Origin: an uncultured Verrucomicrobiae bacterium
GTDB taxonomy: Bacteria; Verrucomicrobiota; Verrucomicrobiia; Limisphaerales; Palsa-1400
Length of the DNA stretch: 64,000 nt
NCBI GenBank assembly: GCA_963702845.1
Contig: OY969763.1
Coordinates: forward strand, 4,000,001-4,064,000
Reading direction: 5' to 3'
Below are positions 1 to 64,000 of this stretch, piece after piece (the stretch's first letter is position 1; each line of letters begins with the position of its first letter). The notes under the pieces are model-generated. The model saw only the letters and a program-made list of their open reading frames with translations, was not told the DNA's origin and ran no database searches. The translations under genes and the position numbers were made by a program.

Positions 1-1
1 T

Positions 2-367
2 TTGGACGTGAGCGGATACAATCTCGTTTGCGCGATTCCAAAGCCGGAAATCGTCAGCATGGTCCCGAGCGGTAACAACATGAACGTGACTTGGGCCTCC
101 GAACCGAATCTCAGCTATCAATTGCAATCCAAAGCGACCCTGCTCGGCGGATGGATTAACCTGGGAAGCCCGGTCACCTCGACCAGCACGACCACGACCG
201 CAGCCGCAGCCATGACAACAGCGCAATCATTCTTTCGAGTGGTTTTGATGAATGGTTCACAAACGTCCTCAATGAAGCCCTCGACGGTGTCGCGCGCAAC
301 AGCATCGATGAACCGCCAACGTTCAGCGATGCACGAGTTGCCGCCGCAAAGTCACGCGCAGCCCTGA
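2..367 (+). CDS. C-terminal end of a large secreted/surface protein (5' truncated by window edge)
   Basis: Frame open from the window start; ...YQLQ...W.NLG...SFFRV resembles the C-terminal module common to verrucomicrobial extracellular proteins. Confidence 0.6.
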   Translation: MDVSGYNLVCAIPKPEIVSMVPSGNNMNVTWASEPNLSYQLQSKATLLGGWINLGSPVTSTSTTTTAAAAMTTAQSFFRVVLMNGSQTSSMKPSTVSRATASMNRQRSAMHELPPQSHAQP

Positions 368-412
368 CCGCCTTGACTTGCGAAAATGCCCAAAGGGCTT
401 TAATACGGCGGA

Positions 413-1261
413 GTGAATCCATACACAAAGCTGGTTTCGAATTTCTCAAACGCAGTCAAAGAAGGCCGCTCGCTTCCGCTCGGCGGAATTCCAAAAGCCG
501 CCCGACCAACCATAAAACCTGACGCACCGAAAGCGTTGTTTTTCGCGCCGCATCCGGATGATGAAACAATTAGCGGTGGATTAGCTCTGCGTTTGTTGCG
601 CGAAGGGCCTTGGAACGTCCTCGACGTCGCCGTGACGCAGGGGAGCAACAAGGAACGACAGGCCGGACGATTACAGGAGTTGAAGGCCGCATGCGATTAC
701 CTGGGCTTAGGCTTAATCCAGACAGCGCCGAACGGTCTTGAGAAAGTAACGCCTGCCACGCGCGAGAAAGATTCGACGCATTGGGCGAGCATGGTGCAAG
801 TGACGCGCAAAATCCTGGTCGAACAAAAGCCGCGCGTGATCATGTTCCCGCATGTATTGGATTGGAACGGAACACACATCGGCGTGCATCACCTCGTGAT
901 GGACGCGTTGAAAGCGGAGCTATCGATCGATTGCTTTCTGGTCGAGACAGAATTTTGGGGACAAATGGCGGCTCCTAATTTGATGGTCGAATATTCCGAG
1001 CAAGACGTCGCTGATCTGATTGCCGCGACTTCCTTCCATGTCGGCGAGGTCAACCGCAATCCCTATCACCTGCTGCTTCCAGCCTGGATGCAGGACAACG
1101 TGCGGCGCGGAACGGAGTTGGTCGGTGGCCAGGGTGGCGCTGCCCCACAGTTCGTGTTCGCACAGCTCTTTCGAATCGGACGCTGGCGCAATGGCGCGGC
1201 GGAATGGTTCAAGGCGCAGTTTTTGCCAGCATCGCAAAACGCGGCAAGTTTGTTTCAATGA
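413..1261 (+). CDS. PIG-L/LmbE family de-N-acetylase
   Basis: FAPHPDDE metal-binding motif, later D-x-N-x-T-H motif; 282 aa. Confidence 0.85.
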   Translation: MNPYTKLVSNFSNAVKEGRSLPLGGIPKAARPTIKPDAPKALFFAPHPDDETISGGLALRLLREGPWNVLDVAVTQGSNKERQAGRLQELKAACDYLGLGLIQTAPNGLEKVTPATREKDSTHWASMVQVTRKILVEQKPRVIMFPHVLDWNGTHIGVHHLVMDALKAELSIDCFLVETEFWGQMAAPNLMVEYSEQDVADLIAATSFHVGEVNRNPYHLLLPAWMQDNVRRGTELVGGQGGAAPQFVFAQLFRIGRWRNGAAEWFKAQFLPASQNAASLFQ

Positions 1262-1728
1262 GCGAACTGGCCATCGTCGCGATCGGCTCGAACCTCGGGC
1301 ACACCCGCGAACTGGTGTTGCGGGCCATGGATCGGCTGCAGGAATTTTCGGACGAACCGATGTTGCGATCGTCCCTTTACGAAACCGCTCCTGTCGATTG
1401 TCCTCCGGGGTCGCCGAATTTCCTGAATGCTGTTGTCGTATTTGAACCGCGTCCCGACGAAACGCCGGACTCCCTTTTGCAAAAACTGCAAGCGCTCGAG
1501 AAAGAATTCGGTCGTCAGCCCAAGAAAATCCTCAACGAATCGCGCCCATTGGACTTGGATATAATCGCTTTTGGCCAACGCAACTTGAGTAGTCCGCAGC
1601 TTACCCTGCCCCACCCTCGCGCGCATTTGCGGCGGTTCGTTCTGGAACCGTTAAGTGAAATTGCGCCGGAATTAGTGTTGCCCGGGCAAACGAAAACAGT
1701 TGCCGTCCTGCTGCAGGAATTGCGTTGA
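1258..1728 (+). CDS. folK: 2-amino-4-hydroxy-6-hydroxymethyldihydropteridine diphosphokinase
   Basis: AIGSNLG, SSLYET, FLNAV, RPLDLDII, LTLPHPR motifs; ATG at 1258 overlaps the upstream TGA (ATGA coupling). Confidence 0.95.
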   Translation: MSELAIVAIGSNLGHTRELVLRAMDRLQEFSDEPMLRSSLYETAPVDCPPGSPNFLNAVVVFEPRPDETPDSLLQKLQALEKEFGRQPKKILNESRPLDLDIIAFGQRNLSSPQLTLPHPRAHLRRFVLEPLSEIAPELVLPGQTKTVAVLLQELR

Positions 1729-1784
1729 TATAGCGCGCCAGCGTCTTGGAGTGCGGCTCCAGTCCGTGCAAGCCGACCGCATGA

Positions 1785-2015
1785 TTGTCTCCGTGTCTCA
1801 TGTCTCAGGCGCCGCAGGGGTGAGACAATTCAATTTTGTCTCAGGCCCTTGGCCCCTGAGACATGAGACAACTTACTAAAGCAGGTTGATAACACGTTCT
1901 GTAAGTCGTTGATAAGAACATGGCGATTCACGACTTGTCTCCTGTCTCCGTGTCTCCGAGGGCAAGCGCCCGGAGACAAATTCTGTTTTGTCTCGGGCTC
2001 CGCTCGCGGAGGCGC
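1785..2015. repeat. TGTCTC/GAGACA symmetric element, copy 1 (right arm degenerate)
   Basis: (TGTCTC)x3-N15-GAGACA-N9-TGTCTC-N15-(GAGACA)x2, core 1871-1935, then (TGTCTC)x3-N16-GAGACA-N10-TGTCTC; aligns by eye with copies at 2986 and 4447. Confidence 0.9.
1902..1914 (-). promoter_or_regulatory. Putative IHF-binding site in element core (also 3139-3151; one mismatch at 4529-4541)
   Basis: Minus strand TATCAACGACTTA matches the E. coli IHF consensus WATCAANNNNTTR; function in this taxon is inferred. Confidence 0.55.
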
Positions 2016-2022
2016 TTCAGAG

Positions 2023-2805
2023 TTAGGGTGGCGACATGTGCGCAATGACCCAGGCAAGATCTCGCGCGGGCGCAGGTGGCGCAGGTGGGGCAAACGGCAA
2101 GCCTTGCCGGTAAATCTGGGTAATGGGCTTTGCCGTGCTTCCATCCATCCATTTATGGATATCTGAATGCCCGTCGGCAAACGTGATACAACAAGATTGA
2201 TTGTGAAAAGAAGCGGGCAAATCCAGCCAGTCATTGGTATCGGTTCCCGAGCGCACTGGAACGAACCACCCATCATTGATGCTGTCGGGATGCTCTTCCA
2301 GCATCGTGAACGTCGTCGAGGGCCTGCTGATCTCGGTGTGGCGAAAAAAACTGTGGTAGGCCGTGCTCCCGGTAAAGGGAATGGAACCGACAAAGCCATT
2401 CATCGAATAAGTCCTCAGGCGCAGGGCCTGTCCCGGAGCCGCACTAAAATCTGCCGGGCAGCGATAAATCCTCACGTTTTGGGCCGTGTAGGGAAGAAGA
2501 GAACCCTGGACCAACAACGCCACGTTGGTGTTATCGCTATTGGCCCCGGACCAGTCCTGAAGTCCCCTGATCCAGCTTCCCGGCGGTGAGTTAGGCGGAT
2601 TGAGCGGCAAAATGTTCTGGGCGTCCCCAACATACAGGGTCCACGCCACTGCCAGTTGTTTTGTATTGCTAAGACAAGCTATCGTGTAAGCCTTTTGTTT
2701 TGCCCGGTTGAGCACGGGCAGCAATAACGCCGCTAGACTGGCAATTATTGCTATGACCACCAGCAGTTCGATAAGAGTAAACCCGTCTCGATTTCTCCTA
2801 TCCAT
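2023..2805 (-). CDS. Prepilin-type N-terminal cleavage/methylation protein with C-terminal H-X9-DG motif (DUF1559-like)
   Basis: [16 protein letters not shown]-terminus, [26 protein letters not shown] at 2805 preferred over the ORF-track start 2904. Confidence 0.9.
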
Positions 2806-2985
2806 TATCAAAGGCTTAATTGTTTTCCTAACCGTTCTAACATTTAATATGCGACAACAATTCGCATATTTGTAACAGGCGAACAAGCACTCAATCGCAG
2901 TCAATTCTACAGCAAAGAAATGTTGCGTGTTTCATCAGGCCAAAGCGCCGGTCGGCGGCCCACTCCAAGACGATCCGCGCGGTTC

Positions 2986-3267
2986 TTGTCTCAGTGTCTC
3001 ATGTCTCAGGCACCGCAGGGGTGAGACAAATTAAGTTTTGTCTCAGGTCCTTGGCCCCTGAGACATGAGACATGAGACATGAGACATGAGACATGAGACA
3101 CGAGACAACTTACTAATGAAGGTTAATAACACTTTCTGTAAGTCGTTGATTAGAACATGGCGATTTACCGACTTGTCTCCGTGTCTCCTGTCTCCGAGGG
3201 CAAGGGCCGGAGACAAATCTGGTTTTGTCTCCGCCTCCGGTGGTCGGGGACAGGAGACAAGAGACAA
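2986..3267. repeat. TGTCTC/GAGACA symmetric element, copy 2 (most complete, with expanded TGAGACA tract)
   Basis: Both two-hairpin arms present; (TGAGACA)x6 plus CGAGACA at 3059-3107; core 3108-3173. Confidence 0.92.
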
Positions 3268-3385
3268 GTTCGCCCTTTTTGCGGCGAGGCTCCTGCCGAC
3301 TTACAAAGGCTCCGCGTAAAATCGCAAGTTATCAGGCGTGGCAACGTCCATCACGTCGAGGTCTGCGAAGTCCCGAAGAATATCG

Positions 3386-4240
3386 TCAATCCCATACTAA
3401 AAACCATCCGGGCTGGTCGTTGGAATACTCGCGTGGGATATGTGCACCAGGTCGCTCCTCACGATAGAACTCCGCTCGAAGCTCGCGTGCCCAGGCCGCG
3501 ATGACTGTCTCATCGACAGGCCCTGCCACGAAGACACAATCACTGTAAGGCTCCAACTCATTCTCTGCATCCACATACTCTCCAACCGGAATCACGCAGC
3601 GATTGACTCCTGGCTCTGTGCTCAATCTGGTCAGTGTCTCCTTGAAGTCAGCCTTACTGGGATGCGGCTCAAGATTCGGGGCGAGGCAATAATTACCCGC
3701 ACACTTGGAAAAGAACTCATCGATCGAAAGGTATGCGACGTGATGGGGTCTCGTGCTTTTGGAGTGGGGCATCCGTAGCCCGCCTGTCCGACTCGTCGTC
3801 GTTGTTGGAATGGGGGCATCATCTCCGTAAAAAGGCGACGCCGGGAATTGCCAGCCTACCATCGCCTGCAATGTCTGATGCAGGAGCTTCAACTTTTCTC
3901 TGAATCCTGGTGGGGAACCATGCACCTGGCCCCTCGACGCCATGCTCCGGGATCCGACCTCCAACTCCGTAATCCACTGAAGGCCGTCACACAGGTGCAA
4001 ATCGCCGAGCGTCGGAGGCCACGACCAAACATCAATCTCGTCGCAAACTTGCCAAAACTTCTCCCATTGTTCAGCCGTGGGAGTCATCGACTCGTCCCAG
4101 TCTCGTGAGTTATTAGAAAAACCGGGTAGCATGAAAGTGAGGTGGCCGCTCTGCCAACAAAAGCTATTAGGACCATCAGGTGGCCACCCTTGAAGACCAT
4201 GCTTTAGTCTGACTGGCTCCAACAATTTTGACGAATTCAT
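3386..4240 (-). CDS. Hypothetical protein, probably two fused domains
   Basis: 284 aa ORF from ATG 4240; Trp-rich N-half, low-complexity linker PIPTTTTSRTGG, C-half ending WFLVWD. Confidence 0.65.
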   Translation of the reverse strand: MNSSKLLEPVRLKHGLQGWPPDGPNSFCWQSGHLTFMLPGFSNNSRDWDESMTPTAEQWEKFWQVCDEIDVWSWPPTLGDLHLCDGLQWITELEVGSRSMASRGQVHGSPPGFREKLKLLHQTLQAMVGWQFPASPFYGDDAPIPTTTTSRTGGLRMPHSKSTRPHHVAYLSIDEFFSKCAGNYCLAPNLEPHPSKADFKETLTRLSTEPGVNRCVIPVGEYVDAENELEPYSDCVFVAGPVDETVIAAWARELRAEFYREERPGAHIPREYSNDQPGWFLVWD

Positions 4241-4446
4241 ATTAGTGCGCGATGCCACCTAACTAAATTATTATGTATTACTTCTTTCCGCCTAAGTTCA
4301 TAAGTGAACGTTAAAGGAGGAGGAAAACTTTCCCTGTTTTTGTTCGTGTGTGTTTGTCGATGGAGCGTAGTTGCGGCACCCAGCGCGGTGCAATCGTAAA
4401 CTTCTGCGCTGCCTGGATTGCGGGAGTTTAGCTGAAGGCGCTCGAT

Positions 4447-4657
4447 TTGTCTCCGTGTCTCCTGTCTCAGGCACCGTAGGGGTGAGACAAGAGACAAACT
4501 TTATAAAGCAGGTTGATAACACTTTCTGTAAGTCGTTGATCAGAACATGGCGTTGGCGATTCACGACTTGTCTCCGTGTCTCCGAGGGCAACAGCCGGAG
4601 ACAAATCTGGTTTTGTCTCCGCCTCCAGTGGTCCGGAGACAGGAGACAAGGAGACAA
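4447..4657. repeat. TGTCTC/GAGACA symmetric element, copy 3 (second left hairpin absent)
   Basis: (TGTCTC)x3-N15-(GAGACA)x2, core 4497-4568 with a TGGCG duplication, then a complete right arm. Confidence 0.9.
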
Positions 4658-4689
4658 CTCAACAGGCCAGCTAGTCCTCGTCGCTCCGT

Positions 4690-5181
4690 TTACTTCCTCG
4701 TCGCCAGCCGTTTCGACCGCTGGTTACGCTGGACCATGGCTGGATAGAAATTCCAGACCACGTTAACGAGACCCACTCCTATCGCCAGCAATGGGTCCGC
4801 AGATATTCCTAGGTACAAGGCCACCGGCAGGCTGATGACAAAGGCCGCGGTGTGAATGAATTCCGCTCTCCTGGTGTTGTTATCGTATTGCGCTAAACCG
4901 CTCCGTGTCCCGTCGAAGATCAATCTGTCGTAGAGCAATCTCTTGCTGATCCGTGGGTTCCAGACCGTCCGCCGGAGGAGCGTCCTGAACAGCTCGATCC
5001 TCAAAATCTTGCAGGCGGATGCGAATGATTTCGAACGCACGGCTTCGTAGTAGGAGTCGGGAAGCAGCCGATACATGGGCCAGGCGAAGCCGATGACAAA
5101 GATACTCAGTATGTAAAAATTCAGGAGAATTGACTCAAGCAGGATTGCACCCAATGAAGCCGGCTGAGAGTGTTCGACCAT
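4690..5181 (-). CDS. Membrane protein, CrtO-like (glycosyl-4,4'-diaponeurosporenoate acyltransferase family); N-terminus probably extends to ~5278 across an indel
   Basis: TRRAEFIH...N.YP.MVQR...RL pattern recalls the CrtO family; an adjacent frame upstream encodes hydrophobic MTVTRFRILSLQILSSALSAFMLWRASLLVSL, which joins if one base near 5183 is removed. Confidence 0.55.
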   Translation of the reverse strand: MVEHSQPASLGAILLESILLNFYILSIFVIGFAWPMYRLLPDSYYEAVRSKSFASACKILRIELFRTLLRRTVWNPRISKRLLYDRLIFDGTRSGLAQYDNNTRRAEFIHTAAFVISLPVALYLGISADPLLAIGVGLVNVVWNFYPAMVQRNQRSKRLATRK

Positions 5182-5405
5182 CCAGGGACACCAGCAGCGA
5201 GGCCCGCCACAGCATGAAGGCCGACAACGCGCTCGATAGAATTTGCAGCGAGAGGATTCTAAACCTTGTCACTGTCAACTGTGCCTCCAAATGGCGCAAG
5301 GATCTGGCAATCCGGTCGCCTGACGTTTCAGCTCAGCCAGTGACAAAAGAATACCGCAGCCGAAGCGAATGCCAAGCTTCGTGGCGAATTACCAGCGGCA
5401 CACCT

Positions 5406-5462
5406 TGTCTCCGTGTCTCATGTCTCCGGCCACTGCACCCTGAGACATGAGACACGGAGACA
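5406..5462. repeat. Minimal TGTCTC/GAGACA element, copy 4: perfect 21 bp inverted repeat with 15 nt loop
   Basis: TGTCTCCGTGTCTCATGTCTC (5406-5426) is the exact reverse complement of GAGACATGAGACACGGAGACA (5442-5462). Confidence 0.92.
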
Positions 5463-5477
5463 TCCGCTGAAGACCGG

Positions 5478-6740
5478 TCAAAGTGGCTTCGCGTAAATCC
5501 GCTCCATCTTCCCCAACGGATCCACAATCGTTATTCCCTCTTTATCAAACCGCGCCGTTACAGGAGCGCCTTTGCCCTCTTGCATATATTTGAAGTTCAA
5601 ATCCCGCACTATCGCCGCAGCGTGAACAATCGCCACGACAATCCGTGCATCTTCCGCCGTCGGATAAATCTCCGCAAGTTGCTCGCGTTTTTCGTTCGAA
5701 AATTTGCTGCGGCAGACTGCGGCCAGGCCGACGGTGAGACTGTCGACGCCGTAGCCGATGTAAGCTTTGCTGCCGTCGGGCCGGACAACATCGCGCGTGA
5801 AATGATTGTTCGATGTGCGACTGCCACCGCCTTTATTCCACCAGCGAAAACCGCGATATTGTTGATCGCTTTCCACCTTGCCATCGGCACCCAAAATTTC
5901 GTGGCCTTGATTCACCGGCCCTTCGAAGTCCGGAGGCGTGATCCAGTTGTTGTGGAAATTGATGCTCATCCCGTTCTCGAAATCGACCCGCACCTGAACG
6001 GCATCGTAGGCATTGATCTTGTCGCGAACGAGCCGTTGTTTCTGCCCAACAGCCGTCAGCGAAACCGGTTTGCTATTGTAATAATGCCAAATCAAATCGA
6101 CCCAGTGCGGCCCAACATAGCTGAACGGATCGCTCTGCTCCGCCCACTTGAACGTGCTGGTAGAAACTTCGAGCGGCTCTTCCAGATACGCCGTGCCGTA
6201 GAGCGGTGCGCCGATGCGATTCTTGATATCATCGCGAATACGCAGGTGGTCCGGATCGTAACGCTTGTGCATATCCACCGCGACGATCAGGTTTTTCTTT
6301 TTCGCGAGCTCCACAATTTCATCCGCTTCGTGGATGTTCAGGCACATCGGTTTTTCGGTGATGACATGCGTGCCGTTGTTGAGCGCGGCGAGGATGACTT
6401 CGGTGTGCAGATTATCGGGCGTGGCAACGGCCATCACATCGAGGTCTGGAACGTCGCGCAGAATATCGAGCCACGGTGTTTTGCCAAAATAGGTTTTGGG
6501 CGCTTTCCCGGTTAGCTCTTTATAAGTCTGTTGCGCCCGTTGCGCAGACGCTTCAGAGCGCGTCGCGACCGCGACCAATTCAAATTCAATCGGCGCGAGA
6601 TCGCGCGTCCATTTGTCGAGCCCCACTCGCGCAAGTTGCGACGCGATGCCGAATCGCTGAAGATCGGCGTAAGCGCGCATGTGAACGTCGCCGCCGAACA
6701 TGCCGGCGCCAACAAGTGCAATCTTTACTCTGCCTTCCAT
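5478..6740 (-). CDS. Gfo/Idh/MocA family oxidoreductase
   Basis: ALVGAGMFG Rossmann motif, VATPDNLH, HVITEKP. Confidence 0.9.
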   Translation of the reverse strand: MEGRVKIALVGAGMFGGDVHMRAYADLQRFGIASQLARVGLDKWTRDLAPIEFELVAVATRSEASAQRAQQTYKELTGKAPKTYFGKTPWLDILRDVPDLDVMAVATPDNLHTEVILAALNNGTHVITEKPMCLNIHEADEIVELAKKKNLIVAVDMHKRYDPDHLRIRDDIKNRIGAPLYGTAYLEEPLEVSTSTFKWAEQSDPFSYVGPHWVDLIWHYYNSKPVSLTAVGQKQRLVRDKINAYDAVQVRVDFENGMSINFHNNWITPPDFEGPVNQGHEILGADGKVESDQQYRGFRWWNKGGGSRTSNNHFTRDVVRPDGSKAYIGYGVDSLTVGLAAVCRSKFSNEKREQLAEIYPTAEDARIVVAIVHAAAIVRDLNFKYMQEGKGAPVTARFDKEGITIVDPLGKMERIYAKPL

Positions 6741-6776
6741 TTCGACAATTAAGAGTTAGAACGTAAGAATTAAGAA

Positions 6777-7535
6777 GTGCAAAATTACCTGATAGGGCCG
6801 CTGCTCAACGGCGCTGCGATTGTCGTTGCCGTCGCCGTGGCATTGCTCACGCGCAAATCCATCCCGGCGCGGCACCAGGGCAATCTGCGCGTGATCTTCG
6901 GCGCGGCCATTGTTTGGTTTGGCCTCAAGCTGACCTGGTCGAGTCTCACCGGCAGTTTCGGTTTTTGGATGAAACAACTGATGACCATCCTGCTCGCGAT
7001 GGCGCTGGGCAAGATCATCGGCAGAATTTTGCACCTGCAAAAACTCTCCAATTCGATCGGTCGTTTCGCTAACCGCCTCATGGAATCCCGCGTGTCTGGC
7101 CCCCGACCTTCGACGTCCACTCAACCGAACTTCAACGAAGGCTTTCTCGTCGCGACCGCACTATTTTGCGCCGGACCGCTCGCGATTCTCGCTTCAGTCC
7201 AATCCGGCGTCGAAGGATTTGCGCCTATATTCATAGTCAAAGCCGCCCTGGATGCATTGGCCGCAATGGCATTCGCCACAACCTTCGGCTGGAGCCTTGC
7301 GATGTCAGCGATTCCGGTGGTGGCCTTTGAACTGGCGATCATTCGGCTCGTTCAACAACTCATTCCCTGGGCTCACAACCATCCGCAGCCGCTCCTCGAA
7401 TCAATCTTGGCCACCGACGGCCTGCTTATTTTCAGCGTCGCATTAATCATTCTGCAGCTAAAAAAAGTGGAAATCGCCGACTACCTTCCAAGCCTCGCAT
7501 TGGCACCACTGCTAACCTGGCTTTTCAACAGGTAG
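6777..7535 (+). CDS. DUF554 family membrane protein
   Basis: IGPLLNG N-terminus, EGFLVATALFCAGPLAIL, KAALD, ADYLPSL motifs; multiple TM segments. Confidence 0.8.
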   Translation: MQNYLIGPLLNGAAIVVAVAVALLTRKSIPARHQGNLRVIFGAAIVWFGLKLTWSSLTGSFGFWMKQLMTILLAMALGKIIGRILHLQKLSNSIGRFANRLMESRVSGPRPSTSTQPNFNEGFLVATALFCAGPLAILASVQSGVEGFAPIFIVKAALDALAAMAFATTFGWSLAMSAIPVVAFELAIIRLVQQLIPWAHNHPQPLLESILATDGLLIFSVALIILQLKKVEIADYLPSLALAPLLTWLFNR

Positions 7536-7540
7536 CGCTT

Positions 7541-8038
7541 ATGAACGTCTGTCGTCAGAGAAGAATAATCGCAATAGCCGCAGGTCTGGCCTATTTGATT
7601 ATCGTGCTCGCCCTCCTTCTCGGCGTATATACATCGGAGCCGATCGGAAACACTGGAGGCACGGTCTCCTTGAATTTCCTCACCTACACAAACGATGCTC
7701 GGGGCCGGTCATGCGCATCATGTGTACTTTCGAATTCAACCCCGCTGAAAATCCAAATTGTGGTAGCTATGGTCATCCCTCACGAACACGGTCCTTCCGT
7801 TACTACGGGGCAAATTCTGAACCAACGAACCGTATTGTATCCGGGTCGAACCTTTATTCTTAGCCCGCTGATACCAAAAGAAAGATCCACGTTTCAAGTC
7901 ATCTATTCTGATTACGATGTGCGAAACGATTTGCTTCTCTTCGCGCAACGAATGCATTTATTGCGACTGTGCCCAAATAGCTGGAAGCAATCGCGAGGAG
8001 TTGCGCACCTTGTGAATACTGAGATTCCAGCGCAATAA
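7541..8038 (+). CDS. Hypothetical protein with N-terminal membrane anchor
   Basis: 165 aa ORF directly after DUF554 gene; basic residues then a hydrophobic helix. Confidence 0.55.
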   Translation: MNVCRQRRIIAIAAGLAYLIIVLALLLGVYTSEPIGNTGGTVSLNFLTYTNDARGRSCASCVLSNSTPLKIQIVVAMVIPHEHGPSVTTGQILNQRTVLYPGRTFILSPLIPKERSTFQVIYSDYDVRNDLLLFAQRMHLLRLCPNSWKQSRGVAHLVNTEIPAQ

Positions 8039-8196
8039 CCCAACGGACCAAGCACCTACTCCAGTGGGACTATTTTTCGCAAAATAATTATTGCGTGCCC
8101 GCTCCCAGCCTCTACGATTGAAACCCTGTTCGTCAGAAACCGAAGCCCAGTTCGCAAAAACAAACAGCTTCAACTGACTTATTTCGAATTCAAACT

Positions 8197-8484
8197 ATGA
8201 AACATGGCATTTTGCTACATGAATCTCACGACGATGTCGGTGTCGCCGTTGAGGATTTGAAAAAAGGAAGCACCGTCGGCGCGTTGACCCTCGAAGGAAA
8301 AGCCGCTGGAAAAGTAAAACTTCTCCACAACGTTCCGCTCGGTCACAAAGTCGCTCTTCGCGACCTCGCCAAAGACAAACCCGTCATCAAATACGGCCGT
8401 CCCGTGGGCAAAGCCGTCGCCGACATCAAGCGCGGCGCACATGTCCACACCCACAACGTCAAAACCCTGAGGTGGTCAGTATGA
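8197..8484 (+). CDS. UxaA-family SAF-domain small subunit (SuyA-like)
   Basis: DDVGVA...VPLGHKVAL...VIKYG...[12 protein letters not shown] signature. Confidence 0.85.
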
Positions 8485-9647
8485 TCAATCCAAAAAATCT
8501 TAAATTAACCGGCTACAAGCGCGCGAACGGTGCCTACGGCATCCGCAATCACGTTGTCATTCTCCCCGTCGACGACATCTCCAACGCTGCCGCAAACGGC
8601 GTCGCTGCCCTCATCAAAGGCACGATGGCCCTGCCCCATGCCTACGGACGTCTCCAATTCGGCGAAGATCTGGAACTGACCTTCCGCACACTCGCCGGCA
8701 CTGGCCGCAACGCTAACGTCGCTGCCGTCATCGTTATCGGCATCGAACCTGTCTGGACCGATCGCATCGTCAAAGACATCGCTCGCACCGGCAAACCCGT
8801 CGCTGGCTTCACCATCGAACGCACCGGTGACCTGATGACCATCGCCAATGCCGCACGCAAAGCGCAGGAATTCGTCCAATACGCGACCGAACTCCAACGC
8901 GTCCCGTTCCCGATCAACAAACTCGTCATGAGCACCAAGTGCGGCGAGTCCGACACCACCACCGGCCTTTCCTCTTGCCCGACCGTTGGTCGCGTGTTCG
9001 AACGCTTGGAAAAATGCGGCGCGACCATGATCTTCGGTGAAACCAGCGAACTCACTGGCGGCGAAGACATCATTCAATCCCGCTGCGTCAGCCCGAAAGT
9101 CCTCGCTGGCTTCAATGCCATGTTCGAAGACTATACGAACCTGATTAAAGGCCAGGGCGTTGACCTCCTCGGTTCACAACCCACCGAAGGCAACATCCGC
9201 GGCGGACTCACCACCATCGAAGAAAAAGCGATGGGCAACATCCAAAAAATTGGCCGTTGCAAAGTTCAATCTGCGCTCGAACCCGCGTTCGAACCCAAAG
9301 GTCCGGGACTGCATTTCATGGATTCATCCAGTGCAGCCGCCGAAATGATCACCCTTTGCGGCGCCGGCGGTTCAGTCGTGCATTACTTCCCGACTGGCCA
9401 AGGCAACGTCATCGGTAACCCGATCGTTCCCGTCATCAAACTCACCGGCAACCCGCTCACGACTCGGACAATGTCCGAACACGTCGACGTCGATGTCACC
9501 GGCATTCTCCGCATGGAAATGAACCTGGACCAAGCCGCTGACCACGCGTTGGAAGTGCTCCAACGCACCATCAACGGCCGATTCACTGCTGCCGAAGCCT
9601 TGCGTCACGACGAATTCGTCCTGACCAAACTCTACCGCAGCGCCTAA
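8481..9647 (+). CDS. UxaA-family hydrolase/dehydratase large subunit (SuyB/GarD-like)
   Basis: [46 protein letters not shown]-coupled to the small subunit. Confidence 0.88.
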
Positions 9648-9648
9648 G

Positions 9649-9674
9649 GTAGGGACGGTCGCGCTGCGCCGTCC
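9649..9674 (+). repeat. REP-like GTAG palindrome; related copies at 14305-14327 (-), 15574-15597 (-), 27116-27141 (+)
   Basis: GTAGGGACGGTCGCGCTGCGCCGTCC versus GTAGGGCGCGTCGCTCCGCGCCC; all lie just after stop codons. Confidence 0.65.
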
Positions 9675-9684
9675 ACTCACTCTC

Positions 9685-9716
9685 AAGCCCCGTCACGAAA
9701 GTGGCGGGGCTTTTTT
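9685..9716 (+). terminator. Rho-independent terminator
   Basis: AAGCCCCGTCAC-GAAA-GTGGCGGGGCTTTTTT. Confidence 0.85.
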
Positions 9717-9902
9717 ATTAAATTAATCTTCGACCTTCGCGAGAAATCCTTTTCCCGTTTTGGGATTTGAATTTTCTTTGGATTTTGAAGTTTGGATTTT
9801 GAAGTTTAATTCCCAATTCCCCCACCCCACCTCCTCCAAACCTGCAATCCCCTTTCCATCTCCCTCCCGTTCCAAAAAACCTACCCCCGCATAAATTCCG
9901 TC

Positions 9903-10778
9903 ATGAGCACAATCCGCACGAACGACGGCACCGAAATTTACTATAAAGATTGGGGCACCGGGCAACCCATCGTCTTTAGCCACGGCTGGCCGCTGAGCTC
10001 AGACGCCTTCGAAGACCAAATGTTCTTTCTCGCCGAACGCGGCTACCGTTGCATCGCCCACGACCGGCGCGGCCATGGCCGTTCCAGCCAGCCCTGGACC
10101 GGCAACGACCTCAACACCTACGCCGACGACCTCGCCGAACTCGTCCAGGAACTCGAGCTCACCGATGCCATCCACATCGGTCACTCCACAGGCGGTGGTG
10201 AAGTGACTCGCTACATCGCGCGGCACGGAACCGACCGCGTCGCCAAAGCCGTCCTCATCTCCGCCATTCCACCGCTCATGCTCAAAACACCGAACAACCC
10301 CGGCGGCCTGCCCATCCAACCCTTCGACCAAATTCGTCAAGCCGTTCTCACCGACCGCTCCGCATTCTGGAACGATCTCAGCATGCTGTTCTACGGCTAT
10401 AACCGACCCGGCGCGAAAATCTCCGAAGGCGTCCGCCATTCATTTTGGCAACAAAGCATGATGGCTGGCCTGCCCAATGTTTACCAATGCATCAAGGCAT
10501 TCTCCGAAACCGATCAATACGAAGACCTCAAAAAATTCGACATCCCCACCCTCATCATCCAGGGCGACGACGACCAAATCGTCCCCTATTCCAACGCAGC
10601 GTTGCTCCAGGCAAAACTCATCAAAGGCGCAATCCTTAAAACCTACAAAGGCGCTCCGCACGGTCTCTGCACCACCCTGAAAGACCGCGTCAACCAAGAC
10701 CTCCTCGACTTCATCAAGAGTGACCAGACCTCAACAAAGTCTGCCCGCAAACAAAAGCCAGAGCCCGTCCTCCTCTAG
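9903..10778 (+). CDS. Alpha/beta hydrolase, non-heme chloroperoxidase/arylesterase family
   Basis: [22 protein letters not shown] nucleophile, [13 protein letters not shown]. Confidence 0.92.
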
Positions 10779-10803
10779 CAAATTGCGCGATCAACTCGGT
10801 CTC

Positions 10804-10834
10804 AAAGCCCCGCACGAAACTGCAGGGCTTTTTG
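10804..10834 (+). terminator. Rho-independent terminator
   Basis: AAAGCCC...GGGCTTTTTG hairpin after the hydrolase stop. Confidence 0.65.
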
Positions 10835-10970
10835 TTTTCTAGCCCTCTTCCTCTTTGTGATCTCTGCGCTCTCTGCGGTAAAATAATCTCCGCCTTTCTT
10901 CGCGTTCTTCGCGAGACACCACCTCTCCACAAATCCATTGGACAACCGTCAAACAGAGCTACATTAAAAT

Positions 10971-11351
10971 ATGGAACCCAGCGCACCAACAAATTCAGCA
11001 ACCGACATTGAACATCTGGAAGATTTCGGAGCCCGCCGGCTCCAAAGCGTCCACGCCGCCATTGAAGATTGGGACAACGTCTGCGCCTCGCTCCCCGCAT
11101 GGGAACAGGAAAACCTCACCAGTCCCTATGCAACCGACGACGCCTTGGCACAACACAACCAATGGCTCAAACAACTCCTCTTCTGGGGCCGCCTATATCA
11201 ACGAGCCCTCCGCCACCCCGACTTCCCCGACAAATCATTGGCCGAACGCGTTGAAAACCGCATTTGCCATTTAGAAGACAAATACTCCATCTGGCACGCC
11301 GGCATGACCGGCGAAGATGAAGAGCGGATCCTGAAAGACGCCTTCGACTGA
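10971..11351 (+). CDS. Hypothetical protein
   Basis: 126 aa ORF with codon usage like neighbouring genes; no recognised motif. Confidence 0.55.
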   Translation: MEPSAPTNSATDIEHLEDFGARRLQSVHAAIEDWDNVCASLPAWEQENLTSPYATDDALAQHNQWLKQLLFWGRLYQRALRHPDFPDKSLAERVENRICHLEDKYSIWHAGMTGEDEERILKDAFD

Positions 11352-11452
11352 TCCGCAGACCACCGTTTGCATTCTGAAACCCGTAATTCGGCTACACGGA
11401 TAAACCGTGTTCCATCCGTGGTCGACCCGTGGCAAAATAAAGCATCGTTCAA

Positions 11453-11875
11453 ATGACCGACGCATCCATCACTCGATACATTACCGGAACATTTCCCAAC
11501 GTGGAAACCGCCGAAAACTTCGGCTACACCTTTTTCTTCTACGGCGCGGAGCGCATGCTTCCGTTCGCCACACTCGCCACCGCCGACAACGACTACGACC
11601 GCGTCTCCAATCTCGACCGCCCCGGAGTCTTCCGCCTCAACATCGGCATCACCAAACAAACATTCCAAGCGCTATTCGGGCCGGGCCTTATCGATGTCAG
11701 CACCTACGACTACACCGCCTTAGACAAAATCATGCCGCACCCGGATTACTCCCCGCAAAATTTCATCTGCGTCCTCAGTCCGAGCGATTCGACCTGGGAA
11801 AAAGTCCGCGAATTACTAGCCGAAGCCCATACCATCGCCGCCACCCGCCACGCAAAACGCAAAAAAGATCAATGA
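11453..11875 (+). CDS. DUF6194-like protein
   Basis: FFFY...PFATL...[14 protein letters not shown]...DYTALD.IMPHP.Y pattern. Confidence 0.7.
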
Positions 11876-11915
11876 CCCAAACACGGCAGGCCTAAAGGTC
11901 CCGAGACATAGGGAG

Positions 11916-12746
11916 ATGTTGTCACCCAACCCACTCTTGCACTCCCCATCCATTCACCCTACGTTTGACAACGTGATCTCAAGGAGACCGATCATCGCGA
12001 AGGCCGCGTTCACATTAATCGAATTGCTCGTCGTCATAGCAATCATCGCCATCATTGCGGCCTTGCTGCTGCCAACCCTCGCCCGCTCCAAAAACGCCGC
12101 GCACTCCGCGAATTGTAAGAGCAATCTCAGACAACTGGGCACCAGTCTCCACATGTTTGTGTCCGATAACCGCTGCTATCCAACCAACGCTTTCCAGACC
12201 AAGCCCCTGTCCCCTCCAAACTCGGACAGATTCTGGCTGGGCAAACTGGCGCGTGAAGGACTTGGCATCCCTCGACCATCCACTAATTTCCAACGCAGCG
12301 GCGTGTGGCGTTGTCCGACAGCACGCTGGAGCGATTCGATGAAAACCGGAAACGACCTGAATAATTTCACTGATTACGGTTACAACGACGATAAGTTCGC
12401 TGGCAAAGGGCTACTCGACAGCACCAATAAATTTGGGCTCGAGGGACATTATCGTCCCGGTCCCGGTTTCGCGTCCGCTTGGCCTTTCATTCCAATCGCC
12501 GAGAACGAAATAGTCGCACCGAGCGAGATGATGGCCATGGGCGATTGCTTTGAAGCCAACGCGCTGTTCACCCGTAGGCGAATCGATGTTTTTACCGAAT
12601 TCGGAAATATCCTCGATCGGCACCAGGGCAAGGCTGAAGTAGTATTCTGCGACGGCCACGTCGAATCGCCCACCCTCCAATTCCTCCTCGAAGACACCAC
12701 TGACGCGGCACTCGCTCGCTGGAACTACGACCATCAGCCCCACTGA
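11916..12746 (+). CDS. Prepilin-type N-terminal cleavage/methylation protein with H-X9-DG motif (true start may be ~11973)
   Basis: [42 protein letters not shown]. Confidence 0.88.
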
Positions 12747-12920
12747 TCTTCGCGCCCATTGCGTCCGTCGCGAGACACGCCTTCGCAACCCCGCTTGCAC
12801 TTTCCTGCATTTCACACCGCAATTTTTGGTGCCTTTTCACGATTTTCGTGCACACAATCGGACGCTCCTCCTCCGTTTTTTACTTCATCCTTCAACCTTG
12901 AGCCTTTAGCCTTGGGGACA

Positions 12921-14300
12921 ATGCCTGCTCAAGAAGTCATCGCGGAACTCCAGAAAATCGTCGGGAACAAAGACGTCCTCACCTCTAAAGAGGACCTCAT
13001 CACTTATTCCTTCGATGGCACCGCCGCCATGAGCCAAATGCCCGGCTGCGTTGTGTTCGTCGAAAACGCCCAGGAAGTCTCCGCCATTCTGAAATTGGCC
13101 AACGAGAAAAAATTTGCCGTCGTCACTCGCGGTTCCGGCACCGGCCTGAGCGGCGGCAGTTTGCCCAGTCCCGACTGCGTTGTCATGTGCACGGTTAAGA
13201 TGGACAAAATCCTCGAACTCGACCGCGCCAATCTCACCATGCTCGTCGAACCCGGCGTGATCACCTTGCAAGTCGCCGACGCCGCGATGGCCGCCGGACT
13301 TTTTTATCCGCCCGATCCTGGCTCGATGAAAATCTCCACCATCGGCGGCAACGTCGCCGAAAATTCCGGCGGCCTGCGCGGGTTGAAATACGGCATCACC
13401 CGCAACTACGTCATGGGCCTCGAAGTCGTTTTGCCCAGTGGTGAAATCATGACTACCGGCAACAAATGCGTCAAAGACGTCGCCGGCTATTCGCTCAAAG
13501 ACATTTTCATCGGCTCCGAAGGAACGCTCGGCGTCATCACCAAAGTTTTGCTGAAGTTGATTCCGAAACCCGCCGCGAAAAAAACGATGGTCGCGACTTT
13601 CTCGCAAATGGACAAAGCCGCCGAAGCGGTCTCCGCCATCATCGCCGCGCAAATCATTCCTTGCACCCTCGAGTTCCTCGACCGCACCACCATTCACTGC
13701 GTCGAAGACTACGCCAAGATTGGTCTGCCGTTGGATTGCGAAGCGTTGCTCCTGATGGAAACCGACGGCCATCCCGCCGCCGTCGCCGACGAGGCCGCCA
13801 GCATGGAAAAAATCTGCCGCGAAAAAGGCTGCATGGAATTCCGCACCGCCGCCGATGACGCCGAAGCCACCAAACTCGCGAGCGCCCGCCGCAGCGCCTT
13901 CTCGGCCCTCGCGCGTGTCGCGCCCACCACAATTTTAGAAGACGCCACCGTCCCACGTAGCGAACTGGCCAAGATGATTCGTTTCGTCGAAGCCATCGCC
14001 ATCAAATACAAACTGCGCATTGGCACCTTCGGCCACATGGGCGACGGCAATTTGCACCCAACCTTCCTGACCGACGAACGCAACAAAGAAGAAATGCATC
14101 GCATCGAAGAAGCCTTCAAAGAAATCTTCGACGAAGCCATCCGTCTCGGGGGCACCATCACCGGCGAACACGGCATCGGTATGGCCAAAAAATCCTTCCT
14201 GCCCAAATTTCTCGGCGAAGCGCAAATGCGCGTCACCCGCGAAATCCGTCGCACCCTGGATCCAAACGGAATCCTCAACCCCGGCAAAATGTTCGATTAA
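12921..14300 (+). CDS. glcD: FAD-linked oxidase, glycolate oxidase subunit GlcD-like
   Basis: [62 protein letters not shown] 12921. Confidence 0.85.
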
Positions 14301-14374
14301 GGTCGGGCGCGGAGCGACGCGCCCTACCAAATTCTAATTGCGTTTCACTCACATTAAGCAAACATTCGCCCCGC

Positions 14375-15550
14375 ATGAAAAAGACCGGTAAATTCGCAGC
14401 ATATCCGAGGTTGAACCCGCTCGGCATCGGCAAAAACATTTCCGCCGCCGACCTGATCGACCAAACATTTTTGGCCTATAACGGCGGCCGCCTCCGCGAA
14501 GCCGCGAAACTGCTCACCGACAAAATGCTGCCGAATAACGGCTTCGTCGGCATGAGCCTCACCGGCGCGCTCACTCCCGCCGGCCTCGGCAAGTCGTGCC
14601 TCATCCCGCTGATGAAAGCAGGCTTCGTCGATTGGATCGTCTCCACCGGCGCGAATCTTTATCACGATTTACACTACGGCCTGAACATGGAACTGTTTCA
14701 AGGTTCCCCGTTTCTCGACGACGTCGTGCTGCATCGCGACGGCGTCATTCGTATTTACGACATTCTGTTCGATTACAACGTCCTGCTCGACACCGACGCG
14801 TTCGTCCGCGAAGTCATTCAAGGTCCGGAATTCCAACGCACCATGGGCACCGACGAATTCCATTATCTCCTCGGCAAATACGTCTCCGAACGCAGCCGCC
14901 AATTGAAGTTGAAAGATAGTTCCGTTCTGGCGACAGCCTACGAATGCGGCATTCCCGTCTTCACCAGCAGTCCGGGCGACAGCTCGATCGGCATGAACGT
15001 CGCGGCCATGAGCATGCGCGATTTAAAACTAATTCCAGACGTGAATCGCGACGTGAACCAAACCGCCGCCATCGTTTACGAAGCCAAATCTTCGGGCCAC
15101 AAATCGTCCGTGTTTATTTTGGGCGGTGGTTCACCGAAAAATTTCATGCTCCAAACCGAGCCGCAAATTCAGGAAGTCATGGGTATCGAAGAAAAAGGTC
15201 ACGATTACTTCCTGCAATGCACCGACGCCCGTCCCGACACCGGTGGTCTCAGCGGCGCGACGCCTGCCGAAGCCGTCAGCTGGGGAAAAGTTGATCCCAA
15301 TTCCCTGCCCGATTGTGTTGTCGCCTATCTCGATTCGACGGTGTCGCTCCCGCTGCTCACGGCTTATGCTTTGAGCCGTTGCAAACCGCGCAAACAAAAG
15401 CGTCTCTACGATCGTCGCGACGCACTCTATGAAAAAGTGCGTTCGCTTTATCTGAAGATCGGCACCGTCTCGAAAATCAAGACGAGCCGCAAAATCGCGA
15501 AGCGCTCGAGTGGCGTTGTTGTGAATAAGACCCTCGACCGCGATCGTTAA
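14375..15550 (+). CDS. Deoxyhypusine synthase-like protein (homospermidine biosynthesis type)
   Basis: [41 protein letters not shown] with conserved Lys. Confidence 0.9.
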
Positions 15551-15606
15551 AAGCAAAACGCCGGGGAAAACGAGGCGCGCGGAGCGATGCGCCCAACCAT
15601 TTTGGC

Positions 15607-15644
15607 AAAAAAAATCCCCGTTGAAGGTTTCCCTTCAACAGGGA
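15607..15644 (-). terminator. Rho-independent terminator facing the minus strand
   Basis: Minus strand TCCCTGTTGAAGG-GAAA-CCTTCAACGGGGA followed by T8. Confidence 0.8.
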
Positions 15645-15890
15645 GTTTGGCTTAGCAGGGACTTACATGCGACATGAGGGAACCCAACGAAACCCCACAC
15701 CACTTCGGCCGCCTGCAAAGATTGTCCAAAACTTTTAAAGATCGCTCGGAGCGCTCAAGACGATCCGAGGCAAAAAGAACGTCTGCCGATTGAGTCAGCG
15801 TTTGTGTGTTGAGGATTCAGGAACGGGTCGGCATCTCTAAAGCGTTCCTCAACACACGCTGACTCTTAACTTCAGGTTCAGCTTGCGAGT
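15607..15890 (-). ncRNA. Candidate structured non-coding RNA (unassigned family)
   Basis: ORF-free region with its own minus-strand terminator, a 20 bp bulged stem (15792-15815/15846-15865), boxA-like TCTTTAAAA, putative -35/-10 at 15921-15916/15899-15894. Confidence 0.45.
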
Positions 15891-16097
15891 CCAACTCTAA
15901 GCTTCTATTCGCTTGTCACAACTCCTCTAAATACGGATTTTATGTCGGGTGGTGTACGGATGGCGTAATCCGTTGTAACTCCCTGCTCTGTCACTATTAC
16001 ATTCTCGGGAAAACCTCTATATCGGCTGATTTTGCTTGAAAACCCAGGGCTCTCCTGCGCTCAATTATAGGGAAATGTCCTGACCCCCTGACATCGA

Positions 16098-17351
16098 ATG
16101 TCGATGGGCGCGGACCCGCATTCTATGCCGTCGCGTATCTCAAGAGCTTTGTTGTTTGTTATCCTGGGACTGCTCAGTGTTTGCACTGGCTACACCCAAG
16201 GCCTCCACAAAACCAACGGTGTCGAAGTCACCCTCTACGATGCCGATCCCACGCACGTGGCCAATCGCGTTTACAAAGCGCTCTTTGCCTGGAAGAGCAA
16301 CGAAGAAGCGCCGCCCAGCCATTGGCCAAAACAAAAGATGGCGCTCGATACCGCCACCTTGAAAGCGGCGTTGGACGAACTGTTGCAAGTTAACATCTCC
16401 AAAGAATTTCCTGATCCGGTGAAGCGTGTGTTTCTACAGCGCGACCTGTGGCTGACCTTCGATTGGTTGGCTCAACAATCGTCCGCGATTGGTTCTGAGA
16501 ATCCAGTTATCGAACGCAAACTGGTGCGCTGCATTCAGCACATCGCATTGCCGCTGGCCCAATTGCGTCAGTTGCCGGATAACTATGATGAGCAACTTAC
16601 CAGCGACATTTTTCCGATCGAATTTGATCGTGCAAATCCAAACACGCCATTTCTGCCGGGCGGATTATGGACGCGCAACAGTGCTTGGATCATGGTTGGC
16701 GATCGGGACACTCGTGGCATTCTCGCCGCTCAACATGTTGATTTTTTCCGCGGTCACAGCGCCTATATGATTTTCGTTCGCGTGCCGGCTGGCCGCACAG
16801 CAACCATTAATTATCTAAACAAGCTGACCACCGCGGCAATGGCGCACAGCAAATTGCCGGAACTTCCCGAAGGCTCACAAATGGCGCTGGTCAACCAAAT
16901 CATGGCGATCGACGACAAAGGCATGCCCTTCCCCACCACCATCACCGAATCTGTTCAGGTCCGCGTTTATCGTCAGCCGAAGAAATCGTTGACCATGGCC
17001 AATGACGCACAATCGCGTTTCGAATTCCGTTTGGATCGCGCCGCATTGTTCGCACACAAGCCGGCTACGCTTCGTCCTATTGACGGAAAAGAAACGGACT
17101 GGGAATTCATCAATTATCTCGGACAGAAAAAAGCCGACGCTGAAGGCAAAGGCCAAATCATGGCAAGCTGCTTCGACTGCCATAACGAGGCCGGCGTCGA
17201 ATCATTCAAAACCTTTACAGAAATGCGCAACGGCGCCGCGCAAATGCACCACCTGACATTGTCGAAGCGCTCTGAAGAAGCAGGCCGCACCGTCACCTGG
17301 AAAAAGCGCCAGCGTGATTTTCAGTTGTTGCGCCAGTTCTGGGTGGAGTAG
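16098..17351 (+). CDS. Secreted hypothetical protein with one C-terminal CxxCH heme-c motif
   Basis: Signal-peptide-like N-terminus (start may be ATG 16125); SCFDCHN near the C-terminus. Confidence 0.65.
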   Translation: MSMGADPHSMPSRISRALLFVILGLLSVCTGYTQGLHKTNGVEVTLYDADPTHVANRVYKALFAWKSNEEAPPSHWPKQKMALDTATLKAALDELLQVNISKEFPDPVKRVFLQRDLWLTFDWLAQQSSAIGSENPVIERKLVRCIQHIALPLAQLRQLPDNYDEQLTSDIFPIEFDRANPNTPFLPGGLWTRNSAWIMVGDRDTRGILAAQHVDFFRGHSAYMIFVRVPAGRTATINYLNKLTTAAMAHSKLPELPEGSQMALVNQIMAIDDKGMPFPTTITESVQVRVYRQPKKSLTMANDAQSRFEFRLDRAALFAHKPATLRPIDGKETDWEFINYLGQKKADAEGKGQIMASCFDCHNEAGVESFKTFTEMRNGAAQMHHLTLSKRSEEAGRTVTWKKRQRDFQLLRQFWVE

Positions 17352-17363
17352 CCTCGCCTCGCG

Positions 17364-18770
17364 ATGCCATTTCCCAGAGTTTGTCGAATTCTCCTATTCG
17401 TTTTTGGCTGCGCAATTTTCTGCGCAGCTCAATCCAAAGCTCCACGGCCCAACATTGTTTTCGTCCTGATGGACGACCAACGCTGGGATGACCTCGGCTT
17501 TGCCGGACATCCATTCGTCCAAACGCCCAACATCGATCGCCTCGCCCACGAAGGCATTCGTTTCAATCACGCGTTCGTTACCACACCGCTGTGTTCCCCA
17601 AGCCGCGCCAGCTTTCTCACCGGCCAATACGCGCACACGCACGGCATCATCGACAACACCGCGCGCGACAAACATAGCCACGAATTAATCACGTGGCCGC
17701 GCCTGTTGCACGACGCTGGATACGAAGCGGGGTTCGTCGGCAAGTGGCACATGGGCCTTGATGACACGCCGCGGCCCGGTTTCGATTATTGGGTCAGCAT
17801 CCCCGGCCAGGGCCAATATCTCGATCCGCAAATCAACGACAACGGCAATCGCCACGTCATCAAAGGTTACGTCACCGACATTTTTTCCGACTACGCCGTG
17901 GACTTTCTCAAACGCAAACACGACAAACCATTCCTGCTTTGGGTCGCGCACAAAGCCGTCCATCCCGACCTACAACAAGCTGCCGACGGCACACTCTCGG
18001 ATCCATCCGCCGGAAAATTTATTCCCGCCGAACGTCACAAAAATTTGTATGCCGGCAAACCGATTCCACGCCGTCCAAATTACGGCATTCCACCAAAAGA
18101 CAAACCTGCTCTGGCGCGACAGGTCGATTCGTTACCGCCGCTCAGCGACAAAACCGGCACCGACGACGAAACCGTCCGCAATCGCCTGCGCATGGTGACT
18201 GCCGTCGACGAAGGAATAGGCCGGATGATTAAAGCGCTCGAAGACGCCGGACAGTTCGACAACACCGTGTTCGTGTTCACGAGCGACGAAGGCTATTTCT
18301 ACGGCGAACACGGCCTGAGCGTCGAACGCCGATTGGCATACGAAGAATCGGCGCTGATTCCGATTGTCATAAGATATCCGAAACGGATCAAACCCAATAC
18401 CGCCCGCGACGAAATGGTCCTCAACATCGATATCGCCCCGACGATGCTCGAACTCGGCGGCGTGAAAATTCCTGCTTCGATTCAAGGCCGCTCGCTCGTT
18501 CCACTTTTGGAAGGCACGACCGTCCCGTGGCGCGATTCATTCCTTATTGAATACTGGTCCGACAAAGTTTTCCCGCGCGTCTTGAAAATGGGCTACAAAG
18601 CCGTCCGCACTGATCGTTGGAAATACATCCATTACGTGGACCTCACCAACATGGACGAATTATACAACCTCCAACAGGACTCTTACGAACTCACCAACAT
18701 CATCAACACCGTTCGGGACCCGCGCGCACTGGGCCGCTTAAAAGAGGAACTCAGCCATCTAACCAAATAA
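17364..18770 (+). CDS. Formylglycine-dependent sulfatase
   Basis: PNIVFVLMDDQ, LCSPSRASFLTG, GKWHMG, TSDEG, ELYNL. Confidence 0.95.
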   Translation: MPFPRVCRILLFVFGCAIFCAAQSKAPRPNIVFVLMDDQRWDDLGFAGHPFVQTPNIDRLAHEGIRFNHAFVTTPLCSPSRASFLTGQYAHTHGIIDNTARDKHSHELITWPRLLHDAGYEAGFVGKWHMGLDDTPRPGFDYWVSIPGQGQYLDPQINDNGNRHVIKGYVTDIFSDYAVDFLKRKHDKPFLLWVAHKAVHPDLQQAADGTLSDPSAGKFIPAERHKNLYAGKPIPRRPNYGIPPKDKPALARQVDSLPPLSDKTGTDDETVRNRLRMVTAVDEGIGRMIKALEDAGQFDNTVFVFTSDEGYFYGEHGLSVERRLAYEESALIPIVIRYPKRIKPNTARDEMVLNIDIAPTMLELGGVKIPASIQGRSLVPLLEGTTVPWRDSFLIEYWSDKVFPRVLKMGYKAVRTDRWKYIHYVDLTNMDELYNLQQDSYELTNIINTVRDPRALGRLKEELSHLTK

Positions 18771-18921
18771 GCTGCTGGCTGGACCACTGATGGGTTAAAA
18801 AAATCAGCCCATGACAAAACCGTCATGCTGATCGGATTGAAGCGTATTGCAACTGCTCGCCCACACGATTATACCTCGTGTTGAATTAACAGGCACAGGC
18901 CAACCCGCTCGCAGAACTCAA

Positions 18922-20178
18922 ATGAAGCACTTTTTCAAAAAACTTTTCGTTATCGCTATCCTGGCAGCGATCGGCGCCAGCGTGTGGTGGTGGCTATCGA
19001 ATGACGGCCCCAAACTGTCATTCACCACCGTTCCGTTAAAGCGCGGCGACGTTGCCGCCACCATTGGCGCGACCGGCACCCTCGAACCCATCGAGGTCAT
19101 CGATGTCGGCGCGCAAGTCGCCGGCCGCGTCAGCGCGTTCGGCAAGGACAAAAGCGACAAGATCGTCGACTACGGTTCCCTGGTGGAACAAGGCGCGTTG
19201 CTCGCCAAAATTGACGATTCGGTTTATTCCGCCGACCTCTCTGTTGCCAAAGCCGGCGAACTCAGCGCCGCCGCCAACCTTGAGCAAATGCAAGCCAAGC
19301 TCGATCAAACCGAAGCCGAGTGGAACCGCGCTCAGGAGCTATTCAAAAACAAACTCAATTCGCACGTCGACTATGATACGGCAAAGGCCAATTACGAAGT
19401 CGCCAAGGCGAATGTCTCCGTTGCCAAATCCGGAATCGCCCAGGCAAAAGCAGATTTAGAGAAAGCCCAACGCAATCTCGATTTCTGCACCATCAACTCG
19501 CCCGTCACTGGCGTCATTATTGATCGCCGCGTCAACGTCGGCCAAACTGTCGTCGCGAGCCTCAACGCCCCCAGCCTTTTCCTCATCGCACGCGACCTGA
19601 CCCAACTTCAAATCTGGGCCTCGGTCAACGAAGCCGATGTCGGCAAAATCAAACCCGGCCTGCCGATCACTTTCACCGTCGATGCCTTCGCCGGCCACGA
19701 ATTTCACGGCTCCGTAGGCAAAGTCCGCCTGAACGCGACGATGACCCAAAACGTCGTGCTCTACACGGTTGAAATCGCCGTGGACAACAGCGACAAAATC
19801 CTCCTGCCCTACCTCACCGCCAATGTGCGCTTTGTTCTCAATCACGAAGCTAATGCCTTGCTCGTGCCTAACGCCGCCTTGCGCTTCTCGCCTTCATCAA
19901 TGACCCAGACTGACCACAAATCGCACAGGAACCTCAGCGAGGCCCGTGCCGAATCCCCGGAAAGCAGCTCGCAAAAAAAATCTACTCACACGATCTGGAT
20001 TAAGAGTGCCGACGCAATTACCTCCGTTGAAGTGACCACCGGAATTTCCGACGGTGCAAATACCGCCGTGACCGGCGAAGGCCTGCACGAAGGCGATGAA
20101 GTAATTACTGGCGAAGTTGCTGCCGCTAAAAACGACGTCAAAAACCCCTTTCTGCCGGCAAAATCATTCCGTCATTAA
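18922..20178 (+). CDS. MacA-like membrane fusion (periplasmic adaptor) protein
   Basis: N-terminal TM, ATGTLEP..VGAQVAG, coiled coil, I.SPV.GVII.R, VNEADVG. Confidence 0.9.
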   Translation: MKHFFKKLFVIAILAAIGASVWWWLSNDGPKLSFTTVPLKRGDVAATIGATGTLEPIEVIDVGAQVAGRVSAFGKDKSDKIVDYGSLVEQGALLAKIDDSVYSADLSVAKAGELSAAANLEQMQAKLDQTEAEWNRAQELFKNKLNSHVDYDTAKANYEVAKANVSVAKSGIAQAKADLEKAQRNLDFCTINSPVTGVIIDRRVNVGQTVVASLNAPSLFLIARDLTQLQIWASVNEADVGKIKPGLPITFTVDAFAGHEFHGSVGKVRLNATMTQNVVLYTVEIAVDNSDKILLPYLTANVRFVLNHEANALLVPNAALRFSPSSMTQTDHKSHRNLSEARAESPESSSQKKSTHTIWIKSADAITSVEVTTGISDGANTAVTGEGLHEGDEVITGEVAAAKNDVKNPFLPAKSFRH

Positions 20179-20184
20179 CTGCAC

Positions 20185-22311
20185 ATGGAACTCATCCGGC
20201 TGGAAAATCTTTGCAAAAATTACTACCGCGGCGATTTGGAAATCCCCGTTCTCCGCGGCCTCTCGCTCACTATCCAACGCGGCGAACTCGTGGCCCTGGT
20301 TGGTTCCAGCGGTTCCGGCAAAAGCACCTTGATGAATATTCTCGGCTGCCTCGACCGCCCCACATCCGGCAGCTACAAACTGAATGACATAGAAATTTCC
20401 TCACTCTCGCTCGACGAACGCGCCAACTTGCGCAACGCCAAAATCGGTTTCGTTTTCCAGAATTTCAATCTGCTCCCGCGCACCAGCGCCCTCAATAATG
20501 TCCGCATGCCGTTGGATTATTCACCCGCGCATCCGTCCGACACCGATAGTCGCGCGCACGCCACACGCATGCTCGGAATCGTCGGCCTTGCCGACCGCAT
20601 GGACCATGAACCTGCTGCCCTTTCCGGAGGCCAACAACAACGTGTCGCCATCGCGCGCTCGCTAATCAATCGCCCCGAACTGCTGCTCGCCGACGAACCC
20701 ACCGGCAATCTCGATTCTCAAACAGCCGAAGAAGTCTTGCGAATGTTGCAGCGCCTCAACGAAGAAGAAGGCCTCACCGTCATCATCGTCACGCATGACG
20801 AAGCCGTCGCCCGCCACGTCAAACGCATCATCCGCGTAAAAGACGGCGTAATCGTCGAGGAAGGCGAACCCGCGACAAATCCGGCCGCAGCCAAACCGGC
20901 AACATTGCCGCCGCCTCCGCACGCGGCCACGTTCGGCGTTTTCAGCCGATTCAAACAAGCCGCTCGTACTGCGCGGATGGCGTTCGGCGCTTTGCGTCGC
21001 AACATCATGCGCTCAGCCCTGACCTGTATTGGGATCATCATCGGCGTCGCCGCCGTGATCGCTATGATGGAAATCGGCGGCGGTTCCTCACACGCTATCC
21101 AACAAGCCATCTCCAGCCTCGGCGCAAGCGTCATTCAAATCGATTCAACCGACGTCTCCGTCGGCGGCGTCAGCACCGGGCGCGGCGGCAGTATGGACAT
21201 CACCATTGACGACGCTGAAGCGCTCCGCCGCGAATGCAGCGCGCTGCTAGCCGTCGCGCCCAGCGCCGATTCCTGGGGTCAGGTCATTTCCGGAAACAAG
21301 AACTGGCGGCCGAGCCGCATCCTCGGTTCCACGCCCGACTATCTCGATGTCCGCAACTGGCCGGTCGTCGAAGGCGAACCCTTCACCATGGATGACGTCC
21401 ACAGTTCCGCTGCCGTTTGTCTCATTGGTCAAACGGTTGCCGAAAAACTTTTTGGCAACGAATCGCCCGTTGGCAAAGAAGTCCGCCTGCGCGGCGTCGC
21501 TATGAAAGTCGTCGGCCTCCTGAGCCACAAAGGCGCCAACGTTATGGGCTCAGATCAGGACGACTTCCTACTCGCTCCGCTCACCACGATCAAATACCGG
21601 GTCATGGGCGTGCGTCAGGCCACCCAATCCACCGCGTCAGCCGCGGCAACCGCCTTTAGCCCGAGCCAAACCTACATCGGCCAACAACCGCCGCTTTATC
21701 CGCCGCAATCTGCCACTCAGGCTGCGAACAATCCCCAGACCACCCGTTTCGCCGACCTCGATGACATTTGGGTCGCTGCTGGTTCACCCGAAAACATCCC
21801 GCTCGCCATCAAACAAATCACCGCCGTTTTCCACGACCGTCATCACATCCAACCGGGCCACCCTGACGACTTCCGCATTCGCGACTGGACCGAAATGTCC
21901 CAGACCTTCGCTTCCACCAGCCGCGTCATGACCAACCTCCTGCTTATCGTCGCACTGATTTCACTGATCGTCGGCGGCGTCGGCATCATGAACATTATGC
22001 TCGTGAGCGTCACCGAACGAACTCGCGAAATCGGCATCCGCATGGCCGTCGGCGCAAGAGCGCGCGACATCCTCCGCCAATTCCTCATCGAAGCACTGGC
22101 GTTGTGTTTAGTCGGAGGCTTTGCCGGAATCGTTTTAGGTCGCACCATCTCCATCATCGTCACCCGAATTCTGCATTGGGCAACGATGACCTCAGTTCCG
22201 GCGATCATCGCTGCCGTCGCCGTCTCCGCAACCGTCGGCATCATCTTCGGCTACTACCCCGCCTGGAAAGCCTCTCGCCTCGATCCTATCCAGGCTCTGC
22301 GCTACGAGTAG
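20185..22311 (+). CDS. macB: MacB-like fused ABC ATPase-permease
   Basis: [33 protein letters not shown], then [28 protein letters not shown]. Confidence 0.88.
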
Positions 22312-22452
22312 TTATCGTCCGATATCTCAGGTAATCGACCGGGCTGATGAAGCTACGCTATCGTAACTTTCGATCTGGCCAGAGCGTCCTATTAGCTTGT
22401 AGCAAAGCTCAACATCTGATACGCTTGACCGAGCAAAAAATACGAGGTGGCT

Positions 22453-23859
22453 ATGTTTGATAACTGCGATAATTGCGATCACGTTCCGATCTATACACGC
22501 CGCGATTTCCTGAGCCGCCTCGGCATGGGTTTTGGCGCGCTCGGACTCGCCAGCTTGCTCCATGAAGATTTCGTGGGCACTGCCAATGCCGCTCCGCTCC
22601 TGTCGCCACTCGCGCCGAAAAACCCGCAATTCCCGACGAAAGCCAAACGCGTCATCCACATCTTTGCCTCCGGCGCACCGTCCCAAGTCGATACCTGGGA
22701 CCCGAAGCCGATGCTCACACAATACGATGGCAAATCCATCGGCGGTCGTGGCGTCGCCATGGCTTCACCATTTAAATTTCAGCCGCACGGAAAGTCCGGC
22801 ACACCCGTCAGTGAAGTGTTTCCGAACCTCGCCAATCACGTCGACGACATGGCGATCATTCGCTCGATGCACACCGATATTCCGGCACACGAAATCGCGA
22901 CCGTCATGATGAACACCGGTTCGCGCCAACTCGCGCGGCCCTGCCTCGGTTCGTGGGCCGTTTACGGGCTTGGCAGCGAAAACCAGAACATGCCCGGTTT
23001 CATTTCCCTCCGCGCCGGCGGCGGCTTGCCTCCCGGCGGCACGCAAAACTGGGGTTCTGCATTCCTACCCGGCGTTTATCAAGGCACCAGCATCAACACC
23101 TCCGCCGGTTCCGTGACGGACATGATCCAAAACATCCGCAACCCCTATATCTCCGAGGAAGAACAACGCCGCCAACTCGATCTCATCCATCAGCTAAACG
23201 AACTGCACGCGCAAAACCTGCAAAAAGACGCGCAACTCGAAGCTCGCATTGAAGCTTACGAAATCGCCTTCAAAATGCAGTCCGCCGCATCCGACGCTTT
23301 CGATTACCGCAAAGAACCGCAAAATGTTCGCGACAGTTACGGAGACAGCGGCCAGGGCCGACAAATGCTCATTGCCCGGCGCTTGCTGGAACGCGGCGTC
23401 CGTTTCGTCCAGGTCTGGGCCGGCGGTTGGGATCATCATCAGGATATCGAAACCCGCTTGCCCGAACGGGCCCGCGAAATCGACAAACCACTTTCAGCCT
23501 TCATCGCCGACCTCAAACGCCTCGGCATGCTCGACAGCACGCTTGTTGTTTGGGGCGGCGAATTCGGTCGGCAACCCACGCGCGACCGCAACGGCAACGC
23601 CAACCCGGGCCGCGACCACAACGCAAAAGCGTTCAGCGTCCTGCTCGCGGGCGGTGGTGTGAAAGGCGGGACCGTTTGGGGCGCAACCGACGATTTCGGC
23701 GCTCAAGCCGTCGACAAACCCGTCCACGTCCACGACCTCCACGCGACCATTTTGCAACTGCTCGGTTTCGACCACACGCGCCTGACCTACCGCTACAACG
23801 GTCGCGATTTCCGCCTAACCGAAACCTACGGCAACATCGTCAAAGGCATCATCGCTTAG
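22453..23859 (+). CDS. DUF1501 domain protein with Tat-like signal
   Basis: TRRDFL, AKRVIHIF..GAPSQVDTWDPKP, ARRLLERGVRFVQ, GEFGR, GRDH, VHDLHATIL. Confidence 0.9.
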   Translation: MFDNCDNCDHVPIYTRRDFLSRLGMGFGALGLASLLHEDFVGTANAAPLLSPLAPKNPQFPTKAKRVIHIFASGAPSQVDTWDPKPMLTQYDGKSIGGRGVAMASPFKFQPHGKSGTPVSEVFPNLANHVDDMAIIRSMHTDIPAHEIATVMMNTGSRQLARPCLGSWAVYGLGSENQNMPGFISLRAGGGLPPGGTQNWGSAFLPGVYQGTSINTSAGSVTDMIQNIRNPYISEEEQRRQLDLIHQLNELHAQNLQKDAQLEARIEAYEIAFKMQSAASDAFDYRKEPQNVRDSYGDSGQGRQMLIARRLLERGVRFVQVWAGGWDHHQDIETRLPERAREIDKPLSAFIADLKRLGMLDSTLVVWGGEFGRQPTRDRNGNANPGRDHNAKAFSVLLAGGGVKGGTVWGATDDFGAQAVDKPVHVHDLHATILQLLGFDHTRLTYRYNGRDFRLTETYGNIVKGIIA

Positions 23860-24037
23860 CGGTCCAACTCATCGGCCTACTGACTCACCCTGACTCACCC
23901 ACTCACGCCCCCTGTTTTTGGGTCTCGGTCGTCCCTCATTCCACCGTTTGCCCTGAGTTGACGCTAGGCGTATCTTCCCATACCGTCCACAGACGCCAAA
24001 ATGGCACTACCCGCCCATGTACGGAGGCGCGGATTAT

Positions 24038-27000
24038 ATGATCGGATTTATAGTAAAAAAAATCATCGGTTCGAGAAACGAACGCGAAGTCAAAAAAATG
24101 CGACCCATCGTCGCTAAGATCAACGAGATCGAACAATCGTTGCAATCTCAGCCCGAGGACGCCCTGCGCCAGAAAACCACAGCGTGGAAGGCCGAACTCG
24201 CGCAGATCAAAGACAATGAACAGCTTGCCCGTCGGCTTAATGAAATCTTGCCCGAGGCGTACGCCGTCGTAAAAAACGCCTGCCGCCGCCTGTGCGGTTC
24301 CGAGATCATCGTGCGCGAGCATCCGCTCAAATGGGAAATGGTCCCGTTCGATGTCCAGCTCGTGGGAGGCATGTCCTTGCACAACGGCAAAATTGCCGAA
24401 ATGGCCACCGGTGAAGGCAAAACCCTCGTCGGCACCCTCCCCGTTTATCTCAATGCCTTGACTGGTCGCGGCGTCCACGTCGTCACCGTCAACGACTACC
24501 TCGCCGCCCGTGACTCCGAATGGATGGGCGCGGTTTATAAATTTCTTGGCCTGACCGTCGGTTGTATTTTGCACGATCAAGACCCTGAAGTTCGTCGCGA
24601 ACAATACAATTGCGACATCACTTACGGAACCAATGCCGAATTCGGTTTCGATTATCTCCGCGACAACGGCATGGCTAGCCGCAAGGAACTCCAGGTCCAA
24701 CGTGGCCATTATTTTGCGATCGTCGACGAAGTGGACTCCATCCTCATCGACGAAGCCCGTACTCCACTCATCATCAGCGGTCCGTCTGTCGTTGCCGCAT
24801 CGGAAAACGAATACGACCCGTTCAAGCCGATGGTCGAGGGCCTCGTCCGCGCTCAAGTCCGCCTTTGTGACGAATATCTCGAAGAAGCCAAAAAGCTGAT
24901 CAAGAAGCTGCATCCCGAAGACGGCTCCAATCCGAAGAATCCGGAGCTGCTCGAAAAAGAAATCGGCCTCCTACTTTATCGCGTTAAAGTCGGCAATCCG
25001 CGTTCCGAGAACCTGATGAAGGTTCTCGAAGAGGCCGAGAACTTGCGCTTCATGAACAAGGCCGAGCTGGAGCTTCACGCCGACCAGAGTAAAAAAGATC
25101 TCTACGCGCAAAAAGAAGAACTCTTTTTCGCCATCGATGAAAAGAGCCACGATGCCGATCTGACCGAAAAAGGCCGCGCCCACCTTCGCCCGAAAGATCC
25201 GGACGCGTTCATGATGCCGGACCTCACGACAAAGTTTCACGAAATCGATTCCGGGCCCGAAGCCGACCCGCGCAAGCGCATGGAACTCAAATCCAAAGCG
25301 CAAGCCGAGTTCGAGCAAAAGGCGATGCAGATCCACACCATCTCGCAATTGCTCAAGGCCTACAGCCTTTATCAAATCGACGTCCATTACGTCATCGAAA
25401 ATGGCAAAGTGGTCATCGTCGACGAACACACCGGCCGTCCTATGTATGGCCGCCGCTGGAGCGATGGGTTGCACCAGGCCGTCGAAGCCAAGGAAGGCGT
25501 CGCCGTCGAACGCGAGACCCAAACTCTCGCCACGATCACGATTCAGAATTATTTCCGTCTTTACCTGAAGCTGGCCGGTATGACCGGCACCGCCGAAACG
25601 GAAGCCGGCGAATTTTTCGATATTTATAAACTCGGCGTCCTCGTCATCCCGACGAACCGCCCTGTCGCGCGCAAAGACAAGAACGATTCCGTTTACAAAA
25701 CGCGCCGCGAAAAATTCAACGCGGTGATGAAAGAAATCACCGAGATTCACAATCAGGGCCGCCCCATTCTCGTCGGCACTGTCTCCGTCGAAACCAGCGA
25801 ACAGGTTTCGCGCATGTTGAAGAAAATCGGGATCATTCATTCCGTCCTCAACGCCAAATATCACCAGCAGGAAGCCGAAATCGTCGCGCGCGCCGGTCAA
25901 CGCGGCGGCGTCACCATCGCCACCAACATGGCAGGTCGCGGCACGGACATTAAACTCGGTCCCGGCGTGGCCGATCTCGGCGGCTTGCACGTCATCGGCA
26001 CTGAACGCCACGAATCGCGCCGCATCGACCGCCAGCTCCGCGGACGTTGCGCGCGTCAGGGCGACCCTGGTTCATCGCACTTTTTCATCAGCCTCGAAGA
26101 CGATCTCATGCGTTTATTCGGCTCCGACCGAATCGTCAAATACATGGAACGCATGGGCCTCGAAGAAGGCCAGGAGCTCGAAGCTGGTTTGCTCAATCGC
26201 TCCATCGAACAAGCGCAAAAGCGCGTCGAGCAACACAACTTCCAGATCCGCAAACGCACGCTCGAATATGATGACGTGATGAACAAACAGCGCGAAGTCA
26301 TCTACGGCTTCCGCAATGAAGTCATTCACTCCGACGACGTTCGCGATCGCTTGATGGACATCATGGAAGAAGTGGTCATCGTGAAGGTCACGAACATGAC
26401 CAGCGCCGAGGAGCCCTCGACATGGAACATCCGTGCGCTCAACGACTGGGTCACGCTCAACTTCCCGTTGCCCATCACCGAAGACGACCTCCGCAAAGCC
26501 GCCGATTCCGGCAGAGACATTCCCGTTGAAGGTTCCGCCTTCGACGGCATGAGCCCCGCGCAATTCGCCGTGTGCCAGTTCGTCGTCAAACAAGTCCGCG
26601 ACGCCTACGATCTAAAGGTCAGCTTCGAAAATCCGGACCATCTCAAGACCATCGAACGTTTCACCATCCTGAGCGCCATCGACGAACTCTGGCAGGAACA
26701 CCTTTACAGCATGGACAGCTTGCGCAGCAGCATTGGACTGCGCGCCTACGGCCAACGCGATCCGCTCGTCGAATACAAAGCCGAAGCATTCACCATTTTC
26801 GAGGAGTTGATGACCAACGTCAAATCGCGCATCTGTCACAACATCTTCCGTAGTGCGTCGAGCCAGATGGCGTTCGAGAACTTTTTCAACAACCTGCCAA
26901 AGCGCACCGAGCATCAATCGGTCAGCACCTTCGGTGGACCTCCTCCGTCAAACGCCGCTCCTGCCGAAAGAAGCGCCAGCGACATCGTCACGGAAGCGAC

Positions 27001-27110
27001 CGAAGCTTTTGCGAAAGCCAAACCGGCACGTCACCGGCCCGAAAGTTGGCCGCAACGACCCCTGCCCCTGCGGTAGCGGCAAGAAATACAAGCAGTGCTG
27101 CGGTAGATAA
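24038..27110 (+). CDS. secA: Preprotein translocase subunit SecA; frameshift near 27030 puts the SEC-C motif in another frame
   Basis: [67 protein letters not shown] ends at 27110 in an alternate frame. Confidence 0.97.
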
Positions 27111-27196
27111 TTCAGCTAGGGCGCGTCGCTCCGCGCGCGCCTTTTCCGAATTTTATTGCAACAAATACGAGCCCTTGCATACTGGACACATAGCCC

Positions 27197-28381
27197 GTGT
27201 CCGTATTCGTTAAGCCCTATTTTGGGATTGCTGTTGCCGGTGTTTCGAAGTCTGTATTCGCGAAAGTTGCTTTTTGCTGTACGCTCCTGCTCGTTTTCTG
27301 CGACGCAACTTTCGCGGGCAAGACCGAATGGGCCTTCGTCGCCTCGCCTACTCGCGGAATTTATTCCTACAAGTTTGATGTCGGTACAGCCGAAGTCCTC
27401 GAAGCCGGCCGTGCCGCCGACTTCCCACATGCCACTTTCCTCGCACTACATCCTAACGGCAAATACATCTATGCCGTCGTCGAAGGCAGCACCTGCCGCG
27501 ACAGTTTCGTCGCCGCATTCTCAATCGATAACGAAACCGGCAAGCTCCAACTTTTGAACCAAGTCCCCTCCGGCGGCCGAGGCCCCTGCCACATCTGCGT
27601 CGACCCGAGCGGTGAGACGGTGATGGTGGCCAATTACAACAGCGGCAGCCTCGCAGCCTTCCCGATCCAAAAGAATGGCGCGGTCGGAGTGATGTCCGCG
27701 CTGATTCAGGACAAAGGTTCCAGCATCAATCCAAAGCGTCAGGAAGGCCCGCACGCCCACTGCGTCATTTGCGGCCCCAAAAGCCACTGGGCGCTGGCCT
27801 GCGACCTCGGATTGGACAAAGTGATGGTGTTCCGTGTCAATCCGTCCGACGCCACGATTGTCATTGCCAACAAGCCGCCTTCGATGTCCGTGAAACCGGG
27901 CGCGGGCCCGCGCCACATCGCATTGCATCCGAACAACAAGTTCGCTTACGTCATCAATGAACTTGATTCGACGTTGACAGCATTTTCATGGAATGCAGAA
28001 GATGGAACGGATTGAAAGAACTCCAAACCATCTCCACTTTACCAACAGGTTTCAAAGGCCAGAACTTTCCTGCCGAAGATCACGGTCCATCCAAACGGCA
28101 AATTTATCTTTGGTTCAAACCGCGGTCACGACAGCATTGTCGTTTACAAAGTGGATGATAAAACTGGAACTGTAACTCTGGTTGGCCACCATTCGTGCGG
28201 CGGCCATTGGCCACGCCACTTCGAAATTGATACAACGGGGAAGTTATTGCTGGTGGCAAATGAACAGTCGGAAGGAACCTCAATTTTCCGAATCAATACC
28301 GACACAGGAAGTTTGACGCCGACCGGAACGACGCTCGCGCTGGAACGTGCGATGTGTGTCAAGTGCATCGAAGCCAAGTAG
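27197..28381 (+). CDS. Lactonase family (6-phosphogluconolactonase Pgl/YbhE-like) beta-propeller, frameshifted ~28010-28080
   Basis: GPCHI, VANYNSGS, RQEGPHAH, CDLGLD, GAGPRH, INELDS, later SNRGHD and WPRHF in other frames. Confidence 0.85.
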
Positions 28382-28404
28382 CACGGGCGCGCGCCGTTTC
28401 ACTT

Positions 28405-30969
28405 TTAGCCGAACAAATCCATCTGCGGCGGCGGGCCCAGCTTTTTCAACGCCTCTACCTCACGTCGCGGACGATGCTGCCGCACTTTGCCTTCTGGCGT
28501 GAGTTCGGAGTCTTCGAGATTACGTAAAATTTCTTTGGCGCGTTCGACCACCGTTTTTGGAACTCCCGCTAGTCTTGCCACTTGAATGCCGTAGCTTTTA
28601 TCAGTTGCGCCTTCCACAATTTTGCGCAGGAACACGATCTGATCATTCCATTCGCGCACGGCCACGTTGTAGTTCTTCACCCGCGGCAGTCGTCCGGCGA
28701 GTTCAACTAATTCGTGATAGTGCGTGGCAAAGAGGGTTTTGGCGCCGACAACGTTGTGCAGGTGTTCGACGATGGACCACGCCAGACTCAAGCCGTCGAA
28801 CGTGCTCGTGCCGCGACCAATTTCATCAAGGATGACGAGGCTGCGAGTCGTCGCGTTGTTGAGGATGTTCGCCGTTTCGCTCATCTCGACCATGAAGGTT
28901 GATTGGCCGCGCGCGAGATCGTCGCTCGCGCCAATGCGAGTGAAAATGCGATCGACCAGATCGATCCGCGCCGAACTGGCCGGAATGAACGAGCCCGTGT
29001 GTGCCAGCAACGCGAGCAGTGCGACCTGCCGGATGAACGTGCTTTTACCTGCCATGTTCGGGCCGGTGATGAGGACTAATTGCTGCGCGGCGTTGCTGAG
29101 ATCGGCGTCGTTCGGAACGAACCGTTCTTCGTTGAGAGACTGTTCCAGAACCGGATGCCGGCCTTCGCGAATTTCAATGACGCCCTCGTCGCGCATTTCC
29201 GGGCGGCAATAGCTGTAGAGGCGCGCGATCTCGGCGAAACCGGCGAGCACATCGAGTTGGGCGAGGGCGGCGGCGGTTTGCTGCAGGCGCGGGAGTTGTT
29301 CGAGCACCTGTTCGCGGACGCGTTGGAAGAGTTCGTACTCTAACTTTTCGCTGCGTTCTTCCGCGCCGAGGATTTTGCCTTCCATCTCTTTCAACTCCGG
29401 CGTGATGAAGCGCTCACCGTTGGCGATCGTTTGTTTGCGGATGTAATGCGCGGGGACTTTGTCGAGATTGGATTTGGTAACTTCGATGTAATAACCGAAT
29501 ACCGAATTAAACCGCACTTTCAGCGAAGTGATTCCTGTTCGTGTGATCTCGTCCTGTTGAAGTTTGGCGATCCAATCTTTACCGTCACGCGAACCTTGCG
29601 GAGTTCGTCGAGATTAGGATCGAAACCGTCGCGAATGATGCCGCCTTCTTTCAGCGCGAGCGGCGGTTCGTCGACGATGGCGCGGGAAATCAATTCAACG
29701 AGATCGGGGGCTTCGGCTAGTTCGTTCCCAAGTTGTTCGAGCAAGATTGGCGGACGGTTTCCGGCGGCGGTTGAGGGATGGGCAGTTCACGTAAAGTGCT
29801 CGGCTCGGAGGCGGCCACGGTCCGGAGAATCCGTTTCAGGTTGGGAATTTTTTCCAAGTGCAAGACGAAGTCCGTTTAGATCACGCCCGTTTCCGGAGCC
29901 GACGCTTAAGCGGCCAATCGTCCGTTCAAGATCGCGAACTTCGGCTAGCTCGACTGCGGAAATCGTCCAGGGAGTTGGATGTTTCGAGCCAGCGTTGTAC
30001 CGCGTCTTGTCGTTGGCGGATGGGTTCGACGGCAGCGAGGGGTTGGCTCAGCCAATCACGCAATCGCCTCGCGCCCATCGGCGTGACGGTCTTGTGCAGC
30101 GCGCCGAACAAGCACGATGTCCTCGGGGCGTCCGAATGGCGCGGCTCGAGAATTTCGAGGTTGCGCAGCGAAATTGAATCGAGGGCAAGAAAATCGCGCG
30201 ATTGATAAAACGACAGCCGGCTCAGCGCAGAAACGTCGCGACGCAGGTGCTGCGTCAAATAGTGCAATACGGCTCCGACCGCGCCGATGGCGGCGGTTTT
30301 GTCTTTGAGACCAAAGCCGTCCAGCGTCGAGACTTTAAAATGTTCGCGCACGGTGAAGATCGCGGTTTCGGGCGCGAACACCCAATCTTCGTAGGGATTG
30401 CAGATCGAGAAATTATTTTCGAGCAGTGGACCAAGCGATGTTGCGCCGGTCGGATAGACAACTTCTGCCGGGCGCAAGCGTTCGAGTTCGGTGCTTAACG
30501 CTGCGTCGCCATCCAATTCGGTCGTTTTGAACTCGCCGGTCGTCATATCGACGCAGGCCAATCCGTAGGTACTGCCAATCGGACACAATGCTGCGAGAAA
30601 ATTATTTCGTTCTGGAGCGAGGAGCCGTTCGTCGAAATGGGTTCCCGGACTGAGAATCTGAGTGACGTCGCGTTTAACGAGTTGGCCGGGTTTGGCTTCT
30701 TCCAACTGTTCGCAAATCGCCACTTTGCGACCGGCCTTGAGCAGGCGCGCGATGTAGCCGTTGGCGGCGTGGAACGGAATACCGCACATCGGGACGACGC
30801 CGCGTTTGGTCAGGGCAACGTTGAGGAGTTGCGAGCCCGTTTGAGCATCTTCGAAAAACATTTCGTAGAAATCGCCCAGCCGAAACAGGAGCAACGCTTC
30901 ACGCGGCAGTTCGCTTTTAATTCGGCGATACTGCGCCATCATTGGTGATAATTGAGCGTCGCTACCCAC
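28405..30969 (-). CDS. mutS: DNA mismatch repair protein MutS, split by several frameshifts between ~29590 and ~29950
   Basis: N-terminal [24 protein letters not shown]-terminal [38 protein letters not shown]. Confidence 0.95.
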
Positions 30970-31120
30970 GCCGTAATTAAAAATTAACCCGGTGGAATTA
31001 AGAAGGAAAAACGGTGTTTAACGGCAAAGGGTGCAAACATAGCCAGCGAAGCGCCCAGAGTGACGCGACCAACCTCAATTCTTAATTGAGGTCTCGCCGT
31101 TCCCCCCTTACCTTCGGTCA

Positions 31121-34006
31121 ATGTCTGATAAGCTGATCAATCTACCTTCTGCCAGCGCCGGCAATGCTTCGCAAGCGCTTGCACCGACCGATTGTTTTGT
31201 CCGCCGTCATATTGGGCCTGACGCCAAAGAAACCGCGCAAATGTTGGCGGAACTTGGGTATTCTGACCTCGACTCGTTCATTGGAAACGTTGTTCCGCCG
31301 CAGATCCGATTGCACAAGCCCCTCAATATCCCGGGCGGTTGGAGTGAACACGCGGTGTTGCACGAGCTTCGGACAATCGCCTCGAAGAACCAGGTGTTCC
31401 GCAACTATATCGGCATGGGCTATTCAGATTGCATCACGCCACCGGTGATTTTGCGTAATGTCCTGGAAAATCCGGGTTGGTATACGCAATACACGCCGTA
31501 TCAGGCGGAGATCGCGCAAGGTCGTCTCGAAGCGCTGTTGAATTTTCAAACGATGATCACGGATTTGACCAGTCTGGACATTGCCAACGCCTCGTTGCTC
31601 GACGAAGCAACGGCGGCAGCGGAGTCGATGCACGTTTGCCAAAACGTAAAACCGGATCGGAATGTATTTTTCGTTTCGGAAAATTGCCATCCGCAAACGA
31701 TCGACGTGGTGAAGACTCGCGCCAAGGCGGTGAACGTGGAAGTTGTCGTTGGCAATCACGAGACGTTTCAAGTTACGGACAAAGTCTTCGGCGTGTTGGT
31801 GCAATATCCAGATACTTACGGCTCGATCTTCGATTACGAAAACTTCTTTGCAGCGGCGCATGCGGCCGGCGCGATGACGGTGGTTGCGGCGGATTTACTG
31901 GCGCTGACGGTTCTGCGCGCACCGGGTGAGTTCGGCGCGGACATTGCGGTCGGCAGTGCCCAACGGTTCGGCGTTCCCCTGGGTTATGGTGGTCCTCATG
32001 CCGCTTACTTCGCCACGCGCGATGCTTACAAACGCTTGATGCCGGGACGTCTCGTTGGCGTATCAAAAGATGCGCATGGCAAACCGGCGTTGCGTCTTTC
32101 GCTTCAGACGCGCGAGCAACACATTCGGCGCGAGAAAGCAACGAGCAACATCTGCACCGCGCAGGCGCTCTTAGCGAACATGGCGTCGATGTATGCAGTG
32201 TATCACGGGCCTGATGGTCTCAGGCGCATCGGTCAACGAGTGCGGGCGGCGGCCCTGGTGCTCGCTGAAGGCTTGAAACGGTTGGGATACGAGGTTGGAC
32301 CGCAGCTTTTCTTCGATACTTTACGCGTTGATCTCGGATCGAAAAAAAGTTCAGACGTAATCAAACGCGCTGAAGCGCACTGCATTAATTTCCGCGTCAT
32401 CGATGCACAAGCAATTGGGATTTCAGTCGATGAAGCGACGATGGAGAAGGACATCGTCGATATTCTGACGGTGCTCAATGAAGGCAAGCTGCCGAATTTT
32501 TCATTGCTGGAACTCGAGGCAAATCTGCCGATGCAGTTGCCCGCGCCATTCGCACGCACGAGCGCGTATCTGCAACATGTGGTGTTCAACAAGTATCATT
32601 CGGAAACCGAGATGTTGCGTTATCTGCGCCGTCTGGAATCGAAAGATTTGTCGCTGACGACCTCAATGATTCCGCTCGGCTCATGCACGATGAAGCTAAA
32701 CGGCACGGCGGAGATGCTGCCAATCTCGTGGCCCGAGTTTTCGAAATTGCATCCGTTCGCGCCATTGACGCAAACGCGCGGCTATCAAATTATTTTCAGA
32801 CAACTGGAACAATGGTTGGCAGAAGTCACCGGATTCGCGGGAACTTCGCTTCAGCCCAACGCCGGCGCGCAAGGTGAATACGCAGGCTTGCTCGTCATCA
32901 TGCGCTATCACGAAATTCGTAACGAACAGCATCGGCGCGTGTGCCTGATTCCGACTTCGGCTCACGGGACAAATCCAGCGAGCGCTGCGTTGGCAGGCAT
33001 GAACATTGTTTCGGTGGCATGTGATTCGAACGGCAATATCGACGTCGCTGATTTGCGGGCAAAGGCGGAAGCGCACAAGAATGATCTGGCGTGCTTGATG
33101 GTGACCTATCCATCGACCCACGGCGTGTTCGAGGATGGGATCAAAGACATCTGCAAAATCGTCCACGACAACGGTGGACAAGTTTACATGGATGGCGCAA
33201 ACCTCAACGCGCAAGTCGGTTTGTGCCGCCCCGGCGACATTGGCGCGGATGTTTGCCACATAAATTTGCACAAAACGTTTTGTATTCCGCACGGCGGTGG
33301 TGGGCCGGGGATGGGGCCGATCTGCGTTGCGGAACATCTCGTTGAATTTTTACCAGGCCATCCTGTCGTAAATCTCGGTGGCGAGAATCCGATCGGCGCA
33401 GTGTCAGCCGCGCCCTGGGGTAGTGCGAACATTCTGATTATCTCGTGGGTTTATATTTCATTGATGGGCGGCGCTGGTCTGACCGAAGCGACCAAGATGG
33501 CCATCTTGAATGCGAACTATATCGCACATCGGGTCGGCGAATATTTTCCGATTCTTTACAGAGGCAAAAACGGTCTGGTGGCGCATGAATGCATTGCGGA
33601 CGTGCGGCCATTTAAGACCGTCACTGTCGAAGACATTGCAAAGCGCCTGATGGATTACGGGTTTCACGCCCCCACGATTTCGTTCCCCGTCCCTGGCACG
33701 ATGATGATTGAACCGACCGAAAGTGAAGCAAAACCGGAACTGGACCGTTTGTGCGATGCGCTGATTTCGATCTACGCCGAAATTCAAGCGATCGAAGCGG
33801 GCAAAGCGGACAAAGCGAATAACGTGATCAAGAACGCGCCGCACACGGCGATCGCGATTGCGAGTGATAAATGGGACCGGCCCTATTCACGCGAGCAGGC
33901 GGCTTTCCCAGCGGAATGGACGCGCGAGCATAAGTATTGGCCGAGCGTTGGGCGGATTGACAATGTTTACGGGGATCGGAATTTGGTTTGCGCGTGTCAG
34001 GGTTAG
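31121..34006 (+). CDS. gcvP: Glycine dehydrogenase (decarboxylating), glycine cleavage P protein
   Basis: [58 protein letters not shown]; 961 aa. Confidence 0.98.
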
Positions 34007-34121
34007 AAACTCCAAAACTCAAACTTCAAGCATCAAAGAAGCTCCAAGTTCCAAGCCTCAATTGAACTTGGAGCTTGGATGTTGAAGCTTCTTTGGAGAC
34101 AGGCGTTTTGGAATGGAAGTT

Positions 34122-35579
34122 TCACAACTTCTCCGGCTTGGTCACTAATTTCGGCGGTTTGTCCACCCATTGGTCATGGTCACCGAGTTCTTTACGCAAT
34201 CGTTCCAGCTCACGCTTTAAATCTTTCACGACGCCAGCGTATGCCGGGTCGTTGTAGACGCTGAATAGTTCGTGCGGATCTTTCTGGAGGTCGAACAATT
34301 CCCATTCGTGCAAGTCGTGAAAGTAGATCAGTTTGTAGCGATCGGTGCGCACGCCGTAATGTTTGTTCACCGTGTGTTCCGAGGGATGGGCATAGTAGCG
34401 GTAGTACATCGATTTGCGCCAGTTGCGTGGCGTCTTGCCTTCGAGCACCGGCTTAATGCTCTTACCCTGCACTTCTTTTGGCGCTTTCACGCCGGCGTAG
34501 TCGAGGAATGTCGGGGCGAAATCCACGTTGAGAATCATCGCGTCGGTCACGGTGCCCGGTTTGATATGGCCGGGATAACGCACCAAAAACGGCATACGTA
34601 ACGATTCTTCATACATGAAACGTTTGTCGAACCAATCGTGGTCGCCGAGGAAAAAGCCCTGATCCGAGGTGTAGATGACGATGGTGTTATCGCTCAGCCC
34701 GGCTTTGTCGAGGTATTCGAGTAAGCGTCCGACGTTGTCATCCACGGAGGCGACGCAACGCAGGTAATCCTGCATATAGCGCTGGTATTTCCATTTCTTC
34801 AGTTCTTCGTCGGTCAACCCCGCCGGCGGTTTCTGCTTCAGGTCGTGTTTGTTGAGGTCGCGATCGACGCGCATTGTGGCTACAGACGCGGCGGTGGAAC
34901 GGTTTTTGTAATCGTCATTGAATGTAGCTGGCTCGGGAATCGGGTTCGTGTACATGTTCATGTACCGTTCGGCAGGCTCCCATGGGCGATGCGGAGCTTT
35001 GTGGTGGCACATGAGAAAGAACGGTTTGTCCTTCGGCGCATTCTTGATGAAGTTGATCGCTACATCGCCGATAATGTCAGTGACATAGCCTTCCACTTTA
35101 TGCTTGTTACCCATGGTGATGAAGTGTGGATCGTGATAGACGCCCTGACCGGGAAGGATGTTCCAATAATCGAAGCCTTGCGGGTCGCTCTGCAAATGCC
35201 ATTTGCCGATCATGCCGGTGTGATAGCCGGCCTTCTGTAACTCCTTCGCAACGTTCCATTGATTCGGATCCAAGCGGTTGAACACGGTCACGCCGTTCAC
35301 GTGGCTGTATTTGCCGGTGAGGATGGCTGCCCGGCTCGGCGTGCAAATGGAGTTGACGGCGAAGCAGTTTGCAAAACGCATGCCGTCGCGCGCGATGGGG
35401 TCGATGTTCGGCGTTTTGTTGATCTTGCTGCCGTAGGCGCTGATGGCGTGGGCGGCGTGGTCGTCGGCCATGATGTAGAGGATGTTGGGGTGCTCGGATT
35501 TTGCGTGGGCAACAAAGCTGAACAAGGCGATCAACGCAAAGGTGCAAAGATGCAAAGACGCAGAGAGTTTTTGTTTCAT
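34122..35579 (-). CDS. Formylglycine-dependent sulfatase
   Basis: PNILYIMADDH, ICTPSRAAILTG, GKWHL, TSDQGFFLG, DKRFMYEES. Confidence 0.95.
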   Translation of the reverse strand: MKQKLSASLHLCTFALIALFSFVAHAKSEHPNILYIMADDHAAHAISAYGSKINKTPNIDPIARDGMRFANCFAVNSICTPSRAAILTGKYSHVNGVTVFNRLDPNQWNVAKELQKAGYHTGMIGKWHLQSDPQGFDYWNILPGQGVYHDPHFITMGNKHKVEGYVTDIIGDVAINFIKNAPKDKPFFLMCHHKAPHRPWEPAERYMNMYTNPIPEPATFNDDYKNRSTAASVATMRVDRDLNKHDLKQKPPAGLTDEELKKWKYQRYMQDYLRCVASVDDNVGRLLEYLDKAGLSDNTIVIYTSDQGFFLGDHDWFDKRFMYEESLRMPFLVRYPGHIKPGTVTDAMILNVDFAPTFLDYAGVKAPKEVQGKSIKPVLEGKTPRNWRKSMYYRYYAHPSEHTVNKHYGVRTDRYKLIYFHDLHEWELFDLQKDPHELFSVYNDPAYAGVVKDLKRELERLRKELGDHDQWVDKPPKLVTKPEKL

Positions 35580-35583
35580 AAAA

Positions 35584-36885
35584 TTAAATTTCCCAACCCT
35601 TGCGATATTCACGAGTCAGGAATTGGTTAGCGGCTGTCGTATTCGTAATCTTTCCGGTGGCGCCATCATACTCGAGTTTTTTGCCGCTACGATACGCGGC
35701 GATGCCGAGCAGGACGGTTTCGGCAAGTGGGCCGGAGTAGTCGAAATTACAGGTGGTCGCACTGCCAGTTTTGCAGGCGACTATCCATTCTTCATGGTGG
35801 CCGATTGATTTTGAGATGGACGCTGTCGGCGATTGGAAATCGGCGAAGGATTTTTCCGGCAAGAGCAGGCGTTTGGTGTAATCGGCCAGCAACATTCCTT
35901 TGGAACCGACGAAGAGCACACCGTTGCGCCAGTGCTTGCACTGTTCGGGGGAGAGCGAGTCTCTCAGGAGTTTTGGAGAATGACCGCCGTCGTACCACTT
36001 CAGACGCACGGGAGGTAAATCGGCCCGAGCGGCGAAATCCCAAGTGGCAATAATCCATGCCGGCGTGTTCTCTGGATGGACGGCCGGGCCTTCGGTTTCG
36101 ATGGCAGTCGGCCATCGGAGTTTCAGAGCCCAGAAAGCCAAATCGATGTAATGACAGCCCATGTCGCCAAGAGTGCCGCCGCCGAAATCCCACCAATGCC
36201 GCCAATTTTTCGGGGCAAAATCGGGATGGTAGTCGCGTTTCGGAGCCGGACCGAGCCACTCATCGTAGTGAAAGCTTTTCGGCACCGGAGCGATGACCTT
36301 AGCTTCCGGACCAGCCACAACACCCTTTTCGCACCAGACGTGAACTTCGTTCACAGAACCGATTGCGCCGGACTCGACCAATTCCACACAACGACGGTAG
36401 TTGTCGGTTGCATGGATTTGTGTGCCCATTTGCGTGGGGAGTTTGGATTTGGCGGCCTTGGCCATGATCGCGCGGACTTCATGGACCGTGTGAGCTAAGG
36501 GCTTTTCGCAATAAACCGGGCGCCCGGATTTCAGTGCGGCCATGGCAGCGACGGCGTGCGTGTGATCGGGAGTGCTGACGACGATGGCGTCGATATCCTT
36601 TTGATCGATGAGGCGGCGAAAATCTGTGTAGGTCTTCGCAGACGGAAACTTTTCGTGTGTCTGAGCTAGATACGATTCATCGACATCGCAGATCGCGACG
36701 ATGTTTTCGTTCTTCACACCGGCGATGTTGTTGGCGGCGCGATGGAAGGTCCCGATGACGCCGATGTTCAGTTTGTCATTGGCGGAAAGCTTGCGGGCGA
36801 GAAGCGACGAGGCGCCAAGCCAGACCCCAGCGGTCGTGAATGCGGTTTGCTTGAAAAATTTGCGGCGCGATACATTAGGACTCAT
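35584..36885 (-). CDS. Tat-exported Gfo/Idh/MocA oxidoreductase
   Basis: SRRKFFK Tat motif, VSTPDHTHA, YCEKPL, WWDFGGGTLGDMGCH. Confidence 0.9.
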   Translation of the reverse strand: MSPNVSRRKFFKQTAFTTAGVWLGASSLLARKLSANDKLNIGVIGTFHRAANNIAGVKNENIVAICDVDESYLAQTHEKFPSAKTYTDFRRLIDQKDIDAIVVSTPDHTHAVAAMAALKSGRPVYCEKPLAHTVHEVRAIMAKAAKSKLPTQMGTQIHATDNYRRCVELVESGAIGSVNEVHVWCEKGVVAGPEAKVIAPVPKSFHYDEWLGPAPKRDYHPDFAPKNWRHWWDFGGGTLGDMGCHYIDLAFWALKLRWPTAIETEGPAVHPENTPAWIIATWDFAARADLPPVRLKWYDGGHSPKLLRDSLSPEQCKHWRNGVLFVGSKGMLLADYTKRLLLPEKSFADFQSPTASISKSIGHHEEWIVACKTGSATTCNFDYSGPLAETVLLGIAAYRSGKKLEYDGATGKITNTTAANQFLTREYRKGWEI

Positions 36886-37148
36886 AGGGTCGGTGATTAG
36901 ACGTTCATCAATAGGAAAGGTTTCGATAGTACGCGAGCAACAAATAAATGAGTTTTGCGGTTTTTCGGTCATGTGAGCCGCAACAAACCGTCCACTGAGA
37001 CGCGTAAAAACTGATCGACATCAAAGGTATTCGATTGCCAAGGAACCGATGTAGGGTCATGCTCTTGACTGCCGCGTCGGAGGTCGTGGCGAGTCAGCCG
37101 AAGACTCCACGGAACTTTGAAGCAGCTGCGGAGTTTAACGTCGTATAG

Positions 37149-38882
37149 TTGAGCGTGGAGACCCAAACAACCAAATCCAACAGACACGCAATCATTGTCG
37201 CCATTTTGTTCGCGACGGGGATTGTTTTCTTTGGCACCAGTTGTACGAACAAGTACTTCCAGAAAACGGCTGACAAAGCCGCTTACTCCGCCATCAAGGA
37301 AAAAACTCCGCTCGTCAAAAACATGGATGAGCATTTCACCATTGAGCAGACCAACGCGCTCTCGCTCGCAGGAGTGCCGAAATCAACCAATACCGTGGAT
37401 TTTTTGGGCAAAGACGGAGCGTCGGAACAAGGTGCGTCGGTCCTATCTTTGAAAAAAGCACTGGAAGTTGCCGTCAACCACAGCCGCACCTATCAAACGC
37501 GCAAAGAACAACTCTATCTCAGCGCATTAGGCCTGTCGCTCGCGCAACACCAGTTCGCGCCGATTTTTGGCGCTAACGGAACCGCCGACTATCAGGTGAC
37601 CACAGCGAATGTCCTGGAAAGTGCAGTCGACCCGATCACACATAGCAACATCGTTGTCCTCAGCGATAATCTCGCCGAAACACATCGCATCAACGGAGGA
37701 ACGACCGTCGGAACCGACCTATTGCTCGCGACTGGCGGACGTCTGACCGTCGCATTCACAACGAGTTTTCTGCGCTATATCTCTGGGGAACAATTAAACG
37801 CCACCGGCGCGAGGCTCGCTGGCTCGTTTGTGCAACCACTGTGGCGAGGTGCCGGCTACAAGGTGACGATGGAAAACCTCACGCAATCTCAACGCAATGT
37901 TCTCTATGCTATTCGTGACTTCACCCGATTCAGAAAAACTTTCAGTGTCGATGTCGCAACAAGCTACTACAACGTGCTGCGAGACCGAGACGAGGCGCGC
38001 AACAGTTTCGTCAACTTGCAAAATTCGCGTAACAACGCGGACCGCACGCGTGCATTGGCGAAAGAAGGCCGCATCGCTCAAGCCGATCTCGGACGTCTCG
38101 AACAACAGGAATTGACGTCAGAGAACACATGGGTAGGCGCGGTGCTCAATTACAAACGCGGGTTGGACAATTTTAAAATTCAGATCGGCTTGCCGACCGA
38201 CGAACGCATCGTCCTCAATGACCAGGAGCTTGCCGATCTCAAAATCAACCACCCCGAAATCAGCGTCGACGACTCGATCAAAGTGGCGATGGCCATGCGT
38301 CTTGATTACCAAACCGCGCATGACGAAGTAGACGATGCCAAACGCAAGATTCCTGTTGCTGCGAACGCCCTCCGCGCAAAAGTCGATCTCGTCGCAGCGG
38401 CGGGAATCGACAGCGATAGCGGCCATTTGCTGCCAAACCCCCATCGTTATTCTTGGGATGCTTCGCTGAACGTCGATCTTCCCATCGAACGCACCGCAGA
38501 ATGCAACGCCTATCGCGCAGCCATGATCAATCTCGAACAAGCGATACGCAATTACACGCTGGACGAGGACCAGATCAAACTGCAGGTGCGCGATAGTTGC
38601 CGTGCGTTGGAACAGGCGAAACGCGCTTTCGAAATCAGCAAGGTCGGTGTCGAGCTCGCTGAACGGCGCGTCGAGGAACAAAGTCTTTTAGCGGAACTCG
38701 GCCGCGCCAAAGCACAAGATCAAGTTGACGCACAGAACGATTTATCGAATTCAAAGAATCAATACACGCAAGCGCTCGTCGGTCATACGGTCGCGCGCCT
38801 GCAATTCTGGGATAACCTCGGAATTCTCTACATCAAAGACGCCGGACAGTGGGAGGAACCCAAAAATGCAAAGCTCAACTAA
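37149..38882 (+). CDS. TolC-family outer membrane efflux lipoprotein
   Basis: Lipobox-like GTSC, LSLKKALEVAV, helical repeat pattern; first gene of an MFP/ABC operon. Confidence 0.8.
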   Translation: MSVETQTTKSNRHAIIVAILFATGIVFFGTSCTNKYFQKTADKAAYSAIKEKTPLVKNMDEHFTIEQTNALSLAGVPKSTNTVDFLGKDGASEQGASVLSLKKALEVAVNHSRTYQTRKEQLYLSALGLSLAQHQFAPIFGANGTADYQVTTANVLESAVDPITHSNIVVLSDNLAETHRINGGTTVGTDLLLATGGRLTVAFTTSFLRYISGEQLNATGARLAGSFVQPLWRGAGYKVTMENLTQSQRNVLYAIRDFTRFRKTFSVDVATSYYNVLRDRDEARNSFVNLQNSRNNADRTRALAKEGRIAQADLGRLEQQELTSENTWVGAVLNYKRGLDNFKIQIGLPTDERIVLNDQELADLKINHPEISVDDSIKVAMAMRLDYQTAHDEVDDAKRKIPVAANALRAKVDLVAAAGIDSDSGHLLPNPHRYSWDASLNVDLPIERTAECNAYRAAMINLEQAIRNYTLDEDQIKLQVRDSCRALEQAKRAFEISKVGVELAERRVEEQSLLAELGRAKAQDQVDAQNDLSNSKNQYTQALVGHTVARLQFWDNLGILYIKDAGQWEEPKNAKLN

Positions 38883-40779
38883 CAAGCAACCAATACCGCT
38901 GCCGCTCGAGAAACCGGCCGCTGCCACAAAGCCGTCGCGAAAAGGTAAACCGTGGGTTAGACGAATCATTATCGGCGTGCTCGCATGGCTTGTGGTCGGC
39001 GGGTTGATCGCATGGCTTAAACCAGGTCACGGCAAGACGAGTGAAACAGCGTCTGGACAAGTGCGACGCGGTTCATTGGACATCACCGTTCTCGAAGGCG
39101 GAAGTGTGCAGGCGTTGGAATCGCAGGAAATCAAATGCGAAGTCCGCGTCGGCTATCAAGGCACGAAAATTCTGAAGATTATCGACGAAGGTTACCAGGT
39201 CAGCGAAGACGACGTGCGCACGAACAAGGTGTTGGTGGAGCTTGATTCAACGGAACTCGAGAAACAGACGGTACAACAGGAAATCCAATACCAATCAGCA
39301 TCCGCCGCGCTGATCGATGCACAGCAGGGTTACGACATCCAACTCAATCAAAACATCAGCGACACTCAAGCTGCCGAAGAGAAGGCGCGCTTTGCGCGAA
39401 TGGATTTCGAAAAATTTCTTGGGGACACGGTCGCCGCCAAAATTATCGATGATATGGGCCTGGAAAAGCTCATCGCCGCCCAAGACACGAAGTCGAAGCA
39501 GCTCACCGCTATTGCTGCGCAACTGCCCTCCGCGAACAGCAAACCTACGAACGGACTTTTAGCCGTTGAAGTGCCCAAGGAATCGAAACCGCTAACCAAT
39601 TCAACCAGTCAGATTGCCACGAACGCGACGCCGTTGCCGGCGGTTCAAGTCATCGATTTTTCCAAGTTCGCCACATTGGACGCGCTTGGTGATGGCGAGG
39701 CGAAACAGAAGTTGCGAAAGTTCGAGGACGATTTGCAAGTGGCGCAAAAGGAATACGGCCAGGCGAAGTCGACGCTCGAGGGCACGAAACGTTTGTTCGC
39801 CAAAGGATTCGTCACACGCATCGATATGGAACGGGATGAGATCGCGCACGAAAATGCGCGGCTCAAAGTGCAAACCGCGGAAACGGCGCGGGATTTGTTT
39901 TTGAAATATGACTTCGAAAAATCTGCCGAAGAATTCATGTCGAAGTATTCCGAGGCTGTTCGCGAAGTGGACCGTGCGCGCAAAGCCGCCGTTTCAAAAC
40001 TGGCGCAGGCAGAAGCCAAATTGAGATCATCTCAAGGTCAGTTCAACGTGCAGTCGCGCCAGCGCCAGGACCTAATTGATCAATCCGAAAAGTTTGTCAT
40101 TCGCGCCAAAAAAACCGGCCTAGTCGTTTATGGCAGCGGACGCGAGCAGTTTTATTATGGCGGCGGCGAGGAACAGATTCGCGAAGGCGCCACTGTTCGC
40201 GAACGCCAAAGCATCATCACGATTCCCGATATGACTAAGATGGGCGTGAACGTTCGCATTCACGAAAGCTACATCAAGAAGATCAAGAAGGGGCAAAAGG
40301 TCAAAATCACATTGGACGCTTTTCCCGATCAGGTGTTGGAAGGCGAAGTCACCAAAGTTGGCGTGTTACCAGATTCACAGAACATGTGGATGAATCCGGA
40401 CATGAAAGTTTATCTGACGACGATTTCGATCCCGAAATCATACGAATGGCTGAAGCCCGGCATGAGCGCGAAGGTCGAAATCATGGTCGACCGTCTTTCC
40501 GACGTCATTTATGCACCGATCCAGGCGGTCACCCCTGGCGAAGGCAAACAGCTTTGTTACGTCATCAACGGAGGCAAACAGGAGAAACGGGAAGTGCAAG
40601 TCGGACAATTCAACGACTCGTTCATCGAGATTAAATCCGGTTTGCACGAAGGTGATTTGGTTTTGCTGCATCCACCCGATAACGCTGAACCAGGCGCAAA
40701 CGACAAGAAACCGGCTGAAAGCAAGCAACCCGCGGCAACGCCGGCTAAAGCTCCAGCACCGAAAATCGGCAAGGCCTAG
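38866..40779 (+). CDS. Efflux membrane fusion protein with extended coiled coil
   Basis: N-terminal TM, long coiled coils, IHES.I..IK.GQ.V.I.LDA, LKPGMSA, IEIKSGL. Confidence 0.85.
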   Translation: MQSSTNKQPIPLPLEKPAAATKPSRKGKPWVRRIIIGVLAWLVVGGLIAWLKPGHGKTSETASGQVRRGSLDITVLEGGSVQALESQEIKCEVRVGYQGTKILKIIDEGYQVSEDDVRTNKVLVELDSTELEKQTVQQEIQYQSASAALIDAQQGYDIQLNQNISDTQAAEEKARFARMDFEKFLGDTVAAKIIDDMGLEKLIAAQDTKSKQLTAIAAQLPSANSKPTNGLLAVEVPKESKPLTNSTSQIATNATPLPAVQVIDFSKFATLDALGDGEAKQKLRKFEDDLQVAQKEYGQAKSTLEGTKRLFAKGFVTRIDMERDEIAHENARLKVQTAETARDLFLKYDFEKSAEEFMSKYSEAVREVDRARKAAVSKLAQAEAKLRSSQGQFNVQSRQRQDLIDQSEKFVIRAKKTGLVVYGSGREQFYYGGGEEQIREGATVRERQSIITIPDMTKMGVNVRIHESYIKKIKKGQKVKITLDAFPDQVLEGEVTKVGVLPDSQNMWMNPDMKVYLTTISIPKSYEWLKPGMSAKVEIMVDRLSDVIYAPIQAVTPGEGKQLCYVINGGKQEKREVQVGQFNDSFIEIKSGLHEGDLVLLHPPDNAEPGANDKKPAESKQPAATPAKAPAPKIGKA

Positions 40780-40782
40780 CTC

Positions 40783-41472
40783 GTGCGCGCTTCAATCGTC
40801 CAGTTTGAAAATGTTTTCAAGACCTACCAGGTCGGGCCAAACGTTATCAACGCATTGCGAGATGTTTCTCTGACGATTTCGGAAGGTGAATACGTCAGCA
40901 TCATGGGACCTTCCGGCTGCGGAAAATCATCCATGCTCAATGTCCTCGGCTGTTTGGACCGGCCCAGCGCTGGCCGATATTTGCTCGGCGGATCGGACGT
41001 TTCGATAATGGATGACGACGCACTTTCGAGCATTCGCGGCGCGCGCCTCGGTTTTATTTTCCAATCCTATAATTTAATTCAGCAGCTCACCGTCATCGAG
41101 AACATCGAGGTCCCCTTGTATTACCAGGGGCGCGGTGCGGAAGAGAGTCGTGAACTTGCAATCGAGTTGGCAACGCTCGTCGGACTTGAAGCCCGCGTTG
41201 ATCACAAGCCGTTCGAGCTTTCTGGCGGCCAGCAACAGCGCGTGGCGATTGCGCGAGCTTTGGTAAATGATCCTTTGGTCCTTCTCGCTGACGAACCGAC
41301 GGGCAATCTCGATTCAACCTCGGGCAGCGATATTCTCAAATTGTTCGACGACCTGAATCGCCAGGGCAAAACGATCATTATGGTCACGCACGACCAAACG
41401 GTGGCGCGGCATACGAAACGCGCCATTCGTTTACGTGATGGCCAAGTCGAAAGTGACGGGCCACCGGCATGA
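40783..41472 (+). CDS. ABC transporter ATP-binding protein (MacB/LolD type)
   Basis: [33 protein letters not shown]. Confidence 0.95.
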   Translation: MRASIVQFENVFKTYQVGPNVINALRDVSLTISEGEYVSIMGPSGCGKSSMLNVLGCLDRPSAGRYLLGGSDVSIMDDDALSSIRGARLGFIFQSYNLIQQLTVIENIEVPLYYQGRGAEESRELAIELATLVGLEARVDHKPFELSGGQQQRVAIARALVNDPLVLLADEPTGNLDSTSGSDILKLFDDLNRQGKTIIMVTHDQTVARHTKRAIRLRDGQVESDGPPA

Positions 41473-42761
41473 ACTCTACGCCGCGTATTTTGCGACTCGG
41501 TCGCGCCGTCAAACTCGGCGTCAAAAGTCTTTGGCTGCATAAGTTACGCTCGTTGCTGACCGCACTCGGAATTGTCTTCGGCGTTTGTTCGGTAATTGCG
41601 ATGTTGGCCATCGGCGAAGGCGCAAGCTACGAGGCGCAGGAACAGATCAAAAATCTCGGCAGCCAAAACATCATCGTCCGCAGCATCAAACCTCCCGAGG
41701 ACCAAAAAGTAAGCGCGCGTGGGTCGCGCAGTTTCGCGCTCGAATACGGGCTCAAACACGCCGATGTGCAGCGCATTCGCCAAACGATTCCAAACGTCAC
41801 CGTCATCGTCCCGGGCCGTATCATGCGTGAATACGTTTGGAACATTAGCCGACGCGTTGATTGCGACATCATGGCCACCGTCCCGTGGTACCCGGAGATG
41901 CGACACCAACACGTGGCGCAGGGCCGATTCTTCAACGACAAAGAAATGGACGATGCCACCACCGTTTGCGTCATTGGCGCGAGCACGGCCAAATCACTGT
42001 TTCCATTGGACTCTCCCATCGGCGCCAATGTTCGCGTCGGCGGCGACTACTACAGAATTATCGGAGTGATGGAACCCGCAAGCACCGTAAGCACAGATGC
42101 GAACGATAAAGAAAAACCGGCCGCAAATCAGATGTTCATTCCGTTGGAAACGGCCAAGTCGCGCTATGGCGAGGTATTGAGAAAATTTCGCAGTGGCAGT
42201 CTTGAAATGGAACGCGTGCAGCTGCACGAAATTACCATCAAAGCCGCAACGTCCGAGGACGTGGCGGCGGTCGCGGATGCAATCCGCGTGGTGCTGGAGC
42301 GGAATCACAAAAAGAAAGATTACGACGTGATTGTCCCGCTCGAATTGTTGCAGCGCGCTGAGCGCACGAAACAAATTTTCAATATCGTGCTGGGATCAAT
42401 CGCGGCAATTTCACTTCTCGTCGGCGGCATCGGCATCATGAACATCATGCTGGCAAGCGTAACCGAGCGAACCCGTGAAATTGGTATCCGACGCGCCCTT
42501 GGAGCCAAGCGCCGCGACATCGTTACTCAATTCCTCGTCGAGACCGTCACGCTCTCCGGCACCGGAGGAATTATTGGAGTGATACTTGGAGTCACCATCC
42601 CTTGGTTCGTAAGTCACTTTGCGGGGATGAAAACGATTACGACGCTTTGGTCGCCGGTGCTGGCATTTGGAATTTCCGCGGCAGTCGGAGTTATCTTCGG
42701 GATTTATCCCGCGATGCGCGCCGCGAACATGGATCCGGTCGAGGCGCTCCGCCACGAATAG
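41469..42761 (+). CDS. ABC transporter permease (MacB/FtsX type)
   Basis: [50 protein letters not shown]. Confidence 0.93.
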   Translation: MNSTPRILRLGRAVKLGVKSLWLHKLRSLLTALGIVFGVCSVIAMLAIGEGASYEAQEQIKNLGSQNIIVRSIKPPEDQKVSARGSRSFALEYGLKHADVQRIRQTIPNVTVIVPGRIMREYVWNISRRVDCDIMATVPWYPEMRHQHVAQGRFFNDKEMDDATTVCVIGASTAKSLFPLDSPIGANVRVGGDYYRIIGVMEPASTVSTDANDKEKPAANQMFIPLETAKSRYGEVLRKFRSGSLEMERVQLHEITIKAATSEDVAAVADAIRVVLERNHKKKDYDVIVPLELLQRAERTKQIFNIVLGSIAAISLLVGGIGIMNIMLASVTERTREIGIRRALGAKRRDIVTQFLVETVTLSGTGGIIGVILGVTIPWFVSHFAGMKTITTLWSPVLAFGISAAVGVIFGIYPAMRAANMDPVEALRHE

Positions 42762-42762
42762 T

Positions 42763-45090
42763 TCACTGCATCGCGCGTGCGATGGAATTAAACCACAGGT
42801 CGTGCAACTCGATCGTATTCCATTTCAGTTCAGCACCAACTGTTTTGATGGCCAGTTCGTCGCCGCCAACAGTTCCTAATTTCATCGCGGCAATACCGAG
42901 GATTTTTGCGCGCTCCAAAACTTTCGGAACATTCAACGGGGAAACCGAAACCACAATACGTCCTTGCGATTCGCCGAATAACAGCGCGTCCAGGCGGTTT
43001 ACGTTGGCCAAACTTAAATCAATTTGTGCGCCGATGAGCCGCGGAGTTTCGCGGGCAATCTGTTGCGATATACACGATTCGGCAAGCGCGACTGCCAGCC
43101 CACCGTCACTGCAATCATGTGCGCTCTTGACGATGCCGCTTTCGATGAAGCCGCGCAACGCGTTGTGGACAGCGCGTTCCTTTTCCATATCGCAACGCGG
43201 CGGCGTGCCGGTCTTTAAATGGTGCACCGTTTGTAAATAGGCCGAACCGCCGAGACCAAGTAGCGAGTCATTACCATCAGCGATCTCGCCTAACAGAATG
43301 ACGATATCACCTTCGTCTTTGAACCATTGCGTGGTGATGTATTCCGGTTTTTCGATTTGTCCGACCACAGCGACGGTCGGCGTAGGATCGATAGGACCGT
43401 TTGGACTTTGATTATAAAGGCTGCAATTGCCGCCGGTCACCGGCGCATTGAAAAAACGGCATGCATCAGCGACACCACGCACCGATTCCTTAAGCTGCCA
43501 AAACAGTTCAGGATTATGCGGGTTGGCGAAATTTAAATTGTCGGTCGAGCCGAGCGCCACCGCGCCGGAGCAAGCCAGATTGCGAATGGCTTCGGCAACG
43601 GCGAGTTTTCCACCTTCGTAGGGATCAAGATAAACGTAAGTCGCGTTGCAATCGACTGTGAGAGCAATCAACTTTTCCTTCGTCGATTTGCTCTCGCCAT
43701 TGTTCGGCACGGAATCTTCTTTGATGCGAATGACGGCGGCGTCTGATCCAGGGCAAACGATCGAACCATCGCGAACCATGTGGTCATATTGCCGATAGAC
43801 CCAGTTTTTCGAAGCAATGGTTGGCCAGGCAACCAGTTGTTTCAGTGCAGCCACGGCGTCAGAACAATCAGGCACGTTGCTCAAAGTGAACTCGCGGACT
43901 TGTTTCAAGTATGCAGGTTCAATCGCATCGCGGTAATAGATCGGCGCTTCATCCGCAAGTTTCCTCGCTGGAATATTCGCAACGATATCGCCATTGAACT
44001 TCACCACCATGTTCCCGGTGTCAGTCACTTCGCCAATCTGTGCCCAAGGCAAATCCCATTTGTCGAAAATCCGTTTTACTTCCTCTTCGCGCCCCTTCTT
44101 AACGATGATCAGCATGCGCTCTTGCGATTCGCTGAGCATGATTTCGTACGGCGTCATGTTCGGCCCGCGTTGCGGCACTTTGTTCAACTCGATTTCGATG
44201 CCCGTGCCCGCGCGTGCTGCGGTTTCGCAGGTCGAACAAGTCAGCCCGGCTGCGCCCATATCTTGAATCCCGGCGACAGCGTCAGTCGCAAGCAATTCGA
44301 GGCAAGCTTCGCAAACCAGTTTCTCCATAAATGGATCACCGACTTGCACCGCACCGCGCTGTTGTTCGGCGGATTCTTGCGTGAGGTCTTGCGACGCAAA
44401 CGCAGCGCCTGCCAGGCCATCACGACCCGTTGCAGGGCCAACGTAGAAAACTGGATTGCCGATGCCTTCAGCCTTGCCGCGCGCGATCTGGTCGTGGCGC
44501 AGAACCCCGAGGCAAAATGCGTTCACCAGCGGATTGCCTTCGTACGACTTATCAAAATAGACCTCGCCCGCCACCGTCGGAATCCCAAAGCAATTGCCAT
44601 AGTGCGCAATTCCCGCGACAACTCCGTTGAACAAACGTCGATTGTTCACGACCTGAGAATTATCGCCAGAACCGTTCGTGGTGATTGGTCCAAACCGCAA
44701 CGAATTCAATGCGCAAATTGGCCGCGCGCCCATCGTGAAAATATCGCGGATGATTCCACCCACACCGGTTGCCGCGCCTTGAAATGGTTCAACCGCACTC
44801 GGATGATTGTGCGATTCGATTTTGAAAGCGATCGCGAGATTGTCGCCGATATCGATGATGCCCGCGTTCTCCTCACCTGCCCCAACGAGAATTTTAGGCG
44901 ACTTGGTGGGAAATGTTTTGAGGAGCGGCCGCGTATTCTTATAAGAACAGTGCTCGCTCCACATCACTGAAAAAATTCCAAGCTCGGTGTAAGTGGGATC
45001 GCGTCCGAGAATGCCTTTCAGCCTTTCAAATTCCTCGGGCGTGAGGTTGTGCTTTTTAACTAGCTCGGGTGTAATCGCGTTCTGGGTCAT
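42763..45090 (-). CDS. purL: Phosphoribosylformylglycinamidine synthase subunit PurL
   Basis: [42 protein letters not shown]. Confidence 0.98.
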
Positions 45091-45091
45091 T

Positions 45092-45805
45092 CTAGGCGGC
45101 TTTCGCGAGAGAACGATTTTGCAACGATTGAATCAGGCTTTCAAAAACAACCTTGCCATCCGCACAACCCAACAACACCTCGCTGGCGCGTTCGGGATGC
45201 GGCATGAGACCAGCCACATTTCGCGCTTCATTGCAAATACCCGCGATGTTCAGCAACGAACCATTGGGGTTTGCCGCTTCGGTCAACTCTCCATTCGCCG
45301 TGCAGTATTGCCACAAAATCTGCCGATTCGTCTGCAACTTGCTCAATGTGGCATCATCAGCGAAATAACATCCTTCACCATGCGCGATCGGAACCCGCAG
45401 AATTTTGGCTTCAGGAATTTTGTTGGTAAAAGGCGAATCGGAGGTGGCCGTTTTGATAAAAACATTTTCGCAACGGAATTGAAGCGAACGGTTGCGAATC
45501 AACGCGCCGGGGAGCAATCCGGCCTCGCACAAAATCTGGAACCCATTGCAAACACCCAACACCGCTCCGCCATTCGCAGCGAATTGCTGCACTGCTTGCA
45601 TAATTGGGCTGAACCGCGCGATCGCGCCGGTGCGTAGATAATCGCCGTAGCTGAACCCGCCCGGAATCACGACGGCATCAATCCCGGCCAACGAATTCTC
45701 CTTATGCCAAATCAGGCGCGCAGAATGGCCGAGCACATTTTTTAAAACGTGCACCGCATCCTGGTCGCAGTTCGACGCCGGAAATTGTAAAACAGCAAAA
45801 TTCAT
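45092..45805 (-). CDS. purQ: Phosphoribosylformylglycinamidine synthase glutaminase subunit
   Basis: [40 protein letters not shown]. Confidence 0.97.
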
Positions 45806-45904
45806 TTTGTGTCAGTCGTCAGTGGTCAACGGTCAGTTGTAAGAACCAAAAACAGACGGGAAAGTAATGCAACAACTGACTCCTGACAACTGACCGCGAA
45901 CCAA

Positions 45905-46145
45905 CTACTCAATCTCGAAACGGTAATCCTCGATCACCGGATTGCTCAAAATCTTGTGGCACGCATCGTCAATCTGTTTGCGCCACGCTTCCTTATCGTC
46001 GCCGGCAAGTTCGATCTCCAGGGTACTTGCCGACATGCACCGCGCCGATGCCCTTGTAACCCATGTGTTCCAGCGCGCTCGCGACGGTCTTGCCCTGCGG
46101 ATCGAGCACGGCCTTTTTCGGTGTCACAATGATTTTGGCTTTCAC
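45905..46145 (-). CDS. purS: PurS subunit; one extra base at 46021-46023 shifts the frame
   Basis: VKAKIIVTPKKAVLDPQG...VGKY continues as LEIEL...CHKILSNPVIEDYRFEIE* after removing one G; 241 nt = 80 codons + 1. Confidence 0.92.
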
Positions 46146-46290
46146 TCGGGCGCGATGTTGAGCGAACCAACGCGCGCACGCCAGTTTTTTCCGCGCTCGC
46201 GAGCACAAACAGAGCGCCGCTTGAAAACAGTCGCTTCAGCCCAATTCGGACTTGCGAATGAATTCATTCTTACCGACCCTAGTCTCATTC

Positions 46291-47305
46291 ATGGCTAAAA
46301 AAGCCCTTATCACAGGAATTACGGGACAGGACGGGTCGTATCTCGCTGAGTTGTTGCTCGCTAAAGGCTATGAAGTGCATGGCATCATCCGCCGCGCCAG
46401 CACTTTCAACACCGGCCGCCTCGACCCTATTTACGCCGACCCGCACTCGGGCCAGAGCCGTTTGTTCCTGCACTACGGTGATCTCGCCGATGCCAGCGCG
46501 CTCGCGCGTTTGCTCGGAAAAATCAATCCGGAAGAAATCTACAACCTCGCCGCCCAAAGCCATGTGCGCGTGAGTTTCGATTCGCCCGAATACACCACCG
46601 ACATCACCGCGACCGGTACCGTGCGCCTGCTCGAAGCCATCCGCGAAGCCGGTTTGCGTCCGCGCTTTTATCAGGCGTCGTCGAGCGAAATGTACGGCAA
46701 GGTTTTGGAAGTTCCGCAAAAGGAAACGACGCCGTTCTATCCACGCAGTCCTTACGGTTGCGCCAAAGTGTATTCCTTTTGGATCACGGTGAATTACCGC
46801 GAATCCTACGGCATGCACGCCAGCAACGGGATTTTGTTCAACCACGAATCTCCACGCCGCGGCGAGACATTCGTCACCCGCAAAATCACCCGCGCCGTCG
46901 CGCACATCAAAGCTGGCCTGCAACAGAAGCTTTATCTCGGCAACCTCGACGCAAAACGCGACTGGGGTTATGCGAAGGAATACGTTGAAGCCATGTGGCT
47001 GATGCTCCAGCGGGACCAGCCCGACGATTACGTCATTGCCACCGGCGAAACGCATTCCATCCGCGAATTTCTGGACATCGCTTTCGGTCACGTCGGATCT
47101 CGATTGGAAAAAATATGTGGAAATCGATCCACGTTACTATCGACCGACCGAAGTCGACTTGTTGATTGGTGATTACAGCAAGGCAAAGAAGCAACTGGGT
47201 TGGGAACCAAAGACGCGTTTTGAGGAACTGGCCAAACTGATGGTCGATGCCGACGTGCAATTGCTCAAAGACCATCGCGAAGGCCGCATCAAAGTCGCGC
47301 AATAA
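46291..47305 (+). CDS. gmd: GDP-mannose 4,6-dehydratase, frameshift near 47097
   Basis: [56 protein letters not shown] in the next frame. Confidence 0.95.
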
Positions 47306-47368
47306 TTTTCAGGTTCTTGCTTCGAATTTACGCTTTTATCAGCGCGTGTAAGCGTTCATCTTGACGCC

Positions 47369-48653
47369 ATGCCCATGCTCGTGTCCAAAGGCCGTGACGG
47401 AGCGCAAATCCAATTGAAGCCGGGCATCAACCGTCTTGGGCGCAATGCCTCGAACGACTTTCAGGTCCAGGACACTTCCATTTCCGGCACGCACTGCGAA
47501 GTAATTGTGGAAGACGACACGGTGCGCGTGCGTGATCTCGGATTCGACCAACGGCACGTTTGTCGATGAGTTCCGTGTCCGCGAATCTTTCCTGCGCGAA
47601 GGCCAAACAGTCCGGCTGGGCTCGTGCGCGTTTTGCTTCCTTCCAAATACCACTCACGCGCCAACCACCGTGCGCCTGAGACAGCCGGCACCACCCGAAC
47701 CTCCGTCTGCGTCCGCGGAAAGCCTCCCACTGCCGCCCGTTGCACCGGGTGTTAAGACCTGCGCGAATCACGAATCTCGTGCGGCGGCGTTCGTATGCAA
47801 AAAATGCGGTGGGAACTTCTGCGATTCTTGTATCAACGAGCAAATCATCGCGCATCGCAAACTGCGGTTTTGTCGCGCCTGCGGCGAAGAGTGCATTTCG
47901 ATGCGTGAAGCTGCGCCTCAAGCGAAACGCGCACAAACGTTCTTTGAAATGTTACCGCAAGCGTTCCTGTATCCGTTGAAGCGCGACGGTTTGATCATGC
48001 TCGTTTCAGGAACGGTGTTCTTCGGCTTTTTGGACGCGATCGTTGGCGGGCCTCACATGGGTGGATTTTTCGTCGGCGCAAACGTGTTGATTGTGCAATT
48101 GTTCGCGCTCGGTTACCTGATCGCCTACATGAAAGCGATTGTGGCCGTTTCGGCTTACGGCGACGAGCACATGCCGAAGTGGCCGGACTTCGGTGAGTTC
48201 TACGACGACATCCTCCATCCCATCCTGCTCATGGGAACATGTCTCCTGCTCTGTTTTGCTCCGGTGTTAGCATACATGTATTACGTCGACTACGACCTGC
48301 CCGGCTGGGAACAGCTTGGGTTCGTCGCGTTGATCGTCCTCGGTTGCGCCGCATTGCCGATGTGCATGCTCGCGACGTTCCTGCACGAAACAGTTTTCGC
48401 ACTCAACCCGCTGGTGCTGGTCGTAACGGTTTTTCGGGTGCCGGCCGAATACATGGTCGCCTGCGTTGTGCTCGGGTTATTGGTTGGGCTTCGATTCCTC
48501 AGCGGCTACGTCACTGCGCTGGCTCACGTCATCCCCGTGCTTCCACAGGTTCTCGATGGGTTCATTTCGTTATATTTGGTGTCAGTTGAGATGCGCGTCA
48601 TCGGTTTGATCTTCTATACGAAGCGAAAACAACTCGGCTGGGCGATGTCGTAG
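47369..48653 (+). CDS. FHA domain + B-box-like zinc finger + multi-pass membrane domain protein; frameshift near 47542
   Basis: LGR...D.SIS..H...DLG-STNGTFV FHA motifs split across frames; CANH..CKKC..CDSC..CRAC; several C-terminal TM helices. Confidence 0.75.
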
Positions 48654-48730
48654 GGTCGTGTTTTCCCCGCGTTGGAAAACCAACCCTGTACGCTCTGGAA
48701 GGAACAGCAACGTTGGCCCAAGGTGTCGCC

Positions 48731-48817
48731 ATGAGTACTGCCAGTTATATTTTATTGGCTTGTGGTGTTGTGCTGTTAGTCGTGGCCATGATCATGAAGC
48801 GCACAAGGACGACCTGA
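48731..48817 (+). CDS. Putative 28 aa single-TM small protein
   Basis: MSTASYILLACGVVLLVVAMIMKRTRTT*; AAGGTG SD-like motif 5 nt upstream; below the ORF-track cutoff. Confidence 0.45.
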   Translation: MSTASYILLACGVVLLVVAMIMKRTRTT

Positions 48818-48907
48818 GTCATCGCGCCCGCCAGTTGGGCAAAGCGGGCAGCGCCCGGTTATATTTGCTGCTCGCCGCGATCTGCTCTTGTTAGTCGTTG
48901 TGTTCCG

Positions 48908-49300
48908 TCAGGAATTCAAAACTTTCAATGCCTTCTTGGCATCGGACACGCGGCAGATTAACAAGCCTTTCTTCGCGTCGGGTGGCGTGGCGCAGTAGGC
49001 GTATTCGATATTGATTTTAGCATCGCCCAATTTCCGCGAGAGTTTGGCCAAGGTACCGGGGCTGTTGTCGCCGGTGATCATTATCACGTCGTCTTCGACA
49101 ACAAGCGTTCCATGCTCCTCGAAAACGTAGATCGCCTTGTCGGGGTCGCTCACGACCATGCGGATGACGGCGTGATCGACGGTGTCGCTGGTCGAGATCG
49201 CGTAGATATTGATGTTCGCGGCTGAGAGCGCGTCACAGACACGCGCCAGCATGCCCGGGCGATTATCGAGAAAAAGAGCCAGTTGTTTTGTGATTTGCAT
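48908..49300 (-). CDS. Tandem ACT domain protein
   Basis: QLALFLDNRPGMLA...ANINI and NSPGTLA...KINIEYAY. Confidence 0.88.
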   Translation of the reverse strand: MQITKQLALFLDNRPGMLARVCDALSAANINIYAISTSDTVDHAVIRMVVSDPDKAIYVFEEHGTLVVEDDVIMITGDNSPGTLAKLSRKLGDAKINIEYAYCATPPDAKKGLLICRVSDAKKALKVLNS

Positions 49301-49386
49301 AGCGCGAGTCCAACTCAAAAACAGTTGGACTCTACTACGCTAGTTTTCACACTCGCACTTGTCAAACGCACGGAACCGCGCGCGGC

Positions 49387-50565
49387 TTATTGCCCTGGCT
49401 TCAATACAATCTTGATGCACTCGTCTTCGTGGTCGCGAAACATCTTGTAGCCTTCGGCGGCATCGGTCAGCGGCATGGTGTGGGTAATGACGAAGCTGGG
49501 ATCGATGTCACCTTTTTTGATCCGATCGAGCAGCGGACGGAGATAACGCTGCACGTGAGTTTGACCGGTCCTGATCGTAAGCGAACGGTTCATGATTGAA
49601 CCTAAAGGGATTTTGTCGACGAAACCGCCGTAGACGCCCGGGACGGAAACAGTGCCGCCGTTGCGACAGGCCATTATGCACTCGCGGAACGCGGCGGGCC
49701 GATCCGTTTCCAACCGCATAGCTTGCTTGATGCGGTCATATGTCCCGAGCAATCCATGGCCGCTGGCTTCCATGCCGACGGCGTCAATAGTGGCGTCCGG
49801 ACCGCGTCCCCCGGTCATTTCGTTGAGCACTTCGAGTACGCTATCCACTTCGAGACGATTGATGATTTCCGCCCCGCCCTCGTCTCTGGCCATTTCGAGG
49901 CGTTCAGGAATTTCGTCAATGGCGATGACGCGTCCGGCGCCGAGCAGCCACGCGCTCTTGATCGTGAACTGGCCAACCGGGCCGCAACCCCAGATGGCAA
50001 TCGTGTCGCCCGGCTGAATGTTGCATTGCTCGGCCGCCATATAACCGGTCGGGAAAATGTCGGAAAGGAACAGCACTTGTTCGTCGGTCAGGCCGTCTTC
50101 AATTTTGATCGGGCCGACATCGGCAAAAGGCACGCGCGCGAATTCCGCCTGACCACCAGCGTAACCACCGGTCATGTGAGAATAGCCGAAAATTCCGCAG
50201 GGCGAATGGCCCCACATTTTTTCAGCGATCGATGCGTTCGGGTTCGAATTTTCGCAGAGCGAAAACATCTGGCGATCGCAGAAGTAACAATTACCGCAGG
50301 CAATCGGGAATGGCACGACGACGCGGTCGCCGACTTTCAGGTTGTTGACGCCTTTGCCGGTTTCGACCACTTCACCCATGAATTCGTGCCCGAGAATGTC
50401 GCCCTTTTCCATCGTCGGCACATAGCCGTCGAAGAGATGGAGGTCCGAACCGCAAATGGCGGTCGAACTGATCTTCACGATGCAATCGCGCGGGTTCAGG
50501 ATTTTGGGATCTGGAACGTCCATCACCTGCACTTCACCGACGCCACACCAACAATTTGCTTTCAT
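49387..50565 (-). CDS. Zinc-dependent alcohol/formaldehyde dehydrogenase (MDR family)
   Basis: [15 protein letters not shown]-x2-C-x2-C-x7-[15 protein letters not shown]. Confidence 0.92.
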
Positions 50566-50580
50566 ATAAAACGGTTCCTT

Positions 50581-51474
50581 TTACGCATTGGCCATGCGGC
50601 GGATTTGTTTTTCGTATTTCGTCGCGCTAGTGGCACGACCGGCGGATTGACCTTCGGTCGTCGGAATCTCGCCTGTTTCCATCAGTTGTTTGAAGCGACG
50701 CAAGTCGTCTTTAACACTTTGCTCAGGTGCTTCGCCGAACAGTTTGGCAATGATCGCGCCCATCGCGCCCGCTGGCGGAACGTAACCGAGTTCGACCTGA
50801 ACAATAGTTTCTTTGCCATTTTGCACAGGTTCGAATCTAATCGTGCCCCAGTTGTCGACATCAGCACCGGGCAAGGATTGCCAGACGATGAGATGATTTG
50901 GCTGGTCGTCGACGATCTCGGCGTCCCACTTAACGGTCCTACCGGCTGGACCTTTGGCTACCCAACTGGATCGGGTGCCCCCGGTGACCTGCACAGATTC
51001 GAGATGATACATGAAGTTGGGCAGGTTTTCGAAATTACGCCAGAATTGATAGAGTTCCTGAGGCGATTTGCGAATCGTGACACTGCGACGGACACTGCGC
51101 GTCGCTCCCGCTTCTTCTTCGGAAAGTTGCATGCTGCAAAGAATATCCGCGACGGTGACACCGAGAACGGCGGCCGTGGCGAAAGTGAGTTTGCTCTTGT
51201 TGTTGCGCTCGGTTGCAAGACCCGTGCCGAGCGAGACAATGGAAAGTATGTCGCCCACGACACGTGACCACACCCATGGACTCAATTTCTTTTCATTAGC
51301 GGTGAGCAGACCGATGCCGGCGGTGAGTTCGCGCAATCCATAGCTGCGAGTCAGGCCGTTGTGGTTCTTTCTTACGCCGATCGCTTTTTCGAGTCTGCGG
51401 GGAGCAAGCAGTTCCGCCACCCCCAAACCGACACTAAACCACCCCAAAGCGCGCGCGAGATCTTGTTGTTTCAT
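50581..51474 (-). CDS. SRPBCC/cyclase-dehydrase family protein with N-terminal membrane domain
   Basis: LARALGWFSVGLG, LYQFWRNFENLPNFM, WDAEI, DLRRFKQLMETGE. Confidence 0.88.
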   Translation of the reverse strand: MKQQDLARALGWFSVGLGVAELLAPRRLEKAIGVRKNHNGLTRSYGLRELTAGIGLLTANEKKLSPWVWSRVVGDILSIVSLGTGLATERNNKSKLTFATAAVLGVTVADILCSMQLSEEEAGATRSVRRSVTIRKSPQELYQFWRNFENLPNFMYHLESVQVTGGTRSSWVAKGPAGRTVKWDAEIVDDQPNHLIVWQSLPGADVDNWGTIRFEPVQNGKETIVQVELGYVPPAGAMGAIIAKLFGEAPEQSVKDDLRRFKQLMETGEIPTTEGQSAGRATSATKYEKQIRRMANA

Positions 51475-51864
51475 GAAAATCCTTTCAAAAACAACTCGCG
51501 CCGTTCCGCGAAGTTTCCAGAGTGGCGAACGCCTTTTTTGACTGTGGTATTTGCCCTTAATAAAGCCAAATTCGGACGCACGGGAGGAGAGATGACTCAT
51601 TTGTTCTCACCTTCGTAAGTTCTTTTATTTCTGATTTCAGATCTGAGGTGCTTCGCCTCGCGCGAGACGCAACCATCAGGCGAGATGGATTGTGTGCGGA
51701 AGTAGCTAATCTGTCAAAAAATGTAGGGAAAGGAGGGAAAGAAACAGCACTTTTTCTGCACTATTTTTAGTCACCAAGGCACAAAGGTCGCTAAGAGAAA
51801 TGCGACCACAGAAGCACAGATATCTACAACCGGCAAAGAACGCATGCTCGGTAAGTTACACGGC

Positions 51865-51901
51865 AAAAAAAATCCCGCCCTCTCGAAAAAAGGGCGGGAT
51901 T
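51865..51901 (-). terminator. Rho-independent terminator of the LamG/Ig gene
   Basis: Plus strand A-tract then ATCCCGCCC...GGGCGGGAT; reads as hairpin plus T-tract on the minus strand. Confidence 0.8.
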
Positions 51902-51924
51902 GTGATCAACTACTTAGTTGCAAA

Positions 51925-54900
51925 TCAAGGGCTACATCTGCCCAGGTAAGATGCGTTGTAGATGGCGCTGATTTCAATGGCCGAAAGCGCGCGGTTGTAG
52001 AATGCAACTTCGTCCAGACTGCCGTTAAAGGGCCGGGTTCCATCGCAACACTCGCAGATGCTTCGTCCCATCTGGAAGCTGGTGTTGTTGTTGACGTTGA
52101 CAACAGTGCGCGTGGTCATGTTTGTGATGCTGAAGGCGTCCACGTAAAGGGACACGGACAGCCCAGAGCGAACTACCGCCACGTGATGCCATTGGCCATC
52201 ATTAACGGCTATGCCGAGAATGGGGTAATTGGTGCAGGCAACAGTGTTGTTTGTGGGGCCTCCAGCAAACATCTCAAACCCGATGACTCCCGGGTAGTCG
52301 CCCACGCCGTTGCGTCCGATTCGAATGCTCCAACCGGGGATGCAAGCATCACATTCTTGCCATTTCTCCATGAGTGCCATGATGTTATTATTGGTCGTTT
52401 TAACCCAACATTCGACCGTGAAGTTGTTCGTTCCAAAATTCGCCGCATTTGTTCCGAACGTAAGCGAACCACTGCTGGTTCCATCGAATTGGATGGCGGT
52501 GTTGACCTTGCCTGGGGCATAGGTCACTGAACTGGCCGTTCCGTCGTAGTTGCTGACCGAGTCTACTACGTTGCTTTCGAATTTCCACCAATCGAGCAAA
52601 CTGGCATCGGCAAGATTGGTAGCGCATATTGGCGAGTCCAGGACTGTCAGAACACCCGCCGGGGTGCTGGTTGCCGGGGTACAGATGTTGGCAGCCTGCA
52701 CGGCATACGAACCGGCATCGGTGTCGGCGACGCTAGCAATGGTATAGTTAGTGAGGTTGACGCCAATGGCGAGGACGTTGGTGGCGCTGGCAGTGGTCTG
52801 GATCCAAGAGTACGTGATGGGACTCGTGCCTGTTGCACTCGCAGAGAACCGAACGTGATTGCCCAAAAGGACCGTTTGGGATTGCGGACCAACGAGGATG
52901 GATGGCGACGTGACGGCTCTCAGTACCCTGGACGCGCTTGTGTCATTGCCCCAATTGTTGGTTATAACGACAGTGTAGCTGCCGGCTGAGTTAGTGGTGA
53001 ACCACGACGCCGTCGCACCGGAAATTGCGGTCCCATTGCGCTTCCATTGATAAGACATCGTGTCAGTCGTAGAAGGGGATTCCGATATGGTCACGAAGTT
53101 CGTCACGTCACAGATATTTGTGGATGAGAAGTCGATAGCTGCGGAAGTTGCCCTGACGCGGACATATGCGACGGCGCTGGTCACGATGCCGCTACTCGGG
53201 TAAAGATACGAAATGGAGTTTGTAACGATGACGCGAAAGCCGACGTTAGACAAAGTTGAATCGACGTTTGTGCTGGCGATGGTCAGGGTTTTGTTGGTCA
53301 CTCCAACGTCGACGAAGTTTGTTGGGTTGGCGACAGTGTTGGACTGCCAGCGATAGGCCAATTTGTTGGTCGTGCCGGTAACGGTAATTGTGAGCGTGGC
53401 AGTGGTGTGCCAATCGTTGGTTACACTGTTAGGGCCGGTGATTTGCGGCGGAGTCGAGAGCGTTGCGGTGGTGCTGGTGATCGTACCGCCGTGATTGGTG
53501 ATGACAACCGAGTAAGAATCGGCATTAGCGCCTTGAACGCCTAACAGCGTAAAGTTCGTTGTGGTGGTGCCGACGTATTGGCCGCCATCGGTGATCGTGT
53601 TGCCGTTGTCACGCCACCTGTAGGCCAAAGGGTTACCGCCGACAGTGACGGAGAAGTTCACGTTGGCGCCGATGGGAGCAGTGATGCTGACGGGGTTGTT
53701 ACTCATGAACGGACCGAAGTCGAGGTAGGCTTCGGAACTCGGGTACTGAATTGCAGTTATTGGAAACAACCACCGAGTATGTGCCAAGATCGGTAGTCGT
53801 AAGGGGACTCAGCAAGGTCAGGCTGCTGTTGGTTGCGCCTACGATATGTGATGGTGTATTGGTCAAATTGGCATTATTACGGGACCATTGATAAATCAAT
53901 GGACCCGTGCCGAGGTTGGTTACGCTAAACACCGGGCTTGAAGTGGTCCAAGCTTTTTGAGGCGATTTAGGCTGTCCGGTTATGGATATATCGGCACAGC
54001 ATATTCCATTCGTGCCCGCTGCATAGATCGCGAAGATTTCGTTGGAGGTGAGAGCGTGATCGTGAATGGCAATCTCGTCCAAGCCACCCCAGAAATCTCC
54101 ATATCCTTCCCCGCCCCCGACGTCCTGGGCAATTCGAAATGTGCTGCTGTTGTTTACATTCAGCGGATAATCATCAGAGGCCCAGATTACATCCGATACG
54201 TCCAACCAGCCGTCGACGTAGATAAGATTCCGTACAGGCCGGAACGCACGAAGGCAAAGTGATGCCACATGCCGTCGTCAATTGGCGTATATCCCCACAT
54301 CTCGTCCCAGTCGGTAGCGGCGACGCCTCCCTGAGTAGTGGTGCCCTGCTGAGTCATGTAAGGTAATCCATACCAAATGCCCACCTCCCACATGGGATTT
54401 CCTGCATTCCATGCATTCGCGCTCTCTTTTTGTATGAGCGTACCCTGGGTATAGCCCAAGTCATTCGCATAGGTATCCTGCATCTGAACCCACATGGAGA
54501 CTGTAAAATCGTTGGTTTTGAAATTACCGAACGTCGTGCCGGCAGTGAGCACGCTGTTGGTTGTGGCGTTGAATGAAAAAGCCTGTCCGACTATTCCATT
54601 GGTGTACGTTACGGCGCTTTTCACTGTCGCATTATTACCGCCTGCGTGATCAAGCCCATTGTTTTCACCTTGCCACCAAGCGAGAAGGCCACTGTCAGCA
54701 GTAGCACAGTGAGAAGAGCCGGCGGTCAACACGAAATCAACTTCAGTCGCACCGTAGGGGCTGTAGACGACAAGGGAATAGCTGCCAGCATCGGACTCCG
54801 TAAAGTATGGAATGGTAAGAACGTTGGATGTCGCAACGTGATTGCCCAACCACCCGAAGCCGTCTTGCCCGTAGAAAGCCCAGGAGTAGGTGAACGGGCC

Positions 54901-55986
54901 ATCACCGGTGGCGGTGGCGGAGAGGGAAATATTTGTCCCTAAGAGAACCTCCTGATTTGAGGGTGCAGTTGTGAGAATCGGCGGGTCAGCAAGAACACCA
55001 ACGTTGGAGTCGCTGTAGACGGCGCCACAGGCATTTGAGACAAGCACGGTGTAATCACCGAGGTCGGAAGGTTGAGCGCTCGAAATTGTGTACGCAGTGC
55101 CCGTTGCTCCCGTGATATCAGTTCCGTTGTGTTGCCACTGATACGAAAGCGGTGCGCCATTGGCCTGCGCCGTGACAGTGAAGGTGGCACTCGAGTTGAG
55201 TAGCACGGATTTTGAAACAGGCTGCGTCACGAAATTCGGCCAGGAGTTTCCGTTCGTGCCCTCCTGCGCAAGGGCCAGAATGTTGGACGCCGAAAGCGCG
55301 GTGTCGTAAAGGCTGATCTCATCAAGCACCCCTTTAAAATATACATAATTTCCGGAGCTAGTGCATGGGCTCATGCCAACCATTAGCTCCGCGTCGTTTA
55401 CGAGGTTAGCGATTTTCCCGTCGGTGGGGTGCTGCGGTGTTCCACTCAAAGAGCCATCGATGTAGATCGAGGCATTCGTTCCCTGCCTAACGCATGCGAC
55501 GTGATGAAACACGCCGTCGGTGACGGTCGCAGCTGAAGCCATGTCTACGTAGCCGACGGGACCGACACCCGTGTCACCGTAGTTGAAAGAAATGGCGCCA
55601 TTTGTTCGAAGTTGAATATCGAAAAAACTCTGATTGTTGACGCACGCAGCACGTTTACTCACGATTTCCGTGCGAAGGCTGGTGTTAAAATTAGTGGTTT
55701 TAATCCAGAACCCCACGGTAAAATCATTTGTCTCAAAATCGATGAAATTATCGGGTGGGGTTAAGTCGATAATCGCATTGGATGTGCCGTCGAACGAAAA
55801 GCCGGTTCCTACTTCGGCATTTACATAGGTGACGCCGGTGCCATTAGTAGCAGCATATACTCCCATAACCGAATCCCAAACATTACTTTCCCCCTTCCAC
55901 ATGGCGAACAATCCTGGGGGAGGACAGTCGGCGAAGAGTAATGACGGGATCGCCATTGCCAGTGTCCAGAATATGCGTGTCTTCAT
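51925..55986 (-). CDS. Large secreted LamG-like jellyroll / immunoglobulin repeat protein (~1350 aa), frameshifts near 54240 and 53750
   Basis: Signal peptide MKTRIFWTLAMAIPSLLFA; three LamG units (W..E..D, FTV..W, HHVA.VR, YVDG, G.LDE..YD.AL) interleaved with Ig units (YQW, D.G.Y.V.V.N); three ORF pieces are collinear. Confidence 0.85.
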
Positions 55987-56415
55987 AAGTGTTGTTTCCT
56001 TAGATGCGTGCAACCTTCCTAATGTTTCCCCCCGGGGTTGCAAAGGGGTGGGGCGCGCGTATCAATGACAAATTTGAGATTAATGTCAAACATTTATTAG
56101 GAGACCAGCTGGATGCTCCGGTGGATCACAGCGTTCGTGAGAGTTAATCAGTCAAACGGTGCATCGGGAATGAATGGTATCAGGTGCGAATTCAAAGCGG
56201 TGGTCACTTACTACGGACTTGGGATGCTGCTGTGTGCAAAGCAGCAGCCGCAGCACGTTAAGTGACTTGGAGGACGAAGATTTACACTTAATTGTGTAAC
56301 GAATCCGCCGCGGCTGGTCTTCAACATAGCCGCGCTCCGCCAACCGCCACTTTAATCGCACCCATGGTATAAGCGATGGTTTGCTTTTGAGGGCGGGTGT
56401 TACTACAAAGGGAGC

Positions 56416-57918
56416 GTGCTGCAATCGCAATCGAGCAAAGAGGAGGCGTCGGCCGCGACTGAGAATGGTTTCCAAGGCGGCTTGCAACGTTATGTCCCAC
56501 TGTTGGTGTGGGCCGCTGTCGTCGCGACGCTGATTATTATCCCGCTGAAAATCGTCGGTTACGGATTTGTGCCGGTAACGGACGCGATGCGATATGCAGC
56601 GAAGGCGTTCGCCGGAAAATCGTGGTCGGACATCTTGGTGTTACGACCGGACGCGCCGGTGGATCACAGCGCTGGTTGGGAATTGATTATTCAAGGGGTG
56701 CAGCGTGTGACTGGAGCGGGTCCGGATGGCTTGGTGGCGTTTTCCGTGGCGGGACTGTTCATGGCGTTCGTTCTTGTGCCGCTCATCTGGCTGCGTCGAG
56801 CGGAGGCGTGGGTGGCGGCGTTGTTGGTGATGATTTTGGCGGCGCCGGTGAACTTGATGCGGGTGACGAGCGGACGGCCATACATCCTGGAAATGGTGGT
56901 GGTGATGTCGGTGCTTTTGATTTGGTCGCCAGCGGGTCGATTTAAGATGGGGCAAACGGCAAAAATGATTTTGACGACGGCATTAATGGCAGCGGTGGTT
57001 TGGATCCACGGATGTTGGTATTTGTATGCGCTGGTTTTGGCGGCCTTCTTGTTGGCAGGCCAGTGGCGGAACGGCACGATGTTCGGCGCTTGCTGGCTTG
57101 TCGGAAGTGTTGCGGGCGCGTGTTTGACGGGGCATCCAGTGAGTTATTTGCGGGATGAAATTGCACTGGCGTTAACGGCGTTCAGTCAACACATGGTGCA
57201 ACGGCAGCTCGTGACGGAATTTATGGCGCAGACGGCGGATACGCTGCTGTTGCTGTGCGCGGCGGCGCTGTTGTTATGGCGGACGGCGCGCGGACGTTGG
57301 ACGGCGGCGACGGTTTTTAATCCGGCGTTTATGCTGGCGGTGCTGGGCGCGATTTGTGGCATGCAGGTGTATCGGTTCTGGCTGGATTGGGGTGTGCCGG
57401 CGTTGCTCGTTTGGATGGCTTTGGAGGTGCAGGACTTAATCGAGAACGACAGTGCGCTGGATGGGATTGGCCGGGCGACGGCAGCAGTGTTGTTGTGCGC
57501 GAGTTTTTTTGTGATGACAACGGGCGATGTGGGCGGACGCTGGACCGATAGTCTCGAGGTCGAATACATGATGCAGGATGCGCCGGAATTGGCCGGGTGG
57601 TTGCCCGAAAAGGACGGCATCATTTATTCCACGAGCATGGATGTTTTTTACGAGACGTTTTTCAAAAATCCGCGCGCGCCATGGCGCTATGTTTTGGGTT
57701 TTGAGCCGACGTTTATGCAGGCCGATGACCTGAAAACGTTGCGCACGATTCAATATTATCACGGCGCGGTGCAGGCGTATGAACCGTGGGTGAAGAAGAT
57801 GCGGCCGGAGGATCGCCTGGTGGCACGTAATGCGTCGGGACGTCCGCCCGCGATCGGCGGGTTGGAATGGAAGTATGCGGTGAAGGATACGTGGATTGGG
57901 CGATTGCCGAGGAAGTGA
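56416..57918 (+). CDS. Polytopic membrane protein, possibly GT-C-like glycosyltransferase
   Basis: About 10-12 hydrophobic segments, acidic loop after TM1 (TDAMRY), RP motif, soluble C-terminal domain; family assignment is inference. Confidence 0.6.
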   Translation: MLQSQSSKEEASAATENGFQGGLQRYVPLLVWAAVVATLIIIPLKIVGYGFVPVTDAMRYAAKAFAGKSWSDILVLRPDAPVDHSAGWELIIQGVQRVTGAGPDGLVAFSVAGLFMAFVLVPLIWLRRAEAWVAALLVMILAAPVNLMRVTSGRPYILEMVVVMSVLLIWSPAGRFKMGQTAKMILTTALMAAVVWIHGCWYLYALVLAAFLLAGQWRNGTMFGACWLVGSVAGACLTGHPVSYLRDEIALALTAFSQHMVQRQLVTEFMAQTADTLLLLCAAALLLWRTARGRWTAATVFNPAFMLAVLGAICGMQVYRFWLDWGVPALLVWMALEVQDLIENDSALDGIGRATAAVLLCASFFVMTTGDVGGRWTDSLEVEYMMQDAPELAGWLPEKDGIIYSTSMDVFYETFFKNPRAPWRYVLGFEPTFMQADDLKTLRTIQYYHGAVQAYEPWVKKMRPEDRLVARNASGRPPAIGGLEWKYAVKDTWIGRLPRK

Positions 57919-57934
57919 ACGTCCGCGCGTCCCG

Positions 57935-58756
57935 TTATGCGGCCAAAGTTTTTGGCGCTTGCAGGCGCTTCCACTTGGCAACGAACTGCTCCTTCTGCCC
58001 CGCGTAGAAATGTTTGAAGTAGCGTGATTCGTACATCTTTTCGATATACGCGTCCGGTGGAATAAATCTTTCGCGGAACAAGCGGTAGGTTTCGCTATAC
58101 GCTTTTTGGGCCGAGTCATTCACGCGCGTAATCTGGAATTCTTTCAAGCCAAGAAAATCTTTGATCGCGCTTTCTTTAATCGAATCGTCGACTTCCATTC
58201 GCATCAGAAGCAGGCGCACGCGGCCTTGCTCGATGACCTGCACCCCATTGGAAGGAAAAGGATGTTGGTAAACGTCGATGCCGCAATCGGGCTTCATGCG
58301 GTCCTCGAACCACGTCAGCGGAAGGTCGTGCGGATATTTTGAGAGGAAAACTTCGATCATGTGATCGACAGAGAGGTTCGGGCGATCGGCGACCTTGCCG
58401 AGTTCGCGATCGAAGTTTTCAAAGAAGGCTGAAATATTTCGGCCGATGGGTTCGCGGACGAGGCTGATGACAAGCAAAGGCTTTCGTTTTTTTACAACGA
58501 ATTCGCGCATGCCGGTCAGTTCCAGGGTTTCGCCATCGTGCGGAATCATGGAATGAGCGTGAACGGTCAAACCGGGCCAGGCACGGTCGAGGGAGTGCTC
58601 GAATGAGGATGAGCCGACTTTGCCGAACTGATAGACGAGCAACGGGCGAGCAGCTTTAAGGAGGCGATTGATCCGAGCTTCGCGATGCCGGCAATCGCGA
58701 ATGCGGTGAAGAGTGGTTCGTAGGTCACGCGCGAGTGACCGGATTAACAGCTTCAT
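57935..58756 (-). CDS. Putative capsular polysaccharide synthesis (NKWYS-like, sulfotransferase-fold) protein
   Basis: VYQFGKVGSSS, LVREPIGRNISAFFEN, WF..E/D...GIDVY, Y.SRY..HFY. Confidence 0.7.
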   Translation of the reverse strand: MKLLIRSLARDLRTTLHRIRDCRHREARINRLLKAARPLLVYQFGKVGSSSFEHSLDRAWPGLTVHAHSMIPHDGETLELTGMREFVVKKRKPLLVISLVREPIGRNISAFFENFDRELGKVADRPNLSVDHMIEVFLSKYPHDLPLTWFEDRMKPDCGIDVYQHPFPSNGVQVIEQGRVRLLLMRMEVDDSIKESAIKDFLGLKEFQITRVNDSAQKAYSETYRLFRERFIPPDAYIEKMYESRYFKHFYAGQKEQFVAKWKRLQAPKTLAA

Positions 58757-58954
58757 TGATTTATAGCGCTTGTTACAACGCTGCTTTTTTGTCGCGCATT
58801 CAGCTCGACCGACAACACCAACTCACTGCGCCAGTCAGATGAAAGCTCGACTTCATTATGACGGCGTGGCTTTGGCGGTGTCAAGGCAGGGCTCAGTTTC
58901 GCGCTGGCGAGGATGTTTTGAAACGGCTTTAATAGGCGCATGGTTACTCGTTCC

Positions 58955-59776
58955 ATGACGCTGGTTATCGTCGGCGTGTTTTTGCGGACGCTGACTTTCG
59001 GCGCTCCTGTTCCACTCATCCACGCGCATGCGCACAATGATTACGAGCATCGGCGTCCGTTGTTCGACGCATTGAGTCATGGGTTTTGCAGCGTGGAGGC
59101 GGACATTTATCTGGTGAACGGAAAGTTGCTCGTTGCGCACAATCGCCAGGATGTGAAAACGGAACGGACGTTGCAGGCGCTGTATCTCGAACCGTTACGA
59201 GAGCTGGCGAAAAAAAATCATGGCAAAATTTATGGGGCTGAACCGCGGTTTTTTCTGTTGATCGATGTTAAATCGGATTTTGCGACCTTGTATCCGGTGC
59301 TGCGAAAAGTGTTGGAGGATTATTCTGATATCCTGACCCGATTTGAAAATGGCAAGGCGCGGACCAACACGGCGACAGTTGTGCTGACGGGGAATTATTC
59401 GATGCCAACAGTCGCCGCGGAAACGAATCGACTGGCCGGCGTCGATGGAAAGTTGAAAGATTTGCCGTCAATCAAACGCGGCGACGCTGCGCTGTGGATT
59501 AGCGACAGCTGGAAGCCAACATTCCACTGGAACGGCAAAGGTAAAATGCCGGACGATGAGCGCGCGAAATTGCGAACTGTCGTGGAGCGCGCCCATGCGC
59601 AAGGCAAACTGGTACGGTTCTGGGCCGCGCCTCAGACAAAAGAGGCGTGGACTGAATTAGCCGCCGATGGCGTCGACCTTCTAAATGCCGATGACTTAGC
59701 AGGTTTGGAGAAATTTCTTCTCACAAACCCCTATCCCGGCACTCTTTTGGATGCTCCGTCGAACCGCGCGTTTTAA
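58955..59776 (+). CDS. PI-PLC/glycerophosphodiester phosphodiesterase-like protein
   Basis: HAHNDY, GFCSVEADI, LLVAH, LLIDVK, VRFW, GVDLLNAD. Confidence 0.8.
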   Translation: MTLVIVGVFLRTLTFGAPVPLIHAHAHNDYEHRRPLFDALSHGFCSVEADIYLVNGKLLVAHNRQDVKTERTLQALYLEPLRELAKKNHGKIYGAEPRFFLLIDVKSDFATLYPVLRKVLEDYSDILTRFENGKARTNTATVVLTGNYSMPTVAAETNRLAGVDGKLKDLPSIKRGDAALWISDSWKPTFHWNGKGKMPDDERAKLRTVVERAHAQGKLVRFWAAPQTKEAWTELAADGVDLLNADDLAGLEKFLLTNPYPGTLLDAPSNRAF

Positions 59777-60126
59777 CGGTCGCGATAGCCGCCGCGGCGC
59801 TCGCCGCCACGGTCACCCCGATCGCCTCCTTCGGCGCGGCCACCCGCACGAAAATTGGAGCGAGGCGCACGTTCTTCCCGTGGACGCGCAATGTTGACGG
59901 TCAAGGGACGGCCTTGATAATCCTTACCGTTAAACATTTCCACCGCCTTAATGGCTTCTTCCGAACTACCGAACTCCACGAACGCAAACCCGCGTGATTT
60001 ACCAGTAAACTTGTCCATCATCAGATTGACGGACGTGACATTCCCAGCTTGCCCAAACAAATCGTGGATGTCGTTTTCGATGGTATTGTAAGAGAGGTTC
60101 CCCACGAATAATCGATTTTCCTTCAT
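59773..60126 (-). CDS. RRM RNA-binding protein with Gly/Arg-rich tail
   Basis: LFVGNL (RNP2), RGFAFVEF (RNP1), LTVNIARPRE. Confidence 0.93.
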   Translation of the reverse strand: MKENRLFVGNLSYNTIENDIHDLFGQAGNVTSVNLMMDKFTGKSRGFAFVEFGSSEEAIKAVEMFNGKDYQGRPLTVNIARPREERAPRSNFRAGGRAEGGDRGDRGGERRGGYRDR

Positions 60127-60278
60127 GACTGTCTTAACCGTACAAACCGCAAATTCGACGACAGAGAGACCGAGGATCGGCCCAACATTTCCATATGCGG
60201 GACCCGGTCGTCGCCGTGATCAGCTGCGCCCCGCGGTTGTCAACCAAACCGCACTCACCCCGCCGACTGACGGTGTGC

Positions 60279-60306
60279 TTTGTAGCAAAGCCACTAGTGC
60301 AGTCAA
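60279..60306 (-). promoter_or_regulatory. Putative sigma70-type promoter of the RRM gene
   Basis: TTGACT-N16-TACAAA with TG one base upstream of the -10 box. Confidence 0.35.
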
Positions 60307-60348
60307 CAATTTTTCCGAAGTAAGTATTCGTAACCACCTGAGGCTCAC

Positions 60349-62706
60349 CTATTGATAAAGCAAGTAGGGCTCACGGCGAGCAGCAAAATCAGCCAGGTCC
60401 TTGGTCCAAAGAGCCTTGATTTCGGTCAACGATTTATCGGCTGTGATCGCGTCCAACGTCGCTTGGTTGGCGATAAGGCGTTTCATCTTTTTGAGTTCGA
60501 ACTGTTCGGGGTACCAACGATTGAGGATTTTTGCGATTGAGAGACCGATATCGACGACATTGCATTTGCTACGGTCGGTCAAAATGATGTTCACACCGGC
60601 GCAAGATTGGTTTTTGAAAATGTATTCCGGGGGCGTGAAACGAATTGGCACGAAACGGACACCGGGAAGGTTCTGTTTGTTGAGTTCGTCCGCGAGTTTC
60701 ATGTCGTGGATGTAAGGTGCGCCGACCATCTCGAACGGAGTGCCGGTATTGCGACCAACGGACACCTGGCAGTATTCCAGCATACCGACGCCTGGATAAA
60801 GAATCGCCTCGGTGACGCTGCGCATATTGGGTGACGGAGGCATCCACGGCAGAGCGGTTTCGTCGAAGAATTCGTTGCGTTTCCAGCCTTCTACTTTGAT
60901 GACGGTCAAATCGAGGCTGTCGAGGTGACGTTCGGCTTTAAACATCTGGGCGAGTTCACCTTCGGTCATGCCGTAGCGCAGCGGAATGGGATGATAACCA
61001 ACGAAGGTGGTTTTGCCGGTGAGCAACGGGCCGTCGATAGCGATGCCGTTGATCGGATTGACACGATCCAGGACGAAGAATTTGATCCCTGCTCTATGCG
61101 CTGCGTTCATGCAATGGCCTAAGGTAGAGATGTATGTGTAGAAACGACATCCAACATCCTGGATGTCGAAGACGAGCGCGTCGATGTCGGCGAGCTGGTC
61201 CATGGTCGGTTCGGATCGTTTGCCGTAAAGGCTGTAGACCGGCAGACCGGTGCGTTCGTCGACGCTGTCGCTGACCGGTTCGTCAAAGTTTCCGTAGATG
61301 CCGTGCTCGGGACCAAAGAGCGCTTTGATCTGCACGTCGGGAGCGTTGCGCAGGAGGTCAATGGTAGGATACCGGCGGCAGTTGCGGCCGGTCGGATTGG
61401 TGATGAGACCAATGCGCAGGCCTTTCAGCGCCGCGAAGTTATCACGAGCGAGAACGTCAATTCCGTTCAGGACGGACGGGACTTCGTTACTTAGTTCGTT
61501 TTTTTTTGCGCCGGCTTCGCGAGTGTGGTGCAGCGGCGGCAGCGCGTTGGTGACCATGGCGAAGTCAAAGTCGGTAACCGCTTCAGCGGCAAGGGTGCCA
61601 ATCGCGCTATAGAGCGGAAGGACGTTGCCTTTGCCGTCGGGATGGACGCGGTTGGAAAGAAATACGAAAAAGGTTTTGGAAAACGGATCAATCCAAAGCG
61701 CGTTGCCGGTGAACCCGGTGTGGCCATAGGAACCGAGCGGGAACAGGTCGCCACGCGGACGGCTGAATCCGGAATCGATGTCCCATCCAAATCCGCGACG
61801 AGACGGAATGTTTGTGGGTGTTTGGACGCTGGTCATCATCTTGACTGTTTCAGGTTTCATGATGCGCACACCGTCGAGTTCGCCGAGGTTCAGGAGCATG
61901 CGGCAGTAGCGCGCAAGATCGGCAGTGGTGGTGAAAATTCCAGCGTGACCGGCAACGCCTCCCATCAAACGAGCAGTTGGATCGTGGACGACACCGCGCA
62001 GAACGACGCCGTCAATTTTTTCGGTGGGCGCGATGCGAGCGAGTTTTTCTTTCGGCGGCAAATAACCGGTATCGACCATTTTCAGCGGTTGATAGATTTC
62101 TTTGGCGCAAAATTCGTTGAGAGGCATGCCGCTGACACGCGAGACGATTTCGCCGACAAGGAACAAGTTAATGTCACTGTAAACCAACTTCGCGCCGACG
62201 GGATTTTGCAGCGGAATTTCGGCGGCGAGCTTGATGGCGGTTTCAGTCCCCTGCCATTTGCTTCTGGTAGACACGTCCGGCGGGAGTCCGGAAATGTGGG
62301 TCAGGAGGTGGCGCACAGTGATTTTTGATTTTTCACCGGACGCACCGAATTCCGGAATGTAGCTGTGAACTGGTTCGTCGAGGTTTACCTTGCCGCGCTC
62401 GACGAGGATCATGACGGCGGGGGTGCCAGCGACGACTTTAGTGACGGAGGCGGCGTCGAAAATGGTGTCCTTGGTCATTTCCTCTTCTGCCGGAACGAGG
62501 GCGCGATTGCCGTAGGCTTTACTGTAAACGGCACCACCGTGCTCAACCCAGACCACTCCGCCGGGCAAGCGTTCTTCCTCGATTGCCTTCTCGACGGCGG
62601 TGTCGATGGCGTGAAGTTTGGTTTTGTCGAGCACGCGTTCGGCATGAACGGGAGCGACCAGCGCAAGGGTGACAACGATTGGTAAAACAAATCGCGGCGT
62701 AATCAT
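60349..62706 (-). CDS. Fusion of beta-lactamase-like serine hydrolase and DUF1343/NamZ exo-beta-N-acetylmuramidase domain
   Basis: ASVTK, YSD, GHTGFTG in the N-half; GLITN.TG, FGPEHG, SLYG, FDIQDVG.RFYTY, PSPNM in the C-half. Confidence 0.9.
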   Translation of the reverse strand: MITPRFVLPIVVTLALVAPVHAERVLDKTKLHAIDTAVEKAIEEERLPGGVVWVEHGGAVYSKAYGNRALVPAEEEMTKDTIFDAASVTKVVAGTPAVMILVERGKVNLDEPVHSYIPEFGASGEKSKITVRHLLTHISGLPPDVSTRSKWQGTETAIKLAAEIPLQNPVGAKLVYSDINLFLVGEIVSRVSGMPLNEFCAKEIYQPLKMVDTGYLPPKEKLARIAPTEKIDGVVLRGVVHDPTARLMGGVAGHAGIFTTTADLARYCRMLLNLGELDGVRIMKPETVKMMTSVQTPTNIPSRRGFGWDIDSGFSRPRGDLFPLGSYGHTGFTGNALWIDPFSKTFFVFLSNRVHPDGKGNVLPLYSAIGTLAAEAVTDFDFAMVTNALPPLHHTREAGAKKNELSNEVPSVLNGIDVLARDNFAALKGLRIGLITNPTGRNCRRYPTIDLLRNAPDVQIKALFGPEHGIYGNFDEPVSDSVDERTGLPVYSLYGKRSEPTMDQLADIDALVFDIQDVGCRFYTYISTLGHCMNAAHRAGIKFFVLDRVNPINGIAIDGPLLTGKTTFVGYHPIPLRYGMTEGELAQMFKAERHLDSLDLTVIKVEGWKRNEFFDETALPWMPPSPNMRSVTEAILYPGVGMLEYCQVSVGRNTGTPFEMVGAPYIHDMKLADELNKQNLPGVRFVPIRFTPPEYIFKNQSCAGVNIILTDRSKCNVVDIGLSIAKILNRWYPEQFELKKMKRLIANQATLDAITADKSLTEIKALWTKDLADFAARREPYLLYQ

Positions 62707-62780
62707 TGCGCGAATGCTAGGGCGGAAATCCGAAAATCCGAAGCGGAAAAAATCAGCCTAACTTGACTGCGGTCCTCGCT

Positions 62781-63590
62781 TTAGAAACAGAGGCCGAACA
62801 TGAAACGAGTGGTGATTTTTTGATTGGTGTCGAACTCGATATCACGCGGAGTATCGAAATTGGCAACATAATCAAAGCCGAGGACGCGTGGCATTACCGA
62901 GAAGGCCATCCACCAGTTGTCTTTGTGGCAGCGCACAACCGGCCCGAGAAAAAATTTATTGCCAGCGAGACGACGGTATTCGGGCAATTCACTGTGGTCG
63001 CGAAGTTCGACGCCGACCGACCAGTTTGCGCCAATGGCTCGCGCGATTCCGAGGCCGAGTTCGAGGTCGCCGTCACGTTCCTTGAGGCGATTGGACCATT
63101 CGTTTCCCTGAGAGAAGCTCATGGCCCAACGCCAGAAATCATAAGTGCGACCGATGACGGCCGTTTCCTGAACGTAAACGTTTTCGTCGGAGGTGCGGGG
63201 TTGAACTGACACGGCGAAGGCAATTGGCAATTCCAAGTCGTCCCAAATTTGATAGCTACTGTCCAAAGATAAGGGCTTCCACGACAATGTTGTTTGAGGT
63301 TCGAACGACTGCGAGTCGACGAATTCGGGTTCGGAGGCAACGCGCAGGGCGTTGTTTCGGCCGTAGCTTAATCGGTAATTGAGCCAATGCTGCGATTCCC
63401 AGACGCTGGTGTGGTCGTGATCGAAATAGGTCTGACGCTGGGAAGCCGAGGGAGCCCACGCATCGAAATTTGATTTGGAGTTAAGCGCGCTCGGGAGATA
63501 GTTCGAAGGGACAAAAGATTGGTCATCGGCGGTCGCAGAGAGTGCTGCGAAGAAACAAACCGATAGGCCCACTAACAAACGCGCCTGCAT
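62781..63590 (-). CDS. Secreted/outer-membrane hypothetical protein (DUF6662-like)
   Basis: Signal peptide from ATG 63590, alternating beta-strand pattern, C-terminal Phe (RFMFGLCF). Confidence 0.55.
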   Translation of the reverse strand: MQARLLVGLSVCFFAALSATADDQSFVPSNYLPSALNSKSNFDAWAPSASQRQTYFDHDHTSVWESQHWLNYRLSYGRNNALRVASEPEFVDSQSFEPQTTLSWKPLSLDSSYQIWDDLELPIAFAVSVQPRTSDENVYVQETAVIGRTYDFWRWAMSFSQGNEWSNRLKERDGDLELGLGIARAIGANWSVGVELRDHSELPEYRRLAGNKFFLGPVVRCHKDNWWMAFSVMPRVLGFDYVANFDTPRDIEFDTNQKITTRFMFGLCF

Positions 63591-64000
63591 TTGGTTTGAC
63601 ACAGCAGGTTGCGCGCCAACGTTAAAATTGAGGTTTTTAGCGTCAAATGATAGACTGGCCCAAGTAACTCGCATCACGACTTTTCTATGTTTGACACAAA
63701 TTTGCTCGCGAGGGCGACTGGGTGTTGCCAATGTGTTTGTACATTAAAATGAACAACTTAAGTCAGGGGCGGACATTGGAAGTATTGTTTACACCAGCGG
63801 AATTTGCCGTCCTTCCGCAACGCGATTTGTCGGGGGCGGTTTGTGTGGTGTTCGATATATTGCGAGCGACCACCAGTATGGTGACAGCTTTGGGAAATGG
63901 CGCCGATGCGATTTTGCCCGTTTCGGACATTCCTGAAGCTTTGGACCTAGCGCGGAAGCATGCCGGGGCATTGTTGGCGGGTGAGCGTGACGGCCTGCGG

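Follow-up and report, generated by a model that had tools for sequence, protein, structure and literature searches.

Integrases are the usual explanation for arrays of gene cassettes, and HUH or DDE transposases the usual one for dispersed palindromes; the attC sites of integrons carry boxes of the form RYYYAAC...GTTRRRY. The Reps of SaPI satellites are 3'-5' helicases with their own primase, and the iterons of the origin lie right after the Rep stop (PMC9371898). REP, REPtron and RAYT systems comprise palindromes of 20-40 bp with GTAG/CGTC-tagged stems that bracket an HUH transposase gene (PMC3733652), while the Correia, RUP and YPAL MITEs are presented as short non-coding inverted-repeat units with an IHF-type site in the longer form (PMC2229807). 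In the main texts of the open literature, no paper was found on integrase-less helicase-palindrome elements.

The locus described here lies in a 64,000-nt stretch of DNA, hereafter the window, in a genome of 6.03 Mb and 54% GC (G000), for which two congeners (G001 and G002) were available. A first-pass annotation, made from the letters and a list of open reading frames only, had read the locus as a candidate site-specific gene-capture system.

Anatomy of the array between folK and the Gfo gene

The array stands between two host genes, folK (HPPK, 1258..1728, plus strand; PF01288, E 2.9e-31) and a Gfo/Idh/MocA oxidoreductase gene, here Gfo (5478..6740, minus strand; PF01408, E 4.4e-22). The four elements and three passenger genes were found where the first-pass annotation had placed them, with all three genes on the minus strand, and its labels (HPPK, N_methyl prepilin-type, CrtO, Gfo/Idh/MocA) hold by Pfam. 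The region 1785-5462 contains 51 of the 67 TGTCTC/GAGACA hexamers of the window, and a 100-nt stretch with six or more of them has a Poisson expectation of 1.3e-8 per genome. From 5470 to the end of the window there is no further hexamer doublet, in agreement with the earlier remark that the element occurs nowhere else in the 64 kb.

A full element is composed of palindrome A, a core and palindrome B, the palindromes being about 90 bp long and made of TGTCTC/GAGACA hexamers. In element 1 (1785..2015), palindrome A (1785-1871, z -8.5) is followed by the core (1871-1935) and a palindrome B with a shortened right arm; element 2 (2986..3267) has a palindrome A with extra tandem hexamer units, the core at 3108-3172 and a full palindrome B (3173-3267, z -7.8); element 3 (4447..4657) has a shortened palindrome A, the core at 4497-4567 and palindrome B; and element 4 (5405..5463) is a minimal palindrome of two arms with three hexamers each (z -10.6), the right arm being an inverted copy of the left arm of element 1 (24/24). 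The near-identical core of about 65 bp, as previously noted for three elements, was recovered with identities of 55/65, 60/65 and 56/65. The palindrome units are divergent, with a mean column identity of 69%, and those of the window form extended hairpins (0/200 shuffles; z between -7.8 and -10.6 for the units that were folded), while the core has no hairpin fold (z +0.12). The A-core-B layout of elements 1-3 is one of opposed iteron blocks around an AT-rich core, with 59-65% AT against the 54% GC of the genome. The first-pass picture is corrected by this structure, by five outer palindromes beyond the window and by the fusion in gene 2, and the scars at the joints had gone unnoticed in it. 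The joints of the elements are ragged and some units are truncated; no consistent target-site duplication was seen, a direct repeat of 4-6 nt being present in 2/17 units or spans and offset from the ends in both. RYYYAAC and GTTRRRY, the boxes given in that annotation, occur in none of elements 1-4, so its exclusion of attC stands, and the Rfam search of the elements gave nothing other than miRNA-hairpin and ribozyme matches far under gathering scores.

Cargo 1 is a prepilin-type gene (N_methyl, DUF1559-like; 2023..2806, minus strand; PF07963, E 1.4e-8) that is missing from the folK|Gfo junction in both G001 and G002. Cargo 2 (gene 2; 3386..4240, minus strand) joins two small hypothetical genes in one reading frame; its halves belong to two different families of proteins of 128-155 aa, the C-terminal half to PF27222, and its homologues are 46 shorter proteins, each spanning at most about half of it. 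Cargo 3 is a CrtO-like acyltransferase gene (4690..5181, minus strand; PF18927, E 3.3e-14). Two leader modules, both on the minus strand, head cargo genes: the AT-rich module 1 (2835..2890) is dispersed in the genome without palindromes (35 blastn hits in G000), and module 2 (4256..4399), also dispersed with 7 hits in G000, heads in addition a cargo gene of a second array (87% over 140 bp to C1:4070448-4070583). The genome copies of these leaders are mostly unlinked to palindromes, which points to another delivery route for the cargo.

Gene scars, either Gfo pieces or a helicase 3' end, follow elements 2 and 3, and weakly element 1, and the Gfo and helicase scars sit exactly between palindrome and cargo. 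The scar after element 2 (3300..3385, minus strand) combines the Gfo 3' end with its stop (3300-3320; 18/21 identical to the Gfo end of G002, 0/100 shuffles) and an internal Gfo piece (3324-3385; 52/62 identical to 6407-6468 of the window, 0/100 shuffles), in which 6/9 changed codons are synonymous. That the internal piece is closer to the G002 gene was considered and rejected, since its match to the gene of G000 itself compares with at most 46/62 to 12 orthologues. The Gfo gene of the window is read as the source of the Gfo scars. Element 3 is followed by what is left of the 3' end of the cognate helicase gene, now decayed (4657..4690, minus strand; 29/35 aligned positions agree with the end of that gene, 0/100 shuffles), and with this scar at its 3' side cargo 3 appears to occupy the place where a helicase gene once stood. 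The cut end of element 1 runs directly into a possible scar (1997..2022, minus strand) resembling an inner Gfo piece at 6533-6558 (20/26 identical, 0/100 shuffles), graded weak because it is one among 81 flank-target comparisons. On the left side of elements 1-4, no flank matched folK, Gfo or helicase convincingly (best 1 and 3 of 100 shuffles, over many comparisons). Helicase 3' remnants adjoin palindromes in G000 and also at G211:C59 and G169:C6.

The cognate helicase and its iterons

Throughout the 6.03 Mb, nine palindrome clusters were found, four in the window and five about 65 kb away, all within 75 kb of a helicase gene, and the 65 kb of host genes separating the two arrays contain no palindrome; whether copies cluster had been raised at first pass, and in G000 they are confined to these two arrays. 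The second array (G000:C1:4070351-4076190), just beyond the window, holds five palindromes, two of which bracket the helicase gene (DnaB-N plus AAA_25, RecA-type; G000:C1:4073287-4074833; PF00772, E 1.3e-15; PF13481, E 3.9e-22), and one palindrome cluster begins 3 nt past the helicase stop. The A-core-B layout and the core sequence are absent there, and the cargo lies in both orientations. The gene has one frameshift, which may be an error of assembly; among the conserved genes of the relatives that were mapped, 2 were likewise split. No primase domain was found in the helicase by Pfam, and two further AAA helicase paralogues in G000 have single-copy origin regions. The expectation that the enzyme is encoded elsewhere is borne out by this cognate helicase, and no recombinase or transposase was found among the 43 window ORFs between the arrays. 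Site-specific recombination itself found no support: the closest tyrosine integrase lies at a distance of 247 kb and the closest Y1 transposase at 338 kb, with the ragged joints and inconsistent target duplication described above.

Homologues of the helicase are mostly satellite replicases. In a comparison of their loci from which the four closest homologues of the G000 helicase were left out, 62/82 non-redundant loci had a hexamer (iteron) cluster within 170 nt past the stop. An 11-aa C-terminal helix, the best of 112 windows, predicts the iteron class (eight classes) in 49/60 loci versus 22.5 for the ATPase core, and 43.4 versus 13.6 when close kin are removed; neighbouring C-terminal windows score 33-38, so the covariation is partly physical linkage. 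The C-terminal helix of the G000 helicase belongs to the TGTCTC class. Taken together, the iterons after the helicase stop, the helix code and the TGTCTC-class helix suggest that the repeats are origin-derived helicase sites and not attC or dif, and that the palindromes are very probably bound by the helicase. HTH matches in Pfam were weak (HTH_36 in 9/32, best E 0.001), the PDB search on the helicase gave no match, and on its fold the ESM Atlas returned a single match of 0.76, under its threshold.

Of 18 loci whose flanks reach 8 kb in either direction, 13 have an integrase beside the helicase; within this set it is absent at G000, G304, G211 and two prophage-like loci. Whole-element hairpins occur in 3/68 scored origins, namely G000, G304 and one integrase-bearing locus. 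Ordinary satellites of the family have variable single genes inserted next to the helicase iterons, and an IHF consensus was present in 2/63 of their origins. No close helicase relative was found on plasmids (14 weak matches, 24-37% identity), and the viral scans yielded homologues at 13 ordinary loci, pattern matches that were unrelated (1 and 2), and nothing for the core. A loose hexamer pattern over genome contigs gave, among the matches listed, mostly unrelated taxa, which were left out of the counts, as was L041, a distant AAA helicase among those matches with the same hexamer after its stop. Three public sequencing runs with a 0.06 share of words provided no evidence.

Occupied and empty sites in relatives

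The first-pass annotation had asked whether the junction is empty or differently filled in relatives, and both states occur. In G002, folK adjoins Gfo across one palindrome without cargo, this palindrome being 90% identical to palindrome B of element 2 in reverse orientation, while G001 has 3.7 kb of other cargo and no palindrome, which indicates that the junction gains genes anyway. All nine clusters of G000 border segments absent from the corresponding junctions in G001 and G002. A second helicase clade, separate from the first in a quick tree, also shows the integrase-less layout, scars and palindrome clusters. Solo helicases stand between palindromes at differing sites in G304 and G211, and at each site the helicase is missing in 5/5 congeners. 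In genus g113 of the second clade, many related palindromes lie between ordinary genes, either alone or mixed with REP-like pieces, and one of them falls within a stretch whose gene order is shared with G304. Palindromes standing alone between ordinary genes were seen in G169, G304, G412 and G211, and G000 is the only genome with clear arrays of whole-gene cargo. The gene-capture reading is supported in part; the palindrome-free cargo of G001 and the second-clade palindromes between ordinary genes, which go part of the way towards the refutation named in the first-pass annotation, argue against dedicated capture.

Interpretation and comparison with known systems

The explanation we put forward, with confidence slightly on the favourable side of even, is an element of helicase and palindromes, lacking an integrase, in which local re-copying that is imprecise and linked to replication gives rise to the cargo arrays. 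Such an element would spread, and perhaps gather genes, through copying of DNA instead of cutting and joining. The explanation is based on the anatomy, the iterons past the helicase stop, the helix-iteron covariation, the lack of a nearby integrase, the empty and filled sites and the scars, from which we infer binding, replication and movement. The palindromes would be iteron arrays derived from the replication origin of an initiator-helicase of the phage-satellite type, which combines a DnaB N-terminal domain and a RecA-type motor with a putative C-terminal HTH reading the hexamer. This helicase would have left an integrase-bearing satellite and would now travel as a minimal palindrome-helicase-palindrome unit, which is probably mobile without its own recombinase; the folK|Gfo and GNAT|LTXXQ junctions may each have received one such unit. 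Acting on chromosomal palindromes, the helicase would open the DNA there, and an extra nascent strand, comprising the palindrome and the start of the neighbouring gene, could be resolved close by, either through a template switch or through recombination among copies. What remains after each event would be a new palindrome, a ragged remnant of the former neighbour and any spliced-in foreign segment, and hence one cargo per palindrome; that such replication-linked growth causes the cargo pattern is favoured by a little. We hold a bolder form doubtful, in which recombinase-free capture, by a satellite-derived initiator-helicase with a one-helix code that moves its own origin palindromes and fires them in the chromosome, would bring foreign genes into integron-like arrays, having arisen at least twice in this bacterial order.

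A less probable account, which still deserves weight, is that the palindromes are footprints of helicase elements hopping locally like REPs or MITEs into gene ends, and that the cargo came separately, as integron-type cassettes or by recombination, at a gene-collecting junction, the one-per-gene pattern being a by-product. The cargo of G001, the dispersed leaders heading two cargo genes and the single palindromes of G169, G304, G412 and G211 are in line with it; however, the nine clusters of G000 all border segments absent in the congeners, none lies in the 65 kb between the arrays, target duplication is not consistent, and the position of the scars indicates that palindrome copying is tied to the joint.

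It is rather improbable that circles of one palindrome origin and one gene, excised between direct copies and replicated in trans by the helicase, re-entered at resident palindromes by homologous recombination to give head-to-tail arrays. The direct orientation, the one gene per element, the single palindrome at the empty site and the sequence of iterons, AT-rich stretch and iterons (59-65% AT), as in the SaPI origin (PMC9371898), would fit, and the synonymous excess makes the Gfo piece look imported from a working orthologue, but an old local duplicate could also yield it, the units are short and divergent for RecA, the second-array cargo lies in both orientations, and neither a close plasmid relative nor the core in viral contigs was found. 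Least probable of all is a recombinase or HUH transposase encoded elsewhere that cuts the hairpins, with the helicase as passenger. Long hairpins suit single-strand recombinases, an IHF-type consensus is present in 2/3 core copies versus a background of 0.035 per kb, 26 nt of the core match the end region of a related satellite, the G304 element adjoins two genes labelled RAYT-like from their translation, and G000 has 11 tyrosine-recombinase and 7 Y1-transposase matches, all far from the arrays. Such an enzyme is hard to reconcile with the ragged joints and truncated units, the hexamer identity that tracks the helicase helix, the core missing from the second array, the lack of an IHF consensus near the 14 other units checked and the absence of attC boxes.

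Here a replication helicase, without a recombinase within reach, is linked to a cassette array as well as to dispersed palindromes. If the re-copying explanation is true, initiation of replication is by itself enough to mobilise a gene with its sites and to assemble arrays of cargo, and some families of orphan palindromes would turn out to be helicase origins; with its eight classes over 60 loci, the helix-to-iteron code would make initiator-origin pairs a possible set of orthogonal replicons.

Like integron cassette and pdif arrays, the window array has one structured site per unrelated gene and co-oriented genes; unlike them, it has no RYYYAAC/GTTRRRY, no nearby integrase, and ragged scars in place of a fixed crossover point. 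Ordinary satellites of the same helicase family share the variable single genes beside iterons, whereas they have one slot, one origin, mostly an integrase nearby and no array. With SaPI/PICI the elements share opposed iterons of 5-6 nt directly after the helicase stop, iteron blocks flanking an AT-rich stretch in elements 1-3, and a tyrosine integrase beside most homologues, and the C-terminal part of the helicase may bind DNA as the winged-helix domain of SaPI Reps does; they differ in that their RecA/DnaB-type motor carries a DnaB N-terminal domain but lacks a primase domain, in having no integrase within 247 kb, and in an origin that is a symmetric 90-bp hairpin on both sides of the gene with extra copies between cargo. 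As in REP/RAYT systems (PMC3733652), a cognate gene is bracketed by palindromes, which also spread between genes, singly and in clusters with pieces of flanking DNA, whereas here the units are about 90 bp of TGTCTC hexamers without GTAG/CGTC stems, copy number is low and regional, and the bracketed gene is a replicative helicase. The elements also resemble bacterial MITEs (PMC2229807) in being short non-coding intergenic inverted repeats with an IHF-type site in the longer form; unlike those, they have no consistent target duplication and no matching transposase, and they are tied to a helicase by position and by sequence code.

Palindromic elements and their two arrays

Re-examination of the sequence confirmed the four elements and the three minus-strand passenger genes described by the first-pass annotation between folK and the Gfo/Idh/MocA (Gfo) gene, namely elements 1 to 4 at window positions 1785-2015, 2986-3267, 4447-4657 and 5405-5463, separated by a prepilin-type gene, a hypothetical gene (cargo 2) and a CrtO-like gene. 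Each full element consists of a palindrome A, a 65-bp core and a palindrome B, and both palindromes share the layout of three forward hexamers, a spacer, one reverse hexamer, a short AT loop, one forward hexamer, a spacer and three reverse hexamers. The palindrome units of the source genome (G000) and of its congener G002 fold into long DNA hairpins (z of -6.2 to -10.9, reached by 0/200 shuffles), while the core, confined to elements 1-3 (1871-1935, 3108-3172, 4497-4567), gives no hairpin signal (z +0.12). A 26-nt part of the core matches a related satellite near its end (L020:13374-13399), and two of its three copies carry what we take to be an IHF-type consensus. The Rfam scan of the elements matched no family, and attC boxes were absent from them, in agreement with the annotation. 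Halves of a palindrome, presumably REP-like, lie to the left of elements 1 and 2 (1734-1760 and 2941-2972), and their words occur 3 to 6 times in G000.

A search of the whole assembly, as the annotation had proposed, revealed ten TGTCTC/GAGACA clusters of at least three hexamers, nine of which are elements grouped in two arrays, four in the window and five at C1:4070351-4076190 of the same contig; the tenth is a non-palindromic run of three hexamers. Four of 401 genomes contained the G000-type pattern, G000 alone more than once. Among the matches listed in a separate scan of genome contigs (L031-L149; e.g., L083, L126, L144 and L094) are TGTCTC/GAGACA palindromic clusters from many phyla, some of them multi-copy.

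The second array is flanked by convergent GNAT and LTXXQ genes, and two of its palindromes bracket a helicase gene with DnaB-N and AAA_25 domains (C1:4073287-4074833). A single frameshift near C1:4074366 interrupts this gene, whose four closest homologues are unsplit single proteins of 480-521 aa with 72-77% identity. Besides the helicase gene, the array holds two hypothetical genes, one with an IS110 behind it, as well as an 87-aa ORF and a ParE toxin-antitoxin pair. The IS110 (L001:7000-8740; G000:C1:4071000-4072740), which has five other copies in G000 (95-99.9%), stands behind a cargo gene and interrupts a separate dispersed repeat, presumably attC-like.

The helicase, its iterons and the integrase

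The names of the helicase homologues indicate Verrucomicrobiota. In the PDB, a profile built from 30 homologues matched DnaB N-terminal domains, with a weak match to a RepA helicase (E 5e-4). DnaB-N domains would serve to recruit primase. Two more AAA helicase genes of G000 (L003:6430-7982 and L004:5785-7060) each have their own single origin-like region, and no integrase match was found within 100 kb of the former. The 113 loci with a helicase match were reduced to 82 non-redundant loci, and in 62 of these at least five copies of one hexamer (iterons) lie within 170 nt of the helicase stop. This order corresponds to the SaPI arrangement, in which a C-terminal winged helix reads iterons that lie immediately downstream of rep (PMC9371898).

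Covariation was assessed on 60 of the 82 loci, the other 22 being distant, near-duplicate, short, or free of a cluster within ~1 kb. When each locus was paired with its nearest neighbour, the iteron class agreed in 49/60 cases if an 11-residue C-terminal helix was used, in comparison to 22.5/60 by the ATPase core, and the agreements without close kin were 43.4 in comparison to 13.6. Among 112 sliding windows (median 12.7) the helix ranked first. Other C-terminal windows score 33-38, so that part of the signal is physical linkage. A residue code in this putative recognition helix, located in the last 65 residues of the family, tracks eight iteron classes and switches within helicase clades. The helices of the G000 helicase and its four closest homologues fall in the GTCTC class, as assigned by pattern, and the C-terminal domain gave weak HTH matches in 9/32 members (best E 0.001).

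Ordinary homologues of the helicase belong to satellites, whose single origin is asymmetric. By Pfam, 11/16 loci have a tyrosine integrase no more than about 9 kb away, and a profile search over 72 loci found one at 13 of the 18 with 8 kb on both sides; the five integrase-less loci are G000, G304, G211 and two prophage-like loci. Of 68 origins scored, only three form a single hairpin over their whole length, those of G000, G304 and an integrase-bearing locus. In TTCCA-class satellites, a variable gene occupies a 384-871-bp slot of 41-49% GC between helicase stop and origin at 10/12 loci examined (L169, L173, L174, L175, L204/L206, L209, L215, L218 and L227), with nine distinct inserts, seven of them unrelated; the slot mostly contains one small antisense ORF. 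Gene gain beside these iterons thus happens with an integrase present too, and the slot is a candidate defence hotspot.

A separate helicase clade with the same layout was found in genus g113 of another family, both clades having 100% SH-aLRT in a quick tree, and no integrase was found at the 14 loci scanned for it. G304 carries a lone helicase between TTCTCA palindromes, with two more palindromes on the contig and one elsewhere, and in G211 degenerate palindromes accompany a lone helicase at another site; each helicase is missing from its own site in 5/5 congeners, in a genus where gene order is poorly kept. The GTCTCA-form pattern matched 5/401 genomes, namely G211 (10), G169 (3), G412 (2) and two single low-complexity matches, with 3 matches for the control. 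The G211 copies are grouped on three contigs, and a helicase 3' remnant closes one of these clusters exactly as it does element 3; in G169 a remnant also adjoins palindromes. The annotation had regarded single copies at many ordinary intergenic sites, without a link to variable genes, as the mark of a plain dispersed repeat. Many g113 copies are indeed single or amid REP-like pieces between ordinary genes, one within conserved gene order. All nine G000 clusters are restricted to variable DNA.

Junctions, scars and cargo

The folK-Gfo junction was compared in relatives, as had been suggested. In G002 (67% complete) a single 85-bp palindrome, inverted relative to unit B and 90% identical to it, parts the two genes, without cargo; in the congener G001 (73% complete) the palindrome is absent and 3.7 kb of different genes are present (L349:626-4346, G001:C115; a TPR protein, a REP-like tract, an SMI1/KNR4 gene and two small ORFs). 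The junction is therefore a hotspot whether the element is present or not. The GNAT-LTXXQ junction of G001 measures about 82 bp and has no palindrome, and the Gfo orthologue has different neighbours in all 10 other family genomes that contain one.

Scars were sought in 81 comparisons, and each one reported was matched by 0/100 shuffles. To the right of element 2 stand the final 21 nt of a Gfo gene, followed by 62 nt from inside Gfo, to the right of element 3 a decayed helicase 3' end of about 35 nt, and to the right of element 1 a weaker 26-nt Gfo-like piece; element 4 is followed by the real Gfo end. After each palindrome thus comes a fragment of some gene that adjoins a palindrome elsewhere, and then cargo; the CrtO site was probably once occupied by a helicase gene. 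The Gfo piece beside element 2 is closest to the gene of G000 itself (6/9 changed codons synonymous); it may have been imported from a near relative or go back to an old duplication. Because AT-rich leaders of two cargo genes (2835-2890 and 4256-4399) have 35 and 7 matches in G000 and two small genes are fused in cargo 2, the cargo resembles the general pool of mobile cassettes of G000. On the minus strand of the window, mutS appears as two ORFs (28405-30969). The split stems either from misassembly or from a genuine loss of mismatch repair; the latter would favour recombination between divergent repeats.

Possible mechanism and comparison with known systems

A mechanism built on the observed anatomy, helix-iteron code, missing integrase, empty sites and scars would have the helicase bind and open the palindromes, at which extra nascent strands would begin; template switching or recombination, both processes known in general, would resolve these strands nearby, and each event would leave a palindrome, a scar and cargo. 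Such a mechanism accounts for the local clustering, the ragged joints, the lack of target duplication (no consistent one was found at the units) and the confinement of the nine G000 clusters to variable DNA; it accounts neither for the arrival of a unit at a new site or cell nor for the core. A bolder reading, a recombinase-free gene-capture element, is less likely than not. Among the rival explanations, that the palindromes are footprints at a generic hotspot, in keeping with the folK-Gfo junction of G001, appears rather unlikely, and stacking of mini-circles quite improbable. The co-occurring recombinase or transposase for which the annotation had proposed a search was not found among the 43 ORFs between the two G000 arrays, and the nearest enzymes are a tyrosine integrase at 247 kb, a Y1 transposase at 338 kb and resolvases at about 2 Mb; action of a distant recombinase or RAYT on the palindromes is very unlikely.

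The literature searched held no description of integrase-less helicase-palindrome elements. The G000 element does not qualify as an integron, nor as a MITE (PMC2229807); it is like the REPtron in its spread, without belonging to REP/RAYT (PMC3733652). It falls outside the PICIs, having neither integrase nor primase, and works like the SaPI/PICI rep-ori pair (PMC9371898) in its parts. The array itself is real.
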